Below, one piece after another: positions 1-64,000 of a stretch of DNA of 64,000 bases. The stretch covers positions 4,543-68,542 of the forward strand of contig CAJKLB010000001.1 of the NCBI GenBank assembly GCA_905200615.1, given 5' to 3'. The first letter of the stretch is position 1. Every line of letters starts with the position of its first letter. The position numbers were made by a program, and so were the translations under genes. The notes beneath the pieces were generated by a model. That model was not told where the DNA came from. It ran no database searches and saw only the letters and a program-made list of their open reading frames with translations. The DNA is from an uncultured Selenomonadales bacterium (lineage in GTDB: Bacteria; Bacillota; Clostridia; Christensenellales; QALW01).

Positions 1-560
1 TTTTTCTCCCAAGGGAACTTTACTGTGTATTCATCAGATCGTTCTCCATAGTTGGGTCTAATCGTCCGTCCACCTTCGATGATCTCGTCCAATGTCACAG
101 GCTCATAGTTCCAGTACATACAGCCCACATTATAGATTTCATTTCGGCATCCGATGCTGTTCAGATACTTAGCAAAGTCCACCTCAAAGTCTGCTTCATC
201 CGTAAAGTGGGAGTGCGCGTGGAGGTGGATTGCCTGATGTCTGTGTCCGTTGTACATAGGCTTGAAGAAGTGGTCGAGGATGACTCTTTTCTTCGTGCCG
301 TCTTTCAAGGTGACACAGATATCGTCAGAGTCCTTAATCCCTGCAAGAGCTGCCTTCGCTTTGGCATTGTGCAGGAAGTGGTCGCGATTGCCTTTGATGA
401 GGATGATCTGACCGTTTAGGCTCTTAATGAGTTCCGGTGCATCATCGTTTCGGGCTTTCCAAATCATATCTCCAAGGACATATCTCAAGGCCCGCCTTGA
501 TTTCCTTGCCGTTCTTATCAAAATACTGCATGGGACAATTCTCCTTTCCGATATATTTAC
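1..560 (-). pseudogene. Calcineurin-like (phage-type) metallophosphoesterase, 5'-truncated relic, C-terminus beyond the window edge
   Basis: The minus-strand frame is open from 560 to 1. It reads ..ILIRTARKSRRALRYVLGDMIWKARNDDAPELIKSLNGQIILIKGNRDHFLHNAKA...HLHAHSHF..., giving the GD, GNxDH and H.H metallophosphoesterase motifs. The N-terminal DxH motif segment is missing and there is no start codon in that frame. An RBS-preceded ATG at 531..529 opens a different frame that stops after 29 codons (442..444). Confidence 0.55.
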
Positions 561-590
561 TCATCCTTATTGTTAGAGGAGGGAGTACAA

Positions 591-632
591 AACGAAAAAG
601 GAGGTTGCGCATAAAATGTATGCGCAACCTCC
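591..632 (-). terminator. Rho-independent terminator of the two-gene cassette
   Basis: Perfect 13-bp stem GGAGGTTGCGCAT / ATGCGCAACCTCC (600-612 / 620-632) with a 7-nt loop, followed on the minus strand by TTTTTCGTT. It is preceded by a second hairpin at 643-672, just after the stop codon at 686. Confidence 0.75.
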
Positions 633-685
633 CTGAAATACAGAAGCCCTTAACATTCAGTTAGGGGCTTCTATTACAGATATAT

Positions 686-1486
686 TCACCAACTGTATTC
701 GGAAAATTTAATCGTATAGGTTTCTCCGGGGACAACATCATAAACTATTATAGTGTCATCTTTGAACTTGTCGCCGTTAGAAAGAGAGGATAAGGAGAGC
801 ATACCATCCTCAACCATAAAATCCTTGCTGTCGTAGATTTTGTATTTGATCATATCATATGTAGAAGAACTCCCATATGTTTTCGAGCCAGTTACGGTGA
901 TTTTTAATTGAGAAGTAAACTCCTTTTCATATGTGTATTTTACTTCTTCAATTCTAATCTTGGATTCTACTTTGCCATCATAGCCTTTGACATTAATTTC
1001 TTGGGGCAAACCGTCAGCTATGAGTTGTACATCTTTGACTGGCAAGCAATACAATGCTTCGCAATTCACCTCATCAAACCGTAGGAATTCTCCCTTGTAA
1101 ACTGTTAGGTATACTTTTCCATTTGCTGAAGTGCCCGTGGCAATATTTGATGCAGGGATTCTCAGATTTGCTAAATACTGCTCACCCGCCACCTTGCTTG
1201 AATAATATCCAAAATCATCTTTGGTTATGGAATGCGTCCCACTATATACTTCTTCACCGTTATCATTCACAATTCGAATGTCAACATCGACATCAGCAGA
1301 AACATATCGCTCCGAGACAGTTAACAAAGCAAAGAATACACTATAGTCATTCGTGCCTTCGTTGTGTTGAAAAGACCAGTTTTTCAGTGTTTCAATGTCG
1401 GATGTTCTTGTTCCAACTGGAACTAACGAACATCCGCATAATTGAATTACTAACAAAAGTACTAACAATAATACTGATTTTTTCAT
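686..1486 (-). CDS. Lipoprotein of unknown function (beta-rich), second gene of the cassette
   Basis: The ORF-track frame is 686..1576. I place the start at ATG 1486 (MKKSVLLLVLLLVIQLCGC: signal peptide plus lipobox L-C-G-C). It overlaps the upstream stop in an ATGA junction. I recognise no family. Confidence 0.65.
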   Translation of the reverse strand: MKKSVLLLVLLLVIQLCGCSLVPVGTRTSDIETLKNWSFQHNEGTNDYSVFFALLTVSERYVSADVDVDIRIVNDNGEEVYSGTHSITKDDFGYYSSKVAGEQYLANLRIPASNIATGTSANGKVYLTVYKGEFLRFDEVNCEALYCLPVKDVQLIADGLPQEINVKGYDGKVESKIRIEEVKYTYEKEFTSQLKITVTGSKTYGSSSTYDMIKYKIYDSKDFMVEDGMLSLSSLSNGDKFKDDTIIVYDVVPGETYTIKFSEYSW

Positions 1487-2616
1487 TTGTCTTTGCCCCC
1501 AACAACCAATTCCGTCATTTCTCTTTTCAACTGTTTTAACTCTTTTTGGGGACGAAGACAAGTTACCCGATTGCATTGTTCATTCAGATAACATGTTTCG
1601 CAGATAATTTCACTTACAGCTTGCTCAGCCAGTTCTTTATCTGTTGGGAGTGCGTATTTATCAATCTTCTTGATGCTTTTGGGTTCTCTTAGCGAATAGT
1701 CAATCTGCTTTCCATTACTTGTTTTTACATATCGATAAACTTCTGCAAAGAAGGAAACGCCATCTCCGATTTCATATTCTTCAAAGCCTTTAATGCTCAT
1801 CCAAACATGTTCTTCTTTGCCATCAAAACATAGGCCGTCAGGATACATTCCTTCAACGAATATGCGTTCAAAGCAAATATTATCTTTGGTCTTTCTTTCA
1901 ATAGTTCCCTTAAATGAAAGAGGAATGCTGTGGTAACAGGTTGCAAACCATTCTCTTGTTTTATGGAAAGATCTGATTTGTACATCAATATAGTCATCGT
2001 AGGAAAATCTTTCTGCACCTACTACATCGCTGTATCCATTTGGATCAAAGTCTATATCCCCATCATATGTTTGAACTATTATTTTTTCGCCATAATATGT
2101 GGCAAATGTTTCTTTGTATTCCGGATATTTTTGAATTAAGTTAACTGCTTTTTTTATTCTCTCGGATCGACAGGCTTTATTTCTTTCTTCTTCAAGCTGC
2201 TTTTGTTTCTTCTCTTGCTTTTCAATGTATTCCATTTCGCTTGCGGTCAATAAGGGAGTTATTTGATCCTTGTTGTCGTATTTTCCGCTTGCTAACGATG
2301 ACTTGAACCGATTGAGAATGGATTTAAGCATTTCGGGAGACAGAAACTTTGCTTTCTCGATGGAGCAACTATGGTAGCAGCCAGTGTAAATATTGCCGTG
2401 TCCGTTTCCGTACATAACAGCAGTATTCCACGGACATAAGTAGTGTTCTTTTTGAATCAGCTTACCACGCTTTAATCCGTCTTCGAATTCGGGGAAAATT
2501 TGGGGATTGCCACAGCCTTCATAATCGTCCACCCAAAAGCCTGATGGGCCTTTGTCTGCATGTTGAATCATAACATCCAACACTTCAATTGTTTTTTCTT
2601 TCTTTTCGGTTTTCAT
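1483..2616 (-). CDS. Hypothetical 377-aa cytoplasmic protein, Cys/His-rich ends and a central Lys/Glu coiled-coil
   Basis: Long ORF with a GGAGG RBS upstream of ATG 2616. It has Cys clusters (YEGCGN, LCPW, TGCYHSCS; C-terminal CETCYLNEQCNRVTC) and a central EKQEKKQKQLEEERNK segment. I recognise no family. Confidence 0.65.
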   Translation of the reverse strand: MKTEKKEKTIEVLDVMIQHADKGPSGFWVDDYEGCGNPQIFPEFEDGLKRGKLIQKEHYLCPWNTAVMYGNGHGNIYTGCYHSCSIEKAKFLSPEMLKSILNRFKSSLASGKYDNKDQITPLLTASEMEYIEKQEKKQKQLEEERNKACRSERIKKAVNLIQKYPEYKETFATYYGEKIIVQTYDGDIDFDPNGYSDVVGAERFSYDDYIDVQIRSFHKTREWFATCYHSIPLSFKGTIERKTKDNICFERIFVEGMYPDGLCFDGKEEHVWMSIKGFEEYEIGDGVSFFAEVYRYVKTSNGKQIDYSLREPKSIKKIDKYALPTDKELAEQAVSEIICETCYLNEQCNRVTCLRPQKELKQLKREMTELVVGGKDK

Positions 2617-2704
2617 TATTACAACCTCCGTTAATAAGTGCCGCCGTCTGGCGACCTGACATGTTAACAGCGGTTTAGTGGACTAATATTTTACTGTGTG
2701 AAAC

Positions 2705-2733
2705 ATTATAACATAATATTGCAGAAAACGCAA
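2705..2733 (-). promoter_or_regulatory. Sigma-A type promoter for the 1483..2616 / 686..1486 cassette
   Basis: The minus strand reads TTGCGT (2733-2728), a 17-nt spacer, then TATAAT (2710-2705) with an upstream TGt. It lies about 90 nt upstream of the ATG at 2616. Confidence 0.5.
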
Positions 2734-2973
2734 TGAGATTACGAAAAGTGCCGCTTTTTCGTTAAGAAAATATAATAGCTTGGTGATTGAACCGTCAACA
2801 CAAAGCCGGTAAGACACAAACATTTAACAATCAGAGAAACGAAAAAAGGGGCAGACTCTGCGAAAATAATCGCAAAATCTGCCCCTAAAAGCCCAGGTAT
2901 TTAGTTCAAGTCCTCCCCAAAGGTCGTTTTTGGGGAATGATATCTTTTGAATTGCACCTTGAAAAATGGCACG

Positions 2974-3008
2974 AAAAAACCCAGAAACCGTTGTGGTTTC
3001 TGGGTTTT
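2974..3008 (-). terminator. Terminator downstream of tRNA-fMet (structurally bidirectional)
   Basis: 10-bp stem CCCAGAAACC / GGTTTCTGGG (2980-2989 / 2995-3004). An A-run sits on the plus side (a T-run on the minus strand) and TTTT follows on the plus strand. A smaller hairpin at 3011-3035 lies directly after the tRNA. Confidence 0.6.
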
Positions 3009-3039
3009 CCGAACCGATATCTTTTTCGGTTCGCAATGT

Positions 3040-3116
<77 letters not shown>

Positions 3117-3140
3117 ATATATTTTTCTGATTTCATAATT

Positions 3141-3169
3141 ATTATATACAATAACAATTAAAATGTCAA
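3141..3169 (-). promoter_or_regulatory. Consensus sigma-A promoter of the tRNA gene
   Basis: The minus strand reads TTGACA (3169-3164), a 17-nt spacer, then TATAAT (3146-3141), about 25 nt upstream of the mature tRNA 5' end. Confidence 0.65.
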
Positions 3170-3248
3170 CCGTTTTATTTTAAATGCCGTTATATTCTTT
3201 TGCCGAAAAAAGTCGGGCGGCCGCCTGCCGCAAACAGCCCACTTGAGT

Positions 3249-4817
3249 TTACATAAAATCACTGTCATCTTCCGAACTATATTTTTCGGTTGTTTTTTCT
3301 TTGTTTTTATTCTCTTCAGAATCCTGTTGCAAAGGTTGATAAAAGAAATTTTCCGTATTTTCGGATTCCCCTGTTGTTTCATCAAGTCCCCAATCACGCA
3401 CAGAATCAAGTGATTGTGCTTTTTTTCTTTTTACAAGCAAAACAACAAGTGCCGCAAGCACAGCCGCAAGCGCAACAACCGCCGCCGCAAGCGCCGCTTT
3501 ACGCCAATCAATTCCGGTTTGTATTATAACCGGAGGCTGTGTTTCCTGGGGAAGCCGTTCCTCCAGCAATGCGGAAGAAAGCTTTTGCACGGTTCCGTCC
3601 TCCGCGCAGTACACACACAAATATTTTTCACCTGTCGTATTGTTCATCGCGCTGATAATATAATAGCCTTCACCCAGCAAATCCGTCTGCCATGCAGGAA
3701 AACTTTCCCCGTTTATTTCAAACATCACCGTTTTCCAAGAAGAAGGTACGGTCTGCATCGCAGAGGCAAATATCGTATATACCGTCTGCGCGCCGGAAGT
3801 CAATGTTTGAAAAAGCGAGAAGGTAAGATTCTTTTCATCCAGAATATAAAAATAGGAATCCGTTTCATCTGAAAGCAGCACTAACCGAACATCACCAAAA
3901 ACCGCTGTCTGAATCGTGCGGCCGGAATAGGTGTATTCCTCCGCGGTAAACCCCGCGGGCAATTCTTTAGAAATCTGCTCCTCAAGAATAAAGCTCTTTC
4001 CGTCTACCGTTACCGTCAGTGAACCGTCAGGCGATGTTCCCGGTTCTTCCGTAGGAGGAACGGGCGTAGGCTCGGTACTTTCCGCGGCTTGGCGAGTAAT
4101 CGTAATCGTATACGTTTTGGTAGTACCGTCCTCTGCCGTTACCCGTACACTTCGGGTATTTTTTCCTACATCAAGGCTCACCTTGCCGATAAACTCGATA
4201 CTGGATTTTGAATCAGACCGTGTAGGCTCTATCGGAAAAGAGGTCACGCTGTAAGGCACCGTACAGGTATACTGCGTGACATTCGAGGAAAACGCCGGTG
4301 AAAGCGTACAGCCCTGAGGTACTTTCAATGCCGAAAGATTGCAGTTGGAAGAAAGCGAGGGAGAAGGCTTAGCCTTAACGGTTACGCTGGCCTCGGCGGT
4401 AGGCGTCCCTAAAGGATCGCCGTTCGTATCTCCGATATCGCTGCTGGTCAGCTTTACCGTTGCGGCACCCACCGCAGAAGCGGTAAACGTAAGCGTTACC
4501 GTATACGTCGCGGAAGTATTAGAAGAACTATAGTCTGATATTTGAATCGTTCCTCCGCCGGAAGCATTGACATTTGCATTGCCTAAACTGCTACTATAGC
4601 TTTTATACTGCAATCTGGAAGTGTCAAACGAGAACAGCGTATCGGCACTGCCTACCGCGGCGGAGCCGGTAAAACGAAAGGTAAACGTAACGGAATCTCC
4701 CACATAGGGAGTAGATGAGGACGCGGATGCCGCGACTTGACAGGCCGCGGATACTGGCAGCAGCATAAAAGTCATAAGAATCGCGGCGGCAAGCACCGCG
4801 GTAAGAACTCGTTTCAT
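3249..4817 (-). CDS. Membrane-anchored surface protein: signal peptide, cohesin-like domain, cadherin-like beta-sandwich domain, unknown domain, C-terminal TM helix and acidic cytoplasmic tail
   Basis: AAGGAG RBS. The signal peptide is MKRVLTAVLAAAILMTFMLLPVSAA. The N-terminal module PYVGDSVTFTFRFTGSAAVGSADTLFSFDTSRLQY...ATYTVTLTFTASAVGAATVKL resembles the cohesin pattern (GDtV.v.V.f.g...gi...dF...YD...Le). LSALKVPQGCTLSPAFSSNVTQYTCTVPYSVTSFPIEP...VRVTAEDGTTKTYTITITR is a typical cadherin-like beta-sandwich. The TM segment is AALAAAVVALAAVLAALVVLLV followed by KRKK. Confidence 0.6.
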   Translation of the reverse strand: MKRVLTAVLAAAILMTFMLLPVSAACQVAASASSSTPYVGDSVTFTFRFTGSAAVGSADTLFSFDTSRLQYKSYSSSLGNANVNASGGGTIQISDYSSSNTSATYTVTLTFTASAVGAATVKLTSSDIGDTNGDPLGTPTAEASVTVKAKPSPSLSSNCNLSALKVPQGCTLSPAFSSNVTQYTCTVPYSVTSFPIEPTRSDSKSSIEFIGKVSLDVGKNTRSVRVTAEDGTTKTYTITITRQAAESTEPTPVPPTEEPGTSPDGSLTVTVDGKSFILEEQISKELPAGFTAEEYTYSGRTIQTAVFGDVRLVLLSDETDSYFYILDEKNLTFSLFQTLTSGAQTVYTIFASAMQTVPSSWKTVMFEINGESFPAWQTDLLGEGYYIISAMNNTTGEKYLCVYCAEDGTVQKLSSALLEERLPQETQPPVIIQTGIDWRKAALAAAVVALAAVLAALVVLLVKRKKAQSLDSVRDWGLDETTGESENTENFFYQPLQQDSEENKNKEKTTEKYSSEDDSDFM

Positions 4818-4829
4818 ATTTTCTCTCCT

Positions 4830-6812
4830 TTATGATAGTCCCAGGATCTTACGCTGACAAACCAACAGATCCCTGGAATTCACGGTACCGTCGTTATTGA
4901 TATCCGCCGCTTCCAAGCGGGCGGCATGAATTTGGGAAAGTGCTAAAATATGTTTTTGCGTAATCAAAAGATCGGCCGAAGAAAGTTTACCGTCGCCGTT
5001 GCTGTCGCCGTAAATCACAACTGAATACGCGCGGACTTCTTCCTCCCCCTGTTTCAGCACAAGAGAATCCCCTGTTTTCATCACATCGCCGTCGGATTTC
5101 TCCTTACCGGAGGCATCCGTAAAGAAGGCGGTATATCCTGTAACCATAATTTTATCTTTAAACTCTTTCAGTGTGGTTCCCACCGAAACGCCGGTTATCA
5201 TAGCATTTTTTACGGTATATGAAGTTTGGAACGAAGAATCTCCCTCTCCTTCACCGCCTCCGCCTTCTCCGCCGCTGTCCACGGAACAGGTAACATACAG
5301 CGTATATATACGCTGCGAACCGCTGGGAGCCGTAACAACGATATTGATTTCATTAATCCCGTATTTTAAGCGAACCTCTCCCGTGCCGGAAATCACAGCG
5401 CCGGAATCCTTAGCCGAAGCATTTACAGTAATTGCCGAAACATCCACAAAGGCCTCGTACTCCGTTGTATACAACTGATACGGCTGCGTAAAGGAATACC
5501 CTGCAATCGAAAGCGTTTCCAGCCAGTTATTATTATTTCCGGTACTGGTGGGTTTCGGTTGTTTTTCCTCGGGCATGTCCTTATACACGGGAATAATAAA
5601 GTTCAGTGCCGAATCCATCGCGCCGGCTGTTTCAATCGCGTTGCGCAATGAGGAACTCTCGCTTACCGCGGCACTGGTATTGGTCATATACTGATGGGAA
5701 TACAGGCCGTTTCCGCCGTCAATCACGTCATATTTTTGCAGATACAGAGTATTTTGCCCTACTTTAATATATCCGTTGGTTAAAAAGGACGCGCCCCCGA
5801 TCAACGCTTTCAGCGGCGTATCCCATCCCTTATTTTTTGCGTAAATCGCGCCGTTTTCCATAGCTGTTCTTCCGCCGGAAGCATAAGCGCCGATATCGAA
5901 ATGATTGTAATATCCCTCATAGCCTGCCACCGTACCGTGAGCCAGTTTATTGCCCACCGAACCCTGTTCCAGCCGGAGACGTGCCGCCAGCATAAACGGA
6001 TTGGCTCCGGCCGCCTCACCGGCCTGAAGCACGCCCTGCGCATAGCTCATGGAGCCGTCCGGCAGATTTCCGGTCATAAAAGTTCCTGAAAACGCGGCTT
6101 TGATAGCTTCTTCGCTTACCGGCATATCTTTATTATAGGAAAGCTCCAGAAACTGAAAAATATTATTATCAAAAAAGTTACGCGGATCCAGATAATAGCA
6201 AATCACTTCTTTGGAAGCCGCCTTCCAGCCACCGCTGTCAAAAGAATACCATTCGTTATTTTCCCAATCATACGCGCCTTTTTCAAAAGATTTCCAGGAA
6301 TCCAAGCTCGAAGAGCTTACCAGATTCCGCCCCAACAAACACTCGGCATCCACAACCTCCTGCCAGGTAAGGCCTGTCTGCAGCGCGGTGAACTTCCACT
6401 GTGGATGCAGCGCATGCAGCAGTCGCAGACCCTCTTTATAGCTTTCGGGAAAGCCCTGCAGGGTAAGCTCGGTTTCAAAAGCGTCATCCCCTTCGGTAGG
6501 ACGATCAAATACCGTAAAATATTCACCTTTGCCAAAGCCCTCTACATTATTATATGTAATTTTATACCAAAGCTCACCATCCGTATCGTTACTACTTCCG
6601 GTAATATTGACAATCGTTCCCTTCGGAAGCGAAGTCACCTTAGCGTATTCCGTACCCGGTCCTGACCGTATATTCAAATTGGAGCCTTCGGTAACAACCA
6701 AACCCATTTTATCCATCGGCGTTACATCATAGGCATAAACACACAGGCACAATGCCGAAAGCAGTACCGCAATACACAATATGAAAGATATCGGACGCAG
6801 AGATCGTTTCAT
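4830..6812 (-). CDS. Secreted peptidoglycan hydrolase: SH3b, GH73-type N-acetylglucosaminidase-like domain, cadherin-like beta-sandwich, type-I dockerin
   Basis: I place the start at ATG 6812 (MKRSLRPISFILCIAVLLSALCLCVYA, GGAAGGAG RBS) rather than the track start at 6875. The SH3b module is NLNIRSGPGTEYAKVTSLPKGTIVNI...WYKITY. The glucosaminidase-like core includes FMLAARLRLEQGS, YNHFDIGA and TLYLQKYD. The C-terminus has two Ca-binding dockerin repeats, DSNGDGKLSSADLLITQKHIL and DINNDGTVNSRDLLVCQRKIL. Confidence 0.75.
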   Translation of the reverse strand: MKRSLRPISFILCIAVLLSALCLCVYAYDVTPMDKMGLVVTEGSNLNIRSGPGTEYAKVTSLPKGTIVNITGSSNDTDGELWYKITYNNVEGFGKGEYFTVFDRPTEGDDAFETELTLQGFPESYKEGLRLLHALHPQWKFTALQTGLTWQEVVDAECLLGRNLVSSSSLDSWKSFEKGAYDWENNEWYSFDSGGWKAASKEVICYYLDPRNFFDNNIFQFLELSYNKDMPVSEEAIKAAFSGTFMTGNLPDGSMSYAQGVLQAGEAAGANPFMLAARLRLEQGSVGNKLAHGTVAGYEGYYNHFDIGAYASGGRTAMENGAIYAKNKGWDTPLKALIGGASFLTNGYIKVGQNTLYLQKYDVIDGGNGLYSHQYMTNTSAAVSESSSLRNAIETAGAMDSALNFIIPVYKDMPEEKQPKPTSTGNNNNWLETLSIAGYSFTQPYQLYTTEYEAFVDVSAITVNASAKDSGAVISGTGEVRLKYGINEINIVVTAPSGSQRIYTLYVTCSVDSGGEGGGGEGEGDSSFQTSYTVKNAMITGVSVGTTLKEFKDKIMVTGYTAFFTDASGKEKSDGDVMKTGDSLVLKQGEEEVRAYSVVIYGDSNGDGKLSSADLLITQKHILALSQIHAARLEAADINNDGTVNSRDLLVCQRKILGLS

Positions 6813-6846
6813 GCAAAGCCGCTCCTTCCACTTCGTTACAAGAAGC

Positions 6847-6875
6847 ATTATAGCATTCTTTGTTTGTTTTTGCAA
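6847..6875 (-). promoter_or_regulatory. Promoter of the hydrolase / cohesin-like operon
   Basis: The minus strand reads TTGCAA (6875-6870), a 17-nt spacer, then TGcTATAAT (TATAAT at 6852-6847). Confidence 0.5.
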
Positions 6876-6979
6876 TACTTTTGTAATAATTTGTCGTTGT
6901 CAAACAAAGCAAGCTCCTGCGAAAAGCACACACTATGAATAAAAAGAGAGAAAAACAGAATTTTTATACAGAAAAACAC

Positions 6980-7008
6980 TTGACATTCGCTTTAAAATAT
7001 GTAAGAAT
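6980..7008 (+). promoter_or_regulatory. Promoter of the amino-acid ABC transporter operon
   Basis: TTGACA (6980-6985) is followed after 16-17 nt by TAAGAAT (7002-7008), about 45 nt upstream of the ATG at 7051. Confidence 0.45.
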
Positions 7009-7050
7009 ATTCGAGTATCTAAATTTAAATTTAAAAGGAGCAAAATCATC

Positions 7051-7920
7051 ATGAAAAAGCTTTTATCCTTTATCCTTGTAATTCTGCTGGCGTTTGCTTG
7101 CTTTACTGCCTGTACGCCGCTGGAAAATGAGCCGGATGCCAATGCCACTGCCACTCCGGCCACAACAGACGAAGCCACAGGACTTACTATTACCGGCTGG
7201 AGTTCCTTGAACGGTCTTTCTGCGGCGTATCAATCCGGCACCACCGCGGAAGGAAAAATCACAGAGCTCAACGAGACCGGCTCGATTACCTGTACCGCGT
7301 ATCCCAACGAAGATATGGCCGTATGTTTTTCTATGCTGGCCAATAACGAAGTGCAAACTGTTGTTTGTGACCAGGCTGTTGCCGAAGATTTTTGCGCGAA
7401 AAATCCGGATAAATATCAAGTAGCTTGGATCCAAGAAGATTCTCCGGAGGAATTCGCTATTGCTGTTCCCAAAGGTACCAGCACGGATCTCTTAGCCGCT
7501 ATCAACGAGGCGATGGATGAACTGAGAGCAGAAGGCTTTTTAGATAAGCTGCATGACAAATGGTTCGGATCCGGCGCCGAGGTTACCATGCCTACCGAAA
7601 AGACCGTTGACTGTAAAGCGCCCCTTGTGCATGAGGGCTATTTCACCGTAGGCAGCGAAATCGGCTATCCTCCTTATGAATCCTATGATGAAAACAATGT
7701 TCCTGTGGGATTTGATATTGATTTAACAAAAGCCATTGCCATCAAGCTTGGACTTGAAGTCAATTATGTTGACCGTGCTTTCGATACCATTTTCAGCGCT
7801 ATGGGCAAAGATTATGACGTCGTTTGCGCCGCGGTTACGATTGATGACGTTCGTAAGGAATCCATGGATTTTTCCGATCCCTACATCAAAAATTATCTGG
7901 CTGTTGTCGTTGCTAAATAA
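7051..7920 (+). CDS. Amino-acid ABC transporter substrate-binding lipoprotein (family 3 SBP) with apparently circularly permuted segment order
   Basis: AAGGAG RBS. The lipobox is FTAC (Cys21). Residues ~44-173 match the C-terminal half of GlnH/HisJ-type SBPs (LNGLSAAYQSGTTAE ... FAIAVPKGTSTDLLAAINEAMDELRAEGFLDKLHDKWFG). Residues ~197-289 match the N-terminal half (FTVGSEIGYPPYESYDENNVPVGFDIDLTKAIAIKLGL...AAVTIDDVRKESMDFSDPYIKNYLAVVVAK). The stop codon comes right after the strand that normally leads into hinge 1. Confidence 0.8.
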   Translation: MKKLLSFILVILLAFACFTACTPLENEPDANATATPATTDEATGLTITGWSSLNGLSAAYQSGTTAEGKITELNETGSITCTAYPNEDMAVCFSMLANNEVQTVVCDQAVAEDFCAKNPDKYQVAWIQEDSPEEFAIAVPKGTSTDLLAAINEAMDELRAEGFLDKLHDKWFGSGAEVTMPTEKTVDCKAPLVHEGYFTVGSEIGYPPYESYDENNVPVGFDIDLTKAIAIKLGLEVNYVDRAFDTIFSAMGKDYDVVCAAVTIDDVRKESMDFSDPYIKNYLAVVVAK

Positions 7921-7944
7921 GCAGACCTCTTCTGTAAATTAAAA

Positions 7945-7972
7945 GGCACATAGCAGGGCTTTGCTATGTGCC
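7945..7972 (+). promoter_or_regulatory. Intercistronic stem-loop between the SBP and permease genes
   Basis: 11-bp stem GGCACATAGCA / TGCTATGTGCC with a 6-nt loop and only a weak U-tract. This resembles the partial terminators or mRNA stabilisers that raise SBP expression relative to membrane components in ABC operons. Confidence 0.5.
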
Positions 7973-7996
7973 GTTCTAATATTAAAGGAATTGATC

Positions 7997-9463
7997 ATGA
8001 AAAAATTTTTAGGCCTGTTCAACATAAAAAAATGGGCAAAGGATACAAAAATATTCTTTACCGTAATTCTTATATGTCTCCTATCCGCATGCGTACTTTC
8101 CGCGTTTAAACCCAGCAAAGAAGAAATGTACAGCATGGCTTCACCGCAGATGCAGCAGCTAATCGATGAAGACGCCTCCAAGGATATTAAGAGTGTTTCC
8201 GTTTCCTATAATTCTCTTTTTTTTATTAATTATATTTCTTTTTCCACCTCCGGAAACGCTTCGATCAAGGAAGCCTATTTGGGCTTTGCCGGTCAAATTT
8301 TTGACGCTACTACCGCGGATTATAAATATTTAAAGCAGAAAAACGCGCTCCACGCCATTGCCATAAAAGATATCAACACCAAGGAACTGGAATATCTTGC
8401 TTACAGCGAAGATGAAAACGCCGATATTTCACAATCGGAAAAAATCGAGCTTCCCGAAGAAAACGCCTATAAACGCGAATATTACGCCGACGGAAAGCTT
8501 ATGGCTTATAAAATATCTTACCGTGATACCAATACTACCGAAAGCTATGCGTTAAACGAAGCCGGCGGCTTTTATAAATTGGATGAAAACCATACGGTAG
8601 AATATACCTCCTCCTACAGCGAAAATATTTTGGTAAAAGACCAATACGGCAATACGATTGCCTCCGCGAACGACGGGGACGAAATTCTGCAAAAAGATGA
8701 CGGAACTTTAGTGATTAACGGCACAGAATACGCAAAAGATCAAAAGAACGCGGCAGCTGTAGTCGGCGATTTGGTCAATTATACCTACCGTCTTTTAGGG
8801 TGCGGCCAAAGTGTGCTCTACGGGGCAAAACTAACCATTTTTTTAACCATCACCACCGTACTGTGCGGTTTTATTTTAAGTATCTTTTTAGCGTTGGGCA
8901 AAATTGCAAAATATAAAATATTCAGCGCGCCGTGCAGCGCCTATATTTTCTTTTTCCGAGGCACACCGCTGATGATTCAGCTGTTCGTCATTTACTTTGC
9001 CGTTCCCGGTATCTTTCCCGGTTTTACCTGGTCAGGACTGTTCAGCGGTGTAGACGCTACCAGCAAAGGCGCGTTTTTAGCCGCCTTTATCGGATTCACG
9101 CTGAACAGCGCGGCATACTGTGCTGAAATCGTACGCGCGGCCATTCAATCGATTGATAAAGGCCAGCACGAAGCCGCCAAAGCCCTGGGTATGACATACG
9201 GGCAAACCATGCGCGATATCATCATTCCCCAATCGATCCGCCGGCTGATTCCGCCGATGGCCAATGAATTCATCATGATCTTAAAAGACGCCTCTTTGGT
9301 TTTTGTTATCAGCCTGATGGATATCACCACCATATCCAAAACGATCTCATCCAAGGGTGATTTCCTTGTTTTCGTACCGGCGCTTATCATCTATCTGATC
9401 ATCACCGCATTTTTCAGCTTTGTATTCAAAAAGCTTGAAAATAAATTTTCTATTTACGAATAA
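7997..9463 (+). CDS. Amino-acid ABC transporter permease (His/Glu/Gln/Arg/opine family) with an N-terminal extracytoplasmic extension of about 220 aa of unknown fold
   Basis: I place the start at ATG 7997 (MKKFLGLFNIKKW...). There is an N-terminal TM helix IFFTVILICLLSACVLSAF, then a hydrophilic domain with no SBP motifs. The canonical permease core follows, with the EAA loop SIDKGQHEAAKALGMTYGQTMRDIIIPQSIRRLIPPMANEF. Confidence 0.8.
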   Translation: MKKFLGLFNIKKWAKDTKIFFTVILICLLSACVLSAFKPSKEEMYSMASPQMQQLIDEDASKDIKSVSVSYNSLFFINYISFSTSGNASIKEAYLGFAGQIFDATTADYKYLKQKNALHAIAIKDINTKELEYLAYSEDENADISQSEKIELPEENAYKREYYADGKLMAYKISYRDTNTTESYALNEAGGFYKLDENHTVEYTSSYSENILVKDQYGNTIASANDGDEILQKDDGTLVINGTEYAKDQKNAAAVVGDLVNYTYRLLGCGQSVLYGAKLTIFLTITTVLCGFILSIFLALGKIAKYKIFSAPCSAYIFFFRGTPLMIQLFVIYFAVPGIFPGFTWSGLFSGVDATSKGAFLAAFIGFTLNSAAYCAEIVRAAIQSIDKGQHEAAKALGMTYGQTMRDIIIPQSIRRLIPPMANEFIMILKDASLVFVISLMDITTISKTISSKGDFLVFVPALIIYLIITAFFSFVFKKLENKFSIYE

Positions 9464-9479
9464 AGGAGGACTTTAAGGC

Positions 9480-10238
9480 ATGGCCATTTTAAGAACAGAA
9501 CACATCAGCAAAAAATTCGGCTCTCTTGAGGTTCTCAAGGATATCAATCTCAGTGTGGAAGCCGGCGAGGTGATTTGTATTATCGGTCCTTCCGGCGCGG
9601 GAAAATCCACCTATCTGCGTTCCTTAAATCAGCTTGAAAAAATTACCAGCGGAAAAATATTTATTGAGGAACACTTGTTTCTGCACCGTGAAAACGACAG
9701 AACGGTTGAAAAAATCGCCCCCGCCAAACAAAAGGAAATGCTGCTGGAGATGGGAATGGTTTTTCAGCGTTTTAATCTTTTCCCGCATAAGACCGTATTG
9801 CAGAACGTCATGCTTGCTCCGGTAAAAGTAAAAAAGCAAAAACCCGAAGCGGCTCAAGCGTTGGCATTGGAGCTGCTCAAACGCGTCGGCTTGCAGGAGA
9901 AAGCCTATGAATATCCCAACCGGCTTTCCGGAGGCCAGCAGCAGCGTGTTGCCATTGCAAGAGCTTTAGCCATGCAGCCGAAGATTATGCTGTTCGACGA
10001 ACCCACCAGCGCGCTGGATCCGGAATTGGTAGGAGAGGTTCTTTCCGTTATGAAAAAACTGGCAGAAGAAGGAATGACCATGCTGGTGGTCACCCATGAA
10101 ATGGGTTTTGCGCGCGAGGTTGCCGACCGCGTGGTATTCATGTGCGACGGTATCCTTGCCGAAGACGGTCCGCCCGAAGAAATCTTCAACCATCCCAAAA
10201 ACGAACGCACCAAGCAATTTTTGCAAAGCATATTATAA
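9480..10238 (+). CDS. Amino-acid ABC transporter ATP-binding protein (GlnQ-like)
   Basis: Walker [10 protein letters not shown], signature [15 protein letters not shown], Walker [12 protein letters not shown] and the H-loop VVTHEM. AGGAGG RBS. Confidence 0.9.
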
Positions 10239-10331
10239 AAAAACAAAAAATCCTGTTCCGGCGGGATTTTTAATCTTCTCTGCGGCGGAAAATATCCTTC
10301 CGTATAAAAGTAAAAAAGAAAGGAATTTATA

Positions 10332-11144
10332 ATGAATCATTTTGATATTCGCTGCGTCATGCTGGATCTTGACGGTACAGTCTATTTGGGAAACCGTGTT
10401 TTTGATTATACCGCTGATTTTTTTAACACACTCAGCAGCCTGAATATTCGGCATTTATTTGTAACCAACAATTCCTCGAAAAGCACGGAAGCGTATATTG
10501 AAAAATTAGCCAACATGGGCTTGCCCGCCGACACGGATACCATTTTAATCAGTTCACACGCGGCAGCGGATTATATCAACGAAAAATATAAAGGGTTACG
10601 TACCTTAATCTTAGGCACACAAAGTATGAAAAAGGAAATGCGGCAACTGGGTATCAACGTATGTGATACCGACCCGGAGCTTCTTCTGGCCGGGTTCGAT
10701 ACCGAACTTTCTTATGAAAAGCTTACCCGTTTTGTCAACTACGCAGCACAGGGGATCCCTTACCTGGCCACACATCCGGACAGAATATGTCCCGCCGAAC
10801 ACGGTTTTCTGCCGGATTTGGGAAGCATTATGGAATTGATTTTTGCTTGTACCGGACGGCGGCCCGAGGTCATATGCGGCAAACCCAATGAACAAATGCT
10901 GATCGCGGCTGAGCATAAAACCGGTTTTTCACGGCAAAATCTATTGATGGTCGGCGACCGCCTAACCACCGATATCGCCATCGGCGCCCACGGGGTCCGC
11001 ACAGCACTGGTGCTCAGCGGTGAGGCTTGTAAGGCGGATATTGAAAATGCCCCGATAAAGCCCTCTTTTGTTTTCCCCTCCCTCCGAGAATTGGGGCATA
11101 CATTAAAATATAATCTATCTTTTTTTACAAAAACTTTTCAATAA
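10332..11144 (+). CDS. HAD-superfamily subfamily IIA phosphatase (NagD-like)
   Basis: Motif I is MLDLDGTVYLG. FVTNNSS and GDRLTTDI are typical HAD-IIA motifs. Confidence 0.75.
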   Translation: MNHFDIRCVMLDLDGTVYLGNRVFDYTADFFNTLSSLNIRHLFVTNNSSKSTEAYIEKLANMGLPADTDTILISSHAAADYINEKYKGLRTLILGTQSMKKEMRQLGINVCDTDPELLLAGFDTELSYEKLTRFVNYAAQGIPYLATHPDRICPAEHGFLPDLGSIMELIFACTGRRPEVICGKPNEQMLIAAEHKTGFSRQNLLMVGDRLTTDIAIGAHGVRTALVLSGEACKADIENAPIKPSFVFPSLRELGHTLKYNLSFFTKTFQ

Positions 11145-11445
11145 CGCTTTATTTTTACATCCAAATCATTATTTTTACAATTAAAAATTGCCAGTTGAAC
11201 ACACACATTTTTATCCGAAGATCTGATAAAAATAAATTGAGGTAATGAATTTTCTAAAAAACAGTTTTATTACGCATTGGACCTCTTGACATTAAATATT
11301 TACTTCACTATTACCAAAAATAAAAATGTCTGAAAATGCATTTAAATAAGTTTTATGCTCAAGCAGCAAAAGATGTTTTCTAGAAAATACCCCTTTTTAT
11401 AATAAAATTTACCGTTTGTTTACAATTATTTTGACGCTATTCTTA

Positions 11446-11474
11446 TTGACACCCGTTGTCAATAGTGATATAAA
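11446..11474 (+). promoter_or_regulatory. Candidate promoter of the L,D-transpeptidase gene, with the -35 box inside a dyad
   Basis: TTGACA (11446-11451), a 17-nt spacer, then TATAAA (11469-11474), with TATAAT following at 11475-11480. The -35 box is part of the dyad TTGACA-N5-TGTCAA (11446-11462). Confidence 0.4.
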
Positions 11475-11605
11475 TATAATATGGTATTTTACGCATATTC
11501 GCTTAAAAAATAATTTTTTTGTCGGCGCACATAATTTTCGTAACGATTTTGCCGAAACAGACATAGATTATTAAGATTTTACTTCTTTGTTTAGGGTGAG
11601 TGTGA

Positions 11606-12688
11606 ATGAAAAAACTGATTGCTTTATTTTTATGTGTGATAAGTCTTACCGCTATTCTTTCGGGCTGTAAAGACGATTCTTCCACACTCGAAAATTCCCC
11701 CACCGACGGCATTGCCACAGAGATTCCGGTAATCACGGATGAACCGATCGATTCGCCGAGCCTCTCCCCTTCAGAAGAGCCTACCGCTTCTCCCACCCCG
11801 GCCCCTACGCCCTCCCCCCGTCCGGCGCAAACAGAGAGCATTGTTCCGGCGTATCTTCTCTCCGTAGGGTATACCACTCCCTTAGGCGATGTTCCCAAGG
11901 GCTATAAAATGCCGTATTATATCGAGGTAGATGTTACCAACCAATGCGTAAACATCTTTATCAAAAACAAATCCACCGGAAAATATGACGTGCTTCTCAA
12001 CCGTTTTGTATGCTCCGGAGGAACTTCTACGCAGCCTACCAAACTGGGTAATTTTTACATAAGAACAAATGCGGAACAAAGGGCCGCAACCGGGCAAGAT
12101 GTAAAATACAGGCGCTACTATTTTAAAAAGTATGATTCCTATGCTTACTATGTAACGCGTTACAGCAATGAATATATGTTCCATTCCTACACTTTTGTAG
12201 AATCCAACGGTTATTTAAAACCCAAAAGCGCTTATTACAATATGGGAAATCCCGGCTCGGCCGGTTGCTTGAGAATGCTGATGAACCATGCAAAATGGAT
12301 TTACGATAATATTGACGCCGGGACTTATGTGGTTGTAAACAAAAGCCGTGCCAAAGATACAAAGCTGCAAGCGGCACTGAAAAAACTACCGCCCCTGGGA
12401 TATGATATGACCAGCAGCTTTAATCCGGATACCGGCGAAGGCTTAGTGGTAACAGAACTGGTAAAAAACCCCGAAATTGTGGGAGAAGTAAAACCGACGC
12501 CTTCGGAAACGGCTGTGGTAATAATTCCTACGCCTACCCCGACACCGACACCGACGATTCCCGTAACCCCGTCACCCACACCGACCAAAAAGCCCACGCC
12601 GACGCCGACACAAAAGCCGACGCCTACCCCGACGCCGACGCCGTCACCTTCGCCGTCCTCAAGTCCTCAAAACTCTCCGGACATATAA
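11606..12688 (+). CDS. L,D-transpeptidase (YkuD domain) lipoprotein with Pro/Thr-rich N- and C-terminal linkers
   Basis: Signal peptide plus lipobox LSGC. The catalytic motif is HSYTF...GNPGSAGCLRM. The C-terminal tail is PTPTPTPTPT...KPTPTPT. Confidence 0.85.
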   Translation: MKKLIALFLCVISLTAILSGCKDDSSTLENSPTDGIATEIPVITDEPIDSPSLSPSEEPTASPTPAPTPSPRPAQTESIVPAYLLSVGYTTPLGDVPKGYKMPYYIEVDVTNQCVNIFIKNKSTGKYDVLLNRFVCSGGTSTQPTKLGNFYIRTNAEQRAATGQDVKYRRYYFKKYDSYAYYVTRYSNEYMFHSYTFVESNGYLKPKSAYYNMGNPGSAGCLRMLMNHAKWIYDNIDAGTYVVVNKSRAKDTKLQAALKKLPPLGYDMTSSFNPDTGEGLVVTELVKNPEIVGEVKPTPSETAVVIIPTPTPTPTPTIPVTPSPTPTKKPTPTPTQKPTPTPTPTPSPSPSSSPQNSPDI

Positions 12689-12762
12689 GGTATTTTATTT
12701 ACAAAGGAAGAATAAACTTAAAAGAACGCTTTGTGTATGAAGCAAAGAAAGCTGTTGCTTTG

Positions 12763-12796
12763 CGGACCGCACGGAATCCGGCGGTTCGTTTTTTTT
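12763..12796 (+). terminator. Strong rho-independent terminator 22 nt upstream of the AGCS start codon
   Basis: Stem CGGACCGC(A)CGG / CCGGCGGTTCG with loop AAT, followed by T8 (12789-12796). Confidence 0.75.
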
Positions 12797-12817
12797 GTAA
12801 AATAGAGGAGACGAACA

Positions 12818-14512
12818 ATGGATTTTTCACAATGGCTGATCGAGTTCAATACAAAAATCAATGATTTTGTTTGGGTAAAGCTGGGGCTTTTTCTATTGCT
12901 GGGTACCGGCGTGTTAATGACGCTTCGTACCGGTGGCTTTCAGATAAAATACGTCGGACATTGGATGAAAAAAACCGTAGGCAGTCTTTTTAATAAAAAA
13001 ATCGCTTCCCATTCTCATGAAAAGGCGTCTATTTCCCAATTCCAGGCACTTTGCACCGCGCTTGCGGCAACAGTGGGGGTAGGAAATATCGCCGGTGTGG
13101 CCGCGGCAATCGCTACCGGCGGCCCCGGCGCGGTATTCTGGATGTGGATCGCCGCTTTTTTCGGTATGATGACCAGTTACTCTGAAAGTGTTCTGGGCAT
13201 TTATTACCGGCGCAAAAATACTTCCGGAGAATGGACAGGCGGCGCCATGTATTATCTGCAGGATGGCCTGGGCAGTTTAAAAATGCCCCAACATCGCGGC
13301 ACATGGATGCTGCTCTCTTCCGCGGCCGCCGTTATGGCCTTCGGGGACGCGTTCCTGCTGAAAGGTCATGTTCTATCCGTTTTATTTATTATCCTCGGAG
13401 GCGCCGCTTTGCTGATTTTCGCAGCCTGCCTGTTTCATGTAAAACGATTGGGAAAAATCTTAGCCGGCGCCTTTGCTTGCTTTACCGTTCTGGCCTCTTT
13501 TGGCATTGGAAATGCTTCCCAAATCAATACCATCGCGGTAAATTTCTCGGAAGCTTTTCGTATACCCGTGCTGGAAAATACACAAATAGGAAACACGAAT
13601 TTATACATGATTATGATCGGCGTGATCCTGATGGTGATCGGGGCGCTGGTCATCATCGGCGGTATCAAGCGTATTGCAAGTGTTACAGAAAAAATCGTTC
13701 CGTTTATGGTGGTAGCCTATCTTCTGGGCGCGCTGATTGTTCTTTTTTCCAATAGCTCCATGATCTCCGGCGCGTTTTGTGCCATTTTCCGTTCCGCGTT
13801 CGGCATAAAAGCCGTAGCCGGAGGCTTTGCGGGCATTGCCGCAAAAGAAGTGATTGCCTGGGGATTCAAACGCGGCGTGTATTCTAACGAAGCCGGACTG
13901 GGCTCTTCGGTCATCGTCAATTCGGCATCCAATGTAAAGGAACCGGTACGCCAGGGAATGTGGGGTATTTTTGAAGTTTTCGCTGATACCATTATCATTT
14001 GCACCTTGACGGCACTGGTAATTCTGACCTCCGGTCTGGTAGACTTGAATACCGGAGCAATGCTTACCGATTCAGCCAAAACCGTACTGGTTTCTCAGGC
14101 ATTTTCCAAAGCCTTTGGCTCTTTCGGGAACATATTTATCGCAATATCGGTATTTCTTTTTGCCTTTTCCACTGTCTTGGGATGGTCCTACTACGGCTGC
14201 AAAGCCTGGGAATATCTATTCGGCACAAAATCAACCATTGTATACAAAATTATATTCGTAAGTTTTATTGTTTTCGGCGCGGTGATGCATCTGGATTTAG
14301 CCTGGGATATCTCTGACACCTTCAACGGACTGATGATGATCCCCAATCTCATCGGTGTGGTAACGCTCTCAGGCACGGTAGCGGCTATTACGAAAAATTA
14401 TATCCGCCGGCATTTCAAAAAAGAAAAAATTCCTCCCATGCTTTCGGCCTTTCCTGATATTCAAAAGCAGCAGGAAGAAGCGCTGCGAAAGGAAGAAAGT
14501 ATTTATCATTGA
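12818..14512 (+). CDS. Alanine/glycine:cation symporter (AGCS family)
   Basis: FQALCTALAATVGVGNIAGVAAAIATGGPGAVFWMW and SFGIGN are characteristic of the family. There are multiple TM segments. At 564 aa it is longer than the family members I remember. Confidence 0.85.
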   Translation: MDFSQWLIEFNTKINDFVWVKLGLFLLLGTGVLMTLRTGGFQIKYVGHWMKKTVGSLFNKKIASHSHEKASISQFQALCTALAATVGVGNIAGVAAAIATGGPGAVFWMWIAAFFGMMTSYSESVLGIYYRRKNTSGEWTGGAMYYLQDGLGSLKMPQHRGTWMLLSSAAAVMAFGDAFLLKGHVLSVLFIILGGAALLIFAACLFHVKRLGKILAGAFACFTVLASFGIGNASQINTIAVNFSEAFRIPVLENTQIGNTNLYMIMIGVILMVIGALVIIGGIKRIASVTEKIVPFMVVAYLLGALIVLFSNSSMISGAFCAIFRSAFGIKAVAGGFAGIAAKEVIAWGFKRGVYSNEAGLGSSVIVNSASNVKEPVRQGMWGIFEVFADTIIICTLTALVILTSGLVDLNTGAMLTDSAKTVLVSQAFSKAFGSFGNIFIAISVFLFAFSTVLGWSYYGCKAWEYLFGTKSTIVYKIIFVSFIVFGAVMHLDLAWDISDTFNGLMMIPNLIGVVTLSGTVAAITKNYIRRHFKKEKIPPMLSAFPDIQKQQEEALRKEESIYH

Positions 14513-14574
14513 CTTTTGGTTTCCCATAAAATATAATAGCAGCAAGATACTCTTTTATAAAGGAGAAAAAAACG

Positions 14575-15255
14575 ATGAAGCGTTCCGAAATTAACAAAAT
14601 TATGCGTGAAAACCTGGAATTTATTAAAAGAATGGGCTTTCAGCTGCCGCCCTTTGCCTATTTTACCCCGCAGGAGTGGCAGGAAAAAGGTCATGAGTAC
14701 GATGAAATCCGAAATCATATGCTGGGCTGGGATATCACCGATTACGGCCATGGCGATTTTAAAAAGATCGGTTTGTTTTTATTCACACTGCGCAACGGCT
14801 CCCTTTCCGAACCGGACTGCAAAAAGACCTACGCGGAAAAGCTGTTGATTTCCGATGAGGATCAATATTCTCCCATGCACTTTCATTGGAATAAAATGGA
14901 GGATATTATCAACCGCGGCGGCGGAAACCTGATTGTAGAGGTCTATAACTGCGCAGAAGATGAATCTCTGGCAGATACTGACGTCACGGTTACCACGGAC
15001 GGTCATGTGCGTACGGTACCCGCGGGTACAAAACTGAGGCTTGCTCCCGGCGAAAGTATTACGCTGCCGCCCCGGCAATATCATGCCTTCTGGGCTGAAA
15101 AAGGCACGGGAAAAGTTTTAATCGGAGAAGTGTCTATGGTAAACGACGATAATACCGACAACCGTTTTTATAAAACCATGGGGCGCTTCCCCAAAATTGA
15201 AGAAGATGAGGCACCGTTGTATCTGTTGTGTAACGAATATCCCAAGGCCAAATAA
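14575..15255 (+). CDS. D-lyxose/D-mannose family sugar isomerase (cupin)
   Basis: MKRSEINKIM...FQLPPFAYFTPQEWQ...LGWDITDYG...FTLRNG...YAEKLLI...TPMHFHW-like SPMHFHWNKMEDIINRGGGNL closely follows the E. coli O157 Z5688-type lyxose isomerase pattern. Confidence 0.8.
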   Translation: MKRSEINKIMRENLEFIKRMGFQLPPFAYFTPQEWQEKGHEYDEIRNHMLGWDITDYGHGDFKKIGLFLFTLRNGSLSEPDCKKTYAEKLLISDEDQYSPMHFHWNKMEDIINRGGGNLIVEVYNCAEDESLADTDVTVTTDGHVRTVPAGTKLRLAPGESITLPPRQYHAFWAEKGTGKVLIGEVSMVNDDNTDNRFYKTMGRFPKIEEDEAPLYLLCNEYPKAK

Positions 15256-15270
15256 ACGGAGGAAAACTAT

Positions 15271-16134
15271 ATGAAGCTTGTGGTATTCGGTGAAATTCTT
15301 TGGGATGTTTTTGAAAGCGACGCAAAAATCGGCGGCGCGCCTTTTAACTTTGCCGCGCATTCGGCAAAATTAGGCGCAGACGTTACCCTGATATCCGCAG
15401 TAGGCAGGGATCCCTTAGGGGATCAGGCAATCGATCATGCCCAAAGCATGGGCATTGATACCAACGCGCTTTCCCGCGTCCCTTATCCGACGGGTCGCTG
15501 TCAAGTAACACTGCACAACGGCACTCCCACCTATGATTTAATAAAAAACGTAGCCTATGATTTCATCCCCATGCCGAAAAATACCCTTTGCCTCGGCGAC
15601 GCTTTCTATTTCGGTACACTCGCCCAGCGCGGCGGCGTTTCCGCGGCTACGCTGAGGGAACTGTTAAAAAATAACTACCGTGAAGTATTTTTTGATATCA
15701 ATATCCGGCAAAATTATTATTCCGCGGAAATGATCGATTTCTCATTAAAAGCAGCCACCATTTTTAAAATTTCCCGGGAAGAAATCCACGTACTGGGTAT
15801 TGACGCAACGCCGGAGAACATCTGTCGGCAAACAGCCCGAAAATATCCGAATTTACGGCTGATTCTTGTTACCCTTGATAAAGACGGCGCTTTTGCCTTC
15901 CACTGTGAGCAAGAGAAATTCTACTACTCCCCCAAGCCTCAGGCCAAAGCCGTATCCACTGTAGGCGCGGGCGATTCTTTTTCCGCTTGCTTTTTATGCA
16001 ATCTTTTGGCAAGTCAAAAAATTGAAGAATGTCTTATCCGCGCGGTAACACTTTCGGATTACGTGGTAACCCAGTTGGGCGCCGTCCCGGAATATCCTCA
16101 AATACTGCGTGAAAAAATTGAACCCCTTGGTTAA
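15271..16134 (+). CDS. PfkB-family carbohydrate kinase (fructokinase-like)
   Basis: N-terminal FGEILWDVF...GGAPFNFA and the C-terminal GAGDSF motif. The gene starts 16 nt after the isomerase. Confidence 0.75.
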   Translation: MKLVVFGEILWDVFESDAKIGGAPFNFAAHSAKLGADVTLISAVGRDPLGDQAIDHAQSMGIDTNALSRVPYPTGRCQVTLHNGTPTYDLIKNVAYDFIPMPKNTLCLGDAFYFGTLAQRGGVSAATLRELLKNNYREVFFDINIRQNYYSAEMIDFSLKAATIFKISREEIHVLGIDATPENICRQTARKYPNLRLILVTLDKDGAFAFHCEQEKFYYSPKPQAKAVSTVGAGDSFSACFLCNLLASQKIEECLIRAVTLSDYVVTQLGAVPEYPQILREKIEPLG

Positions 16135-16162
16135 AATGTTTTTTCCTGCAAGCATTCTAAAA

Positions 16163-16198
16163 ATCAGTCCGCTGTAAAAAACGGCGGACTGATTTTTT
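16163..16198. terminator. Bidirectional terminator between the kinase (+) and glycoside hydrolase (-) genes
   Basis: 10-bp stem ATCAGTCCGC / GCGGACTGAT flanked by an A-run and a T-run. Confidence 0.7.
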
Positions 16199-16336
16199 AA
16201 AATATGAAATTGAATCCTATCCGATTTTTCAGCAGGCAAAATATTTTTCTCTTACAGGTAAAAATCTAAACCGATTGATTTCTGATAAAAATGGGAGACT
16301 CACCGATTTTGATGAGCCTCCGATTTTTTATACGCA

Positions 16337-18979
16337 TTATTTATACATATAGAATACCATATCGGTGTAGCATACTTTTCCGTTCCACATCTTATTGCCG
16401 ATGTTGTAGGTTCCCGAAGAGGAAGACGTAAAGCTGCCCTCGGCGGAAAATTGTCCCGTAATGGGATTAAACCATTTATATTTATACGTAGTGTTGGGCG
16501 AAAGATTCCCGATCGTTCCGGTAGAGCGTCCCCCGGCTTCACTGGTATTATTATTTGCCGCTACGGTGCTGTCATAAAAGCTGTAGAAATAAATTACCAT
16601 TTTCGTATTGCTGCTGTTACTGGCCGCAACACTGTAAACACCGCTGCTGTTTCTGAAATACGAGGTATTATCAAACCGCGGAATCAGATTCCACCAATCA
16701 AAGGTACTGAAGAAATTCCGCATATAACTCGTTTGATACGAACTGACGTATTCCAAGGAGTCTCTCCATGTGGCCGCTTTTTTCTCCGCGGAAGTGATCG
16801 TGTCTACGCCGTCAGAGGAATTCGCGTCTTCGTTATAGGTATTGCCGTAGCTCCAGGTATCATGGCCGCCCCAGCCGTAACCGAACATACCGTTTAAGTA
16901 GGCCGCCCATCCCTGCATACGCGCGCCGAAGTTTTTTGTCCAAAGATAACAGTAACGTCCTTCATAGTTGACCACCGGTTTCCCCTGACCGTTGTACCAA
17001 TAGTCTTTGGCAACGGCATAGTCATAATTGCTTGTAAGGCTGGGAGACCACTGCGCCGCATACCAAGTATGCGCGCTTACCTTACGAAAAGCCGAAGGAT
17101 AGGTACCGGTTCTGCCGCCTAAATACAGCGTGCCGCTTTCGTTCGCGCCGTAACCGTTGCCCAGTGCGGCGGTCATTGCCGTATTCTCCTGATGCGCCGT
17201 CAAGGGATGGCTGTAGGGATCATACTGATCGATATATTCAGCCACCAGTTTATAAGGATTGTTTACAAAATTCCACTTTAAGTGATCGCCTCTGTCCCAG
17301 TAAAAATCATTATCGACTTCCTGGCCAAGCGTCCACATCACCGGATACGCGCTGTAGCGGGCTACCCAATAGCGGGAAAGCTTCTTTAAATAGGTTTTTG
17401 CCTGGTCGGAAAGATCCTTCACCGTTACCGACGATCCGTTTACCGTAAGGGAAACATTGCGGGTAGAATAACCGCCGTGATTTTCAATACAGGTATTCAT
17501 TTCCGAAGGAAAGAAGAACTGCGCATTGGCATGTACCAAACCTGCCGCGGCAATTATTTGAAATTTCTGATCATTGGTTTTAAACCCGCGGATATCGCCC
17601 TCGTCAATGCCGTCCGCTGCAGAAAACGCCGCGCCCAGCGGCTCGCTTTGAATCACCGTATACCCCTGCTTGGCGCGATGCGCTGTAATAGTTTCTACCA
17701 TACTTACCGATTCTGCTCCCAGACTCCAGTGCGTATCCCCTAAGTAAAAGAACGGCGTGCCGTCGTTATACATAAAGTACCGCGTACCCGAAGAAGTTTT
17801 TACAAAACCGTGCTTATAAATATCCAAATTGCCCGAATACTTTGTACAGGTAATGCGCCCCGTCTGATTATGCAGACCGGTATCTTTTGTATTGGTGCAC
17901 ACGGTTTTATACGTCCAGGTTCCGGCGGTAGGACACACGAAACGAATACGCCAAACACTGCTGCCATCCCAGAAACCGGGAATGGTATAGGTAACGCTTC
18001 CGTTGGTTAAAACCAAGTCCACATCCACGTCATTAAAAGGGTCATTATAAAATTGACTGCTGACCAGAACCACTTCATTGGCCACCCAGGTAACGGCCGA
18101 GGAAACTCCCGAGGGCTTGGTATTATCTATAAAAGTCAACAATTCAAAATTATCGATATAAATCGCCTTTACCGCATCGGAAATCTGATGCAGACAAAAA
18201 TCCCATGTGGCAGAAGATTTAATGTCGCTGGCCAACACTTTAAAGGTGACCTCATAGGTATTCCAGGTATTGGGCTCGGTGGAATCAGCCGATTCAAAAC
18301 CGGCGTAATAATTTCCGTTCACTTCTTCAATAAAGGAATTCTGATCCGCGGCAGACCCCCGGATAGCGCCATAGAAAGGAACGGTTTCTTCACCGGCGGT
18401 TACCTTATATTTAAAACGGATCGTATAATAGCCCGCCGAAGTGATATATCGGGCCAAATTAATCGCCGGAGACGAATAAGTTTCATTTTTAGTATAATAA
18501 AGACATTTGGTACCGCCATATCCCGAAGAAGAAATGGAAGGCGATACATTTCCGTATTTTCCCGTCCAGGCCGTCTGACTTACGGAAGAAACTTTATCGA
18601 AAGTAGAACTGGCATCGGGAATCAGATTCTTTTCAATGATGGACGAACCGCCGTCGCCGGAAGAAGGCGGAATAATACCGCCGATTGTAGAACCGTTGTT
18701 TCCGGTGCCGCCGGAATTTCCTGAACCGCCGCTTCCGCCGGGAGACGCGGTACCGCCGGGTTCATCCGAGCCCTCCGGGGCGTCGGTTCCGTCAATTTCA
18801 TCGATTCCCCCGCCGGGTGACGTCGTCGGCCTACCCGAAGACGTAGGAGACGACGTAGTCCCTGTGGGATCAATCGTTGCCAAAATCTCTTCGTCTGTTT
18901 TCGGCTTGCAACCGGTAAAAAGCAGTATGGCCGTCAGCAGCATTACCGCCGCGATACGAAAGATTTTCATAACTTTCAC
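16337..18979 (-). CDS. Surface lipoprotein glycoside hydrolase: G/S/T/P linker, CBM4/9-like module, DUF5060-like Ig domain, DUF4038 (GH140-related) TIM barrel, C-terminal beta-sandwich
   Basis: Lipobox LFTGC. The CBM-like module ends in AIYIDNFELL. VTWVANEVVLVSS...WRIRFVCPTAGTWTYKT is DUF5060-like. PFFYLGDTHWSL...GYTVIQSEP...VMWTLGQEVDN is DUF4038-like. The family assignment is from memory of these Pfam patterns. Confidence 0.6.
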   Translation of the reverse strand: MKVMKIFRIAAVMLLTAILLFTGCKPKTDEEILATIDPTGTTSSPTSSGRPTTSPGGGIDEIDGTDAPEGSDEPGGTASPGGSGGSGNSGGTGNNGSTIGGIIPPSSGDGGSSIIEKNLIPDASSTFDKVSSVSQTAWTGKYGNVSPSISSSGYGGTKCLYYTKNETYSSPAINLARYITSAGYYTIRFKYKVTAGEETVPFYGAIRGSAADQNSFIEEVNGNYYAGFESADSTEPNTWNTYEVTFKVLASDIKSSATWDFCLHQISDAVKAIYIDNFELLTFIDNTKPSGVSSAVTWVANEVVLVSSQFYNDPFNDVDVDLVLTNGSVTYTIPGFWDGSSVWRIRFVCPTAGTWTYKTVCTNTKDTGLHNQTGRITCTKYSGNLDIYKHGFVKTSSGTRYFMYNDGTPFFYLGDTHWSLGAESVSMVETITAHRAKQGYTVIQSEPLGAAFSAADGIDEGDIRGFKTNDQKFQIIAAAGLVHANAQFFFPSEMNTCIENHGGYSTRNVSLTVNGSSVTVKDLSDQAKTYLKKLSRYWVARYSAYPVMWTLGQEVDNDFYWDRGDHLKWNFVNNPYKLVAEYIDQYDPYSHPLTAHQENTAMTAALGNGYGANESGTLYLGGRTGTYPSAFRKVSAHTWYAAQWSPSLTSNYDYAVAKDYWYNGQGKPVVNYEGRYCYLWTKNFGARMQGWAAYLNGMFGYGWGGHDTWSYGNTYNEDANSSDGVDTITSAEKKAATWRDSLEYVSSYQTSYMRNFFSTFDWWNLIPRFDNTSYFRNSSGVYSVAASNSSNTKMVIYFYSFYDSTVAANNNTSEAGGRSTGTIGNLSPNTTYKYKWFNPITGQFSAEGSFTSSSSGTYNIGNKMWNGKVCYTDMVFYMYK

Positions 18980-19298
18980 CTCAAATATTTTGCCTGCTTA
19001 TAAAAACAACATGCACTTTGTGTTTTAACAGACTGATAAAATAAGTATACCATAAAAAAACGCCAAATTCAACAAAAAATACATAAAAAATCAATATATT
19101 ATTGTAAAACTCTTATGTCTGAGAATCAATGGCCCAAAACACTTTTTTGTAACGGAATCAAATATCAGGGAAAAACGCAGCCTCATAACGGCTGTCGTAT
19201 TCTTTGCGCCAGCCGCCGGAAGCAAAAATACGGCAAGGAAAAATTCGATCTGCTCCGAATATTTTACTTGACCAAAACAAATACTTTTTTAAAAACTC

Positions 19299-19327
19299 TT
19301 GACAGCATCAAAGAATTATGCTATTTT
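19299..19327 (+). promoter_or_regulatory. Promoter of the lacI-xylA-xylB operon
   Basis: TTGACA (19299-19304), a 17-nt spacer, then TGcTATTTT (-10 at 19322-19327). Confidence 0.5.
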
Positions 19328-19336
19328 TAAAAAAAG

Positions 19337-19350
19337 TGTACACGTGCACA
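19337..19350. promoter_or_regulatory. LacI-family operator-like palindrome
   Basis: TGTACACGTGCACA is a 14-bp imperfect dyad centred on CG (12 of 14 positions symmetric). It starts 10 nt downstream of the -10 box and 25 nt upstream of the LacI-family gene. Confidence 0.55.
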
Positions 19351-19374
19351 CAATAAATGGAACGGTGAAATCTT

Positions 19375-20391
19375 ATGTCGGTAACAAGCGGAAAAATTGC
19401 AGAATTAGCCGGTGTGTCGCGCGGAACGGTTGACCGCGTATTGCACAACAGGGGAAAAGTAAACCCTGAGGTAGCAAAAAGAATCAAACAGTTGGCAAAA
19501 GAGCTTGCCTATCAGCCGGATCGTGCCGGCAAAGCGCTTTCTTACCGAAAAAACCCTCCTAAATTCGGTGTTTTACTAAATTCCGTGGGCAATGCTTTTT
19601 TTGATGAGGTAAAATCCGGAATTGCTGCGGCGCAAAAAGAATTGGCGGATTTCAAACTGCAAATTCTATTAACGGAATTAAAAGGATACCGTTCAGAAGA
19701 ACAGACGGCAGCCCTGGACGCCTTTTATAGGCAAGGAGTAAAAGGCATCATTCTTATGCCGGTAAACGACGTGTCGGTAGCGGATAAAATCAATGAACTT
19801 TCCCGCGCGGGAATACCGTTTGTAACGATAAACACAGATATTCCCGCCGCCAATCGGCTTGCCTATATCGGAAGCGATTATTTAAAGAGCGGTCAAACCG
19901 CCGCCGGACTGGCTGATTTCATCATGCAGGATCCCATACATTTATTAATTGTAACCGGCTCAATGAAAAATTTAGGGCATCGCAAACGAATAGACGGATT
20001 TATCGGCACAATGCAAAACCGCCGCATGAAAATTGCGGCTACCATTGAAAATCAAGACCAGGAACCTTTGGCGTATTCCCTAACCGCTCAGGCATTAAAA
20101 CAGCATCCCGAAATTAACCTGATATACATCGTATCCGCCGGAGTCGGCAGCGTAATGAAAGCGGTTTCGGAACATCCAAAAAAAGTACATGTTTTATGCT
20201 TTGACAGTACGCCCGAAATTGTTTCTTTAATAAAAGCAGGCAAAATCACCGCCACCATTTGTCAGGAGCCGTTTGAACAGGGATACCGTTCCGTGCGAGT
20301 ATTATTTGACGCCGTTGTCAACGGTATTTTGCCAAAATCCGATCTTCTCTACACCGACTGCCAAATCAAAATCAAACAAAACATTGAATAA
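19375..20391 (+). CDS. LacI-family transcriptional regulator
   Basis: N-terminal HTH IAELAGVSRGTVDRVLHNRGKVNPEVAKRI followed by a periplasmic-binding-protein-like sugar-binding core. Confidence 0.85.
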   Translation: MSVTSGKIAELAGVSRGTVDRVLHNRGKVNPEVAKRIKQLAKELAYQPDRAGKALSYRKNPPKFGVLLNSVGNAFFDEVKSGIAAAQKELADFKLQILLTELKGYRSEEQTAALDAFYRQGVKGIILMPVNDVSVADKINELSRAGIPFVTINTDIPAANRLAYIGSDYLKSGQTAAGLADFIMQDPIHLLIVTGSMKNLGHRKRIDGFIGTMQNRRMKIAATIENQDQEPLAYSLTAQALKQHPEINLIYIVSAGVGSVMKAVSEHPKKVHVLCFDSTPEIVSLIKAGKITATICQEPFEQGYRSVRVLFDAVVNGILPKSDLLYTDCQIKIKQNIE

Positions 20392-20428
20392 CCGTAAAAA
20401 ATTCCGCGATTGATAGGAGTGAATGAAA

Positions 20429-21745
20429 ATGAAAGAATTTTTTGAAAATGTGCCTTCCATCCGTTATGAGGGAAAGGACAGCAAAAATCCCTTAGCCTTT
20501 AAGTACTATAACAAAGATGAAGTAATTATGGGCAAAAAAATGTCAGAGCACCTGCGCTTTGCCATGTCCTATTGGCATACCATGTGCGCCGGTATGAGTG
20601 ATCCGTTCGGTTCAGCCACCATTGACCGCAGTTACGGAAAAACAGATCCTATGGAGCAAGCGAAAGCAAAAGCGGACGCCGCTTTTGAATTGATGACCAA
20701 ACTGGGTATTGAGTATTTTTGTTTTCATGACGTTGACATTGCGCCTGAGGGGAATTCTTTGGCGGAATTCAAGGCAAATCTGGAGGAAATGACGGATTAT
20801 ATCAAAGGGCTGATGGAAAAAACCGGCATCAAGCTGCTTTGGGGAACCGCGAACAACTTCGGCAATCCGCGTTATATGCACGGAGCCGGTACATCCCCGG
20901 TTGCTCAAGTATTTGCCTGCGCCGCGTTTCAAATCAAAAACGCGGTTGATGCCACGATGAAGCTGGGCGGCAGCGGGTATGTGTTCTGGGGCGGCCGCGA
21001 GGGATATGAAACGCTGCTGAATACGGATATGGCTCTTGAGCTGGACAATATGGCAAGATTGATGAAAATGACCGTTGTATACGCGCGCTCCAAAGGGTAT
21101 GAAGGAGATTTCTATATTGAGCCGAAACCAAAAGAGCCCACCAAACATCAATATGATTTTGACGCTTCCACCGTATTGGCCTTTCTGCGCAAATACCATT
21201 TGGAAAAAGACTTTAAGCTGAATATTGAAGCCAACCACGCAACCTTAGCCGGTCATAATTTTGAACATGAGCTGGCCGTTGCCAGAATCAACAACGTATT
21301 GGGCTCTATTGATATTAATCAGGGAGATTATCTTCTTGGTTGGGACACCGATCAATTTCCCTCCGATGTTTACGAAGCTGTAAAATGCATGCTTCAAGTT
21401 CTCAAGGCAGGAGGATTTACAAACGGAGGACTGAACTTTGACGCGAAAGTACGCCGCGGTTCGTATGAGTGGATTGACATTATCTATGCGTATATTCTCG
21501 GTATGGATACCTATGCGCTTGGCTTAAAGAAGGCGGCGGCTTTGATTCAGGACGGCAGAATTGACGAATTTGTAAAAAAACGCTATGCCAGTTGGTCCGA
21601 GGGAATCGGCGCAAGGATCGTCGCCGGAAAGGAAACGCTGGAAAGCGCGGCGGCATACGCTTTAAATCACGATTGTCCGGCAGTCGAAAGCGGCAGACAG
21701 GAACTGTTGGAAGCCATCATCAACAACGTGATGTTTAAGGACTGA
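20429..21745 (+). CDS. xylA: Xylose isomerase
   Basis: [28 protein letters not shown]..., FCFHD, WGGREGY and [18 protein letters not shown] prefer the second ATG (20429) on RBS spacing. Confidence 0.95.
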
Positions 21746-21809
21746 AAATCACAGGATGCCGGTCTATAGGATAAAAATTGGCCGGATTGTTTGAAAGGAA
21801 TGACACGCA

Positions 21810-23330
21810 ATGGCTTATTTAATCGGGATAGATATCGGTACCTCCGGAACAAAAACGGTATTGTTTGATGAAAACGGAACGGTGATTTCTTCATATACGG
21901 TTGAATATCCTCTGTATCAGCCGCAGAACGGCTATGCGGAACAATCTCCGGAAGACTGGTGGCAAGCAACCGTTACCTCTCTGAAGGCGGTAATATGCAG
22001 CAGCGGTATCAACAAGCAGGATATCAAGGGCGTCGGGTTATGCGGGCAGATGCACGGGCTGGTTATGCTGGATAAACACGGCGTCGTTCTTCGAAACGCT
22101 ATCCTTTGGTGTGATCAGCGCACCGGAAAAGAATGTGAAGAAATTACCCGGTGCGTAGGCGCCGAGCGTCTCATTGAAATCACCGCGAACCCCGCGCTTA
22201 CAGGGTTTACAGCGGCAAAAATTCTATGGGTTAAAAATCATGAACCGGAAATTTATGAAAAATGCCGTTCCATTTTGCTGCCGAAAGACTATATTCGTTT
22301 TCAATTGACCGGAGAGAAGGCAACTGAGGTTTCAGACGCCAGCGGAATGCAGCTTTTGGATATTCCGAAAAGGCAGTGGTCCCATGAGATCCTAAAAAAG
22401 CTGGATATCGATCCCTTGTTGCTGGCAAAGGTATATGAATCGCCCGAAATAACCGGAACGATAACCGCTGAAGCGGCAGCATTAACGGGCTTAAAGGAAG
22501 GGACGATTGTTGTCGGCGGAGCAGGCGATAACGCCGCTGCTGCCGTAGGAACCGGCGTTGTTACCGATGGAAAAGCTTTTACAACCATCGGAACCAGCGG
22601 TGTGGTGTTTGCGCATACCTCTGACATTGCCATTGACCCCAAAGGACGGGTACATACTTTCTGCTGCGCTGTGCCAGGGGCCTGGCATGTAATGGGGGTT
22701 ACTCAGGGAGCCGGACTTTCGCTGAAATGGTTTCGCGATACCTTTTGCCATGAAGAAATCGAAACCGCCAAACAGATGAACGTTGATCCCTATTCTTTAA
22801 TGGACAAAGAGGCCGAACTCGTTCCCATCGGAGCAAACAAGCTGCTGTATCTTCCTTATCTGATGGGAGAACGCACGCCGCATTTAGATCCGGCCGCGCG
22901 GGGCGTTTTCTTCGGGCTTTCAGCCATTCACACCAAAAAAGATATGATTCGCGCCGTGATGGAAGGAGTTTCCTACTCCCTGCAGGATTGTTTATCCGTT
23001 TTCAGCCAAATGAAAATTTCCGTAAAAGAAATGCTGGCTTGCGGCGGAGGCGGAAACAGTCCGTTATGGCGAAAAATGTTGGCCGATCTGTATGGCTGTA
23101 CAGTAAAAACGGTATCCTGCAAAGAGGGTCCTGCTTTAGGGGCCGCTTTGCTGGCAGGCGTAGGTGCCGGTCTCTACGGCAGTGTGCAGGAAGCTTGCGA
23201 AAAAGTAATTCACATGGATCGCCAAGTTTTTCCGGAAGAAGAAAATCACCGTCTGTATCAAAAAATGTATGATACCTATACCAAACTGTATCCGGCATTG
23301 AAGGAATGTTTTCAACAGCTGAACCGATAA
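21810..23330 (+). CDS. xylB: Xylulokinase
   Basis: FGGY kinase family: LIGIDIGTSGTKTVLFD, GGAGDNAAAAVGTG and ACGGGGNSPLWRKMLADL. Confidence 0.9.
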   Translation: MAYLIGIDIGTSGTKTVLFDENGTVISSYTVEYPLYQPQNGYAEQSPEDWWQATVTSLKAVICSSGINKQDIKGVGLCGQMHGLVMLDKHGVVLRNAILWCDQRTGKECEEITRCVGAERLIEITANPALTGFTAAKILWVKNHEPEIYEKCRSILLPKDYIRFQLTGEKATEVSDASGMQLLDIPKRQWSHEILKKLDIDPLLLAKVYESPEITGTITAEAAALTGLKEGTIVVGGAGDNAAAAVGTGVVTDGKAFTTIGTSGVVFAHTSDIAIDPKGRVHTFCCAVPGAWHVMGVTQGAGLSLKWFRDTFCHEEIETAKQMNVDPYSLMDKEAELVPIGANKLLYLPYLMGERTPHLDPAARGVFFGLSAIHTKKDMIRAVMEGVSYSLQDCLSVFSQMKISVKEMLACGGGGNSPLWRKMLADLYGCTVKTVSCKEGPALGAALLAGVGAGLYGSVQEACEKVIHMDRQVFPEEENHRLYQKMYDTYTKLYPALKECFQQLNR

Positions 23331-23417
23331 ACCATAGATAAAAACATTGAATCATGAAAAAGCACTTTACAAAAACAAAAAAAATATGCTAAAATATTTA
23401 AGATAAAATCAAAAACA

Positions 23418-23504
23418 GGCCTTTAATTTGGCACGAGATGCCAGCAAGGTGTATTTTATACTTATATGTTTTACGCCTTGCTGTGCTCGCAGCAAGTTTT
23501 TTTA
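23418..23504 (+). promoter_or_regulatory. Transcription attenuator with a PyrR-binding-loop-like hairpin upstream of the uracil permease
   Basis: GGCCTTTAATTTGGCACGAGATGCCAGCAAGG folds as CCUU/AAGG lower stem, UAA bulge, UGGCA/UGCCA upper stem and a purine-rich loop, like the B. subtilis PyrR loop CCUUUAAAACAGUCCAGAGAGGCUGAGAAGG. The terminator is CTTGCTG-TGCTCG-CAGCAAG plus T7 (23477-23503). CAGCAAGG (23442-23449) can instead pair with CCTTGCTG (23476-23483) as an antiterminator. Confidence 0.5.
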
Positions 23505-23543
23505 TGCCCTGGGGGGTAAAATATATTTTGCGGAGGAAAGCTT

Positions 23544-24980
23544 ATGAAAATGATTTTCAACGTAGAGGACAGGCCGAAGCCTTTACAAGTGGTAGTATAT
23601 GCCATTCAACAGCTTTTGGCCATCATGGCGGCAACGCTGGTGGTTCCGGTAATTACCGGAAACGGTATGCAGCCGGCCGCGGCTTTATTGGGCGCCGGCA
23701 TGGGTACCATTGTTTATCTGTGCTTTACCCGTTTTAAAAGCCCGGTATTTTTAGGATCATCCTTTGCCTTTTTAGGTTCCATGGCCGCAGCTTTTGCCGG
23801 TGCCGTATCCGTACAGGCCGGCTATGCGGGTCTGATCATCGGCGCGGTTTTCGCGGGTCTTGTATATGTAGTGATCGCCTTCATTGTAAAATTTGCGGGA
23901 GTAAACTGGATTAATAAAATCATGCCGCCGGTCGTAATCGGTCCTACGGTAGCCATCATCGGTCTCTCCCTGGCAGGCAACGCGATCGGCGACCTTACCA
24001 AGGGAAGCGTTACCGTAAACGTGACCCAACAGATCGCACAGATTAACGAGGCAACGGGTGTTGCTGAGCTTGCGGATAAAACCGAGTCTGTAGCGCTGGC
24101 TTCACCGTTTATAGCGCTGCTGTGCGGTCTTGTAACATTAGCGGTTACTATGCTTTGCTCCAGCTACGGTAAAAAGAGCATTCGGCTGATTCCCTTCATC
24201 ATCGGAATTTTAGCCGGTTATGCCACGGCGCTTGTTTGCACGCTCATCGGCAACAGCGCAGGGATCGACGCGTTAAAGATCCTGAATCTGGCTCCGCTTC
24301 AGGAACTCTTTGCCGACGGTGTAACTCTGCAAAGCTTTTTGATTCTTCCGGAATTTACCTTCCTGACAGCAGCTGAGGGTATCAATCAAATTGACAGTCA
24401 GTATCTTATTACTTTGGCTGTAGCCTACATCCCGGTAGCCTTTGTGGTATTCGCCGAGCATATTGCCGACCATAAAAACATTTCCTCCATTATTGAAAGA
24501 GATCTGCTGGACAAGCCCGGTCTGCACAGAACGCTTTTAGGTGACGGTGTAGGTTCTATGGTAGGCGCTTTCTTCGGCGGCTGCCCCAACACCACCTACG
24601 GTGAATCGGTAGCCTGCGTGGCGATCACCCGAAACGCATCGGTTATCACCATTTTGTTTGCGGCAATCGGCGCCATTTTAATCTCCTTTATCGCCCCCTT
24701 CGTTGCCTTTGTTAATTCCATTCCCAGCTGCGTTATGGGCGGCGTATGTATGGCATTATACGGATTTATCGCCGTCAGCGGCTTAAAGATGATCAAGAAT
24801 ATTGACCTGAACCAAAATAAAAACCTGTTTGTCGTATCGGTTATTTTAATCGCCGGTATCGGGGGTTTGAAGCTTACATTCGGCCAGGTAGAGATCACCA
24901 ATATCGCTATGGCGCTGATTCTGGGTATCCTGACAAATTTACTCCTTGCAAAATCCAAGGAAGAAGATACAGAAAATTAA
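23544..24980 (+). CDS. Uracil/xanthine permease (NCS2/NAT family)
   Basis: Polytopic membrane protein. QQLLAIMAATLVVPVITG, FLGSSFAF and TTYGESVACVAITR match the NCS2 signature region. Confidence 0.85.
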   Translation: MKMIFNVEDRPKPLQVVVYAIQQLLAIMAATLVVPVITGNGMQPAAALLGAGMGTIVYLCFTRFKSPVFLGSSFAFLGSMAAAFAGAVSVQAGYAGLIIGAVFAGLVYVVIAFIVKFAGVNWINKIMPPVVIGPTVAIIGLSLAGNAIGDLTKGSVTVNVTQQIAQINEATGVAELADKTESVALASPFIALLCGLVTLAVTMLCSSYGKKSIRLIPFIIGILAGYATALVCTLIGNSAGIDALKILNLAPLQELFADGVTLQSFLILPEFTFLTAAEGINQIDSQYLITLAVAYIPVAFVVFAEHIADHKNISSIIERDLLDKPGLHRTLLGDGVGSMVGAFFGGCPNTTYGESVACVAITRNASVITILFAAIGAILISFIAPFVAFVNSIPSCVMGGVCMALYGFIAVSGLKMIKNIDLNQNKNLFVVSVILIAGIGGLKLTFGQVEITNIAMALILGILTNLLLAKSKEEDTEN

Positions 24981-24986
24981 TTGATA

Positions 24987-25026
24987 AAAAATCATTTCCG
25001 AGAAAACTCGGAAATGATTTTTTTGG
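24987..25026 (+). terminator. Rho-independent terminator after the permease gene
   Basis: 13-bp stem AATCATTTCCGAG / CTCGGAAATGATT with loop AAAA, followed by a T-run. Confidence 0.8.
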
Positions 25027-25065
25027 CAAACAGCATCAATCTTCAGAAAAAAAGAGGTCTTTTTT

Positions 25066-25920
25066 GTGTGGCTCACGGCGGCATTTTTATCGGCGGTCTT
25101 TGCAGGCGCTACCTCTATTTTAGCAAAAACAGGCATTCAAAACACGGATAGTGATACGGCAACGGCACTGCGCACCGGCGTAATTGCCGTTTTTTCCTGG
25201 CTTATTGTACTGTTCAGCGGAGCAATAAAGGGCGTTTATTCCTTAGAGGGCCGATCGGTATTATTCTTAGTGCTTTCCGGACTGGCAACGGGCGGCTCCT
25301 GGCTGTGCTACTTTCGCGCGCTTTCTTTGGGCAGCGTCAATAAAGTAGTGGCTGTAGATAAGCTCAGTACGGTACTGGCCGTATTGTTTTCCTGGCTGTT
25401 ATTGCGGGAAGAAATAAGCTGGTACGTCTGGATCGGCGCCATCTTGCTGACCGTCGGCGCGCTCCTGATGATACAAAAACAATCTCGGCAGGAACATACA
25501 GAAAAGCGATGGCTGTTTTATGCTTTCTTATCGGCGGTCTTTGCCGCACTGACATCTATTTTAGGAAAAATCGGTGTAGAAAATGTGGATTCCAATTTAG
25601 CAACGGCTATCCGTACCTGCGTGGTTCTGCTGATGGCTTGGCTAATCTGCATTTTTCAGCGAAAAGTAAAACGGATAAAGCAAATTGATAAAAAAAGTCT
25701 GCTGTTCATTTTATTTTCCGGTATAACAGGCGGTCTTTCGTGGCTATGCTATTATTACGCGCTTAAATACGGAAAGATCACGGCAGTAATCGCCATTGAC
25801 AAGCTGAGCATAACGATTGCCGTTTTATTCGCCCATTTTTTGCTCAAAGAAAAGCTGAACAAGAAGGCCGCGCTGGGTACCGCGCTTTTAACACTCGGCG
25901 TGCTGGTTATGATTTTTTAA
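25066..25920 (+). CDS. EamA/DMT-family transporter (two EamA repeats), GTG start
   Basis: Ten predicted TM segments in two homologous halves (SILAKTGI / SILGKIGV). AGAGG RBS upstream of the GTG. Confidence 0.7.
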   Translation: MWLTAAFLSAVFAGATSILAKTGIQNTDSDTATALRTGVIAVFSWLIVLFSGAIKGVYSLEGRSVLFLVLSGLATGGSWLCYFRALSLGSVNKVVAVDKLSTVLAVLFSWLLLREEISWYVWIGAILLTVGALLMIQKQSRQEHTEKRWLFYAFLSAVFAALTSILGKIGVENVDSNLATAIRTCVVLLMAWLICIFQRKVKRIKQIDKKSLLFILFSGITGGLSWLCYYYALKYGKITAVIAIDKLSITIAVLFAHFLLKEKLNKKAALGTALLTLGVLVMIF

Positions 25921-26068
25921 CAAAAGAATTCGGTTATCCGCAAATCATAAAAATTGCCGGTTACAAAAAGCCGAAACCACTTGATAAGGCAAAAAAACTT
26001 TTTTCTCAATAAAAATGTCCTTGTTTTTAAAATTAATTTGCGAAAAGCAGTCTGCTGTAAGGAGCTTT

Positions 26069-26809
26069 ATGGGAAAATCAGATATCAAAAGAGTATTAGG
26101 GTCTATCCGCCGAGCGGATGAAAAATTCGGTATGATACAAAGCGGCGATAAAATTGCCGTAGGCGTTTCCGGAGGAAAAGACAGTCTTTTACTTTTGTTC
26201 GCGCTTTCTATTTACAAAAAATTCTGCAAAAAAGATTTTTCACTTTTTGCCGTTACCGTTTCCTTAGGCTTGGAACCGTTTGATACCACAGCCGTTGAAC
26301 AATTTTCAAACTCTCTGGGCATCCCTTACACCAGAACAGACTCGGATATCGGTAATATTGTATTTCATATTCGCAAAGAAAAAAACCCCTGCGCGCTTTG
26401 CGCGAACATGCGCCGCGGCGCGGTAAACAGTGCGGCCAAAGAGTTAGGATGCAATAAGGTAGCGCTGGCCCATCATCGTGATGACGCCATTGAAACGCTG
26501 CTGATGAGTCTTTTTTTTGAAGGGCGCATGAATACGTTTGCACCGGTAACCTATCTTTCCCGTCAGGATTTAACGGTAATCCGTCCCTTTCTCTATGTGC
26601 CCGAAGAAATCATTGCCGCCGTTGCGCAAAATAACGCGCTTCCGGTGATTCCCTCGCCCTGCCCGGTAAACGGCAAAACCAAACGACAGGATATCAAGGA
26701 TCTGTTGTCCTCTCTCTCGGCACAGTTTCCCGATATCCATGAAAAATTGCTGCACGCGCTGGACAATACGGAAAAATATAATCTGTGGGACAAGTATGTA
26801 AAAAAATAA
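26069..26809 (+). CDS. PP-loop ATPase, tRNA 2-thiocytidine synthetase TtcA family
   Basis: I place the start at ATG 26069 (AAGGAG RBS). PP-loop SGGKDS. CALCANMRRG and a SPCPVNG Cys motif are present. Confidence 0.75.
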   Translation: MGKSDIKRVLGSIRRADEKFGMIQSGDKIAVGVSGGKDSLLLLFALSIYKKFCKKDFSLFAVTVSLGLEPFDTTAVEQFSNSLGIPYTRTDSDIGNIVFHIRKEKNPCALCANMRRGAVNSAAKELGCNKVALAHHRDDAIETLLMSLFFEGRMNTFAPVTYLSRQDLTVIRPFLYVPEEIIAAVAQNNALPVIPSPCPVNGKTKRQDIKDLLSSLSAQFPDIHEKLLHALDNTEKYNLWDKYVKK

Positions 26810-27269
26810 AAAGCGAACCGTTAACCCCTCTTGTGAAAATTCTCTCGTTTAAAAATCAATCATTTTCGCGCCGCACTCTATCTGCGCCTATACCACTCTT
26901 GTATTTTAAATTCTTTTATTATGCAGTTTCCTACAAGGTGTTTCCGTCTATCAGAGAAAAGAAAAAACATACCGTTACCACCGCATAAAATCAGCTTTTA
27001 TATTAACAATCAAAAAAATTTCTTTTCTTTGTTTTCCGATTCTATGGAAGTCACACCATTTATTTTTCCCTGTTTCCCTGCAAACGCAGGCTTTTTCTTA
27101 AGTGATTTTTTCTTTAGACACATGGCGTTAAAATCAGATTAAACCTGATCGGAAATTTTATCACGAGAAAAATGCAAAAAAATAACCTGAAATTCTTTTG
27201 ATTGAAGTATAGACTTTCCCTATAAAAATTGCTATAATAAAATAAATAATTAGTAAGGAGTATAAAGCG

Positions 27270-27995
27270 ATGATAAAAGTAACGATTTGGAATGAATTTA
27301 AGCACGAAAGAGAAGAGGAAGCTATTGGCAAGATTTATCCCCAAGGAATTCATACGGCGATTGCCGAATTTTTAGGAAAAGAACAAGATATTACCGTTCG
27401 ATGCGCCACGCTTTTGGATCCGGAATGCGGTCTGACACAAGAAATTCTGGACGACACGGACGTACTGATCTGGTGGGGACATATGGCGCATCATATGGTG
27501 CCTGACGAAGTAGCGGTAAGAGTTCAACAGGCCGTACAATCCGGCATGGGGCTTATCGTACTGCACAGCGGGCATCATTCCAAAGTATTTAAGCTTTTGA
27601 TGGGAACGCCCTGCAATCTCTCCTGGCGTGAAAACGGAGATATGGAACGCGTCTGGGTAATTGATCCCAGTCACCCTATCGCGCAAGGTGTAGATCGTTA
27701 TTTTGAGCTGGAACATGAGGAAACTTATGCCGAACCGTTTTCCATTCCCGAACCGGATCATCTGGTATTTGCCGGTTGGTATGAGGGCGGCGAGCTGTTC
27801 AGAAGCGGGTGCTGCTATCATCGGGGTTACGGAAATATTTTTTATTTTCAGCCCGGTCACGAAAGTTTCCCTACCTTTTATAACAAAACCGTACAGCTTA
27901 TTATAAAAAACGCGGTGCACTGGTGCGCGCCGGTCATCAGAAAAGTAATTGACTGTCCGCAGGTAGAAAAAATCGGTACAACATCAAAAAAATAA
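27270..27995 (+). CDS. ThuA-domain (trehalose-utilisation-like) protein
   Basis: [10 protein letters not shown]...YPQGIH..., [11 protein letters not shown] and [12 protein letters not shown] are typical ThuA-like motifs. Confidence 0.75.
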
Positions 27996-28050
27996 GTTTT
28001 TTCAACAGTGTATGTCATAGCTGATTCCATCCACAAAACGGAGGTTTTCT

Positions 28051-28869
28051 ATGAAAGCAAAAAAAACTTTTCTTACCGTGCTGTGCTGCATAGCAGTTTT
28101 CATTTATTTACTGGTTGAATTCGGCGCCGTGTTTTCTGTAATATGGGTCAATTCCGAAGCGGAAAAAATCGCGCAGCAATTTGATGAAGTTCTTGAACTT
28201 TTAGAGGATGACGAAGCGGTCAGCCAACTGGCATCTTCCATGACGGTCTCCGGTAAAAACAGCGCCGCATTAAGCGTCAAAGCGCGCCGGCTGAAAAAAG
28301 AGCTTTCTGAGGAAAATTTCAGCGGCTCTCGCGGAAAGGTGGAAGCGGCAGCGAAAGAATATCTGAACGGCCTGATTTCACTCATCGGCAATGCTTCAAA
28401 AAAGCTGAGTAACCAATCGGTTGTACTTTCTCTTTCCTATGACTATGTATATCTGAATCCTTCAGACGCAAAAAAGAAGCTTTCTTTTGCCAGACTTCTT
28501 GTGAAAGAAGTCCGCGATGATTTTGATAACGTTTCTGAATTTGAATTCTTTATGTCCTATCTCAAAGGAAAGAACGCCGGAATTGCTTATGTTTTTGTAT
28601 ACGAAGCTTTATTATGGAAACTTTTTTCCGCCATGGCCGATGGAAATCTTATTGTTTATAATAAAAATAATGAAGAGGATTTTTTTGATATTATGCTCCG
28701 TGTTTTTGATAAGCAAGAAGAAATCATTGATTTTTTGCAACAAAATCAGAAAGAATGGAATGTTTCCTCCACCGGTAGGCTTGTGATATTGAACAATAAA
28801 TTAAATCAGCAGTACTCCGATATTGTTCAGGAACGGAACGCGTTACTGGCACAGTTAAATGAAACTTAA
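28051..28869 (+). CDS. Hypothetical N-terminally membrane-anchored helical protein
   Basis: GGAGG RBS. One TM segment (FLTVLCCIAVFIYLLVEFGAVFSVIWV). The rest is predicted helical, and I recognise no family. Confidence 0.55.
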   Translation: MKAKKTFLTVLCCIAVFIYLLVEFGAVFSVIWVNSEAEKIAQQFDEVLELLEDDEAVSQLASSMTVSGKNSAALSVKARRLKKELSEENFSGSRGKVEAAAKEYLNGLISLIGNASKKLSNQSVVLSLSYDYVYLNPSDAKKKLSFARLLVKEVRDDFDNVSEFEFFMSYLKGKNAGIAYVFVYEALLWKLFSAMADGNLIVYNKNNEEDFFDIMLRVFDKQEEIIDFLQQNQKEWNVSSTGRLVILNNKLNQQYSDIVQERNALLAQLNET

Positions 28870-28966
28870 CTTTTTTGTCTACGTATCAGTATCAAAAAAT
28901 ACAGCAAATAAAGCGGGCATACGTAATACGGTGCCCGCTTCAAATCATCAATAGCATCCTATCTTT

Positions 28967-28990
28967 TGCGGCGGCAGCGCCGCATTTTTT
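28967..28990 (+). terminator. Rho-independent terminator
   Basis: Stem TGCGGCG / CGCCGCA with loop GCAG, followed by T6. It is preceded by a 9-bp hairpin at 28911-28940. Confidence 0.7.
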
Positions 28991-29211
28991 ACTGATAAAA
29001 CATAACCCAAATAACTTATAAGTATTAAATATTTGTAAGAACACAAAAAACAATGGCATGAATAACAAATCTGAAAATCTTTACTCCTTGAAATGGTTCA
29101 ACCCAAAGCTGAACGATTCAAACTGCAAACAAACCTGAAACCTGATTTTTGCCATGGTCCGCCGCATTTTGTTTTCCGCCCTCGGTGCGTCAGAAAAACT
29201 CCTTATAAGAG

Positions 29212-29236
29212 AAAAACCGCTTGATAAGCGGTTTTT
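29212..29236. terminator. Perfect palindromic bidirectional terminator
   Basis: AAAAACCGCTT-GAT-AAGCGGTTTTT forms an 11-bp stem. It is probably the terminator of the minus-strand gene ending at 29379, which would leave a 3' UTR of about 150 nt. Confidence 0.65.
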
Positions 29237-29378
29237 CAAGGACGCATGGGGTGGTGAGTGCAGTCCGAAAATCAACAATTTTCGAGCGAGCGGCCTCCCC
29301 GCCAAGAGGATATTGACTTTGTCGACACTCTCAAGCGAGGGATGTTTGCTCCCTCGCTTTACCTTTTATAAAGAACCG

Positions 29379-31712
29379 TTATACCGTTTCTCTCTTCTTT
29401 TTTGCCGTAACGATAATGCCCAGCATTACGCAAGCCGCAGCCGCAGCCGTAATCATCGCAACCGGCAACACGTCGCCCGTCGGACACGCCTGCGTGGTAA
29501 CGCCAAAGCTCAAGCTGGCTTTCCCCGTCGTTACTACCTGCGACGGTTTTTGTGTATCCATCGATTCCGTACTGAAGCCGTATACCGTCAAGCTGTCTCC
29601 CGCCTTAGCGTCTTTCAGCAACAGCAGCATAAACGGTGTTTTTACTTTGCCGTCTTTTTCGCTGGTTACCGTATCCGGACAAGCAACGGAAAGTTCCGCT
29701 ACCTTGCCTGCCGCTATAACCGTATCTTGCCCCGTAGCAACATTTGTCCAAACTGTTTCGTCATCAATACGCGCTTCCAGTCTTACCGTGATATCTCTGC
29801 TGCCGGTATTATAGACTTTTACCGTCATTTTACCGTTGCCGATATGTCCCGTAAAATTCTGGAATCTTGCATATACCACCGAGCCGTCTTCTATAGAATC
29901 TACTTTTATCGTGACTCCTTCTGTTTTGGCCGGCTCTTCAGGGGTTGTCGGTTGTTCCGTCTGTGTTCCTTGCGCTATCGTAACTTCATCTACATAATAA
30001 GCAAAAACCGTAGGCGCATCGGCCTTTCCGAACGCGCGGTTTGAGCCGTCAAGGCGAAGAATCAACTGATATGCCTCCGGACTTCCCGCCGCGTATAAGG
30101 CTGCGATCGTATTCAGATATTCTTCCGTAACTTTTACGGTTACCTGATATTGCTTCCATTCATCTGTAAGTTCTAAATCTTCTTTTACGCTGATATAACT
30201 GTTGACATACCCATTTCCCTCAAGCCCGCCGATTTGGCCTTCTGTATTGGCATTTACATGCTTTTGAGAGTTTAAAATAAATCCAAATTTGGTGTTTTCC
30301 GGCGCCGGACTATCGGTCTTTGCCCAGAAGCTGATTGTATATTCTCCCGCGCCTGCTCCGTTATATCCATTGGCTTCATCCTGAATGATTGCCGGACCTA
30401 AATCAAACGCTATGGAAGCATAGGCAGAATTTGAAGGCGTAAACTTAATGGCGTGAGCCGTTCCATTCGCGCCGCCTTCAACCCAAGCAATCTCACCTTT
30501 TCCTTGAGAAAATGATCCCCAACCTGTTGTGCCTTCTTCCGCGTTTCCGTTTGTTACCGTCATCACGGGGACTTCCGGCACATAAGGATTGTTTGCGCTT
30601 TCGGGAATTTGGGTTCCCAATGCCACGGTATAAGAGCCTGTACTGGTGGATAAAGTTCCGCTTTCAATTTTTTCGTTGCCGCTGAGTACAAAAACAGTAT
30701 CTTTGGGTAAATTAGTTTTTCCTTCAGCATCGGCAAACAAATTGATACGTATAAAATAATCACTGTACGTATAATCAGCCGATCCCCATTTACCGCTGGA
30801 CTCGGCTACTGTATATTGGGCCGGAACCGTTCTTTCCAGCCAAACGCTTTTCCCCGCGGGAACAAGAATATTGTCATCTTTTACCACCGCAATCCATGTA
30901 TTGCTTCCGCCCGTTAACGGATGCAAAACGCTGGGAACCAGTGACGCGTAGAAATCCGTTTCGGACTCATTGGAAATCATAACGCCAGCTGTTGCATCAT
31001 CTCCCGTGACATCATCGGCGGTAAGAAATCCGGTAGTCAATGTAGACGCGATATAATTGATGCCTTTTTCATTAACAACGGTAACCTGCGCAATCCCGGC
31101 AAGCTCTACGGTAACATCATCCAGATAAACTCCCGTTACTCCGGTAGCGGCACTATCGCTTCCCACATTATCAAAGCAAAAGCCCGGCGCTGTTTCCAGC
31201 GTGGCAAAGGTTCCCTCGTAATACCCTACCATGGTATACCAAGTGTTGGAATCCGTTCCTCTTTCCGCTCTGGTAAGTGCCTTTTGCACCGTCCCTGCCG
31301 CGTCTCTGAGCGTAGGACTGGCAATCAATCCGTCGGCTGCCGTAATTTTTTCGGCAGTTTCCACATAGATTCTGGCCGTAATTTTTACGCAGATGGCAGA
31401 CAATCCGGATTTTTCTACTTCCTCTCGTATCACATCGGCAATATTCAGCATCGGGGAAGCCCAGCTCTTACCGGGAATTGCAGCGTAAAGAACATCATTG
31501 TTTTCATTTTCCGGATCTTTTGCAATCTGCAAGTCTCCGCACTGAAATTTTGACCACCCTTCCGGAATCGAAGTCGCGCCGGTAAAGGCAGATTGCTCTT
31601 GTGTAAGAAGATTCTCGTTAAATTTTGCGGTATCTGCCGCAAAAACCGATATCATGGAAACGCAAGATATCAGCAATGTCAAAACGAGAACAGTACTCAC
31701 CGCTTTTTTCAT
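29379..31712 (-). CDS. Surface protein with at least two CBM4/9-like (galactose-binding-like) modules and a C-terminal hydrophobic anchor
   Basis: I place the start at ATG 31712 (MKKAVSTVLVLTLLISCVSMISVFA, GGAGAGGA RBS). The modules end in VYLDDVTVEL and AYYVDEVTIAQG. The C-terminus is ACPTGD plus a 23-residue hydrophobic stretch and KKKRETV. Confidence 0.6.
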   Translation of the reverse strand: MKKAVSTVLVLTLLISCVSMISVFAADTAKFNENLLTQEQSAFTGATSIPEGWSKFQCGDLQIAKDPENENNDVLYAAIPGKSWASPMLNIADVIREEVEKSGLSAICVKITARIYVETAEKITAADGLIASPTLRDAAGTVQKALTRAERGTDSNTWYTMVGYYEGTFATLETAPGFCFDNVGSDSAATGVTGVYLDDVTVELAGIAQVTVVNEKGINYIASTLTTGFLTADDVTGDDATAGVMISNESETDFYASLVPSVLHPLTGGSNTWIAVVKDDNILVPAGKSVWLERTVPAQYTVAESSGKWGSADYTYSDYFIRINLFADAEGKTNLPKDTVFVLSGNEKIESGTLSTSTGSYTVALGTQIPESANNPYVPEVPVMTVTNGNAEEGTTGWGSFSQGKGEIAWVEGGANGTAHAIKFTPSNSAYASIAFDLGPAIIQDEANGYNGAGAGEYTISFWAKTDSPAPENTKFGFILNSQKHVNANTEGQIGGLEGNGYVNSYISVKEDLELTDEWKQYQVTVKVTEEYLNTIAALYAAGSPEAYQLILRLDGSNRAFGKADAPTVFAYYVDEVTIAQGTQTEQPTTPEEPAKTEGVTIKVDSIEDGSVVYARFQNFTGHIGNGKMTVKVYNTGSRDITVRLEARIDDETVWTNVATGQDTVIAAGKVAELSVACPDTVTSEKDGKVKTPFMLLLLKDAKAGDSLTVYGFSTESMDTQKPSQVVTTGKASLSFGVTTQACPTGDVLPVAMITAAAAACVMLGIIVTAKKKRETV

Positions 31713-32048
31713 ATTTTCCTCTCCTTTTTTATCAATTATAAAAATCTGAATATTCAATCATAGTATACAAAGTGCAAAATTATTTGTCAATATATAATTC
31801 AATATTTATTCATATATTTTTACATTTTCCTTTCATAGGTTATTGCTTTAAACAATGACTTGAAGGCTCATCTCTCTTTTTCATGCTTTTATTATTTCTA
31901 TTTTATGGTATTTTCATAAATTAAAGACGGTAAAATATCGTTTTTATCAAGAATAAACCTTCTGAAGAACGCCGTATCTCTTTTCCTTTATGACAAAAAC
32001 TTTCTGTTTTCGGCTTTTTATTGACGGATTTCCTCCGAAGAAAATTTT

Positions 32049-32627
32049 TTAATCCCGATGCTCATATACAATAGCGCATACATATCCTTGATATAAAAAA
32101 TTCCGCAAGCGATATCCCCGCACATGCGTATACAGCGTTTGCGAGGCAGTTTCCACCGTTTTTATTCCGCCGCGCAAGCCCAGGCCGGTAAGTTTTAAGT
32201 AGGCTTCCTTAGCCGTCCACACCGAAAAAAAGCGAATAGAATTCTCTCCGATATACGCGCGTTCTTCTTCGGTACAGATCTTCCGTACCAGGCGCAGATC
32301 AAAAGGCTTAATTTCTTCAATATCCGCTCCTACCGGACCGTCATGTACGGCGCAAAGCACCTTTTGCCCCGAATGACTGATACTTACCTGAACCGAACTC
32401 TGCGGCAAATAGGGTTTTCCCTCCGCCGTATAGGCTAATTTCAGCGCCGCGGGCGGTTTTCCCAACTGCCGGGAGAGTAGCTGTTTGGCCGTGTAAATTC
32501 CCAGCAACGTACGTTTTTTTGCTTCCTCCGAAACATAGCGCTCTACCTGCCGTTCTGTTGCTTCCTCCCGACAAAGCTCTCCGATATCCTTGGGAAGATG
32601 ACGAATATCGGCAATTTCATACTTCAT
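32049..32627 (-). CDS. Sfp-type 4'-phosphopantetheinyl transferase
   Basis: I place the start at ATG 32627 (AAGGAG RBS). Motifs GADIEEI and FFSVWTAKEAYLKLTGLG are present. Confidence 0.8.
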   Translation of the reverse strand: MKYEIADIRHLPKDIGELCREEATERQVERYVSEEAKKRTLLGIYTAKQLLSRQLGKPPAALKLAYTAEGKPYLPQSSVQVSISHSGQKVLCAVHDGPVGADIEEIKPFDLRLVRKICTEEERAYIGENSIRFFSVWTAKEAYLKLTGLGLRGGIKTVETASQTLYTHVRGYRLRNFLYQGYVCAIVYEHRD

Positions 32628-32787
32628 TGCGTTTCTCCTTTTCAGCAAAACACTGCTTATATTATAAAAAACGGAATCCTTTTTCGTCAATACGCAATTT
32701 TATCTTGAAAAAACGATTGCAGAGGTGTATAATTCTTTATTATAAAAACTTTTCTTCATAAAAAGAAAATAAAGGAGCGTACAAAAA

Positions 32788-33600
32788 ATGAAAATCATAC
32801 AGCAAACCAACATGACCCCAAAGCAAAGCATGGGATATGAAATCATCGCTCAAACCGGACAGCTGCTTGTTATCGACGGCGGCTACAACGGCAACGAAGA
32901 GGAGCTGCGCCGTATTATCAAAAGCGCCGGCGGTCATGTGGACTTATGGCTGATTACCCATCCCCATTGTGATCACCATAACGCGGTGATCGGTGTTCTT
33001 TCGGATCCGCAGGGAATCACCGTGGATAAAATCGGTACTTCCATGCTGCCGGATTCTTGGGCAGAGGGCAAAAACGACGGAAAAGATCTACTGAGCTGGA
33101 ACCGTTTTGAACGTACACTCAGCAACGTCTTTCAAATCCGGGAAGGTCAGGTTTTTCAGTTGGGCTCCCTCAAAGTAGAAGTTCTTGCCGGCGCGAATCC
33201 CGATTTGGAGATGAACGCTTTTAACAACCAATCCTGCGTGTTCCGTATAAGCGAAAAGGATTTTTCTTTGCTGATTTTAGGCGATCTCGGTGCCGAAGCC
33301 GGACGCCGCCTGCTGCAAAAAGGCTATGATTTAAAAGCGGACGCCGTACAGATGGCGCATCACGGTCAAAACGGCGTCGAAGAAGAATTTTATCAAGCGA
33401 TCCGTCCCGAGTGGGCTTTTTGGCCCACACCCAAATGGCTTTGGGACAATACCCCCTATTTGGGAGGAGAAGCGGGTACCGGTCCCTTTAAAACGCCCGA
33501 AGTCATCGAATGGATGAAAAAATTGGGTACGAAAAACATCACCTGCTTTGACCATACGGTGATGTTTGATACCCAAACAAAGAAAACCGAAATCTATTAA
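32788..33600 (+). CDS. MBL-fold metallo-hydrolase
   Basis: The HxHxDH motif THPHCDHH, plus the later GD and HHG motifs. Confidence 0.75.
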   Translation: MKIIQQTNMTPKQSMGYEIIAQTGQLLVIDGGYNGNEEELRRIIKSAGGHVDLWLITHPHCDHHNAVIGVLSDPQGITVDKIGTSMLPDSWAEGKNDGKDLLSWNRFERTLSNVFQIREGQVFQLGSLKVEVLAGANPDLEMNAFNNQSCVFRISEKDFSLLILGDLGAEAGRRLLQKGYDLKADAVQMAHHGQNGVEEEFYQAIRPEWAFWPTPKWLWDNTPYLGGEAGTGPFKTPEVIEWMKKLGTKNITCFDHTVMFDTQTKKTEIY

Positions 33601-33613
33601 AACGTATTGCCAT

Positions 33614-33649
33614 AAAAAAAGAGATAGGCCGTTCCTATCTCTTTTTTTT
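33614..33649. terminator. Bidirectional terminator after the MBL gene
   Basis: AAAAAAAGAGATAGG-CCGTT-CCTATCTCTTTTTTT. Confidence 0.75.
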
Positions 33650-33866
33650 CCAAACCTCTGTTGAGCAACCGCAGTAGTTTCAATGCAAAGCTTTTATCCG
33701 TCGCATCGGGGAGCCCGAAAACGTACCGCCGGGACGTTTTCCGCCCCTTCCGCGCTCTTTGAGGCAAGATTTCGCCCTGTTAGAAAGACGAACCATTTTT
33801 TTGACCTACCCCACCGTCTAAAAAAAGATGGACCAAAATTTTTTTGTGTAACTTTTCTGACTTTTT

Positions 33867-33895
33867 GAAGAGATAAACCGTTCTTATCTCTTTTC
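33867..33895 (+). terminator. Second, near-duplicate terminator-like hairpin
   Basis: GAAGAGATAA-ACCGTTC-TTATCTCTTTTC. Its stem and loop are related to the hairpin at 33614-33649. Confidence 0.45.
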
Positions 33896-33928
33896 TTTAC
33901 ACCAGGATATAAATTCATCCCGCACCGG

Positions 33929-35572
33929 TTATACCTCCAAGGCAATCAGCCCATGCACATCTTGCTGCAAAAGCGTGCTTTGTCCTTGAAAATAGCGGTA
34001 TAAATCAAACCGTTTATTTTCTTTTTTCACGCAATAATAAATCTCGCTCATATCCGCGTTCACAATAGGCGCGCTCATATATGAGGAGGATACATTTTCC
34101 GCAACCATAACGCTCTCTCCCCCCAGGGAAAGCATCAGCGTGCCGCTGGTTTGAGCTGAATTTTCACCGATTTCAATTCCGGCAAAATACAGCGCGCTTT
34201 TTCCGTCATTGGAAAGTACGCTTTGCGCGCTGTACGTTCGGTATTCACTGTTGTATACCGTTCCAGCGTCGCCGCAGAGCAGCCGGTTTTGGCCGTCCAT
34301 GCCCACGGCATAAAGTTCCGCGCCGTCATTTTGAGGATTCTTAATATACGTAGCCGTATCGCTGAGCTCATAATAAGTAAGATTTTCCACATAGCCCGAA
34401 GCAATACGCTGCGTTTCAACCTGACCGTTTTTCCACACAAGCGAATAGACGGCGTTATCCTGCAGGGTCGCGCCCGGCGCTAAAAGAAAGCCGGTATTCT
34501 TTTCACTGTTAACCGCCACATTATAAAGCGTATCTTCATCGGTATTGCGCACCAAGCGGGTGGAACGGCCAGAAATATCACAGTAATAGATACTGTAAAG
34601 ACCTTCCTCAAAAGAATCGCATACACTGTATACGACCCCCTTAGCCGGATCAGTTACCGCGTCGTCATTAAAAAAACTTACATTTTCCGCAAGCGTTTTA
34701 CTGCGAAGTGTTTGCAGATCCACCGCAATCAGTTCCCCGCTTTTTTGATCGTAATCATAATTGCAAAGCAGATATACAATGCTCTGATCATCAGTCACCG
34801 AGGGATAATACACGTTTTCAAAGTTTTTGCTTTTTTTAAAATCCTGGGCAAAAATCTGATAGCTGTACAGCGCGTCATCAAAGGATTCTCCTGTAATTAC
34901 CGTAGAGCCGGTATCCGATATCCACATGATCGGCGCGCAGGATTCCTCCATGAGAAGGGAATCCCCGTTGTTTACGTCATAGCGAATCAGCCGGGAACGG
35001 ACCTGCGGATACGTATTGGGTTTTAATGCAAACAGATACTGTCCGTTTTGTGAAAAACGAATGGTATTTGCCGTAACGCCGTTATCCAACGGAACCGTAA
35101 CGCCGTTATGATATAAATATAAAATACCCAAGGTATTGCTGCCGTCCATAGCCGTGGTAAAGGCCACGGTTTCCATACCGGCAACCGTACGCCAGGAACT
35201 GACGCCCTTGCCCAAAAGCAGCGTGTCTTCCCCGTTAAAGAGATACAGCGCGCCCTCGGATACATAGAGCATCTTTCCCGAAGCGGCGTCAATCGCGTAG
35301 TCCGCCGTGTAAACGGGATCTTCCGCCTCGGTGTCATATACATTCTTGGCGGCAAGAATGGTTTCTTCCCCGCGCAAAAGATAAATATTGCCATCCTTAA
35401 AATACGGTACAAAAGCAATCTCTTCCTGCAAACAGTTGGCTATTGCATGCTCACCCGTGCTTTGGGGCGCAAAGCGTGTAGAAAAATACCAAACCGCCGA
35501 AAGCAGCGCAATCAAGCACACGGTAGCAAGGCCGGCAATCAACGCGGCCGTTTTTTTACTGTTTTTGGTCAT
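33929..35572 (-). CDS. N-terminally membrane-anchored extracytoplasmic protein, repetitive beta-rich (beta-propeller-like), unknown function
   Basis: Long ORF. The start is ambiguous: ATG 35572 (MTKNSKKTAALIAGLATVCLIALLSAVWYF) or GTG 35617. Either start overlaps the upstream gene's end. Recurrent ..LY.., ..YY.. and G..L strand-like repeats occur. I recognise no family. Confidence 0.55.
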   Translation of the reverse strand: MTKNSKKTAALIAGLATVCLIALLSAVWYFSTRFAPQSTGEHAIANCLQEEIAFVPYFKDGNIYLLRGEETILAAKNVYDTEAEDPVYTADYAIDAASGKMLYVSEGALYLFNGEDTLLLGKGVSSWRTVAGMETVAFTTAMDGSNTLGILYLYHNGVTVPLDNGVTANTIRFSQNGQYLFALKPNTYPQVRSRLIRYDVNNGDSLLMEESCAPIMWISDTGSTVITGESFDDALYSYQIFAQDFKKSKNFENVYYPSVTDDQSIVYLLCNYDYDQKSGELIAVDLQTLRSKTLAENVSFFNDDAVTDPAKGVVYSVCDSFEEGLYSIYYCDISGRSTRLVRNTDEDTLYNVAVNSEKNTGFLLAPGATLQDNAVYSLVWKNGQVETQRIASGYVENLTYYELSDTATYIKNPQNDGAELYAVGMDGQNRLLCGDAGTVYNSEYRTYSAQSVLSNDGKSALYFAGIEIGENSAQTSGTLMLSLGGESVMVAENVSSSYMSAPIVNADMSEIYYCVKKENKRFDLYRYFQGQSTLLQQDVHGLIALEV

Positions 35573-36125
35573 CGAAAGTACCGCCGCCGGGTTCTTCTTC
35601 GGAAAGTCCCATTTCACGGCAAAGCTCGCCCAAATCCGCTCCGGCGCCCTTGGCGATCTCCTGCTCTAAAGAACTCTCCCGCGCGTTGGGAAGCTGTGCG
35701 CTGCCTAACGCTTCCAGCCGATTATCGGCCCAAGAGCACAAGCCCGCAAACTGCTCATCGATTTTTTCAAGCATATCTTTGGCCTCTGCCCGCAGCTTAT
35801 TCAAGTTTGCCGCGGCAGACTGCATTCCCGTAACCCACTCGTCATGCAAACGCTGACACGCCATGTCGCTCTCATGCGCTCTTTGACGGTAATCCTCCTC
35901 GATCTCCTTCGCGTGCACGGTAGCCTCCAGCATCACCTTCGCGATCACGCTCTCTTTCTCCTCATAAGAAGCAATTTGCTGCTTGAACTGTGTACACCGT
36001 GTTTCCAGTTCCGTCAGCTGTGCCTGCAGACCCGCAATCTTTTCCTCGTAATTCTTTTTCATTTCCGCCACCAAAGCGTCTACTTCCTTGGCCCTGTATT
36101 TACCAAGCCTTGCTTTCAATTCCAT
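35556..36125 (-). CDS. DivIVA-domain-like coiled-coil protein
   Basis: GKYRAKEVDALVAEM resembles the DivIVA RGY..eEVD.FLd.v motif. It is followed by long heptad-like coiled-coil sequence and an acidic tail. Confidence 0.55.
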   Translation of the reverse strand: MELKARLGKYRAKEVDALVAEMKKNYEEKIAGLQAQLTELETRCTQFKQQIASYEEKESVIAKVMLEATVHAKEIEEDYRQRAHESDMACQRLHDEWVTGMQSAAANLNKLRAEAKDMLEKIDEQFAGLCSWADNRLEALGSAQLPNARESSLEQEIAKGAGADLGELCREMGLSEEEPGGGTFDDQKQ

Positions 36126-36128
36126 AAA

Positions 36129-37568
36129 TCAATTCCTTTCCGCGCCGGCTTCCTCAAGCAGCTGTTTTTTTAACTGATACAGCTTATCCGAAAGATCCAC
36201 CTTATAAACATGAGGCCGAGTAAGCCGTTTATATTCATCCCAAAAAGTATCCATTTGAGCAAAATAGTTCTTTTGTATTTCCTTCAGCGAGGGAGAATTA
36301 TACACCTTTTTTCCGTCTTTAAAGATCGGTACCAATAAGGGTTTTACGGTAAAATCGGTAATCGTCATCTTTTTCCAGGTATCCACGGGATCAAATATCG
36401 TCAAAGGTTTTTCGGTATCGATTTTTTCCTCATCCAGCGTAATTAAATCGGCAATGGCTTTTCCGTCGGCTTTCCCGTAAATCCGATATACCTGTTTATA
36501 ACCGGGATTAGTAACCTTTACGGCGTTTTCGCTCACCTTAATTTTAGGAATCATTTTCCCGTTTACGATCTCGGCGGCCAGCTTATACACTCCGCCTAAA
36601 GCCGGAAGATCATCGCTGGTAATCAGTTTCGTACCTACCCCGTAAACATCCAGTTTTGCTCCCTGCATCTTTAAATCCCATATTACGTTTTCATCCAAAT
36701 CACCCGAAGCAAAAATCTTTGCATTTTCAAAGCCGGCCTCATCCAGCATTTTTCTGGCACGCTTGCTCAAGTACGCTAAATCGCCCGAATCCAGCCGGAT
36801 CCCTGTGGGCTCATAGCCCTTGGCCCGAAGTTCTTTAAATACCGTAATCGCGTTAGGAACACCGCTTTTCAGCGTATTATAGGTATCCACCAGCAACAAG
36901 CAGCCGCTGGGATACATCTCCGCATAAGCCCGAAAAGCCGAAAGTTCATCCGGGAACGACATAACCCAGCTATGCGCGTGCGTACCGCCGATCGGCACAT
37001 CAAACATCTGCCCGGTCAGCACATTGCTGGTACCTGCGCAGCCGCCGATCATAGCGGCCCTTGCACCGTAAATACCCGCGTCCGGTCCTTGCGCGCGGCG
37101 CAGGCCGAATTCCAATACCGTGGCTCCCTCAGCGGCCGTTGTCACTTTACTGGCTTTGGTAGCAATCAATGTTTGATGGTTGATAATATTGAGCAACGCC
37201 GTCTCAATCAGCTGCGCCTCCATAATCGGCGCTTTTACACGGATCAGCGGCTCGCGCGGAAATACGGGAGTTCCCTCTTCAACCGCGTAAATTTCGCCGG
37301 AGAAACGGAAATCCTTTAGATACCGCATAAAATCCTCATCAAAAATTTTCAGCGAACGTAAATAATCCAGATCCTCCTGCGCAAAATGAAGATTTTCAAT
37401 ATACTCTATCGCCTGCTCCAATCCCGCCATAATGGCATAAACGCTGTTGTTCTGCAGGGGGCGAAAGAACAGATCAAACACGGCCACATTATCTTTCATG
37501 CCGTTTTTCAAATATCCGTTCATCATGGTAAGTTCATAAAGATCAGTCATCATCGTAAGATTTCTCAT
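36129..37568 (-). CDS. pncB: Nicotinate phosphoribosyltransferase
   Basis: MMTDLYELTMMNGY at the N-terminus, GTHAHSWVMSF, and a length of 479 aa. Confidence 0.9.
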   Translation of the reverse strand: MRNLTMMTDLYELTMMNGYLKNGMKDNVAVFDLFFRPLQNNSVYAIMAGLEQAIEYIENLHFAQEDLDYLRSLKIFDEDFMRYLKDFRFSGEIYAVEEGTPVFPREPLIRVKAPIMEAQLIETALLNIINHQTLIATKASKVTTAAEGATVLEFGLRRAQGPDAGIYGARAAMIGGCAGTSNVLTGQMFDVPIGGTHAHSWVMSFPDELSAFRAYAEMYPSGCLLLVDTYNTLKSGVPNAITVFKELRAKGYEPTGIRLDSGDLAYLSKRARKMLDEAGFENAKIFASGDLDENVIWDLKMQGAKLDVYGVGTKLITSDDLPALGGVYKLAAEIVNGKMIPKIKVSENAVKVTNPGYKQVYRIYGKADGKAIADLITLDEEKIDTEKPLTIFDPVDTWKKMTITDFTVKPLLVPIFKDGKKVYNSPSLKEIQKNYFAQMDTFWDEYKRLTRPHVYKVDLSDKLYQLKKQLLEEAGAERN

Positions 37569-37569
37569 A

Positions 37570-38496
37570 TTATTTCTCCTTTTCTTCCGGCGCAGTCTCT
37601 TGTTCCGGTTCCACTGCCTGCGGCTCTGTAGAAGAGCCGTCCTCTTTTTTCTCTTTTTCCATGGTTGGCATTGGGGTTGTATAATTTTTAATACGCAAGG
37701 TTACCAACACCGCAATCGCGATCACACACAGCGCAATACTCAGTATCGCAGAAACGGGGACGAAACCAATCGTCAACTGATCGGTTCTAAGCCATTCAAC
37801 AATCCCCCGTTCAAAGCCGTAAAGCGCAAAATACAGCAGGGTCAGCTGCCCGTGATATTTTTGCCTGTAGAAAAACCACACAAGAAAAATGCAGATTCCC
37901 AAACACCAAACCGATTCATAAAAGAACGTAGCCTGATACCAGCCCGCGGGATCAATGCCCTTGGGATCATCCAAATAAACGGCATAGGGAAAAAACTGCA
38001 GCGAAGGATTTTCCACCAGCGCGCCATGCGCTTCCTGATTAAAGAAATTCCCCCACCGGCCGATTGCCTGACCTAAAGCCAGCGGCGCGGCGCATAGGTC
38101 GATTAACTGGAAAAAATGATATTTTTCCTTTGAAAATTTACAGTATAGCGCCAGGGCCGCAACGCCCCCGATAATACCGCCGTATATCGCAAGTCCGCCG
38201 CTGCGAATATCCACAATATTTTTCAGCGTGGCCACTATATCCCCGGAAACGAAATAACGATTCCACTCAAAAATCACATAATAGCCCCGGGCGCCGATCA
38301 CGGCGCCGATCAGAACGGCAATCAGCATATCAATGGCCAAATCGGATTTATATCCCCGCCGTTTACATTGATAGGAAGCTAACAGAAACGCCAATAAGAA
38401 CCCCGTAGCAATGCAAACGCCGTACCAATAAAGATCAAACCCGTCAATACCGAAAAAATTCTCAATCATTACCCCGGTCTTTGAAAGAAAACTCAT
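37570..38496 (-). CDS. lgt: Prolipoprotein diacylglyceryl transferase with an acidic C-terminal tail
   Basis: GLAIYGGIIGG and GQAIGRWGNFFNQEAHG motifs. Confidence 0.9.
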   Translation of the reverse strand: MSFLSKTGVMIENFFGIDGFDLYWYGVCIATGFLLAFLLASYQCKRRGYKSDLAIDMLIAVLIGAVIGARGYYVIFEWNRYFVSGDIVATLKNIVDIRSGGLAIYGGIIGGVAALALYCKFSKEKYHFFQLIDLCAAPLALGQAIGRWGNFFNQEAHGALVENPSLQFFPYAVYLDDPKGIDPAGWYQATFFYESVWCLGICIFLVWFFYRQKYHGQLTLLYFALYGFERGIVEWLRTDQLTIGFVPVSAILSIALCVIAIAVLVTLRIKNYTTPMPTMEKEKKEDGSSTEPQAVEPEQETAPEEKEK

Positions 38497-39377
38497 TCTT
38501 TTCCCTCCTGCTTTATCACTGTTTTTTCATTCGTGGTACTGCACACGCAGTGCCACATGCCGTCAAACTCCTTTTCCGCCGTCCGCGCCGCCGCCGGAGT
38601 TTCGAACACGCCGAACACCGCGCTTCCGCTTCCGGTCATGGCAGAGAACTTCGCGCCGGTCTTTTTCATTCTTTGTATCAAGTCATTGACCGCGCCGGTC
38701 AGCGCCTGTGCCGCCGGCTGCAATACATTACCGCCAAAGCGGGAAAATTCTTCCGTATTTCCGCTGACAAGCGCGTGCACAAAGTTTTCATTCTCCGGAC
38801 GTTGATCGCTGCCTAAAACATCGTACTTTTGATATACCAGCGCCGTAGATGCCGGCAATTCCCGACGCATAACGCAAAGCAGCGTTTTTTCGGGAATTTC
38901 TTGCAGGGGAATCCGCTTTTCTCCGATTCCCTGAACGCGGGCGGCCCCGCCCTTAAGCATAAACGGCACATCCGCGCCTACCCTCAATGCTAATTTTTCT
39001 ATCTGCTCTTCCTGCAAAAGGCCGCCGAATAAATGATTCAAGCCGAGCAATACCGCCGCCGCGTCGGCACTGCCGCCGCCCATGCCCGCTCCGCAGGGAA
39101 TTCTTTTTTCTATATCAATTACACAGCCCGCCGCCGCGCCCGTTTCCTTCAAAAACAGCTCCGCGGCGCGGTATGCCGTATTTTTTTGATTGACGGGAAT
39201 CGTCGGGTCACTGCAGAAAACCTCAATTCCCGCGTCCGTTTTTTTTAAGCGAACCGTATCAAAAAGTGTGATCCGCTGCATAACGGTATCCAAAAGATGA
39301 TACCCCCGTTCATCGGTTCCGGTAATATCCAGCGTCCAGTTGATTTTGGCCGCGGCCTCTACTGTCAGCGCATGCAT
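38493..39377 (-). CDS. ispE: 4-(cytidine 5'-diphospho)-2-C-methyl-D-erythritol kinase
   Basis: AKINWTLDITG...GYHLLDTVMQ and the GHMP kinase motif GAGMGGGSADAAA. I prefer ATG 39377 over the TTG at 39392. Confidence 0.85.
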   Translation of the reverse strand: MHALTVEAAAKINWTLDITGTDERGYHLLDTVMQRITLFDTVRLKKTDAGIEVFCSDPTIPVNQKNTAYRAAELFLKETGAAAGCVIDIEKRIPCGAGMGGGSADAAAVLLGLNHLFGGLLQEEQIEKLALRVGADVPFMLKGGAARVQGIGEKRIPLQEIPEKTLLCVMRRELPASTALVYQKYDVLGSDQRPENENFVHALVSGNTEEFSRFGGNVLQPAAQALTGAVNDLIQRMKKTGAKFSAMTGSGSAVFGVFETPAAARTAEKEFDGMWHCVCSTTNEKTVIKQEGKE

Positions 39378-39537
39378 ACAGTACCCCCGCAAAAAGCAAA
39401 TCTTTTGCTATAGTATAATACTTTTGACGCCAAAAGGCAAATGCCATAAAAAAAATCAACTGTTTTTTTATATTCTATAATGATTTTTTCACAATAATGT
39501 GATATGATAATAAAAAAGAAAAGGATGAATTGATGTT

Positions 39538-40272
39538 ATGTTGGCAATCATAACAGGTGCCAGCAGTGGTTTGGGACGGGAATTTGCCCGACAGCTTGAC
39601 GCCATGGGCTATGATACCGTACTCTGCGCGCGGCGTGAAGATCGGCTGAATGCCTTAAAGGCGGAAATGAAAAATAACTGCCGTATCTTTTGTGCCGATC
39701 TTTCAAAGCCTGAAAACTGCACCGCACTGTTTGAGACTTTTCCCAACGCTGATTTTTTGGTAAATAACGCCGGTTTGGGTAAATTCGGCGGCATCGGGGA
39801 TACCTGCTTAGATGACGACTTAACCGTGCTTGACGTAAATGTATCGGCGCTGTTTATCCTCACTAAGTTATATTTCAGGGCCTTTGTATCCCAGGGACAC
39901 GGACGGATTTTAAATGTTGCTTCCGCCGCGGCCTTTATGCCCGGCCCGTATTTCGCGCTGTATTACGCAAGCAAAGCGTTCGTGCTGCGGCTGTCTCAAT
40001 CGGTTGCCCGGGAAGCCAAAGGTACAGGCGTATCGGTTTCCGCTTTCTGTCCCGGCTCGGTCGATACCGAATTCAATACCGTTGCGGGAACTTCTTCCTC
40101 TTCAAAGCCCATCAGCGCCGAGCAGGCTGTACAGTACGCGCTGAAAAAAGCCGAAAAAGGAAAAACCCTGATTGTTCCCACCTTTAAAATCCGTGCGGCA
40201 AGAATTTTAGCCAAAATACTTCCCGAGAATATCCTTGCCGAATTTTCATATATTATCCAAAGGAGAAGATGA
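39538..40272 (+). CDS. SDR-family oxidoreductase
   Basis: TGASSGLG cofactor motif and YYASK catalytic motif. Confidence 0.8.
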   Translation: MLAIITGASSGLGREFARQLDAMGYDTVLCARREDRLNALKAEMKNNCRIFCADLSKPENCTALFETFPNADFLVNNAGLGKFGGIGDTCLDDDLTVLDVNVSALFILTKLYFRAFVSQGHGRILNVASAAAFMPGPYFALYYASKAFVLRLSQSVAREAKGTGVSVSAFCPGSVDTEFNTVAGTSSSSKPISAEQAVQYALKKAEKGKTLIVPTFKIRAARILAKILPENILAEFSYIIQRRR

Positions 40273-40275
40273 ATT

Positions 40276-40986
40276 ATGCCTTATTTTTATTTTTCAAGTG
40301 GTTATGCCCTGCAATGGCTGCTGATTATCGCGGCTCTGATAGTAGGCTCCATCGCCAGTATCGGCGTTCGTTCCGCCTACAGCAAATATTCTAAAATTGC
40401 CGCCGCATCCGGTAAAACAGGCGCACAGGTGGCCAAAGAGATCCTGGAAGCAAACGGTATCTATGATATTCGCATTGAGCCTTCGCCGGGCGCGCAGCTT
40501 TCGGATCACTTTGATCCCAAAGCCAAGGTAATACGCCTTTCCAAAGGAATTTATGACGGCACAAGCGTTGCCGCGCTGGGCGTTGCGGCCCATGAGGTAG
40601 GTCATGCTATTCAATACGATACCGACTATTTGCCCATAAAATTGCGCAACGCCATTCTGCCGGTTGCCAATTTAGGATCCATGCTGGCCTTTCCCGTGGT
40701 GATTTTGGGAATTATCATCGGCGGCGCCGCGAGCGAACTGATTATCAATATCGGTATCGCGCTGTTTCTTGCCGTACTGGCTTTTCAGCTGATCACCCTT
40801 CCGGTAGAGCTGAACGCTTCCTCCCGTGCTCTTACCTGTTTGGAGTCCGGCGGATATGTCAGCCAAAATGAAAAGGCCGGTTCACGCGCCGTACTGCGCG
40901 CGGCGGCTATGACCTATGTAGCGGGCGTCATCGCCACGCTGTTTACGCTCCTTCGGCTGCTGCTGATTGCCCGCAGCCGGGATTAA
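40276..40986 (+). CDS. YugP-family membrane zinc metallopeptidase
   Basis: HEVGH motif (AAHEVGHAIQ) and flanking TM segments. AAGGAG RBS. Confidence 0.75.
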   Translation: MPYFYFSSGYALQWLLIIAALIVGSIASIGVRSAYSKYSKIAAASGKTGAQVAKEILEANGIYDIRIEPSPGAQLSDHFDPKAKVIRLSKGIYDGTSVAALGVAAHEVGHAIQYDTDYLPIKLRNAILPVANLGSMLAFPVVILGIIIGGAASELIINIGIALFLAVLAFQLITLPVELNASSRALTCLESGGYVSQNEKAGSRAVLRAAAMTYVAGVIATLFTLLRLLLIARSRD

Positions 40987-41086
40987 TCTTATTTCTTAAA
41001 AGCAGTAAAAAAGCGCCGCAAGTGTGTTTTCTGCAAAAAAAAGAGAGGATAAAGATTTTAAGAAGAACTTTTGTCGTGTCCTAATA

Positions 41087-41119
41087 AAGAGGGGCTGTCG
41101 TAACCAGCCCCTCTTTTTA
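41087..41119. terminator. Bidirectional terminator between convergent genes
   Basis: AAAGAGGGGCTG-TCGTAAC-CAGCCCCTCTTT followed by TT. Confidence 0.75.
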
Positions 41120-41125
41120 TAAGTT

Positions 41126-41881
41126 TTATGTCAGATAAATTTTTCTAAATTGTCTCAAGCTTTCTTCGCTGCCTAATGTAGGCCGATATTCTAAGCCGCA
41201 TGCGCCCTTATACCCGGCCTCATCCACTTTGCGGAAAATCACTTTATAATCGCTTTCGCCCATCTGTAATTCAATACGTCCCGGGTGTCCCGCGCTGTGT
41301 AAATGCGCGATGCAATCCAGATGATTGGTTATATTGGGGATGATATTTCCTTCCATGACTTGTTGATGATAAATATCATATACCACCTTAACCAGCGGAT
41401 GATCCACTTCATGAATGATATCAAACGCTTCCGTTGCCTGCCACAGATAGTAGCCCGGATGGTTGACAAGAGTGTTTAGCGGCTCTATCATAACCGTAAC
41501 GCCGCTTGCTTCTAAAATGGGTTTGGCCTCTTTCAAAGCCGCTACAATGCTGTCGTGCTGCTTTTCCCGCGCTTGGCCCGTATCTTGACCCACTTGCGTA
41601 ATCAAATGTTTTACGCCCGCCGTTTTTGCCGCTTCACAGCTTTCCTTTAATCCATCCAGCCATTTCCGCCGCATTTCCGGATTTGTCATATTAAATTCCG
41701 TAGTGCACATACTCAAAAGTTCCACACCCGTTTCCTCGCAGGCATTGCGCACCGCCGGCAGATCCAGACTTCTCCAATCATAAGTTTCCGCCGCGTCAAA
41801 CCCGAACTCTTTCACCTTGTAAATGGCGTCAACAAAATTCATGTTTCCGAAGAAACAAGGAATGGGAATACAGATTCTCAT
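41126..41881 (-). CDS. Hydroxypyruvate-isomerase-like sugar phosphate isomerase/epimerase (xylose-isomerase-like TIM barrel)
   Basis: MIEPLN, DIYHQQVMEGN, HLHSAGHPGR.E and GLEYRP resemble Hyi-family motifs. Confidence 0.65.
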   Translation of the reverse strand: MRICIPIPCFFGNMNFVDAIYKVKEFGFDAAETYDWRSLDLPAVRNACEETGVELLSMCTTEFNMTNPEMRRKWLDGLKESCEAAKTAGVKHLITQVGQDTGQAREKQHDSIVAALKEAKPILEASGVTVMIEPLNTLVNHPGYYLWQATEAFDIIHEVDHPLVKVVYDIYHQQVMEGNIIPNITNHLDCIAHLHSAGHPGRIELQMGESDYKVIFRKVDEAGYKGACGLEYRPTLGSEESLRQFRKIYLT

Positions 41882-42891
41882 TTTTCTTCCTCCTCAAAGT
41901 ATACGGTTTCGCCGGTCTCCATGGAACGGTTGGCCGCAAAGGCCAGTTTAAGCGATTTTAATCCGTCTTGATAGGGAGAGCGTACCAAACTGCCGTCGCC
42001 TGTTTTTATGGCGTCAATAAACGCACGGTCCAAATCATAGGTCTGATCATTGCAGCGCTTTATATCTACGGTTCTGTCTTTGGTTGTGATAATTAAATTA
42101 TTGCGCAGACGATAATCCATTACAATATCATTGAGTATCAGCACCAAACCGCAATTGGGGCGTACACCTTGAGAATAGCACGCGCTTTCAAGACACGCGG
42201 TTACATTGTTTTTGAATCGAATCAAACAAATAGAGTAATCATCCGTATCATATTCAGGGCTTGCGTCCACTCCCGGACGAATCATACCGGACTGGCTCAT
42301 CGCGTAAACAGACAAAGGCTCGCCGAACAACCATCGCAGGCCGTCCACCAAGTGAATATTCTGCTCTACCAGCTGGCCGCCGCAGGTAGATTTCTTCTGC
42401 CACCACCAAACGCCGGGGATACCGCCGATCCAGGCGCCGTTCACAATACCGCCCTGCTTATGCTTAGGTAACTCTTCCTTGACCATTTCCATTAAGTCCA
42501 GATACCGATCCTGAAACCCTACCGCGGTAATCAGCTTTTTTTCCTCAATCATTGCCGAAATTTTTTCCGCCTGCTCCAAATCCAGCGTCATAGGTTTTTC
42601 AACCAGGAACGGAATTCCCATTTCAATCGCTCTTGTTTCGGTATCGGTGTGCGCGGTAGGCTCAACGGCAATAAAAATCGCATCCAATGAATCTTTACTT
42701 TCATTATCATATAATTCGGTGTGATTTTTATACTGTCTTTTTGCGCCTGTTCTCAGCGCAGCGGCAACCCGCCTTTCCTCCACCGGATCCGCTACCGCCG
42801 CTATCTCTACATCCTCCATCTTCAGCAGCTCATCAATATGATTGCCTTGTCTTCCCCCACAGCCGATCAATCCAATACGAAATTTTTTCAT
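41878..42891 (-). CDS. Gfo/Idh/MocA-family NAD(P)-dependent oxidoreductase
   Basis: I place the start at ATG 42891. Rossmann motif FRIGLIGCGGRQGNH and the EKP motif (LVEKPM). ATGA overlap with the downstream gene. Confidence 0.8.
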   Translation of the reverse strand: MKKFRIGLIGCGGRQGNHIDELLKMEDVEIAAVADPVEERRVAAALRTGAKRQYKNHTELYDNESKDSLDAIFIAVEPTAHTDTETRAIEMGIPFLVEKPMTLDLEQAEKISAMIEEKKLITAVGFQDRYLDLMEMVKEELPKHKQGGIVNGAWIGGIPGVWWWQKKSTCGGQLVEQNIHLVDGLRWLFGEPLSVYAMSQSGMIRPGVDASPEYDTDDYSICLIRFKNNVTACLESACYSQGVRPNCGLVLILNDIVMDYRLRNNLIITTKDRTVDIKRCNDQTYDLDRAFIDAIKTGDGSLVRSPYQDGLKSLKLAFAANRSMETGETVYFEEEEK

Positions 42892-43005
42892 ATCCAATCC
42901 CCTCATTTTTTATTGACTTATCAGTCTTATTTTTTTATAATTATATTGCACCCAATAAGCGAATGTCAATGATAAATAATTGCAAAAAATATAAGGATGT
43001 TGCAT

Positions 43006-43779
43006 ATGTTTGTTGAAATTAACAAAGCACTTTCTCCGCATTTGCCTTTGGTTCCCGTAACCATCGGTGAATCGAAAAAACAAGGACGGCTGGATCGCGC
43101 CTCCGGATTCGAACTGCACCAATTTATATGGGTTACATCCGGAGAAGGCCTTTTTTCAGCCGGGGGAAATACAAAAATTTTAACCAAAGGGCAAGGTTTT
43201 TTCTCCCGAAAAAATGTTCCGCATCTTTACCAATCTACCGGCGGAAAATTTTCCACCATGTGGGTCACTTTTTTAAACGGTGAAAATTTATTGGATTATT
43301 ACGCGATCGGCGATTATTTTTTCTTCCGCGCACCGGATTTTTTAAACAATTCCACCCTTCAGCTTATGGATCTTTGCAAAAATTCATTTTCAGGCGCTAT
43401 TCGTTCCGCGCACGCTTTTGTCTGGGCGGTAGAGCTGTTAGACGCGCTTTTTAAAAAACCTGTTTCGCAAGCGGAACAAATCGCGCAGTTTTTAGAATAC
43501 AATTTTGACAAGCCCCTTACACTGCAGGAAATCGCGGATTATATGGGAATGGATAAATTTCAGCTTTGCCGCCGCTATGTGAAAGAGACCGGAAAGACCG
43601 TTATGCAATCTTTAAAACGGCTGCGCATTCAAAAAGCAAAAAATCTGCTTCGCTACAGCGCATACTCTGTGGAACAGATAGGAATGATGTGCGGTTTTGA
43701 AAGCGCCAGTTATTTTATCAAAACATTTCGGGAGGAAACCGGCGGCACACCGCGGCAATACCGACAAACGAAAAGATAA
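43006..43779 (+). CDS. AraC-family transcriptional regulator (cupin plus HTH)
   Basis: C-terminal double HTH LTLQEIADYMGMDKFQLCRRYVKETG...YSVEQIGMMCGFESASYFIKTFREETGGTPRQYR. It is divergent from the oxidoreductase/isomerase pair. Confidence 0.85.
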   Translation: MFVEINKALSPHLPLVPVTIGESKKQGRLDRASGFELHQFIWVTSGEGLFSAGGNTKILTKGQGFFSRKNVPHLYQSTGGKFSTMWVTFLNGENLLDYYAIGDYFFFRAPDFLNNSTLQLMDLCKNSFSGAIRSAHAFVWAVELLDALFKKPVSQAEQIAQFLEYNFDKPLTLQEIADYMGMDKFQLCRRYVKETGKTVMQSLKRLRIQKAKNLLRYSAYSVEQIGMMCGFESASYFIKTFREETGGTPRQYRQTKR

Positions 43780-44130
43780 AATTTTTAACGCGGTTTACTG
43801 AAAAATCAGGTTTTTATGCGATATTGAAAATTTTTAACAAAGACAATGAAATTCAAAAAAGCCGACAGACTGAAAATTTATAAAAAAGAATCGTAAAGAA
43901 TGAGAAAAGCGCAAAAGATTTGATATAATGCTTGCCGATTCTGACGGAAGCGACAGTGCGTTTTCAAATACCATAAAAGCCGGCGGATCCACGATTCTTA
44001 TGGGCATTAGAAACGGTTTAGACTTGCAGAAGATTAAATTTTACAGAAAACCGCCTATCGGAACGTATATTGAAAAGAGAATCCCTTACTGCCGCAAAAC
44101 AAGCTGTCTTTTCATGCGTTGATTTACAGA

Positions 44131-44172
44131 TAAAAAATCCCGCCGGCTCTTCTTTTGCGGGCCGGCGGGATT
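44131..44172 (-). terminator. Terminator of the thrC-trpS transcript
   Basis: 12-bp stem AATCCCGCCGGC / GCCGGCGGGATT, with a T-run on the minus strand. Confidence 0.8.
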
Positions 44173-44239
44173 GTCTTTCTAACGCCTTGGTATATTACGC
44201 TATCGATCCGAAAACGGCAGATCCGTTATTTTTCAGGGA

Positions 44240-45247
44240 TTATAATTTTTTGGGAGCTAAACCCATCTTGCGCTGTACCTTAGCCAATGTTTTATTGGCC
44301 GTATAGGAGGCCTGACGGGCGCCCTCGGTATAGCATTTTTCAATATACGCCTTATCCGCCATAATCCGCTTAAAATTCTCCTGAATCGGCCGTAAAGTTT
44401 CTACCACAACTTCGCCTACGGCTTTTTTAAAATCACCGTAACCTTTCCCGGCAAATGCTTGTTCAATAGCGGTAATCTCCTGTCCGGTGCAGGCCGCGTA
44501 AATTTCAATCAAATTCGTCACACCGGGCTTGTTTGCCGCGTCATGAATAATGGTACTGTCGGAATCCGTTACCGCGCGGGCAAATTTTTTCATTACGACA
44601 TCCGGTTCATCCAGAATGGAAACGAAAGCATTCGGATTTTCTGCGCTTTTGCTCATTTTACTGGTAGGATCGGTCAGGCTCATAATACGGGCACCGTTTT
44701 TGGGAATATATCCCTCCGGTACGGTAAACGTGTCACTGTAAGCGCTATTGAAACGAACGGCAAGATCTCTGGCCAGTTCCAAATGCTGTTTTTGATCCTC
44801 GCCCACCGGTACCAAATCGGCATTATATAAAAGAATATCCGCCGCCATCAGTACCGGATAGCACAACAGGCCAAGCCCTACATTCGCGCCCGCTTTTTTG
44901 CTTTTTTCCTTAAACTGTGTCATCCGGCTCATTTCACCCATATAGGAATTACAAGTCAGCAGCCAGGAGAGCTCACTGTGCGCCGGTACGTGAGACTGAA
45001 AAAACATTACATTTTTTTCCGGGTCAAGGCCGCAGGCGATATATTCGGCATACAGCTCAATACAGCGTCTTCTCAATTCCGCGGGTTCCTGCCGTACGGT
45101 AATGGCGTGAAGATCCACCACACAGTAATAACAATGATATTCGTCCTGCAGCTGCTTCCAGGAACGCAGCGCGCCTAAATAATTGCCGATGGTCACACAG
45201 CCCGAAGGCTGTATACCCGAAAAAATTACTTTTTTATCGTCCGTCAT
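44240..45247 (-). CDS. trpS: Tryptophan--tRNA ligase
   Basis: FSGIQPSG..TIGNYLGA and KMSKS motifs, 335 aa. ATGA overlap with thrC. Confidence 0.95.
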   Translation of the reverse strand: MTDDKKVIFSGIQPSGCVTIGNYLGALRSWKQLQDEYHCYYCVVDLHAITVRQEPAELRRRCIELYAEYIACGLDPEKNVMFFQSHVPAHSELSWLLTCNSYMGEMSRMTQFKEKSKKAGANVGLGLLCYPVLMAADILLYNADLVPVGEDQKQHLELARDLAVRFNSAYSDTFTVPEGYIPKNGARIMSLTDPTSKMSKSAENPNAFVSILDEPDVVMKKFARAVTDSDSTIIHDAANKPGVTNLIEIYAACTGQEITAIEQAFAGKGYGDFKKAVGEVVVETLRPIQENFKRIMADKAYIEKCYTEGARQASYTANKTLAKVQRKMGLAPKKL

Positions 45248-46731
45248 CTTTTGTCTCCTATTTTTAAAATTTCCTGCGCCATCGCGTCTTTAGCGCAAAC
45301 GCCGCGATGCAATATCGGCTTTTGCTTCAACCCCGCGATCTGCGCCGGCATAGCCACGCCCATTTTTTCAAGAACGGCGGCCGCTTCAAACTCATCCTCC
45401 GGAGCGCTTCCGGAAATAGCGGTAAGTACCGCGCGGGGGAACTTATACGGATTTGCCGTAGAAAGAATCACCGTAGGCGTAGCGTCACCGGAAGTCTTCT
45501 TATACTTTTCATATACGCTGACCGCCACGGCTGTATGGGTATCAATGCAATACTTCTTTTCCTGCCACATCCGCGAAATGGCCGCCTGCGTTTCTTCCTC
45601 ATCCGCGCAGCCGGCGTCAAAATTTTGCTTTAAGGCTTCCCGCATCCGCGCGGAAATCGAATATTTTCCTTCCTGCTTTAAGAGGGCCATCTTTGCGCTT
45701 ACCGCTTTATCGTCCCGACCGGAGAGCTCAAACAACAACCGCTCCAGATTGCTGGAAATCAAAATGTCCATAGAGGGCGACATGGTTTTATAAAACGCGC
45801 GGTTGGCATTATAAGTACCGCCAGCAAAGAAATCCGTAAGCACGTTATTTTTATTGGAAGCGCAAATCAGCTTGTAGATGGGCAGTCCCATGCGCATCGC
45901 GTAATAGCCGGCTAAAATATCGCCGAAATTACCGGTGGGAACCACAAAATTAATCTTTTCGCCCGCCTGAATCCGCCCGGATTTCAGCCAATCGGCATAA
46001 GCGCTGAAATAATATACGATCTGCGGAACAAGGCGGCCCCAGTTGATTGAATTGGCACTGGAGAGCTTTACGCCGTTTTGCAGCAGTTTTTCCCGTACGG
46101 CCGCATCGGCAAAAATCTTTTTTACACCGGTCTGCGCGTCATCAAAGTTTCCGTTGACGGCACATACAAACACATTGCCGCCCTCCTGCGTGGTCATTTG
46201 CAGCTGCTGCATCCGGCTGACTCCCTGATTGGGGAAGAAGACCGCGATGCGCATGCCGTCTACATCGCAAAAGCCCTCCAGCGCGGCCTTGCCTGTATCG
46301 CCGGAGGTAGCCACAAGAATCAGAATATCGCATGTTTCACCTTGCTTTGCTTTGGCATACTTTAAGAAGCGCGGCAAAATCTGCAGTGCCACATCCTTAA
46401 AGGCCAGCGTAGGGCCGTGAAACAGCTCCAGCACAGCAGTGCGCTCGTCTATCTCGTGCAGCGGCGCCACGGCGGGAGTATCAAACTTCGCTTCGTAAGC
46501 CCCGCGAATGCAGTCTTCCAGCTCTTCTTTTGAAAAATCCGTTAAATAGCGGGAAAGCACAGCATATGCTCTTTGCGAATAGGACATTTCCGCCATGGCG
46601 GAAATGTCCTGCAAATCAATTTTAGGAAATTCTTGGGGAACAAACAGCCCCCCTTCGGTGGAGATCCCCTGAACAAAACATTGAGACGCCGAATACGAAA
46701 GGGAGGAATCCCTGGTGGAAGTATATTTCAT
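45244..46731 (-). CDS. thrC: Threonine synthase (long form)
   Basis: MKYTSTRD..., GGLFVP and FHGPTLAFKD (PLP lysine). Confidence 0.9.
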   Translation of the reverse strand: MKYTSTRDSSLSYSASQCFVQGISTEGGLFVPQEFPKIDLQDISAMAEMSYSQRAYAVLSRYLTDFSKEELEDCIRGAYEAKFDTPAVAPLHEIDERTAVLELFHGPTLAFKDVALQILPRFLKYAKAKQGETCDILILVATSGDTGKAALEGFCDVDGMRIAVFFPNQGVSRMQQLQMTTQEGGNVFVCAVNGNFDDAQTGVKKIFADAAVREKLLQNGVKLSSANSINWGRLVPQIVYYFSAYADWLKSGRIQAGEKINFVVPTGNFGDILAGYYAMRMGLPIYKLICASNKNNVLTDFFAGGTYNANRAFYKTMSPSMDILISSNLERLLFELSGRDDKAVSAKMALLKQEGKYSISARMREALKQNFDAGCADEEETQAAISRMWQEKKYCIDTHTAVAVSVYEKYKKTSGDATPTVILSTANPYKFPRAVLTAISGSAPEDEFEAAAVLEKMGVAMPAQIAGLKQKPILHRGVCAKDAMAQEILKIGDKR

Positions 46732-46740
46732 AACGTTACC

Positions 46741-47154
46741 TTAATCTACTAAAAATTCCTGCATAAACGCGGGGATTTCTTCTTTATCGGCGCTTACCGA
46801 AAGAATCAGCTCCACACGATGTTCCTCGCAAAGGGGTTTCAGCTTGATAAATAAATCCTCCAGTTCCTCAATAGGACGATCCATATGCTTTAAGAAACCG
46901 TCAACATAGATTTTTTCCAAATCAAAGTTGGAAGCAATGAGTCCGCTGATAAAACCCAGGAACAAATACGCCCCCTTTACCCCGTATTCATTGGTATCAA
47001 TAAAGCGGATCTGATGCTTCAGGTCGCAGATATACCGTTTGCTGTTGAAAAGAAAGGCTACGTTGCCCTTGCAGGTTTCCGAAGCGATATTGGCGCTCTC
47101 AATAATTTTTTTTGTTTTGCCCGCTCCTTTTTTTCCGTAAATGATCTTGATCAT
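46741..47154 (-). CDS. Small P-loop NTPase-like protein of unknown function (137 aa)
   Basis: AAGGAGG RBS. Walker A-like GKKGAGKT is at residues 7-14. I recognise no Walker B or family. Confidence 0.5.
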   Translation of the reverse strand: MIKIIYGKKGAGKTKKIIESANIASETCKGNVAFLFNSKRYICDLKHQIRFIDTNEYGVKGAYLFLGFISGLIASNFDLEKIYVDGFLKHMDRPIEELEDLFIKLKPLCEEHRVELILSVSADKEEIPAFMQEFLVD

Positions 47155-47241
47155 AGAAAAACCTCCTTCTTAAGATTACACCTGTATTATAAACCATTTC
47201 GGGTGAAATTTCCATAGATTTTTGATAAAATTTATTAAAAA

Positions 47242-48654
47242 CTATTTTTTCAAAAGCTTCGCCGCTAAATAATGATGCTCAAACGCGGCATGAATATCTT
47301 TATCCAGCGCTTTCAGCATACCGTCCAGCTCTAAATCACCCATAGCCGTGTTTCGTCCGGCGGCATATTCTTTATCCACCAGCTCTTTCATCTTTACGAC
47401 GATATCATCACGTTTATCCACGGATATCTCACCGCTTAAATGATAATAGCCGTTTACCCAATAGGCAATACCCGCCAGACCGGAGTGGGCATCCACAATG
47501 ACGGTAGCGGGACGGTTCAGAATCGCTTTCGTATCAAAGATGTTATAGATTTCCTCGTCTTTGAGCATACCGTCAGCATGAATCCCCGCGCGCGTAGCAT
47601 TAAAGTTACGGCCTACAAACGGTGTATTGGCCGGGATATCATAGCCCAGCTCATTTTCAAAGAACTGTGCGATCTCGGTAATTACCGAAAGATCCATGCC
47701 GTCTGTCGTTCCCCGAAGAGAAGCATACTCAATGGCCATCGCTTCCAAGGGGCAATTGCCCGTACGCTCGCCGATTCCTAAGAGTGAACAGTTTACGCTG
47801 CTGCAGCCGTAAAGCCATGCCGTAGCCGCGTTGCTTACTACTTTGTAAAAATCATTATGTCCGTGCCATTCCAGCTGTGCGCTGGGCACGCCCGCATAGT
47901 GGTTCAAGCCATAGATAATGCCCTGCACACTGCGAGGGATCGACGCGCCGGGATAGGACACACCGAAGCCCATCGTATCGCAGGCGCGGATCTTTATGGG
48001 AATTCCGCTTTCCTGACTCAGCTTCATCAGCTCCGTAGCAAAGGGAACCACAAAACCGTAAAAATCTGCCCGGGTAATATCCTCAAAATGGCACCTCGGT
48101 ACAATTCCCTGCTCCAAAGCCGCTTTGACGATAGAAAGATACTTTTCCAGCGCGCCCGAACGGGTCAGATTCATTTTTTTAAAAATGTGGTAATCCGAAC
48201 AGCTGACTAAAATACCTGTTTCTTTTAAGCCCATGGCCTTTACCAATTCAAAATCCTTGGGATTAGCGCGGATCCAGCTGGTCACCTCGGGAAAGCGCAG
48301 CCCTAATTCCAAGCATTTTTCCACAGCGGTACGGTCTTTTTCACTGTAGAGGAAAAACTCGCTCTGGCGAATGATACCGTTTTTTCCGCTGAGACGGCTG
48401 AGCATCTTATAGATTTCCACGATCTGCTCGGCCGTAAAAGGAGAAGTTGATTGCTGTCCGTCGCGGAAGGTCGTATCGGTAATCCACAGTTCACTGGGCG
48501 TAATCATTGGCACATGACGTTCGTTAAAAGCCACCTTCGGAATGGATTTATAATCATACAGCGCGCGGTACAGCTCAGGTTCGGCTACATCCTGCAGCGT
48601 ATAGTGATAGATATTCTCGGTTAAATGATTGGTATGGTTATCTAATTTTAACAT
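47242..48654 (-). CDS. HMGL-like / isopropylmalate-synthase-family aldolase, probably Re-face citrate synthase or a homocitrate-type enzyme
   Basis: ITDTTFRDGQQS, HFED, WHGHNDF and LGIGERTGN motifs, with the N-terminal extension typical of the clostridial Re-citrate-synthase group. The specific activity is an inference. Confidence 0.65.
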   Translation of the reverse strand: MLKLDNHTNHLTENIYHYTLQDVAEPELYRALYDYKSIPKVAFNERHVPMITPSELWITDTTFRDGQQSTSPFTAEQIVEIYKMLSRLSGKNGIIRQSEFFLYSEKDRTAVEKCLELGLRFPEVTSWIRANPKDFELVKAMGLKETGILVSCSDYHIFKKMNLTRSGALEKYLSIVKAALEQGIVPRCHFEDITRADFYGFVVPFATELMKLSQESGIPIKIRACDTMGFGVSYPGASIPRSVQGIIYGLNHYAGVPSAQLEWHGHNDFYKVVSNAATAWLYGCSSVNCSLLGIGERTGNCPLEAMAIEYASLRGTTDGMDLSVITEIAQFFENELGYDIPANTPFVGRNFNATRAGIHADGMLKDEEIYNIFDTKAILNRPATVIVDAHSGLAGIAYWVNGYYHLSGEISVDKRDDIVVKMKELVDKEYAAGRNTAMGDLELDGMLKALDKDIHAAFEHHYLAAKLLKK

Positions 48655-49844
48655 CACTTTAATCCTTTCACAAAATCACGAATTCTTTGCAATCCCTTTT
48701 GGATGGTCTCCATGCTGGTGGCATAGGAAAGGCGAATATATCCGTCCGCACCGAAGGGAAGCCCCGGGACCACAGCCGTCATTTGCGCGTCCAGCAGGTA
48801 TTCGGTAAAATCCATAGATCCCTTGATTTTTTTACCGTTATACTCCTTGCCGATCACATCTTTGATGCAGACCATGACGTAAAATGCGCCCTTGGGCATC
48901 TGCGCGTGAAGACCGGGAATCGCGTTTACCGTTTCCACCATATAATTTCTGCGCCGCCGGAATTCCTCCAGCATAGCGCTGAACTCCGGATTCTCGCTGG
49001 TAATAGCAGCAAGGGTGGAATACTGGGCTACGGTATTAGGATTGCCTGTAGCGTGGCTCTGATAGCTGCCGATCATCTTTGCAATCTTCGTATTGCTGAT
49101 GGAATAGCCCATCCGCCAGCCTGTCATGGCGTAAGCTTTAGACATCCCGTTTACAAGAATCACCCGGTCATTCGCTTCGGGAATCATCGCGGGTGAAAAA
49201 TGCTTTGCCCCGTCATAAACCAGCGCGTCATAGATTTCATCGGAAATAATCATAAAATCCTTTTGAATGGCCAAAGCGGCGATCGCGCGTACTTCTTTTT
49301 CTGTAAGCACCGCGCCGGAAGGATTGGAGGGACTGTTCAAAATAATAGCCTTGGTATGCTCCGTTACCGCGCTTTCCAGCGCGGCAAAATCAATGGCAAA
49401 CCCCTTCTCTTCAACCGTGGGAACAAACACCGGAGTGGCTCCGGCCATTTTGATCAACTCCGGATAGCTGACCCAGTAGGGAGCAAACAGTATAACTTCA
49501 TCCCCCGGATTGCATATGGCCTGCAGGGCATTGAACAGCGCCTGCTTCGCACCGTTGCTGACAACTACCTGATCAAAAGTATAGGTTACCCCCAGGTTTC
49601 TTTGGGTAAGAGCGCAAATAGCCTGCCGCAGCTGCGGCATCCCCGCGGCGGCGGTATATTTCGTCTGGCCGTCCTTTAAGGCGGCAATCGCCGCGTCTAC
49701 TATGTAAGCAGGTGTGGCAAAATCAGGCTCGCCCGCGCCGAAACTTACAACATCTTTGCCCTCAGCGCGCATGGCTTTGGCCTTAGCGTCAATCGCCAGC
49801 GTTACCGAACCTTGAATTCCTTCGCATTTTTTACTAAACTGCAT
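48654..49844 (-). CDS. Class I/II PLP-dependent aminotransferase (aspartate aminotransferase-like)
   Basis: I place the start at ATG 49844 (GGAGGGA RBS). SKAYAMTGWRMGY (PLP lysine) and SNPSGAV are present. Confidence 0.85.
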   Translation of the reverse strand: MQFSKKCEGIQGSVTLAIDAKAKAMRAEGKDVVSFGAGEPDFATPAYIVDAAIAALKDGQTKYTAAAGMPQLRQAICALTQRNLGVTYTFDQVVVSNGAKQALFNALQAICNPGDEVILFAPYWVSYPELIKMAGATPVFVPTVEEKGFAIDFAALESAVTEHTKAIILNSPSNPSGAVLTEKEVRAIAALAIQKDFMIISDEIYDALVYDGAKHFSPAMIPEANDRVILVNGMSKAYAMTGWRMGYSISNTKIAKMIGSYQSHATGNPNTVAQYSTLAAITSENPEFSAMLEEFRRRRNYMVETVNAIPGLHAQMPKGAFYVMVCIKDVIGKEYNGKKIKGSMDFTEYLLDAQMTAVVPGLPFGADGYIRLSYATSMETIQKGLQRIRDFVKGLK

Positions 49845-51006
49845 TGTCTTTTCCCTCCGCATCTTTCTGTTTAATTTCCGCCGTTTGTTCCGCCGCGTTC
49901 ATTGCCTTACGCGCAATGCCGGCAAGGATAGCTACAATGGGCGCGCCTAAAATCATGCCCACCGTTCCCATCATTGCGCCGAAGACCGCGATCCCCGCAA
50001 GCAATAAAAGCGGGCTGACCTGCAGCGCGTCGCCGGTAAGCCACGGCGTTAAAATGTTTCCTTCAATCTGTTGACAAATCACCATAAATACGGCTGTCCA
50101 TAAAGCCAAGCGTACATCTCCCACTGTCAACGCGATTAAAATGGGAGGTACCGCGCCTATAATCGGGCCGATATAAGGTACCAGATTCGTGATGCTTACA
50201 ATGGTAGCCAATAAAATGGCATACGGCAAGCCTAAAATCAAAAAGCCGATATAACTTACAATTCCCAGCCCCAAAGAAGTAGATAATCTTACCACGATAT
50301 ATTTTTCAATAATAATGTCGCTCTCATGGCATACGGCGCACACATTCTTATAATGAACGTCATTGCGCACGAATACACGCAGCAAACGCTTAACAGAATG
50401 CTTGATTTTATTATAATCATACAGCAAACAAAAGGTTGCGATAATATAGACCACCGCGTCGAAAAGAAAGCTCATCGTGGAAGATACGATTCCCGTGGCG
50501 GCGGAAAACAGCTGAAAAGCGCCCGCAAAAGCCTCCGCGGAATCTTTGGCCTTTTCCGCCGCTGATTCCAGCACCGATACTACATAGCTGTTAACATCGA
50601 TATCCAACCACTCGGAAAGCGCTTCAATCTGCTGATTGAGAAACTCGGTAAAGATACCGATATATTCCGGCAGGCGAATGACTAAATCCGTTATATTATT
50701 GATAACGTTCGGCACGATAATAGCCACCAGCAGTCCGGCCAGGCCTAAAAACAGAACCAAAACCGTTACACAGGCTACCGGATGCTGCCATTTATGCGTC
50801 TTCTTTTTGCTGAGAAGCACCAGCAGTTTTTCCAGCCACATCACCGGATGCCGCAGCAGATATGCTGTGGCAAAAGCGATCAAAAACGGCGTAAGCGCGG
50901 CAATCCCTCTTCGCAGCGCCGGCATAATACCGGCAAAAATCTGCCAAACCAGAATGGCCACAAACACCAAGGCTACGACGGCCCAGAAACGTTTTTCGCT
51001 TTTCAA
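49834..51006 (-). CDS. AI-2E family transporter (PerM/YhhT-like), TTG start
   Basis: Polytopic membrane protein with LVPYIGPIIGAVPPILIAL typical of the family. AGGAGGAG RBS before the TTG. Confidence 0.75.
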   Translation of the reverse strand: MKSEKRFWAVVALVFVAILVWQIFAGIMPALRRGIAALTPFLIAFATAYLLRHPVMWLEKLLVLLSKKKTHKWQHPVACVTVLVLFLGLAGLLVAIIVPNVINNITDLVIRLPEYIGIFTEFLNQQIEALSEWLDIDVNSYVVSVLESAAEKAKDSAEAFAGAFQLFSAATGIVSSTMSFLFDAVVYIIATFCLLYDYNKIKHSVKRLLRVFVRNDVHYKNVCAVCHESDIIIEKYIVVRLSTSLGLGIVSYIGFLILGLPYAILLATIVSITNLVPYIGPIIGAVPPILIALTVGDVRLALWTAVFMVICQQIEGNILTPWLTGDALQVSPLLLLAGIAVFGAMMGTVGMILGAPIVAILAGIARKAMNAAEQTAEIKQKDAEGKDNAV

Positions 51007-51021
51007 TCAAAGCTCCTCCTG

Positions 51022-52854
51022 TCAGTTTTGACGATTTGCCATCTTTGCGGCACGGTATCTGGCGGTAGGATCCAATATTTTTTTCCGTATCCGTATATTG
51101 GCCGGCGTTACTTCGGCCAGTTCGTCCTCACCTAAATATTCCAGCGCCTGTTCCAAGCTCATGCGTTTCGGCGGTATCAGATGCAGCGCGTCGTCTGAGC
51201 CGGCCGAACGAGAGTTGGTCATATTTTTACGCTTGCACACATTGACCTCGATATCCTCCGGCCGTGAGCTTTCGCCTACAATCATACCGCTGTAAACCTG
51301 TTCGCCCGGGCCGATAAACAGCGTTCCGCGTTCCTGGGCGTTAAACAGTCCATAGGTAATGGATTCACCCGTTTCAAAGGCAATCAAAGACCCGTTTTTT
51401 CTGCCGGGCAGCTCGCCCTTATAGGGCGCGTAGCCGTCAAACACCGAATTCATAACTCCTTCACCGTGGGTATCGGTTAAAAACGTACTGCGATAACCGA
51501 ACAATCCCCGCGCCGGAACAATAAACTCCATACGGCGCATCGTGGGGCTTAAAGAAAACATATTGACCATTTCCCCGTGGTTTGTTCCCATATGCTGGAT
51601 TACCGTACCGGAATAAGTATCCGGAACGTCAATAATCACGCGTTCCATCGGCTCACAGAGTTTCCCGTCAATGGTCTTAAGCAGTACCTCGGGCTTACTG
51701 ACCTGCAGCTCGTAGCCCTGGCGGCGCATATTTTCTATCAAAATAGAAAGATGCAGCTCTCCCCGGCCGGAAACCTTAAAGCTATCGGCGGAATCCGTAT
51801 CCTCTACACGCAGAGAAACATCCGTTTCAATTTCCCTGTAAAGCCTGGCGCGCAAATGACGGCTGGTAAGATATTTTCCTTCCTTGCCGGCAAACGGAGA
51901 ATCATTTACCGAAAAAGTCATGCTTACGGTAGGCTCGGTAATTTTTACAAACGGCAGCGGCTCTATCGTGTCGGGACGGCAGAGCGTATCGCCGATATTG
52001 ATATCGGCAACCCCGCTGACCGCAACGATTTCGCCCGCGGAGGCTTCTTCCACGCCGACGCGCTTGAGCCCCTCAAATACCGAAAGACTGGTTACGCGTA
52101 CATTACTGCGCACCCCCTCGCTTCCGTAGGTGCAAAGGGAAATCATATCGCCGGTTCTTATGGTACCGCGCTCGATCTTCCCGATTCCGATGCGGCCTAC
52201 ATATTCGTTATAGTCAATAGTGGAAATCAGCATCTGCGCCGGCTGCGCCGGATCTCCTTCGGGGCAGGGCACATATTCTAAAATCGCGTCTAAAAGCGGC
52301 GTCATATCCGTGCCGGGCACGGCCGGATCGATTGATGCCGTTCCCTCTCGGCCGGAGGCATAAATAAAGGGGCAATCCAGCTGAGAATCGTCGGCGCCCA
52401 GCTCAATAAACAGATCCAAGACCTCATCGGCAACGTCGTCCGGGCGGGCATCGGGACGATCCATTTTATTGATCACCACGATCACTCGAAGTCCCAGTTC
52501 CAGCGCCTTGGAAAGTACAAACCGCGTCTGCGGCATCGGGCCTTCGAAGGAATCCACCAGCAGCAGCACGCCGCTGGTCATCTTCAGCACACGCTCCACC
52601 TCGCCGCCGAAATCGGCGTGACCGGGTGTATCCACCACATTGATTTTTGTATTTTTATAGTGAATCGACGTGTTTTTGGATAAAATCGTAATGCCGCGTT
52701 CACGCTCGATATCGCCCGAATCCATCATACGTTCCTGCAGCTGCTGATTTTCCCTGAAAATGCCGCTTTGCTTCAGCATTTCATCCACCAGCGTGGTCTT
52801 TCCGTGGTCTACGTGGGCAATAATGGCAATATTTCTGATATCTTCTCGTTTCAA
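51022..52854 (-). CDS. typA: Translational GTPase TypA/BipA, TTG start
   Basis: [31 protein letters not shown] and NKMD, 610 aa. Confidence 0.95.
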
Positions 52855-53177
52855 AGCAAGTACCTCATTTGCAGTATTTTTGTTTGATTACTGCAAAAAG
52901 CAGCAATCAAATAGCATATTTTTAAAAACACAAATATAACATTGCATAAAATGCAATATTTTGCGCAAAAACTTTCAAAAATATATAGCCATATTGTAGC
53001 ATATCGTTGCTTGATTGACAAGCAAAACAATGAGAAAACATTTTTAAATCGGAAAATTTTTCGGCTCAGCGATATTTTAACAATATAATATTAGGAGGAT
53101 GTTACGTCAAAAAATTTCCTGGGGACAAGGCGTATAAATGAAAATTCTTTTGCATACTATCCATTGAGGTGATAAAA

Positions 53178-53975
53178 ATGGGAACATCCCAACGCATGAA
53201 AAAGAGAGAAATGAAAAAAAATCTGACAGCGCTGCTGATCATCGCGGTGTTTGCCGTCATTGTCTTCAGTGTAAATTCCATCGGTAAATTCATTGCCGAG
53301 AAAGTAATACAGCCGGTTATGAGCATGGGCACGGCAAAGGATGAGCGTATTGTAACCAATACCGTAAAAATTGAAGCGTTGGAAATTTACGGTGTAGGCG
53401 CGGGACAATTCGAGGATGCCGCGTCCGCCGCGGAAACCGTAAAAAAGATTCAAGACGGAGGCGGTGCGGGATATGTGCTGGAAACCACCGAGGGCTTTAC
53501 GGTACTTGCTTCCTGTTATACGGATGAAGAGTGGGCCGAAAGCGTAAAAGAAAAGCTTTCCTCTTCTTTTGATACGGTGGGGGTATTCCCCTTAAAAGGC
53601 GATGAGCTTTCGATAAAAATTACCGGTACGCAAGCCCAGGCGGAGATGATCGGGCAGGCTTTTGATTCTTTGCGCACCACAGTGAAGGAAATGGTGGATT
53701 TATGTGTAGAAACCGACAAAAGCGATGTAACGCGTTTACAGGCCTGTACACAGATTCAGCTATGCCGTACCGATACGGCCAAACAATTGGAGCAGTTAAA
53801 GACTTTAGAAAGCGGAAACCGCGTAGTGACCGTTTTAGAAGAGATGCTCACCTGTACCGCCACGGCTTTGGATGAAATGCCCGAAAGCTCAGACGACGCT
53901 TTTGCCCAAAAATTAAAATATGCTTCAGCCTCGCTTGCCGGTGAATACCTTAATTTTTATACTTCGCTGGAATAA
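53178..53975 (+). CDS. Membrane-anchored protein with a SPOR-like domain
   Basis: I place the start at ATG 53178 (GAGGTGA RBS). TM segment LTALLIIAVFAVIVFSV. YGVGAGQFEDAASAAETVKKIQDGGGAGYVLETTEGFTVLASCYTDEEWAESVKEKL resembles the SPOR pattern. Confidence 0.5.
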   Translation: MGTSQRMKKREMKKNLTALLIIAVFAVIVFSVNSIGKFIAEKVIQPVMSMGTAKDERIVTNTVKIEALEIYGVGAGQFEDAASAAETVKKIQDGGGAGYVLETTEGFTVLASCYTDEEWAESVKEKLSSSFDTVGVFPLKGDELSIKITGTQAQAEMIGQAFDSLRTTVKEMVDLCVETDKSDVTRLQACTQIQLCRTDTAKQLEQLKTLESGNRVVTVLEEMLTCTATALDEMPESSDDAFAQKLKYASASLAGEYLNFYTSLE

Positions 53976-54438
53976 AGAGCTTGGCTGCCGCGGGATTGAA
54001 AATTCTCCCATTTGATAAAACGTTTCTCGGTGCTCTTTCCTTTCTTTAAAACGGAGCTGTCGTAACCTTTGTTTTTAAAATTACGGTTTCCGTCAGCTCC
54101 CTCTTTCTTTATAATACACTCTTTATAATACACTATGTATATCATTTACGCCGCCTATCTATACCGCTTACCCGTCTTTTAAAAAGCCGTGTCTCCTTTT
54201 CACGCAGATTGAAAAACCCGGCCTATTGTGCAATGATATTAGCTGTAAACGATGCCTTATTTTATATCGGAGAAAGAACAAAAGAAGAGACAAAATTTTA
54301 AATCTTTTCCTTTCCGACAAGCAAGCGGACGGCTTTTTTACCTTTTGCCGTGAAAGCCTGATAACACGGAAAACAGCTTGCTTTTTTAAAGCAAAGGCGG
54401 TATAATAGGTAGCAATATGGATAGTGAAGGAGTGACTT

Positions 54439-55662
54439 TTGATGGCAGAAAACGTTTTGGATACCCTGAAAGCCCGCGGCTTTGTAAAACAGATTACTTT
54501 TGAGGAAGATCTGTACCGGCTGTTAGGCAGCGAAAAGGTAACGTTTTATGTAGGTTTTGATCCTACCGCCGACAGCCTTCACGTAGGGCATTTTCTTGTT
54601 TTGATGGCCATGGCGCATATGCAGCGGGCCGGTCATCGGCCTATATGTCTGGTAGGGGGCGGTACCGGCTGCGTGGGAGATCCCAGCGGCAGAACGGATA
54701 TGCGTTCGATGATGACATTAGAAACCATTCAGCATAACGTGGACTGCTTTAAGAAGCAGATTGCAAAATTCATCGATTTTTCTGACAATAAAGCCATTAT
54801 GGTGGATAACGCCGAGTGGCTGCTGAAGCTGAACTATGTGGAATTCCTGCGGGATATCGGCGTATATTTTTCAGTAAACCGTATGCTTACGGCCGAATGC
54901 TTTAAAACCCGCATGGAAAAGGGGCTCTCCTTTTTGGAATTCAACTATATGCTGATGCAGAGCTATGACTTTTTAATGCTGTATCAAAAATACGGCTGTG
55001 CTCTGCAGCTGGGCGGCGATGATCAGTGGTCCAATATGCTCGGCGGCGCTGATTTGATCCGCCGCAAAGAGAAAAAAGACGCTTTTGCCATGACGTTTAC
55101 GCTTTTAACCAAGAGCGACGGTCAAAAGATGGGCAAAACCGCCGGCGGCGCGGTTTGGCTTTCGGCGGAAAAAACCTCGCCGTATGATTTTTATCAGTAC
55201 TGGCGGAATGTGGATGACGCCGATGTGGAAAAATGCTTAAAATTGCTGACGTTTCTCCCGCTGGATGAAATTGCCCGGCTTTGCGCGCATCAGGACGAAC
55301 GCATCAACGCGGCAAAAGAACGGCTGGCCTATGAGGTAACCAAGATCGTACATTCCGAGGAAGAAGCAAAAAAAGCGCAGGCGGCCGCTGCCGCCGCTTT
55401 CGGCAAAGGGAGCGAAGCGGATATGATCTGCGTAACCCTCAGCAGACAGCAGGCCGCCGGCAGAGTAACGGAGCTGCTGATGCTTGCGGGAATTACCAAA
55501 AGTATCGGCGAAGGCCGCCGTTTAATTGAAGGCGGCGCCGTATCGTTAAATGAAGAAAGAATCACGGATGTAAACGCCGCTGTTGATCCAAAGTTCCTTG
55601 ACGCGGGGGAATTCATTCTGCACAAGGGCAAAAAAGTCCATAAAAAGATCATTGTTGAGTAA
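54439..55662 (+). CDS. tyrS: Tyrosine--tRNA ligase
   Basis: HIGH-type motif SLHVGH, KMGKT (KMSKS-type) and a C-terminal S4 domain. The start may be TTG 54439 or ATG 54442. Confidence 0.95.
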
Positions 55663-55664
55663 CT

Positions 55665-56300
55665 ATGGAGTATAAAACACTTGCTTCCGCCGGAAGCTTT
55701 GAACAAGTTCTGCAAAAGTCTACGTTTATCGCCTTGGCGGATATCGCCCAGGATGAACAGCAGGCTCTTGCGGTAATAAACAGCCAAAAAAAGCGCTATC
55801 CTGACGCGCGCCATCACTGCTGGGCCTACCGGTTAGGGCCTGCCGGTGAAGCTGTGCGCTGCAGCGATGACGGAGAGCCGCAGGGCACCGCCGGTGTACC
55901 CATTCTTGAATGCTTGAAAAAAAAGAATATTACCAATGCCGTTGTTGTAGTCACGCGCTACTTCGGCGGTATTCTTTTGGGTACAGGCGGACTTACGCGG
56001 GCTTATGCCTCCGGCGCGGCCGGCGCGCTTGACGCCGCAGGAACATCCTGTATGGTACAAAGCGTAAAATTCGAAGTTTCTATGGATTATACCCAATTTG
56101 CCTATAGTGAACATATCATAAAAAATACGGACTACATTGTCTTGAAATCGGTTGATTTTTCAGAATGCGTTTACCTGCACTGCATCGTTCGCCAAAAAGA
56201 TGAAGACCGTTTTGAAAAAGAAATCGCTTCCCTGACAAACGGGCGTGCTCGCTGTCAAAAGACAGACGCGTTATACTATTCATGGGAGGAAAAGCAATGA
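55665..56300 (+). CDS. yigZ: IMPACT/YigZ-family protein
   Basis: ARHHCWAYRLG...DDGEPQGTAG..IL... and VVVTRYFGGILLGTGGL. Confidence 0.8.
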   Translation: MEYKTLASAGSFEQVLQKSTFIALADIAQDEQQALAVINSQKKRYPDARHHCWAYRLGPAGEAVRCSDDGEPQGTAGVPILECLKKKNITNAVVVVTRYFGGILLGTGGLTRAYASGAAGALDAAGTSCMVQSVKFEVSMDYTQFAYSEHIIKNTDYIVLKSVDFSECVYLHCIVRQKDEDRFEKEIASLTNGRARCQKTDALYYSWEEKQ

Positions 56301-57691
56301 AAAGCATGAATATGACGCAGGGGCCGATACTCAAACAGCTGATTTTGTTTGCCGTACCGATTTATTTGACCAACCTCCTGCAAAACCTTTACAATGCGGC
56401 CGATTCTCTTATCGTGGGTCAGTTTTGCGGAGGGAACGCCCTCGCGGCGGTAGGAACTACCGCGCCGATCTGTTGGTGTTTGATCGGTCTGTTTTTAGGG
56501 GTATCTACCGGCGGAAGCGTAGTCGTATCCAGATATTTTGGGGCCGGCGACAGTCACGGCGTACACCGGGCGGTACATACAGGTATTTTATTGAGTATGG
56601 TCTGCGGCATGCTGATTTCCGTTTTAGGTGTTCTGTTCACGCCGTCCATCCTGCATTTAATGAATACAGACCCTGTCATTTTAGAAGACGCGCAAAGATA
56701 TCTGCGAATCTATTTCGGAGGTTCCTTCTTTTTAATTGTATATAATATGGGAGCGGGTATTCTGCGGGCGGTAGGCGATTCCCGAAGGCCGTTGATTTTT
56801 TTAGGCTGCGCGGCAATGACAAATGTAGTGCTGGACTTATTGTTTGTAGGTGTTTTTCGTTGGGGAGTAGCCGGCGCGGCTTTTGCCACCATAGGATCCC
56901 AGCTCGTTTCCGCGGTTTTAGTGATTGCTACTTTGATACGCAGCCACGGTAGTTTTCAGCTGGTGCCCAAAAAGCTTAAATTTACCGCCTGCGATACCGC
57001 GGCGATCCTTAAAGTAGGTTTGCCGGCGGGACTGCAGACGGCCATTATCAACGTTTCCAATATCATTATTCAAACGTTTATTAATTCCTACGGCGCCGCT
57101 GCTACGGCCGGCAGCACAGCCGCCAGCAAGCTGGATGATTTTATTCTGATCATCTCCAGCAGCATCGGTCTGGCGCTGATGACTTTCGCCGGTCAGAATA
57201 TCGGCGCGGGCGATTTTAAACGGGTAAAAAAAGGCACGATGACCGCCCTGATCCTCACAGTAGTGCTGATGTTTTCTTTAGGGATGCTTGCCTCTCTGTT
57301 TCGCTACCAGCTGGTGGAACTGTTTGTAAATCAAGAAGATCCGAATATTCAAGAAATCGTGGCATTCGGCGCTTCCAAAGTATTTTTTGTTGCTACTTTC
57401 TATTTTATTATCGGAATCAGCGATATTCTTTCCGCCACGCTTCGCAGCTGCGGCAGCCCGATTTTCCCGATGATTTCTTCTTTCTTATGGATGTGCGCGT
57501 TCCGTATCGTATGGATTTACTGGCTGCGATTCCTGATTCCGGTAACCGATACGGCCAGTATTGACAGTATTTTTATTGTTTATCCCATAACTTTTGTACT
57601 GACGGCGTCTACCCTGTTGCTGTACTATTGCTTCGGTCCGTGGAGAAAAAAGCTGCAGATGCGCTGCGAAAAGACCGGCAATCCGGCTTAA
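56297..57691 (+). CDS. MATE-family efflux transporter
   Basis: I place the start at ATG 56297 (ATGA overlap with yigZ, GGGAGGA RBS). ILKQLILFAVPIYLTNLLQNLYNAADSLIVGQF and 12 TM segments. Confidence 0.85.
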   Translation: MKSMNMTQGPILKQLILFAVPIYLTNLLQNLYNAADSLIVGQFCGGNALAAVGTTAPICWCLIGLFLGVSTGGSVVVSRYFGAGDSHGVHRAVHTGILLSMVCGMLISVLGVLFTPSILHLMNTDPVILEDAQRYLRIYFGGSFFLIVYNMGAGILRAVGDSRRPLIFLGCAAMTNVVLDLLFVGVFRWGVAGAAFATIGSQLVSAVLVIATLIRSHGSFQLVPKKLKFTACDTAAILKVGLPAGLQTAIINVSNIIIQTFINSYGAAATAGSTAASKLDDFILIISSSIGLALMTFAGQNIGAGDFKRVKKGTMTALILTVVLMFSLGMLASLFRYQLVELFVNQEDPNIQEIVAFGASKVFFVATFYFIIGISDILSATLRSCGSPIFPMISSFLWMCAFRIVWIYWLRFLIPVTDTASIDSIFIVYPITFVLTASTLLLYYCFGPWRKKLQMRCEKTGNPA

Positions 57692-57728
57692 TTTTATGTT
57701 TTACATTAAAAAAAGAAAGGTGTTTTTT

Positions 57729-59708
57729 ATGCTGCACACAAATAAACCCCCGTATTTAGGCGCTGCCTATTATCCTGAACTTTGGCCCGCTGAGGAAATC
57801 GACAAGGATATCCGTCAAATGAAAGAAGCCGGCTGCAACCTGATGCGCATCGGTGAATTTGCCTGGATCGCTATGGAGCCGCAGGAGGGCGTTTTTCAGT
57901 TTGATTGGCTGCAGAACGTATTGGACAAGCTCCATCAGGCAGATATTGCCGTAATCCTCTGTACTCCCACGGCTACCCCTCCGCAGTGGCTTACTACCAA
58001 ATATCCCGAAACGCTGCTGATGTATCCGGACGGATCCCGTAAGCCGCACGGATCCCGCAGGCATAATTGTCCCAACAATCCGAAAATGTGCGAAAAAAAT
58101 CGTATCATCGTTACCGAGCTGGCCAAACGTTTCGGCCGGCATCCGGCCGTGGTCGGTTGGCAAATCGATAACGAGGTATATCCGTATTCCGCCTGCTGGT
58201 GTCCGGTTTGCCGCGAAGGATTCCGGCAGTATTTGCAACAGCGCTACGGAACAATTGAAGCCTTTAACGCGGCGCTGGATCTTGCCCGCTGGAGTATCAG
58301 TTATGATTCCTTTGCCAGCATCGAACCTCCGCGGGAATGGGCGCATCCTTCAATAAAAGCTCTGTGGTTTGATTTTCAATGTGACAGCTGGATCGCGTTT
58401 ATTCATGAACAAGCGGATCTTCTTCGCCAATATTCCTCCGCGCCCATCGGCACCGATTCTATGCCGGTTATGGGACACAACTATCCCAAACTGATGCAAA
58501 AATTGGATGTGGTGCAGTTTAATCATTACAATGATTTTGATCATCCCGATTCCGCGCTGTCAAAAACCGTTTTGTGGTTCAACTATCTGCGGAATTTAAA
58601 ACCGGGCGTTCCCTTTTGGAACACAGAAACCCAAGCCAATTGGAACGGCTCTACCTATAATCCTCTGGGCGTGCGACAGGAAGGCTTCTGCCATGTAAAT
58701 TCCTGGCTGCCTATTGCCCTGGGGGGAGAAATGAACCTCTACTGGCACTGGCGGGCGCATCCGGCGGGACATGAAATCGTGCATGGTTCGGTGGTATCGG
58801 CCTGCGGTCGCTTTCTGTATTCTATTGATGAAATTCAGCGCACCAGCCGTGAAATGGAAGCAGCGGCCGATTTTCTTGCCCAAACAAAACCAACGGCCGA
58901 GGCGGCGTTACACTGCAGCTACAGTGCTTGGAACGCTTTTGCGCAAATTCCGTATTATTCCTATAAAGAAGATCCGAACAGCTACATAAAAGATCTTTCC
59001 GCCTGCGTGCACGATCCCCTGATTTTCCGCTGCCATATTCCCGTGGATGTCATCAGTCAGCAGGCAGATCTCACAGGTTATAAGGTTTTGTTTTCGCCCT
59101 TGCTGCCCATTATAGAGGATATCCAAAAGATCACGGAGTTTGTGAAAAACGGCGGCGTCTGGGTAGTAGGCCCGGCCAGCGATTTTTTAAACGAAAATCT
59201 TCGCCGAAGCGTAACGGACGTATTCTATCATTTGGAAAAGCTGGCCGGTATCTATTGCAAATATCAGCTGCCCAATGATAACCTCGCGTATGATATCACC
59301 TTTGCCGACGGTGAAAAATGCGAAGGCAGTCTATGCTATGACGGATTTATCGCCGAAAAAGAGCAAACGCTCGCTTCTTACCAAAACGGTCCTTTAAAAG
59401 GCCTTGCCGCCATTACACAGACTTTTTTGGGAAAAGGAAAAATCATTGTGCTGGGAACCATGCCCAAAGGCGCTTCACTGAAAAAATTGCTCAAAGAGCT
59501 GCCGATTTCCCGTTGCTGCAACGCATCGGAAAATCTGCTCGCGGTTCCCCGTTTTGGTGACAGAAGGCGCGGAATGATTGTAGCCGAACTTTTTAACCGG
59601 CCGGGACGTCTCTTTTTGGAAAAGCCCTGTACGGATATTCTGACAGGACGCCGTCTGGAAGGGGAAATTCCTGTTTCCGCCACGGAAGTGCTTGTTTTGG
59701 AAGAATAA
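57729..59708 (+). CDS. GH42 beta-galactosidase
   Basis: I place the start at ATG 57729. GAAYYPELWP, NLMRIGEFAW, GWQIDNE and the Cys cluster (CWCPVC). Confidence 0.85.
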   Translation: MLHTNKPPYLGAAYYPELWPAEEIDKDIRQMKEAGCNLMRIGEFAWIAMEPQEGVFQFDWLQNVLDKLHQADIAVILCTPTATPPQWLTTKYPETLLMYPDGSRKPHGSRRHNCPNNPKMCEKNRIIVTELAKRFGRHPAVVGWQIDNEVYPYSACWCPVCREGFRQYLQQRYGTIEAFNAALDLARWSISYDSFASIEPPREWAHPSIKALWFDFQCDSWIAFIHEQADLLRQYSSAPIGTDSMPVMGHNYPKLMQKLDVVQFNHYNDFDHPDSALSKTVLWFNYLRNLKPGVPFWNTETQANWNGSTYNPLGVRQEGFCHVNSWLPIALGGEMNLYWHWRAHPAGHEIVHGSVVSACGRFLYSIDEIQRTSREMEAAADFLAQTKPTAEAALHCSYSAWNAFAQIPYYSYKEDPNSYIKDLSACVHDPLIFRCHIPVDVISQQADLTGYKVLFSPLLPIIEDIQKITEFVKNGGVWVVGPASDFLNENLRRSVTDVFYHLEKLAGIYCKYQLPNDNLAYDITFADGEKCEGSLCYDGFIAEKEQTLASYQNGPLKGLAAITQTFLGKGKIIVLGTMPKGASLKKLLKELPISRCCNASENLLAVPRFGDRRRGMIVAELFNRPGRLFLEKPCTDILTGRRLEGEIPVSATEVLVLEE

Positions 59709-59926
59709 AACTTTACCGTACCGAAAAAGTCTTAATTCCATTTAAAAAGCGTTTCTGAGCGTTTAAAAAGGTATAAAAAACAGCACAATTCGACGATCTG
59801 TTTTTTTAGATCTTTACACTGTAAATTGAAAAAAAAAGTAAATTTTTGAAATGTACTTGATATTTTTTTCAAGACATGTTATCATATAAACAGTAGTAAT
59901 ATGATATTTACAGGAGGTACAGTTAT

Positions 59927-60943
59927 ATGGCTTCTCACGCAAAATACGCACGAAGAAGAAGAAACGCATTTCTTGCGGCAATCGCATTGGCGTTGCTGTT
60001 TATTATTGTAGTTATTTTAATTATTGTAGGGATTTCAAAGCGGAGCAGTACACCTTCAGGTGACGCGAACATTCCGACGGCTACTACCCCTGCCGGAACA
60101 TTGCCTACCCCTACTCCTACCCTTATACCGGATGATACCACGGATGATCCGGATATTTCTCCATCACCTTCCGCCGCGACAGGTACAAGAATGTACGTAA
60201 CCGGCGATACGGTAAATGTGCGAAAAGAAGCGTCCACCTCTTCGGATAAGATTACCGCGCTGGATAAAGGCACATCGGTAACCGCCTATGAGCTTTCCGG
60301 TGATTTTTATCAGGTAAAACTTTCTAACGGTGAAATAGGTTATATCTCTAAAAACTATCTCTCTACAACCAATCCGGCAAATAATCCGACGGCGTCCAAT
60401 TCTCCCACACCTACGCCGGACACGTCAAACGGAAAGACCATGTACGTTACGGGAGACTCCGTCAATGTTCGCGCCGCAGCTTCTTCCAGCGGCACGAAGT
60501 TGACCAGCTTAAAAAAAGGCGCGCAGGTGACGGCCTACGTAAACCAAAACGGATGGTATTATATTCAGTATCAAAGCAAAAAGTACGGTTATATCAGCGC
60601 TTCCTATCTTTCAGCCGAAGCTCCGAACACCGCAACACCTACGCCCACTCCGACACCTACGCCCACAAAACCGCCTACACCCGGGAACTGGGATCAAGTA
60701 AAAGGTCTTCCGCAGAGTGTTTACGCGAACTTCGGCACTTCCGTGAGCACCCAGAATGCTTATTTAAATCAGACGAAAGTTGATCAAACGGTTTCATCGG
60801 GAACTTTCAATGCCTATGAATATTATAAGATTCAAAAAAACGACGGCGATTATTATTATATAGCCATAGAGTCAGGAAACCCGGACGCAAAAGCGTATAT
60901 TTACGATACTCTTGAAGATATTCCGGGCAGCCCGCAAACCTGA
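59927..60943 (+). CDS. Membrane-anchored protein with two SH3b domains and Pro/Thr linkers
   Basis: TM segment FLAAIALALLFIIVVILIIVGI. There are two copies of MYVTGD.VNVR...S...K.T.L.KG..VTAY.....Y..., then TPTPTPTPTPTKPP. Confidence 0.75.
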   Translation: MASHAKYARRRRNAFLAAIALALLFIIVVILIIVGISKRSSTPSGDANIPTATTPAGTLPTPTPTLIPDDTTDDPDISPSPSAATGTRMYVTGDTVNVRKEASTSSDKITALDKGTSVTAYELSGDFYQVKLSNGEIGYISKNYLSTTNPANNPTASNSPTPTPDTSNGKTMYVTGDSVNVRAAASSSGTKLTSLKKGAQVTAYVNQNGWYYIQYQSKKYGYISASYLSAEAPNTATPTPTPTPTPTKPPTPGNWDQVKGLPQSVYANFGTSVSTQNAYLNQTKVDQTVSSGTFNAYEYYKIQKNDGDYYYIAIESGNPDAKAYIYDTLEDIPGSPQT

Positions 60944-60950
60944 TAAAAAC

Positions 60951-60984
60951 AAAAAGAGCGCTGTTTGTACCGCGCTCTTTTTTA
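60951..60984 (+). terminator. Rho-independent terminator
   Basis: AAAAAGAGCGC-TGTTTGTACC-GCGCTCTTTTTT. Confidence 0.75.
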
Positions 60985-61059
60985 AAACATATCCGTATTT
61001 GTAGAAGGTTGAAAGAAACGGTGCATTTGGGATGAAAAACATAAAAAAAGGAGGCGCAT

Positions 61060-62571
61060 ATGAAAAAAGCATGCATACTGTTTATCGCGATGTGTGTTCT
61101 GTTTTGCTCATGTGAGCCCGGGCCGTCAGGCCAAGATCTTCCGATGCCGACGGATAATGTTTCGTTTTTCAGTGAAAGGCAGGCGATTTTTCCCTTTTAC
61201 TGTATCGGCGTAGATAACAAACTGTGGCGGGTACAAAGCAACGGTTCCCTTTGCAGCCAAGTGCAGGTAAATTACTCTCTGCAGGGTACGGAGCTGAGCT
61301 ATGTATATCCCGTACCAGGAACCGATATCGTACTATACGCGACAGATCTGATTACAGAAAACGGTACGGTTTTGTGCTCTTTGGGCTATTGGAACGGTTC
61401 GGATCCGGCAATCAAGTTAGCGGAAAATATTCGGTTTAACAGTCTTTGCGTCAATGAGTTTGGTTCGGTTTTGTTTATTGATGAGGAAAATACGCTTTAT
61501 CTGTATCAAGATGACATATGCTCTAAAATAGAAGCAAATGTAGCACAGGCTGTATTCGTGGGTGAGGAGACCTTTTTATATCGTTTGGCGGTGGGAGAAT
61601 ATATCAGCGGAGAATTCAGTTATCCGATTTACGCGGCAACGGCTGATTACAGAAATTATTTAATGAGCGCTTTAGATATTGCCTCGGTAGACAGCAGCAA
61701 TGGGCGGGCTTTTTTAATAAAAAACAAACATACCGTGCAAAAACGCGCCGCTACGGCGGAAGCAGCCGATTGTTATATATATGCCAACGGAGAAATTCTG
61801 TTCAATATTCCGTCGGTATTGCTTTCACAGCTGACGGAAGATACCACCCATATGGTATTGCTCTCCTGTGATGAGGCCAAAACAACACTGCAGTATAATC
61901 TTTTTCGTATTGACGGAGATGAACCGATACTGATTTCCTCAGCAGTATTATCCGGGAGGTATGCTTCAAGCGACCGAACAACCTTTGTATATGAAACAGC
62001 ACAGGAGGACATGATAAAAACAAACCTTTTGAATCAATCCAATGCGATTATCCCGCTGTCCTTCGAAAATCCGTTTTCATTGGAAAATATTTATTTTTGC
62101 GCGCCATACTTGTATCTGTTTTCCGGGGGTGTTTTATCGGTACTGGATACAACCGTTTCCGGCAGCGGATTTGAGAAGCTGGCCGTTGGATTTTCCTCTG
62201 TACGTCTGAGCGGAAGTTCACTGATCTGTTTTCAGGGAAATCAGCCGCCCTACAGCGTATGGGTTTGCAACGGCAAACAAGTTGTTTTGCTTGCTTCCGA
62301 CGCTATCAATGATATCTTTTTTTATGAAGACGGATATCTTTATTATTATACCGGCGAAAAAAATTTTTATAATATCTCAATGGCATCTTCTGACGGAATA
62401 AAAATCGCGTATATCAGCAATGTTGATACGCAAATCGGCTTTCTCGCGGGTGAAACTTATGTAGCTGCCGCAAAAAAAGATGATAAAAGCTTATATATCG
62501 CGCATATAAATGGATTTATGGATACAAAAATACAAATAAAGAAAATCATTTCTCAAAAGGAGGTAACATAA
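61060..62571 (+). CDS. Lipoprotein, repetitive beta-rich (propeller-like), unknown function
   Basis: AGGAGG RBS. Lipobox LFCSC. The stop codon is immediately followed by the nfeD start. Confidence 0.6.
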   Translation: MKKACILFIAMCVLFCSCEPGPSGQDLPMPTDNVSFFSERQAIFPFYCIGVDNKLWRVQSNGSLCSQVQVNYSLQGTELSYVYPVPGTDIVLYATDLITENGTVLCSLGYWNGSDPAIKLAENIRFNSLCVNEFGSVLFIDEENTLYLYQDDICSKIEANVAQAVFVGEETFLYRLAVGEYISGEFSYPIYAATADYRNYLMSALDIASVDSSNGRAFLIKNKHTVQKRAATAEAADCYIYANGEILFNIPSVLLSQLTEDTTHMVLLSCDEAKTTLQYNLFRIDGDEPILISSAVLSGRYASSDRTTFVYETAQEDMIKTNLLNQSNAIIPLSFENPFSLENIYFCAPYLYLFSGGVLSVLDTTVSGSGFEKLAVGFSSVRLSGSSLICFQGNQPPYSVWVCNGKQVVLLASDAINDIFFYEDGYLYYYTGEKNFYNISMASSDGIKIAYISNVDTQIGFLAGETYVAAAKKDDKSLYIAHINGFMDTKIQIKKIISQKEVT

Positions 62572-63075
62572 ATGGAATTTCTTCTTTCCATCCCCATAGC
62601 GGTTACCGTCGCGGCCTTGATAGTAGGAACGGCTCTGCTGCTTCTGGAATGCTTTATTCCCGGATTCGGTGTACCGGGAATTACCGGCGGAATCCTGGTT
62701 CTGTTTGCTATTATCGCGCTGATTCCGCGCATCGGCTGGTATGTGATTTTGGTTGCTTTGGCGGTAATTTTGCTTATTATTTTCGCAATTTATACTTTCG
62801 CGCAAAGCGCCGATAAAGGAAGGAATCCTCTTGTGCTCGGCGCAAGAACGGATAAGGCTTCCGGTTTTTCCGCCAATGACGATAATCGTAATTTAATCAA
62901 TAAAGAGGGCATCGCCATTACGCAGCTGCGCCCGGCGGGTATCGCTTTGATAGACGGAAACCGAGTGGATGTTGTAACCAACGGTGATTTTATCGAGGTC
63001 AATGAGCCGATTAAGGTGATTGATATCGAGGGACGCCGTATTATTGTAAAAAAAATAGAAGGAGGTAACAATTAA
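62572..63075 (+). CDS. NfeD-family membrane protein (short form)
   Basis: N-terminal TM helices followed by a C-terminal OB-like domain (GIAITQLRPAGIALIDGNRVDVVTNGDFIEVNEPIKVIDIEGRRIIVKK). It sits directly upstream of floA. Confidence 0.8.
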   Translation: MEFLLSIPIAVTVAALIVGTALLLLECFIPGFGVPGITGGILVLFAIIALIPRIGWYVILVALAVILLIIFAIYTFAQSADKGRNPLVLGARTDKASGFSANDDNRNLINKEGIAITQLRPAGIALIDGNRVDVVTNGDFIEVNEPIKVIDIEGRRIIVKKIEGGNN

Positions 63076-64000
63076 ATGTTACAAGTACTTGCAGGCTTAT
63101 CTTTTGATCCCGTCATCGCCATTATTGTCTTGGTTGTGGTGCTGATCGTTCTGATGCTGTTTTTCAGGCTGTTCCCGATCGGCATGTGGATGACCGCCAT
63201 CTTCTCCGGTGTAAGAGTCGGTATTTTTCAGTTGGCTACCATGCGATTCCGCAGGGTAAATCCGGCAAGAATCGTATATCCGATGATTCAAGCTACCAAA
63301 GCCGGTCTCGATTTAGATATGAGCAAACTGGAAGCACATCTTCTGGCAAAAGGAAATGTGGAAAAAGTAGTCAACGCTTTGATCGCTGCGCAGCGCGCCG
63401 ACATTCCGCTGAATTTTGAGCGGGCGGCCGCTATCGACCTGGCCGGCCGTGATGTGCTGACTGCCGTACAGATGAGCGTAAATCCCAAGGTAATTGAAAC
63501 GCCGATTATTGCCGCTATTGCCAAAGACGGCATTGAGCTGCGTGCCAAAGCCCGTGTTACCGTCCGCGCGAACATCGATCGTTTAGTCGGCGGCGCGGGA
63601 GAGGAGACCATTATTGCCCGTGTAGGCGAAGGTATCGTTACTACTGCCGGCAGCGCCGAAAGCCACAAAGCCGTTCTGGAAAATCCTGATTTAATCTCCC
63701 GAACCGTTTTAGGCAAAGGTCTTGACGCCGGTACCGCTTTTGAAATTCTTTCCATTGATATTGCCGACGTTGACGTGGGCCGCAATATCGGCGCGCAGCT
63801 GCAAATGGATCAGGCGGAAGCCGATAAGAAAATCGCGCAGGCCAAAGCCGAGGAACGCAGAGCAATGGCTGTTGCGCGTGAGCAGGAAATGAAAGCGCAG
63901 GTACAGGAAATGCGCGCGAAAGTGGTAGAAGCGGAAGCGGAAGTTCCCAAAGCCATGGCCGCCGCATTAAAAGAAGGAAAACTGGGGGTAATGGATTATT
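63076..64000 (+). CDS. floA: Flotillin-like protein FloA (UPF0365/YqfA family), partial at the window end
   Basis: The ATG at 63076 has an AAGGAGG RBS, and the frame is open to the window end (not in the ORF track because there is no stop). ...[23 protein letters not shown]..., [25 protein letters not shown] and [13 protein letters not shown] are present. Confidence 0.85.

Follow-up and report, generated by a model that had tools for sequence, protein, structure and literature searches.

Mobile accessory cassette of gut Clostridia: a structured leader RNA ahead of genes for a cysteine-rich protein and a predicted lipoprotein

What is the role of a compact two-gene cassette that lies among phage-like remnants and encodes two proteins of no recognisable family? 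The question is raised by a locus near one end of the window, the whole 64,000-nucleotide stretch of DNA analysed here. The first-pass annotation described a cassette beside a phage-type phosphoesterase gene with a missing 5′ end, and read the layout as that of a prophage moron. The damaged neighbour is real: the PHROG alignment of the phosphoesterase (Table 1) shows ~70 N-terminal positions missing, on which ground we rejected a reading of this gene as intact that was based on its start codon and ribosome-binding site, and the gene is also frameshifted. The island to the left of the cassette contains a NinI-like phosphatase, a Cro/CI-type regulator and an IS30-type transposase, with a tRNA gene adjacent; these are phage-like remnants, and no structural genes were seen within 10 kb.

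The cassette itself is organised as the earlier annotation had proposed: promoter, leader, coupled genes and terminator are all its own and lie on the minus strand (Table 1). The string TTGCGT-N17-TATAAT has one exact match in the window versus 0.01 expected. The description of this promoter as near-consensus suits the -10 box, which is perfect and carries a TG extension, but not the -35 box, which agrees with TTGACA at three of six positions and for that reason escaped the consensus scan. Transcription probably starts near position 2698, judging from the -10 box, so that the 5′ leader running to the ATG at 2616 is ~80 nt long; a leader is thus present, slightly shorter than the ~90 nt first estimated. 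The start codon of B overlaps the stop codon of A as ATGA, which confirms the coupling of the two genes, and the tandem 3′ hairpins, the second of which is followed by a T-tract, have a folding energy of -50.5 kcal/mol (z = -8.4), as befits the strong terminator claimed for them. The cassette is also AT-richer than its surroundings (37.8% GC versus 46.4% in the rest of the window), with 36-39% along its length versus 44-53% to its right. The arrangement shows that the promoter, the structured leader RNA, A, the translationally coupled B and the terminator make up one transcription unit.

Table 1. Features of the cassette and of the adjoining phosphoesterase gene, in window coordinates
Feature	Position	Strand	Description and basis
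Promoter	2705..2733	-	-35 TTGCGT at 2733..2728, 17-nt spacer, TG-extended -10 TGTTATAAT at 2713..2705
Structured 5′ leader RNA motif	2614..2690 (core 2675..2623)	-	Alignments, leader model, window fold
Gene A	1483..2616	-	ORF, 377 aa, without signal peptide
Gene B	686..1486	-	ORF, 266-aa predicted lipoprotein, starts MKKSVLLLVLLLVIQLCGCS
First 3′ hairpin	643..673	-	Directly after the B stop codon; RNA fold
Intrinsic terminator	591..634	-	16-bp stem 634..598, then T-tract; terminator scan, inverted repeat, fold
Neighbouring phosphoesterase	<=531	-	phrog_547 match only from profile position 73 of 245

The most distinctive feature of the cassette is its leader RNA, which is previously undescribed; that this leader is structured and conserved had not been noticed in the earlier annotation, made from the sequence alone. 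Comparative alignments show a bulged hairpin whose outer helix pairs with the Shine-Dalgarno sequence: AACC-CUGUUAA (2675..2664) pairs with UUAACGG-GGUU (2634..2623), enclosing GGAGG (2629..2625). Two internal loops, CAUGUCAGG and CACUUAUUA, are invariant, and an apical stem (2655..2651 paired with 2644..2640) closes a variable apical loop. The minimum-energy fold of the window sequence is the same hairpin with the Shine-Dalgarno paired, and the C21-G74 pair that contributes to this pairing is formed in 25 of 26 aligned sequences. Compensatory changes are found at 10 of 13 pairs, all five apical pairs covary, and 98.9% of cells are paired, a figure that none of 500 shuffles matched. The conservation of the leader exceeds that of the proteins. 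The motif acts on the sense strand, to judge from the presence of G-U pairs and a much lower score for the opposite strand. With a covarying structure on the sense strand, beside a ribosome-binding site, the leader has the characteristics of a cis-regulatory structured RNA and is a strong candidate for one. Searches of Rfam 15 returned no match in 2614..2690 at E <= 1 (3.4 kb searched) and, with 151 nt searched, only a spurious miRNA match on the opposite strand (E = 2.7); a literature search for the RNA core sequence yielded no relevant paper.

The distribution of the leader links it to a single protein domain. Each locus has a single copy, which invariably lies 5′ of an A-family gene; this also holds for genes that encode the C-domain only. 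An RNA-pattern scan of metagenomes gave at least 120 matches; among the matches listed, 80 loci were found by the RNA pattern alone, of which 78 have an A-family gene directly downstream, and the stems are fully paired in 80/80 with 11 stem variants. The leader is absent upstream of the viperin fusion P0371 (locus L095), which is without the OB domain, and a Lactobacillus plasmid locus (L094) gave no significant match to the leader model. These surveys show that the RNA is essentially confined to genes encoding the A C-domain, with its OB-like barrel and Cys4 motif.

Protein A consists of two cysteine-bearing domains joined by a long helix, and its AF2 model has a pLDDT of 89.6. The N-domain (residues 1 to ~120) contains conserved C35, C61, C80 and C84; the helix spans residues 125-156; and the C-domain (residues 169-375) combines an OB-like barrel (residues 231-318) with a Cx2Cx5Cx4C motif (C339, C342, C348 and C353). 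All eight cysteines are conserved in the alignment, 465 homologues were found, and the domains also occur apart from each other. Comparison of the barrel with the PDB and BFVD by Foldseek gave weak matches to SSB/OB folds (E 1e-3 to 1e-2). Searches of A against Pfam, NCBIfam, PHROGs and PADLOC gave nothing significant, a profile search of PDB sequences found nothing, and there was no Radical_SAM or viperin match. We infer that A may be a cytoplasmic metal-binding protein, with two Cys4 sites, that binds nucleic acid.

Protein B has the hallmarks of a lipoprotein. Its N-terminus begins MKK, followed by a hydrophobic stretch and the lipobox L-C-G-C, in which C19 is invariant and L16 nearly so among 60 homologues; with a signal peptide and an invariant lipobox cysteine, B is a predicted signal peptidase II substrate. 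The model displays a helix (residues 2-20), a disordered linker and, after the lipobox, two Ig-like β-sandwich domains (AF2 pLDDT 91.5). B is likely to be exported and lipid-anchored at the external face of the membrane, where it would display the two Ig-like domains. In total 561 homologues were found; C142 and C147 are conserved, and there is no other conserved metal-ligand cluster. Foldseek matched B to transglutaminase C-terminal domains, complement MG domains, the lambda tail tip and arrestins, which are generic tandem β-sandwiches, and we rejected the fold as a guide to function. Searches against Pfam, NCBIfam, PADLOC and PDB sequences gave nothing significant for B, and the best PHROG match (E = 0.011) covers the signal peptide only. 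The first-pass annotation had recognised neither protein, and this stands: none of these libraries matched A or B, and no clear homology to housekeeping families emerged. The fold comparison suggested at the same time yielded only the weak OB-like similarity of A and the generic sandwiches of B. We call the two proteins new in the sense that they match no library, which is distinct from a demonstrated new mechanism.

A and B are genetically linked, as the co-occurrence survey revealed. In species-representative genomes, 42 of 57 full-length A genes have B immediately downstream, 29 times with the ATGA overlap; in the loci from the RNA-pattern scan, the same holds for 43 of 52 complete full-length A genes among the matches listed. 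B also follows the C-domain-only form of A at four loci (L072, L081, L082 and L099). The linkage is not absolute: about a quarter of genomes have A without B, and long B variants occur without A, so the two proteins need not act together. Hundreds of homologues of each are found in gut Clostridia, in neighbourhoods that are not conserved between loci. Carriers in culture include Pseudoflavonifractor capillosus ATCC 29799, Yanshouia hominis BX1 and isolates of Flavonifractor/Dysosmobacter. DNA homology between species begins ~55-135 nt upstream of the A ATG and ends at the B stop codon, and this confinement of homology to the cassette supports its boundaries. The GC content of the cassette is below that of its flanks in 63 of 68 loci. 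Taken together, the comparisons show an accessory module of foreign origin, spread horizontally among gut Clostridia.

One vehicle for this spread was identified. In Oscillospiraceae, the cassette travels in a 5.2-kb element in which no cargo other than A and B was identified; the element is bounded by imperfect terminal inverted repeats and encodes a large serine recombinase (Resolvase, Recombinase, Zn_ribbon_recom and DUF4368 domains). Copies in Flavonifractor, Pseudoflavonifractor, Yanshouia and others share 93-99% identity and occupy different insertion sites; the element inserts into terminator-like hairpins and has no conjugation genes. As the element carries only this cassette, the cassette presumably confers a benefit strong enough to ride on. 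The element resembles the Tn4451/Tn5397 type (TnpX/TndX) in being a small clostridial unit apparently moved by a large serine recombinase, with a cassette inside. It differs in occurring in one lineage only, in carrying A and B instead of a resistance gene, and in its insertion into terminator-like hairpins; a literature search on terminator-targeting serine recombinases found nothing relevant. A further association with recombinases is seen in P0033, an A homologue 84% identical to that of the window, which is fused to a recombinase zinc-ribbon domain and lies beside ParB_N and DUF6133 genes, which we take to be typical of clostridial integrative elements. Most loci, the window included, are without recombinase and terminal repeats; the terminal repeats of the 5.2-kb element are absent from the window, and a search of the DNA around its cassette for direct or inverted repeats revealed no convincing flanking pair.

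Phages were a less productive place to look. A tblastn search of 50,697 phage genomes with A and B gave no match. Among the 2.9 million contigs of IMG/VR there were three matches, all to the C-domain-only form and none to full-length A; two of these loci (L091 and L092) match the leader model, and the leader pattern was not found in viral contigs. In L091, the C-domain-only gene follows a gene for a small membrane protein that looks holin-like by eye. No phage structural family is common to two or more of the 208 nearest neighbours.

What the nearest neighbours do contain is a recurrent set of serine recombinases, ParE, ResIII and GmrSD. At E <= 1e-10, these neighbours match PADLOC models for type I, II and III restriction-modification, AbiL, Thoeris-like TIR, PARIS AriA, Wadjet JetC/JetD, DRT and several candidate (PDC) systems. 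Defence-model neighbours number very roughly 25 of 208, a raw count without a matched control that includes generic UvrD helicase and TatD models.

A possible link to defence comes from the domains of A. The A N-domain (E 1e-29 to 1e-49) and the Cys4 motif (domain E 2.7e-7 in P0371, and 1e-3 to 2e-3 in the other two) recur in three viperin fusions, each scoring above the NF038283 cut-off for pVips; there the N-domain and helix-Cys4 stand in the same order at the N-terminus. Three differences separate A from these proteins. First, A has no radical-SAM domain with its CxxxCxxC core. Second, where A has its central OB-like barrel, the viperin fusions have an unrelated ‘NLNPLP’ domain. Third, the viperin fusions are without the leader motif. 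One of them, other than P0371, belongs to a defence island, with a DUF1156 methyltransferase and a PLD/SNF2 helicase next to it. A general association of viperin fusions with lipoproteins was considered and rejected: the P0371 gene is preceded by a lipoprotein gene, unrelated to B, and P0317 and P0361 have no lipoprotein neighbour, so we take the link as anecdotal. A scan of JGI metagenomes for the viperin-type scaffold found nothing, a word-indexed search with the scaffold alignment returned only P0371, and a literature search on viperin fusions found nothing relevant.

We used all of this information to formulate a tentative working model, with somewhat less than an even chance of being right, in which the cassette is a horizontally mobile accessory module that regulates its own expression and probably serves defence or exclusion. 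The A C-domain would bind its own leader, which we infer from the pairing of RNA and domain; this binding would set the translation of A and, via ATGA coupling, that of B; and A and B would serve in conflict with phages or other mobile elements. A role in conflict is suggested because the cassette is the sole identified cargo of a small element, often has defence genes as neighbours and shares domains with viperin fusions. The proposed autoregulation recalls T4 gp32 and ribosomal-protein leaders: A likewise has an OB-like barrel and a cysteine-ligand motif, and a conserved structured leader lies at its own ribosome-binding site and only with that gene family. The comparison with gp32 is an analogy, since A has no sequence or significant fold match to gp32, has an extra N-terminal Cys4 domain and shares its operon with a lipoprotein gene. 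Several points weigh against the model, among them the weakness of the OB-fold matches, the housekeeping genes that flank many loci, and the occurrence of A without B and of long B variants without A. PADLOC-DB 2.0.0 returned no family match for A or B at E up to 1, and neither protein appears homologous to a characterised one; moreover, a cytoplasmic A and an extracytoplasmic B have no obvious way to communicate. An extended version of the model, which we regard as possible but doubtful, is a new mobile immunity or exclusion system of gut Clostridia, made of parts without described relatives, that would comprise a family-specific riboregulator, a cytoplasmic sensor or regulator with two Cys4 sites and an OB-like barrel, and a surface lipoprotein, with the Cys4 scaffold as a reusable adaptor also found on viperins.

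The leader can be read in other ways: with just one bulged hairpin, it might as well be a small riboswitch or bind another factor. On the rather unlikely riboswitch alternative, the leader would respond to a metal ion or small molecule, A would be a cytoplasmic protein with a metal or redox role, possibly Fe-S, B would be an envelope protein needed under that same condition, and the cassette would confer a niche trait unrelated to conflict. Invariant internal loops and a sequestered Shine-Dalgarno are features of translational riboswitches, and the eight cysteines of A would suit metal chemistry or redox. Some flanks point the same way: L099 lies beside FeoAB and a DtxR-type repressor, an A-less long B variant (L102) lies beside Rrf2, DsbD and thioredoxin, and many loci are flanked by housekeeping genes (LysRS, GreA and YceG). 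One hairpin with a variable apical loop is, however, small for an aptamer, and confinement to one gene family is typical of autoregulatory protein-binding leaders. No pathway context emerges, because the neighbourhoods are not conserved; B has a generic Ig-like fold with no metal-ligand cluster beyond C142 and C147; and the A N-domain is common to antiviral viperin fusions.

More improbable is that A and B serve the serine-recombinase element itself, by stabilising it or by excluding a second copy or a competing element, with B acting like TraT or ICEBs1 YddJ, which are exclusion lipoproteins of conjugative elements. The near-identity across genera of an element with no other identified cargo, the fusion in P0033, and the recurrence of ParE toxins and recombinases among the neighbours all fit. 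The many loci without recombinase or terminal repeats do not, nor does the lack of conjugation genes needing exclusion in the 5.2-kb element, and A and B are unlike known toxin-antitoxin or exclusion proteins.

The moron interpretation fares worst. B shares with the phage superinfection-exclusion lipoproteins Ltp of TP-J34 and Llp of T5 its small size, a signal peptide with lipobox, and a location on horizontally acquired DNA that supplies promoter and terminator. Ltp consists of helix-turn-helix-like repeats, whereas B has two Ig-like sandwiches, has no PHROG or phage-genome match, and is translationally coupled to a large cytoplasmic partner behind a structured leader. That a temperate phage carries the cassette for lysogenic conversion, with B blocking adsorption or DNA injection by other phages like these proteins, is the least probable reading: the promoter, terminator, low GC, remnant-rich setting in the window and three IMG/VR contigs agree with it, but it leaves protein A and the leader without a role, and the phage-genome, PHROG, viral-contig and neighbour surveys, together with a demonstrated vehicle that is a recombinase element, speak against a prophage location and against moron as a general identity.

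The cassette is of wider interest in several respects. With its very clean covariation and one-to-one link to a protein domain, the leader offers an unusually direct lead to what may be a new RNA-protein autoregulatory pair. The Cys4 scaffold common to A and the viperin fusions could reveal how some bacterial viperins are regulated. Represented by hundreds of protein clusters, the cassette is frequent in Clostridia of the human and animal gut, a group about whose accessory genes and phage interactions little is understood. Should the cassette prove to serve defence or exclusion, the known systems would gain a type that involves a surface lipoprotein and stems from strict anaerobes, organisms that are under-represented in defence-system catalogues.

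The cassette is a self-contained, horizontally mobile operon on the minus strand, in which two translationally coupled genes encode a cytoplasmic Cys-rich protein (A) and a lipoprotein (B). The elements listed in the first-pass annotation, a promoter, ATGA-overlapping genes and tandem hairpins with a terminator, are all present. The promoter had been called near-consensus, which is true of the -10 box (perfect, with a TG extension) and not of the -35 box, which agrees with the consensus at three of six positions, so that a generic promoter scan does not list the site. The cassette is AT-richer than its surroundings, as had been proposed (37.8% GC versus 46.4% in the remaining window). The tRNA-Met gene has its own promoter and terminator, making the cassette a separate unit. 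Some 60 nt farther upstream lies another promoter-like site, and a small hairpin separates it from the main promoter.

Features of the cassette, its flanks and related loci (window coordinates unless a locus, L, is named)
Feature	Position	Strand	Remarks
Cassette promoter	2733..2705	-	TTGCGT-N17-TATAAT; one exact occurrence in 64 kb versus 0.01 expected
Gene A	2616..1483	-	377 aa
Gene B	1486..686	-	266 aa; ATGA overlap with A
Two hairpins 3' of B		-	second, 16-bp stem plus T-tract; fold z = -8.4
Small hairpin	2760..2742
Further promoter-like site	2769-2798	-	TTGACG-N18-TATATT
tRNA-Met terminator	2886..2847	-	strong; terminator scan
T-arm-like fragment	2904-2918	+	15 nt
tRNA-Met	3116..3040	-	own consensus promoter and terminator
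tRNA-Met promoter	3141-3169	-	TTGACA-N17-TATAAT; 12/12 sigma-70 consensus match
Phage-type phosphoesterase	1-531, continuing left of window (L007 12086-12953)	-	phrog_547; PHROG profile match
HTH_3/DUF3990 overlapping pair	L007 13209-14520, left of window		Cro/CI-type HTH_3 (215 aa), DUF3990 (232 aa)
Serine-recombinase element, 5.2 kb	L032 9280-14459		also in L029, L030, L034, L045, L057
Different lipoprotein after A	L027 11276-11758		160 aa, LAAC lipobox
SLAP-domain protein after C-domain-only homologue	L094 6960-8147		Lactobacillus amylovorus plasmid p2
Leader ahead of 68-aa ORF	L126 4765-4804	-	ORF contains HH...CSNCH

Neither protein had been recognised at first reading, and neither matches Pfam, PHROGs, PADLOC, NCBIfam or PDB sequences. 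At E <= 1e-3 the families comprise 465 (A) and 561 (B) homologue clusters, with mean column identities of 60% and 55% in the family alignments. B has a conserved signal peptide with lipobox L-C-G-C, and its AF2 model (pLDDT 91.5) predicts two beta-sandwich domains with generic structural neighbours only. The model of A (pLDDT 89.6) contains an N-terminal domain in which C35, C61, C80 and C84 are nearly or fully invariant, a long helix at 125-156, and a C-terminal domain (C-domain) whose five-stranded barrel bears a weak likeness to SSB-type OB folds and is followed by a helix and an invariant Cx2Cx5Cx4C motif. An exhaustive profile search revealed that the C-domain frequently constitutes a protein of its own (~200-240 aa). 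The N-domain, for its part, is fused to prokaryotic viperin in three mutually distant proteins (P0317, P0361 and P0371, at loci L095, L105 and L106), which score 222-235 bits against the NF038283 cut-off of 180. Their N-terminal extension of ~350 aa consists of A's N-domain, an 'NLNPLP' domain unrelated to A's middle domain, and the helix-Cys4 motif directly ahead of the radical-SAM core. Retention of the two ends around differing centres makes A a Cys4-Cys4 scaffold bracketing a swappable middle domain. The P0371 gene is preceded, after a 15-nt gap, by an unrelated lipoprotein gene; P0317 has an extra C-terminal HTH and adjoins a DUF1156 methyltransferase and a PLD/SNF2 helicase.

In a scan of one genome per species, the A family is restricted to gut Clostridia and relatives, and the exact protein A is present in human-gut assemblies (e.g. 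MAG GCA_902473275.1). The pairing seen in the window holds among homologues: B lies directly downstream of 42 of 57 full-length A genes, 29 of these with the ATGA overlap, and is absent after the other 15, three of which are explained by a contig end. A complete B accompanies 3 of 22 C-domain-only genes, and long B variants exist without A. One full-length A is followed by a different lipoprotein (L027), and the C-domain-only homologue on the Lactobacillus plasmid by a SLAP-domain surface protein, with two DNA methyltransferases nearby; the two proteins are candidate alternative extracytoplasmic partners of the A family.

The leader ahead of A, whose structure had gone unnoticed, is a conserved, family-specific RNA that sequesters the Shine-Dalgarno sequence. 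The ~50 nt preceding that sequence are more conserved than either protein, with a core of GUUARCAUGUCAGG, a stem-loop and CACUUAUUAACGGAGG. RNAalifold and explicit pair counts yield a bulged hairpin with covariation at all five apical pairs; among 67 sequences, 98.9% of cells are paired and compensatory changes are seen at 10 of 13 pairs, a pairing matched by 0 of 500 shuffles, with slid controls near zero. The outer helix continues as an ACC/GGU pairing around the Shine-Dalgarno sequence, and the minimum-energy fold of the window's own leader is the same. Metagenome contigs were scanned independently with the flanking sequence pattern only, giving at least 120 matches; in the 80 that were analysed, the four variable stem pairs are all formed in 80/80 (11 stem variants), versus a shuffle mean of 56.6 and maximum of 65. 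The G-U pairs and a far lower opposite-strand score show that the leader acts on the sense strand, as RNA.

The Shine-Dalgarno sequence leads directly into an A-family ORF in 78 of those 80 matches (63 full-length, 15 C-domain-only). Of the other two, one meets a contig end, and one, L126, has a 68-aa HNH-like ORF and is the sole evaluable locus with another gene after the leader. The first residues of this ORF resemble the start of C-domain-only proteins, and the contig ends shortly after it. In each of 85 loci a covariance model detects a single copy, immediately 5' of an A-family gene in every case; C-domain-only genes and two IMG/VR contigs are among them. The P0371 viperin fusion has no such leader upstream, and the Lactobacillus plasmid locus gives no significant match. 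Occurrence with both full-length and C-domain-only genes makes the link of the RNA to the OB-plus-Cys4 C-domain the tightest, an association that is a hallmark of autoregulatory leaders that bind protein. A live rival is that the leader, which has no Rfam match, is a small riboswitch controlling a physiological function.

Between species, DNA similarity is limited to the cassette, the tRNA-Met flank being shared with one Ruminococcus MAG only. Neighbouring genes are almost never common to loci (the largest neighbour cluster occurs in 10 of ~80), and flank GC exceeds cassette GC in 63/68 loci. Several Oscillospiraceae genera share, at different sites, a 5.2-kb segment with 93-99% identity, which reads terminal repeat, promoter, leader, A, B, 72-aa ORF, large serine recombinase, terminal repeat; the A-B cassette is its only identified cargo. 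The imperfect terminal inverted repeats, GGGTAGC-N4-CATAA-N-ACAGGTTT, are absent from the window. Host flanks form a terminator-like hairpin at at least three of six sites and are partly complementary at a fourth, suggesting that terminator loops are where the element inserts. The A homologue P0033, closely related to that of the window, carries a fused recombinase zinc-ribbon domain and lies beside ParB_N and DUF6133 genes. A maintenance role for a mobile element is likewise a live alternative.

The first-pass annotation proposed a prophage moron with a role in superinfection exclusion, a possible reading for the window's particular island. The neighbouring phage-type phosphoesterase lacks its 5' part, as had been claimed: the phrog_547 alignment begins at profile position 73 of 245, leaving ~70 N-terminal positions absent. 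A frameshift also separates its short new N-terminus, MQYFDKNGKEIKAGLEI, from the LGDMIW motif, and by eye DKNG and GNRD are degenerate look-alikes of metal-binding motifs. Farther left lie the HTH_3/DUF3990 pair, which looks like a toxin-antitoxin-type module and recurs in L021, a NinI-like phosphatase and, beyond the pair, an IS30-type transposase; these genes are mobile or phage-like remnants, and no phage structural genes occur in the 10 kb covered of the island continuing left of the window. Between tRNA-Met and its terminator, 15 nt (GTTCAAGTCCTCCCC) resemble the tRNA-Met T-arm (3049-3063) in opposite orientation and may be left over from a tRNA or an attachment site. As the general nature of the cassette, the moron reading fails: A and B have zero tblastn matches among 50,697 phage genomes, the three IMG/VR matches are all C-domain-only, and the leader pattern was not found in viral contigs.

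The 208 nearest neighbours repeatedly include serine recombinase domains, HTH_3, ParE, ResIII, GmrSD_N, AAA_14 and housekeeping genes, as read from the 25 most frequent families per set, below which single phage genes may lie. At E <= 1e-10, PADLOC models of type I, II and III restriction-modification, AbiLi/AbiLii, ThsB/SAVED-TIR, AriA, JetC/JetD, DRT, GajB-like and several PDC candidates match very roughly a tenth of these neighbours, an uncontrolled raw count in which some models are generic. A type I restriction-modification methyltransferase-like gene (neighbour cluster 5) lies just downstream of the C-domain-only genes of L074, L075, L077 and L086 and of the full-length A of L035.

None of the three components, A, B and leader, matches any described family. 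We infer that A's C-domain would bind the leader RNA and autoregulate the operon, and that the module may act in conflict with phages or other mobile elements.
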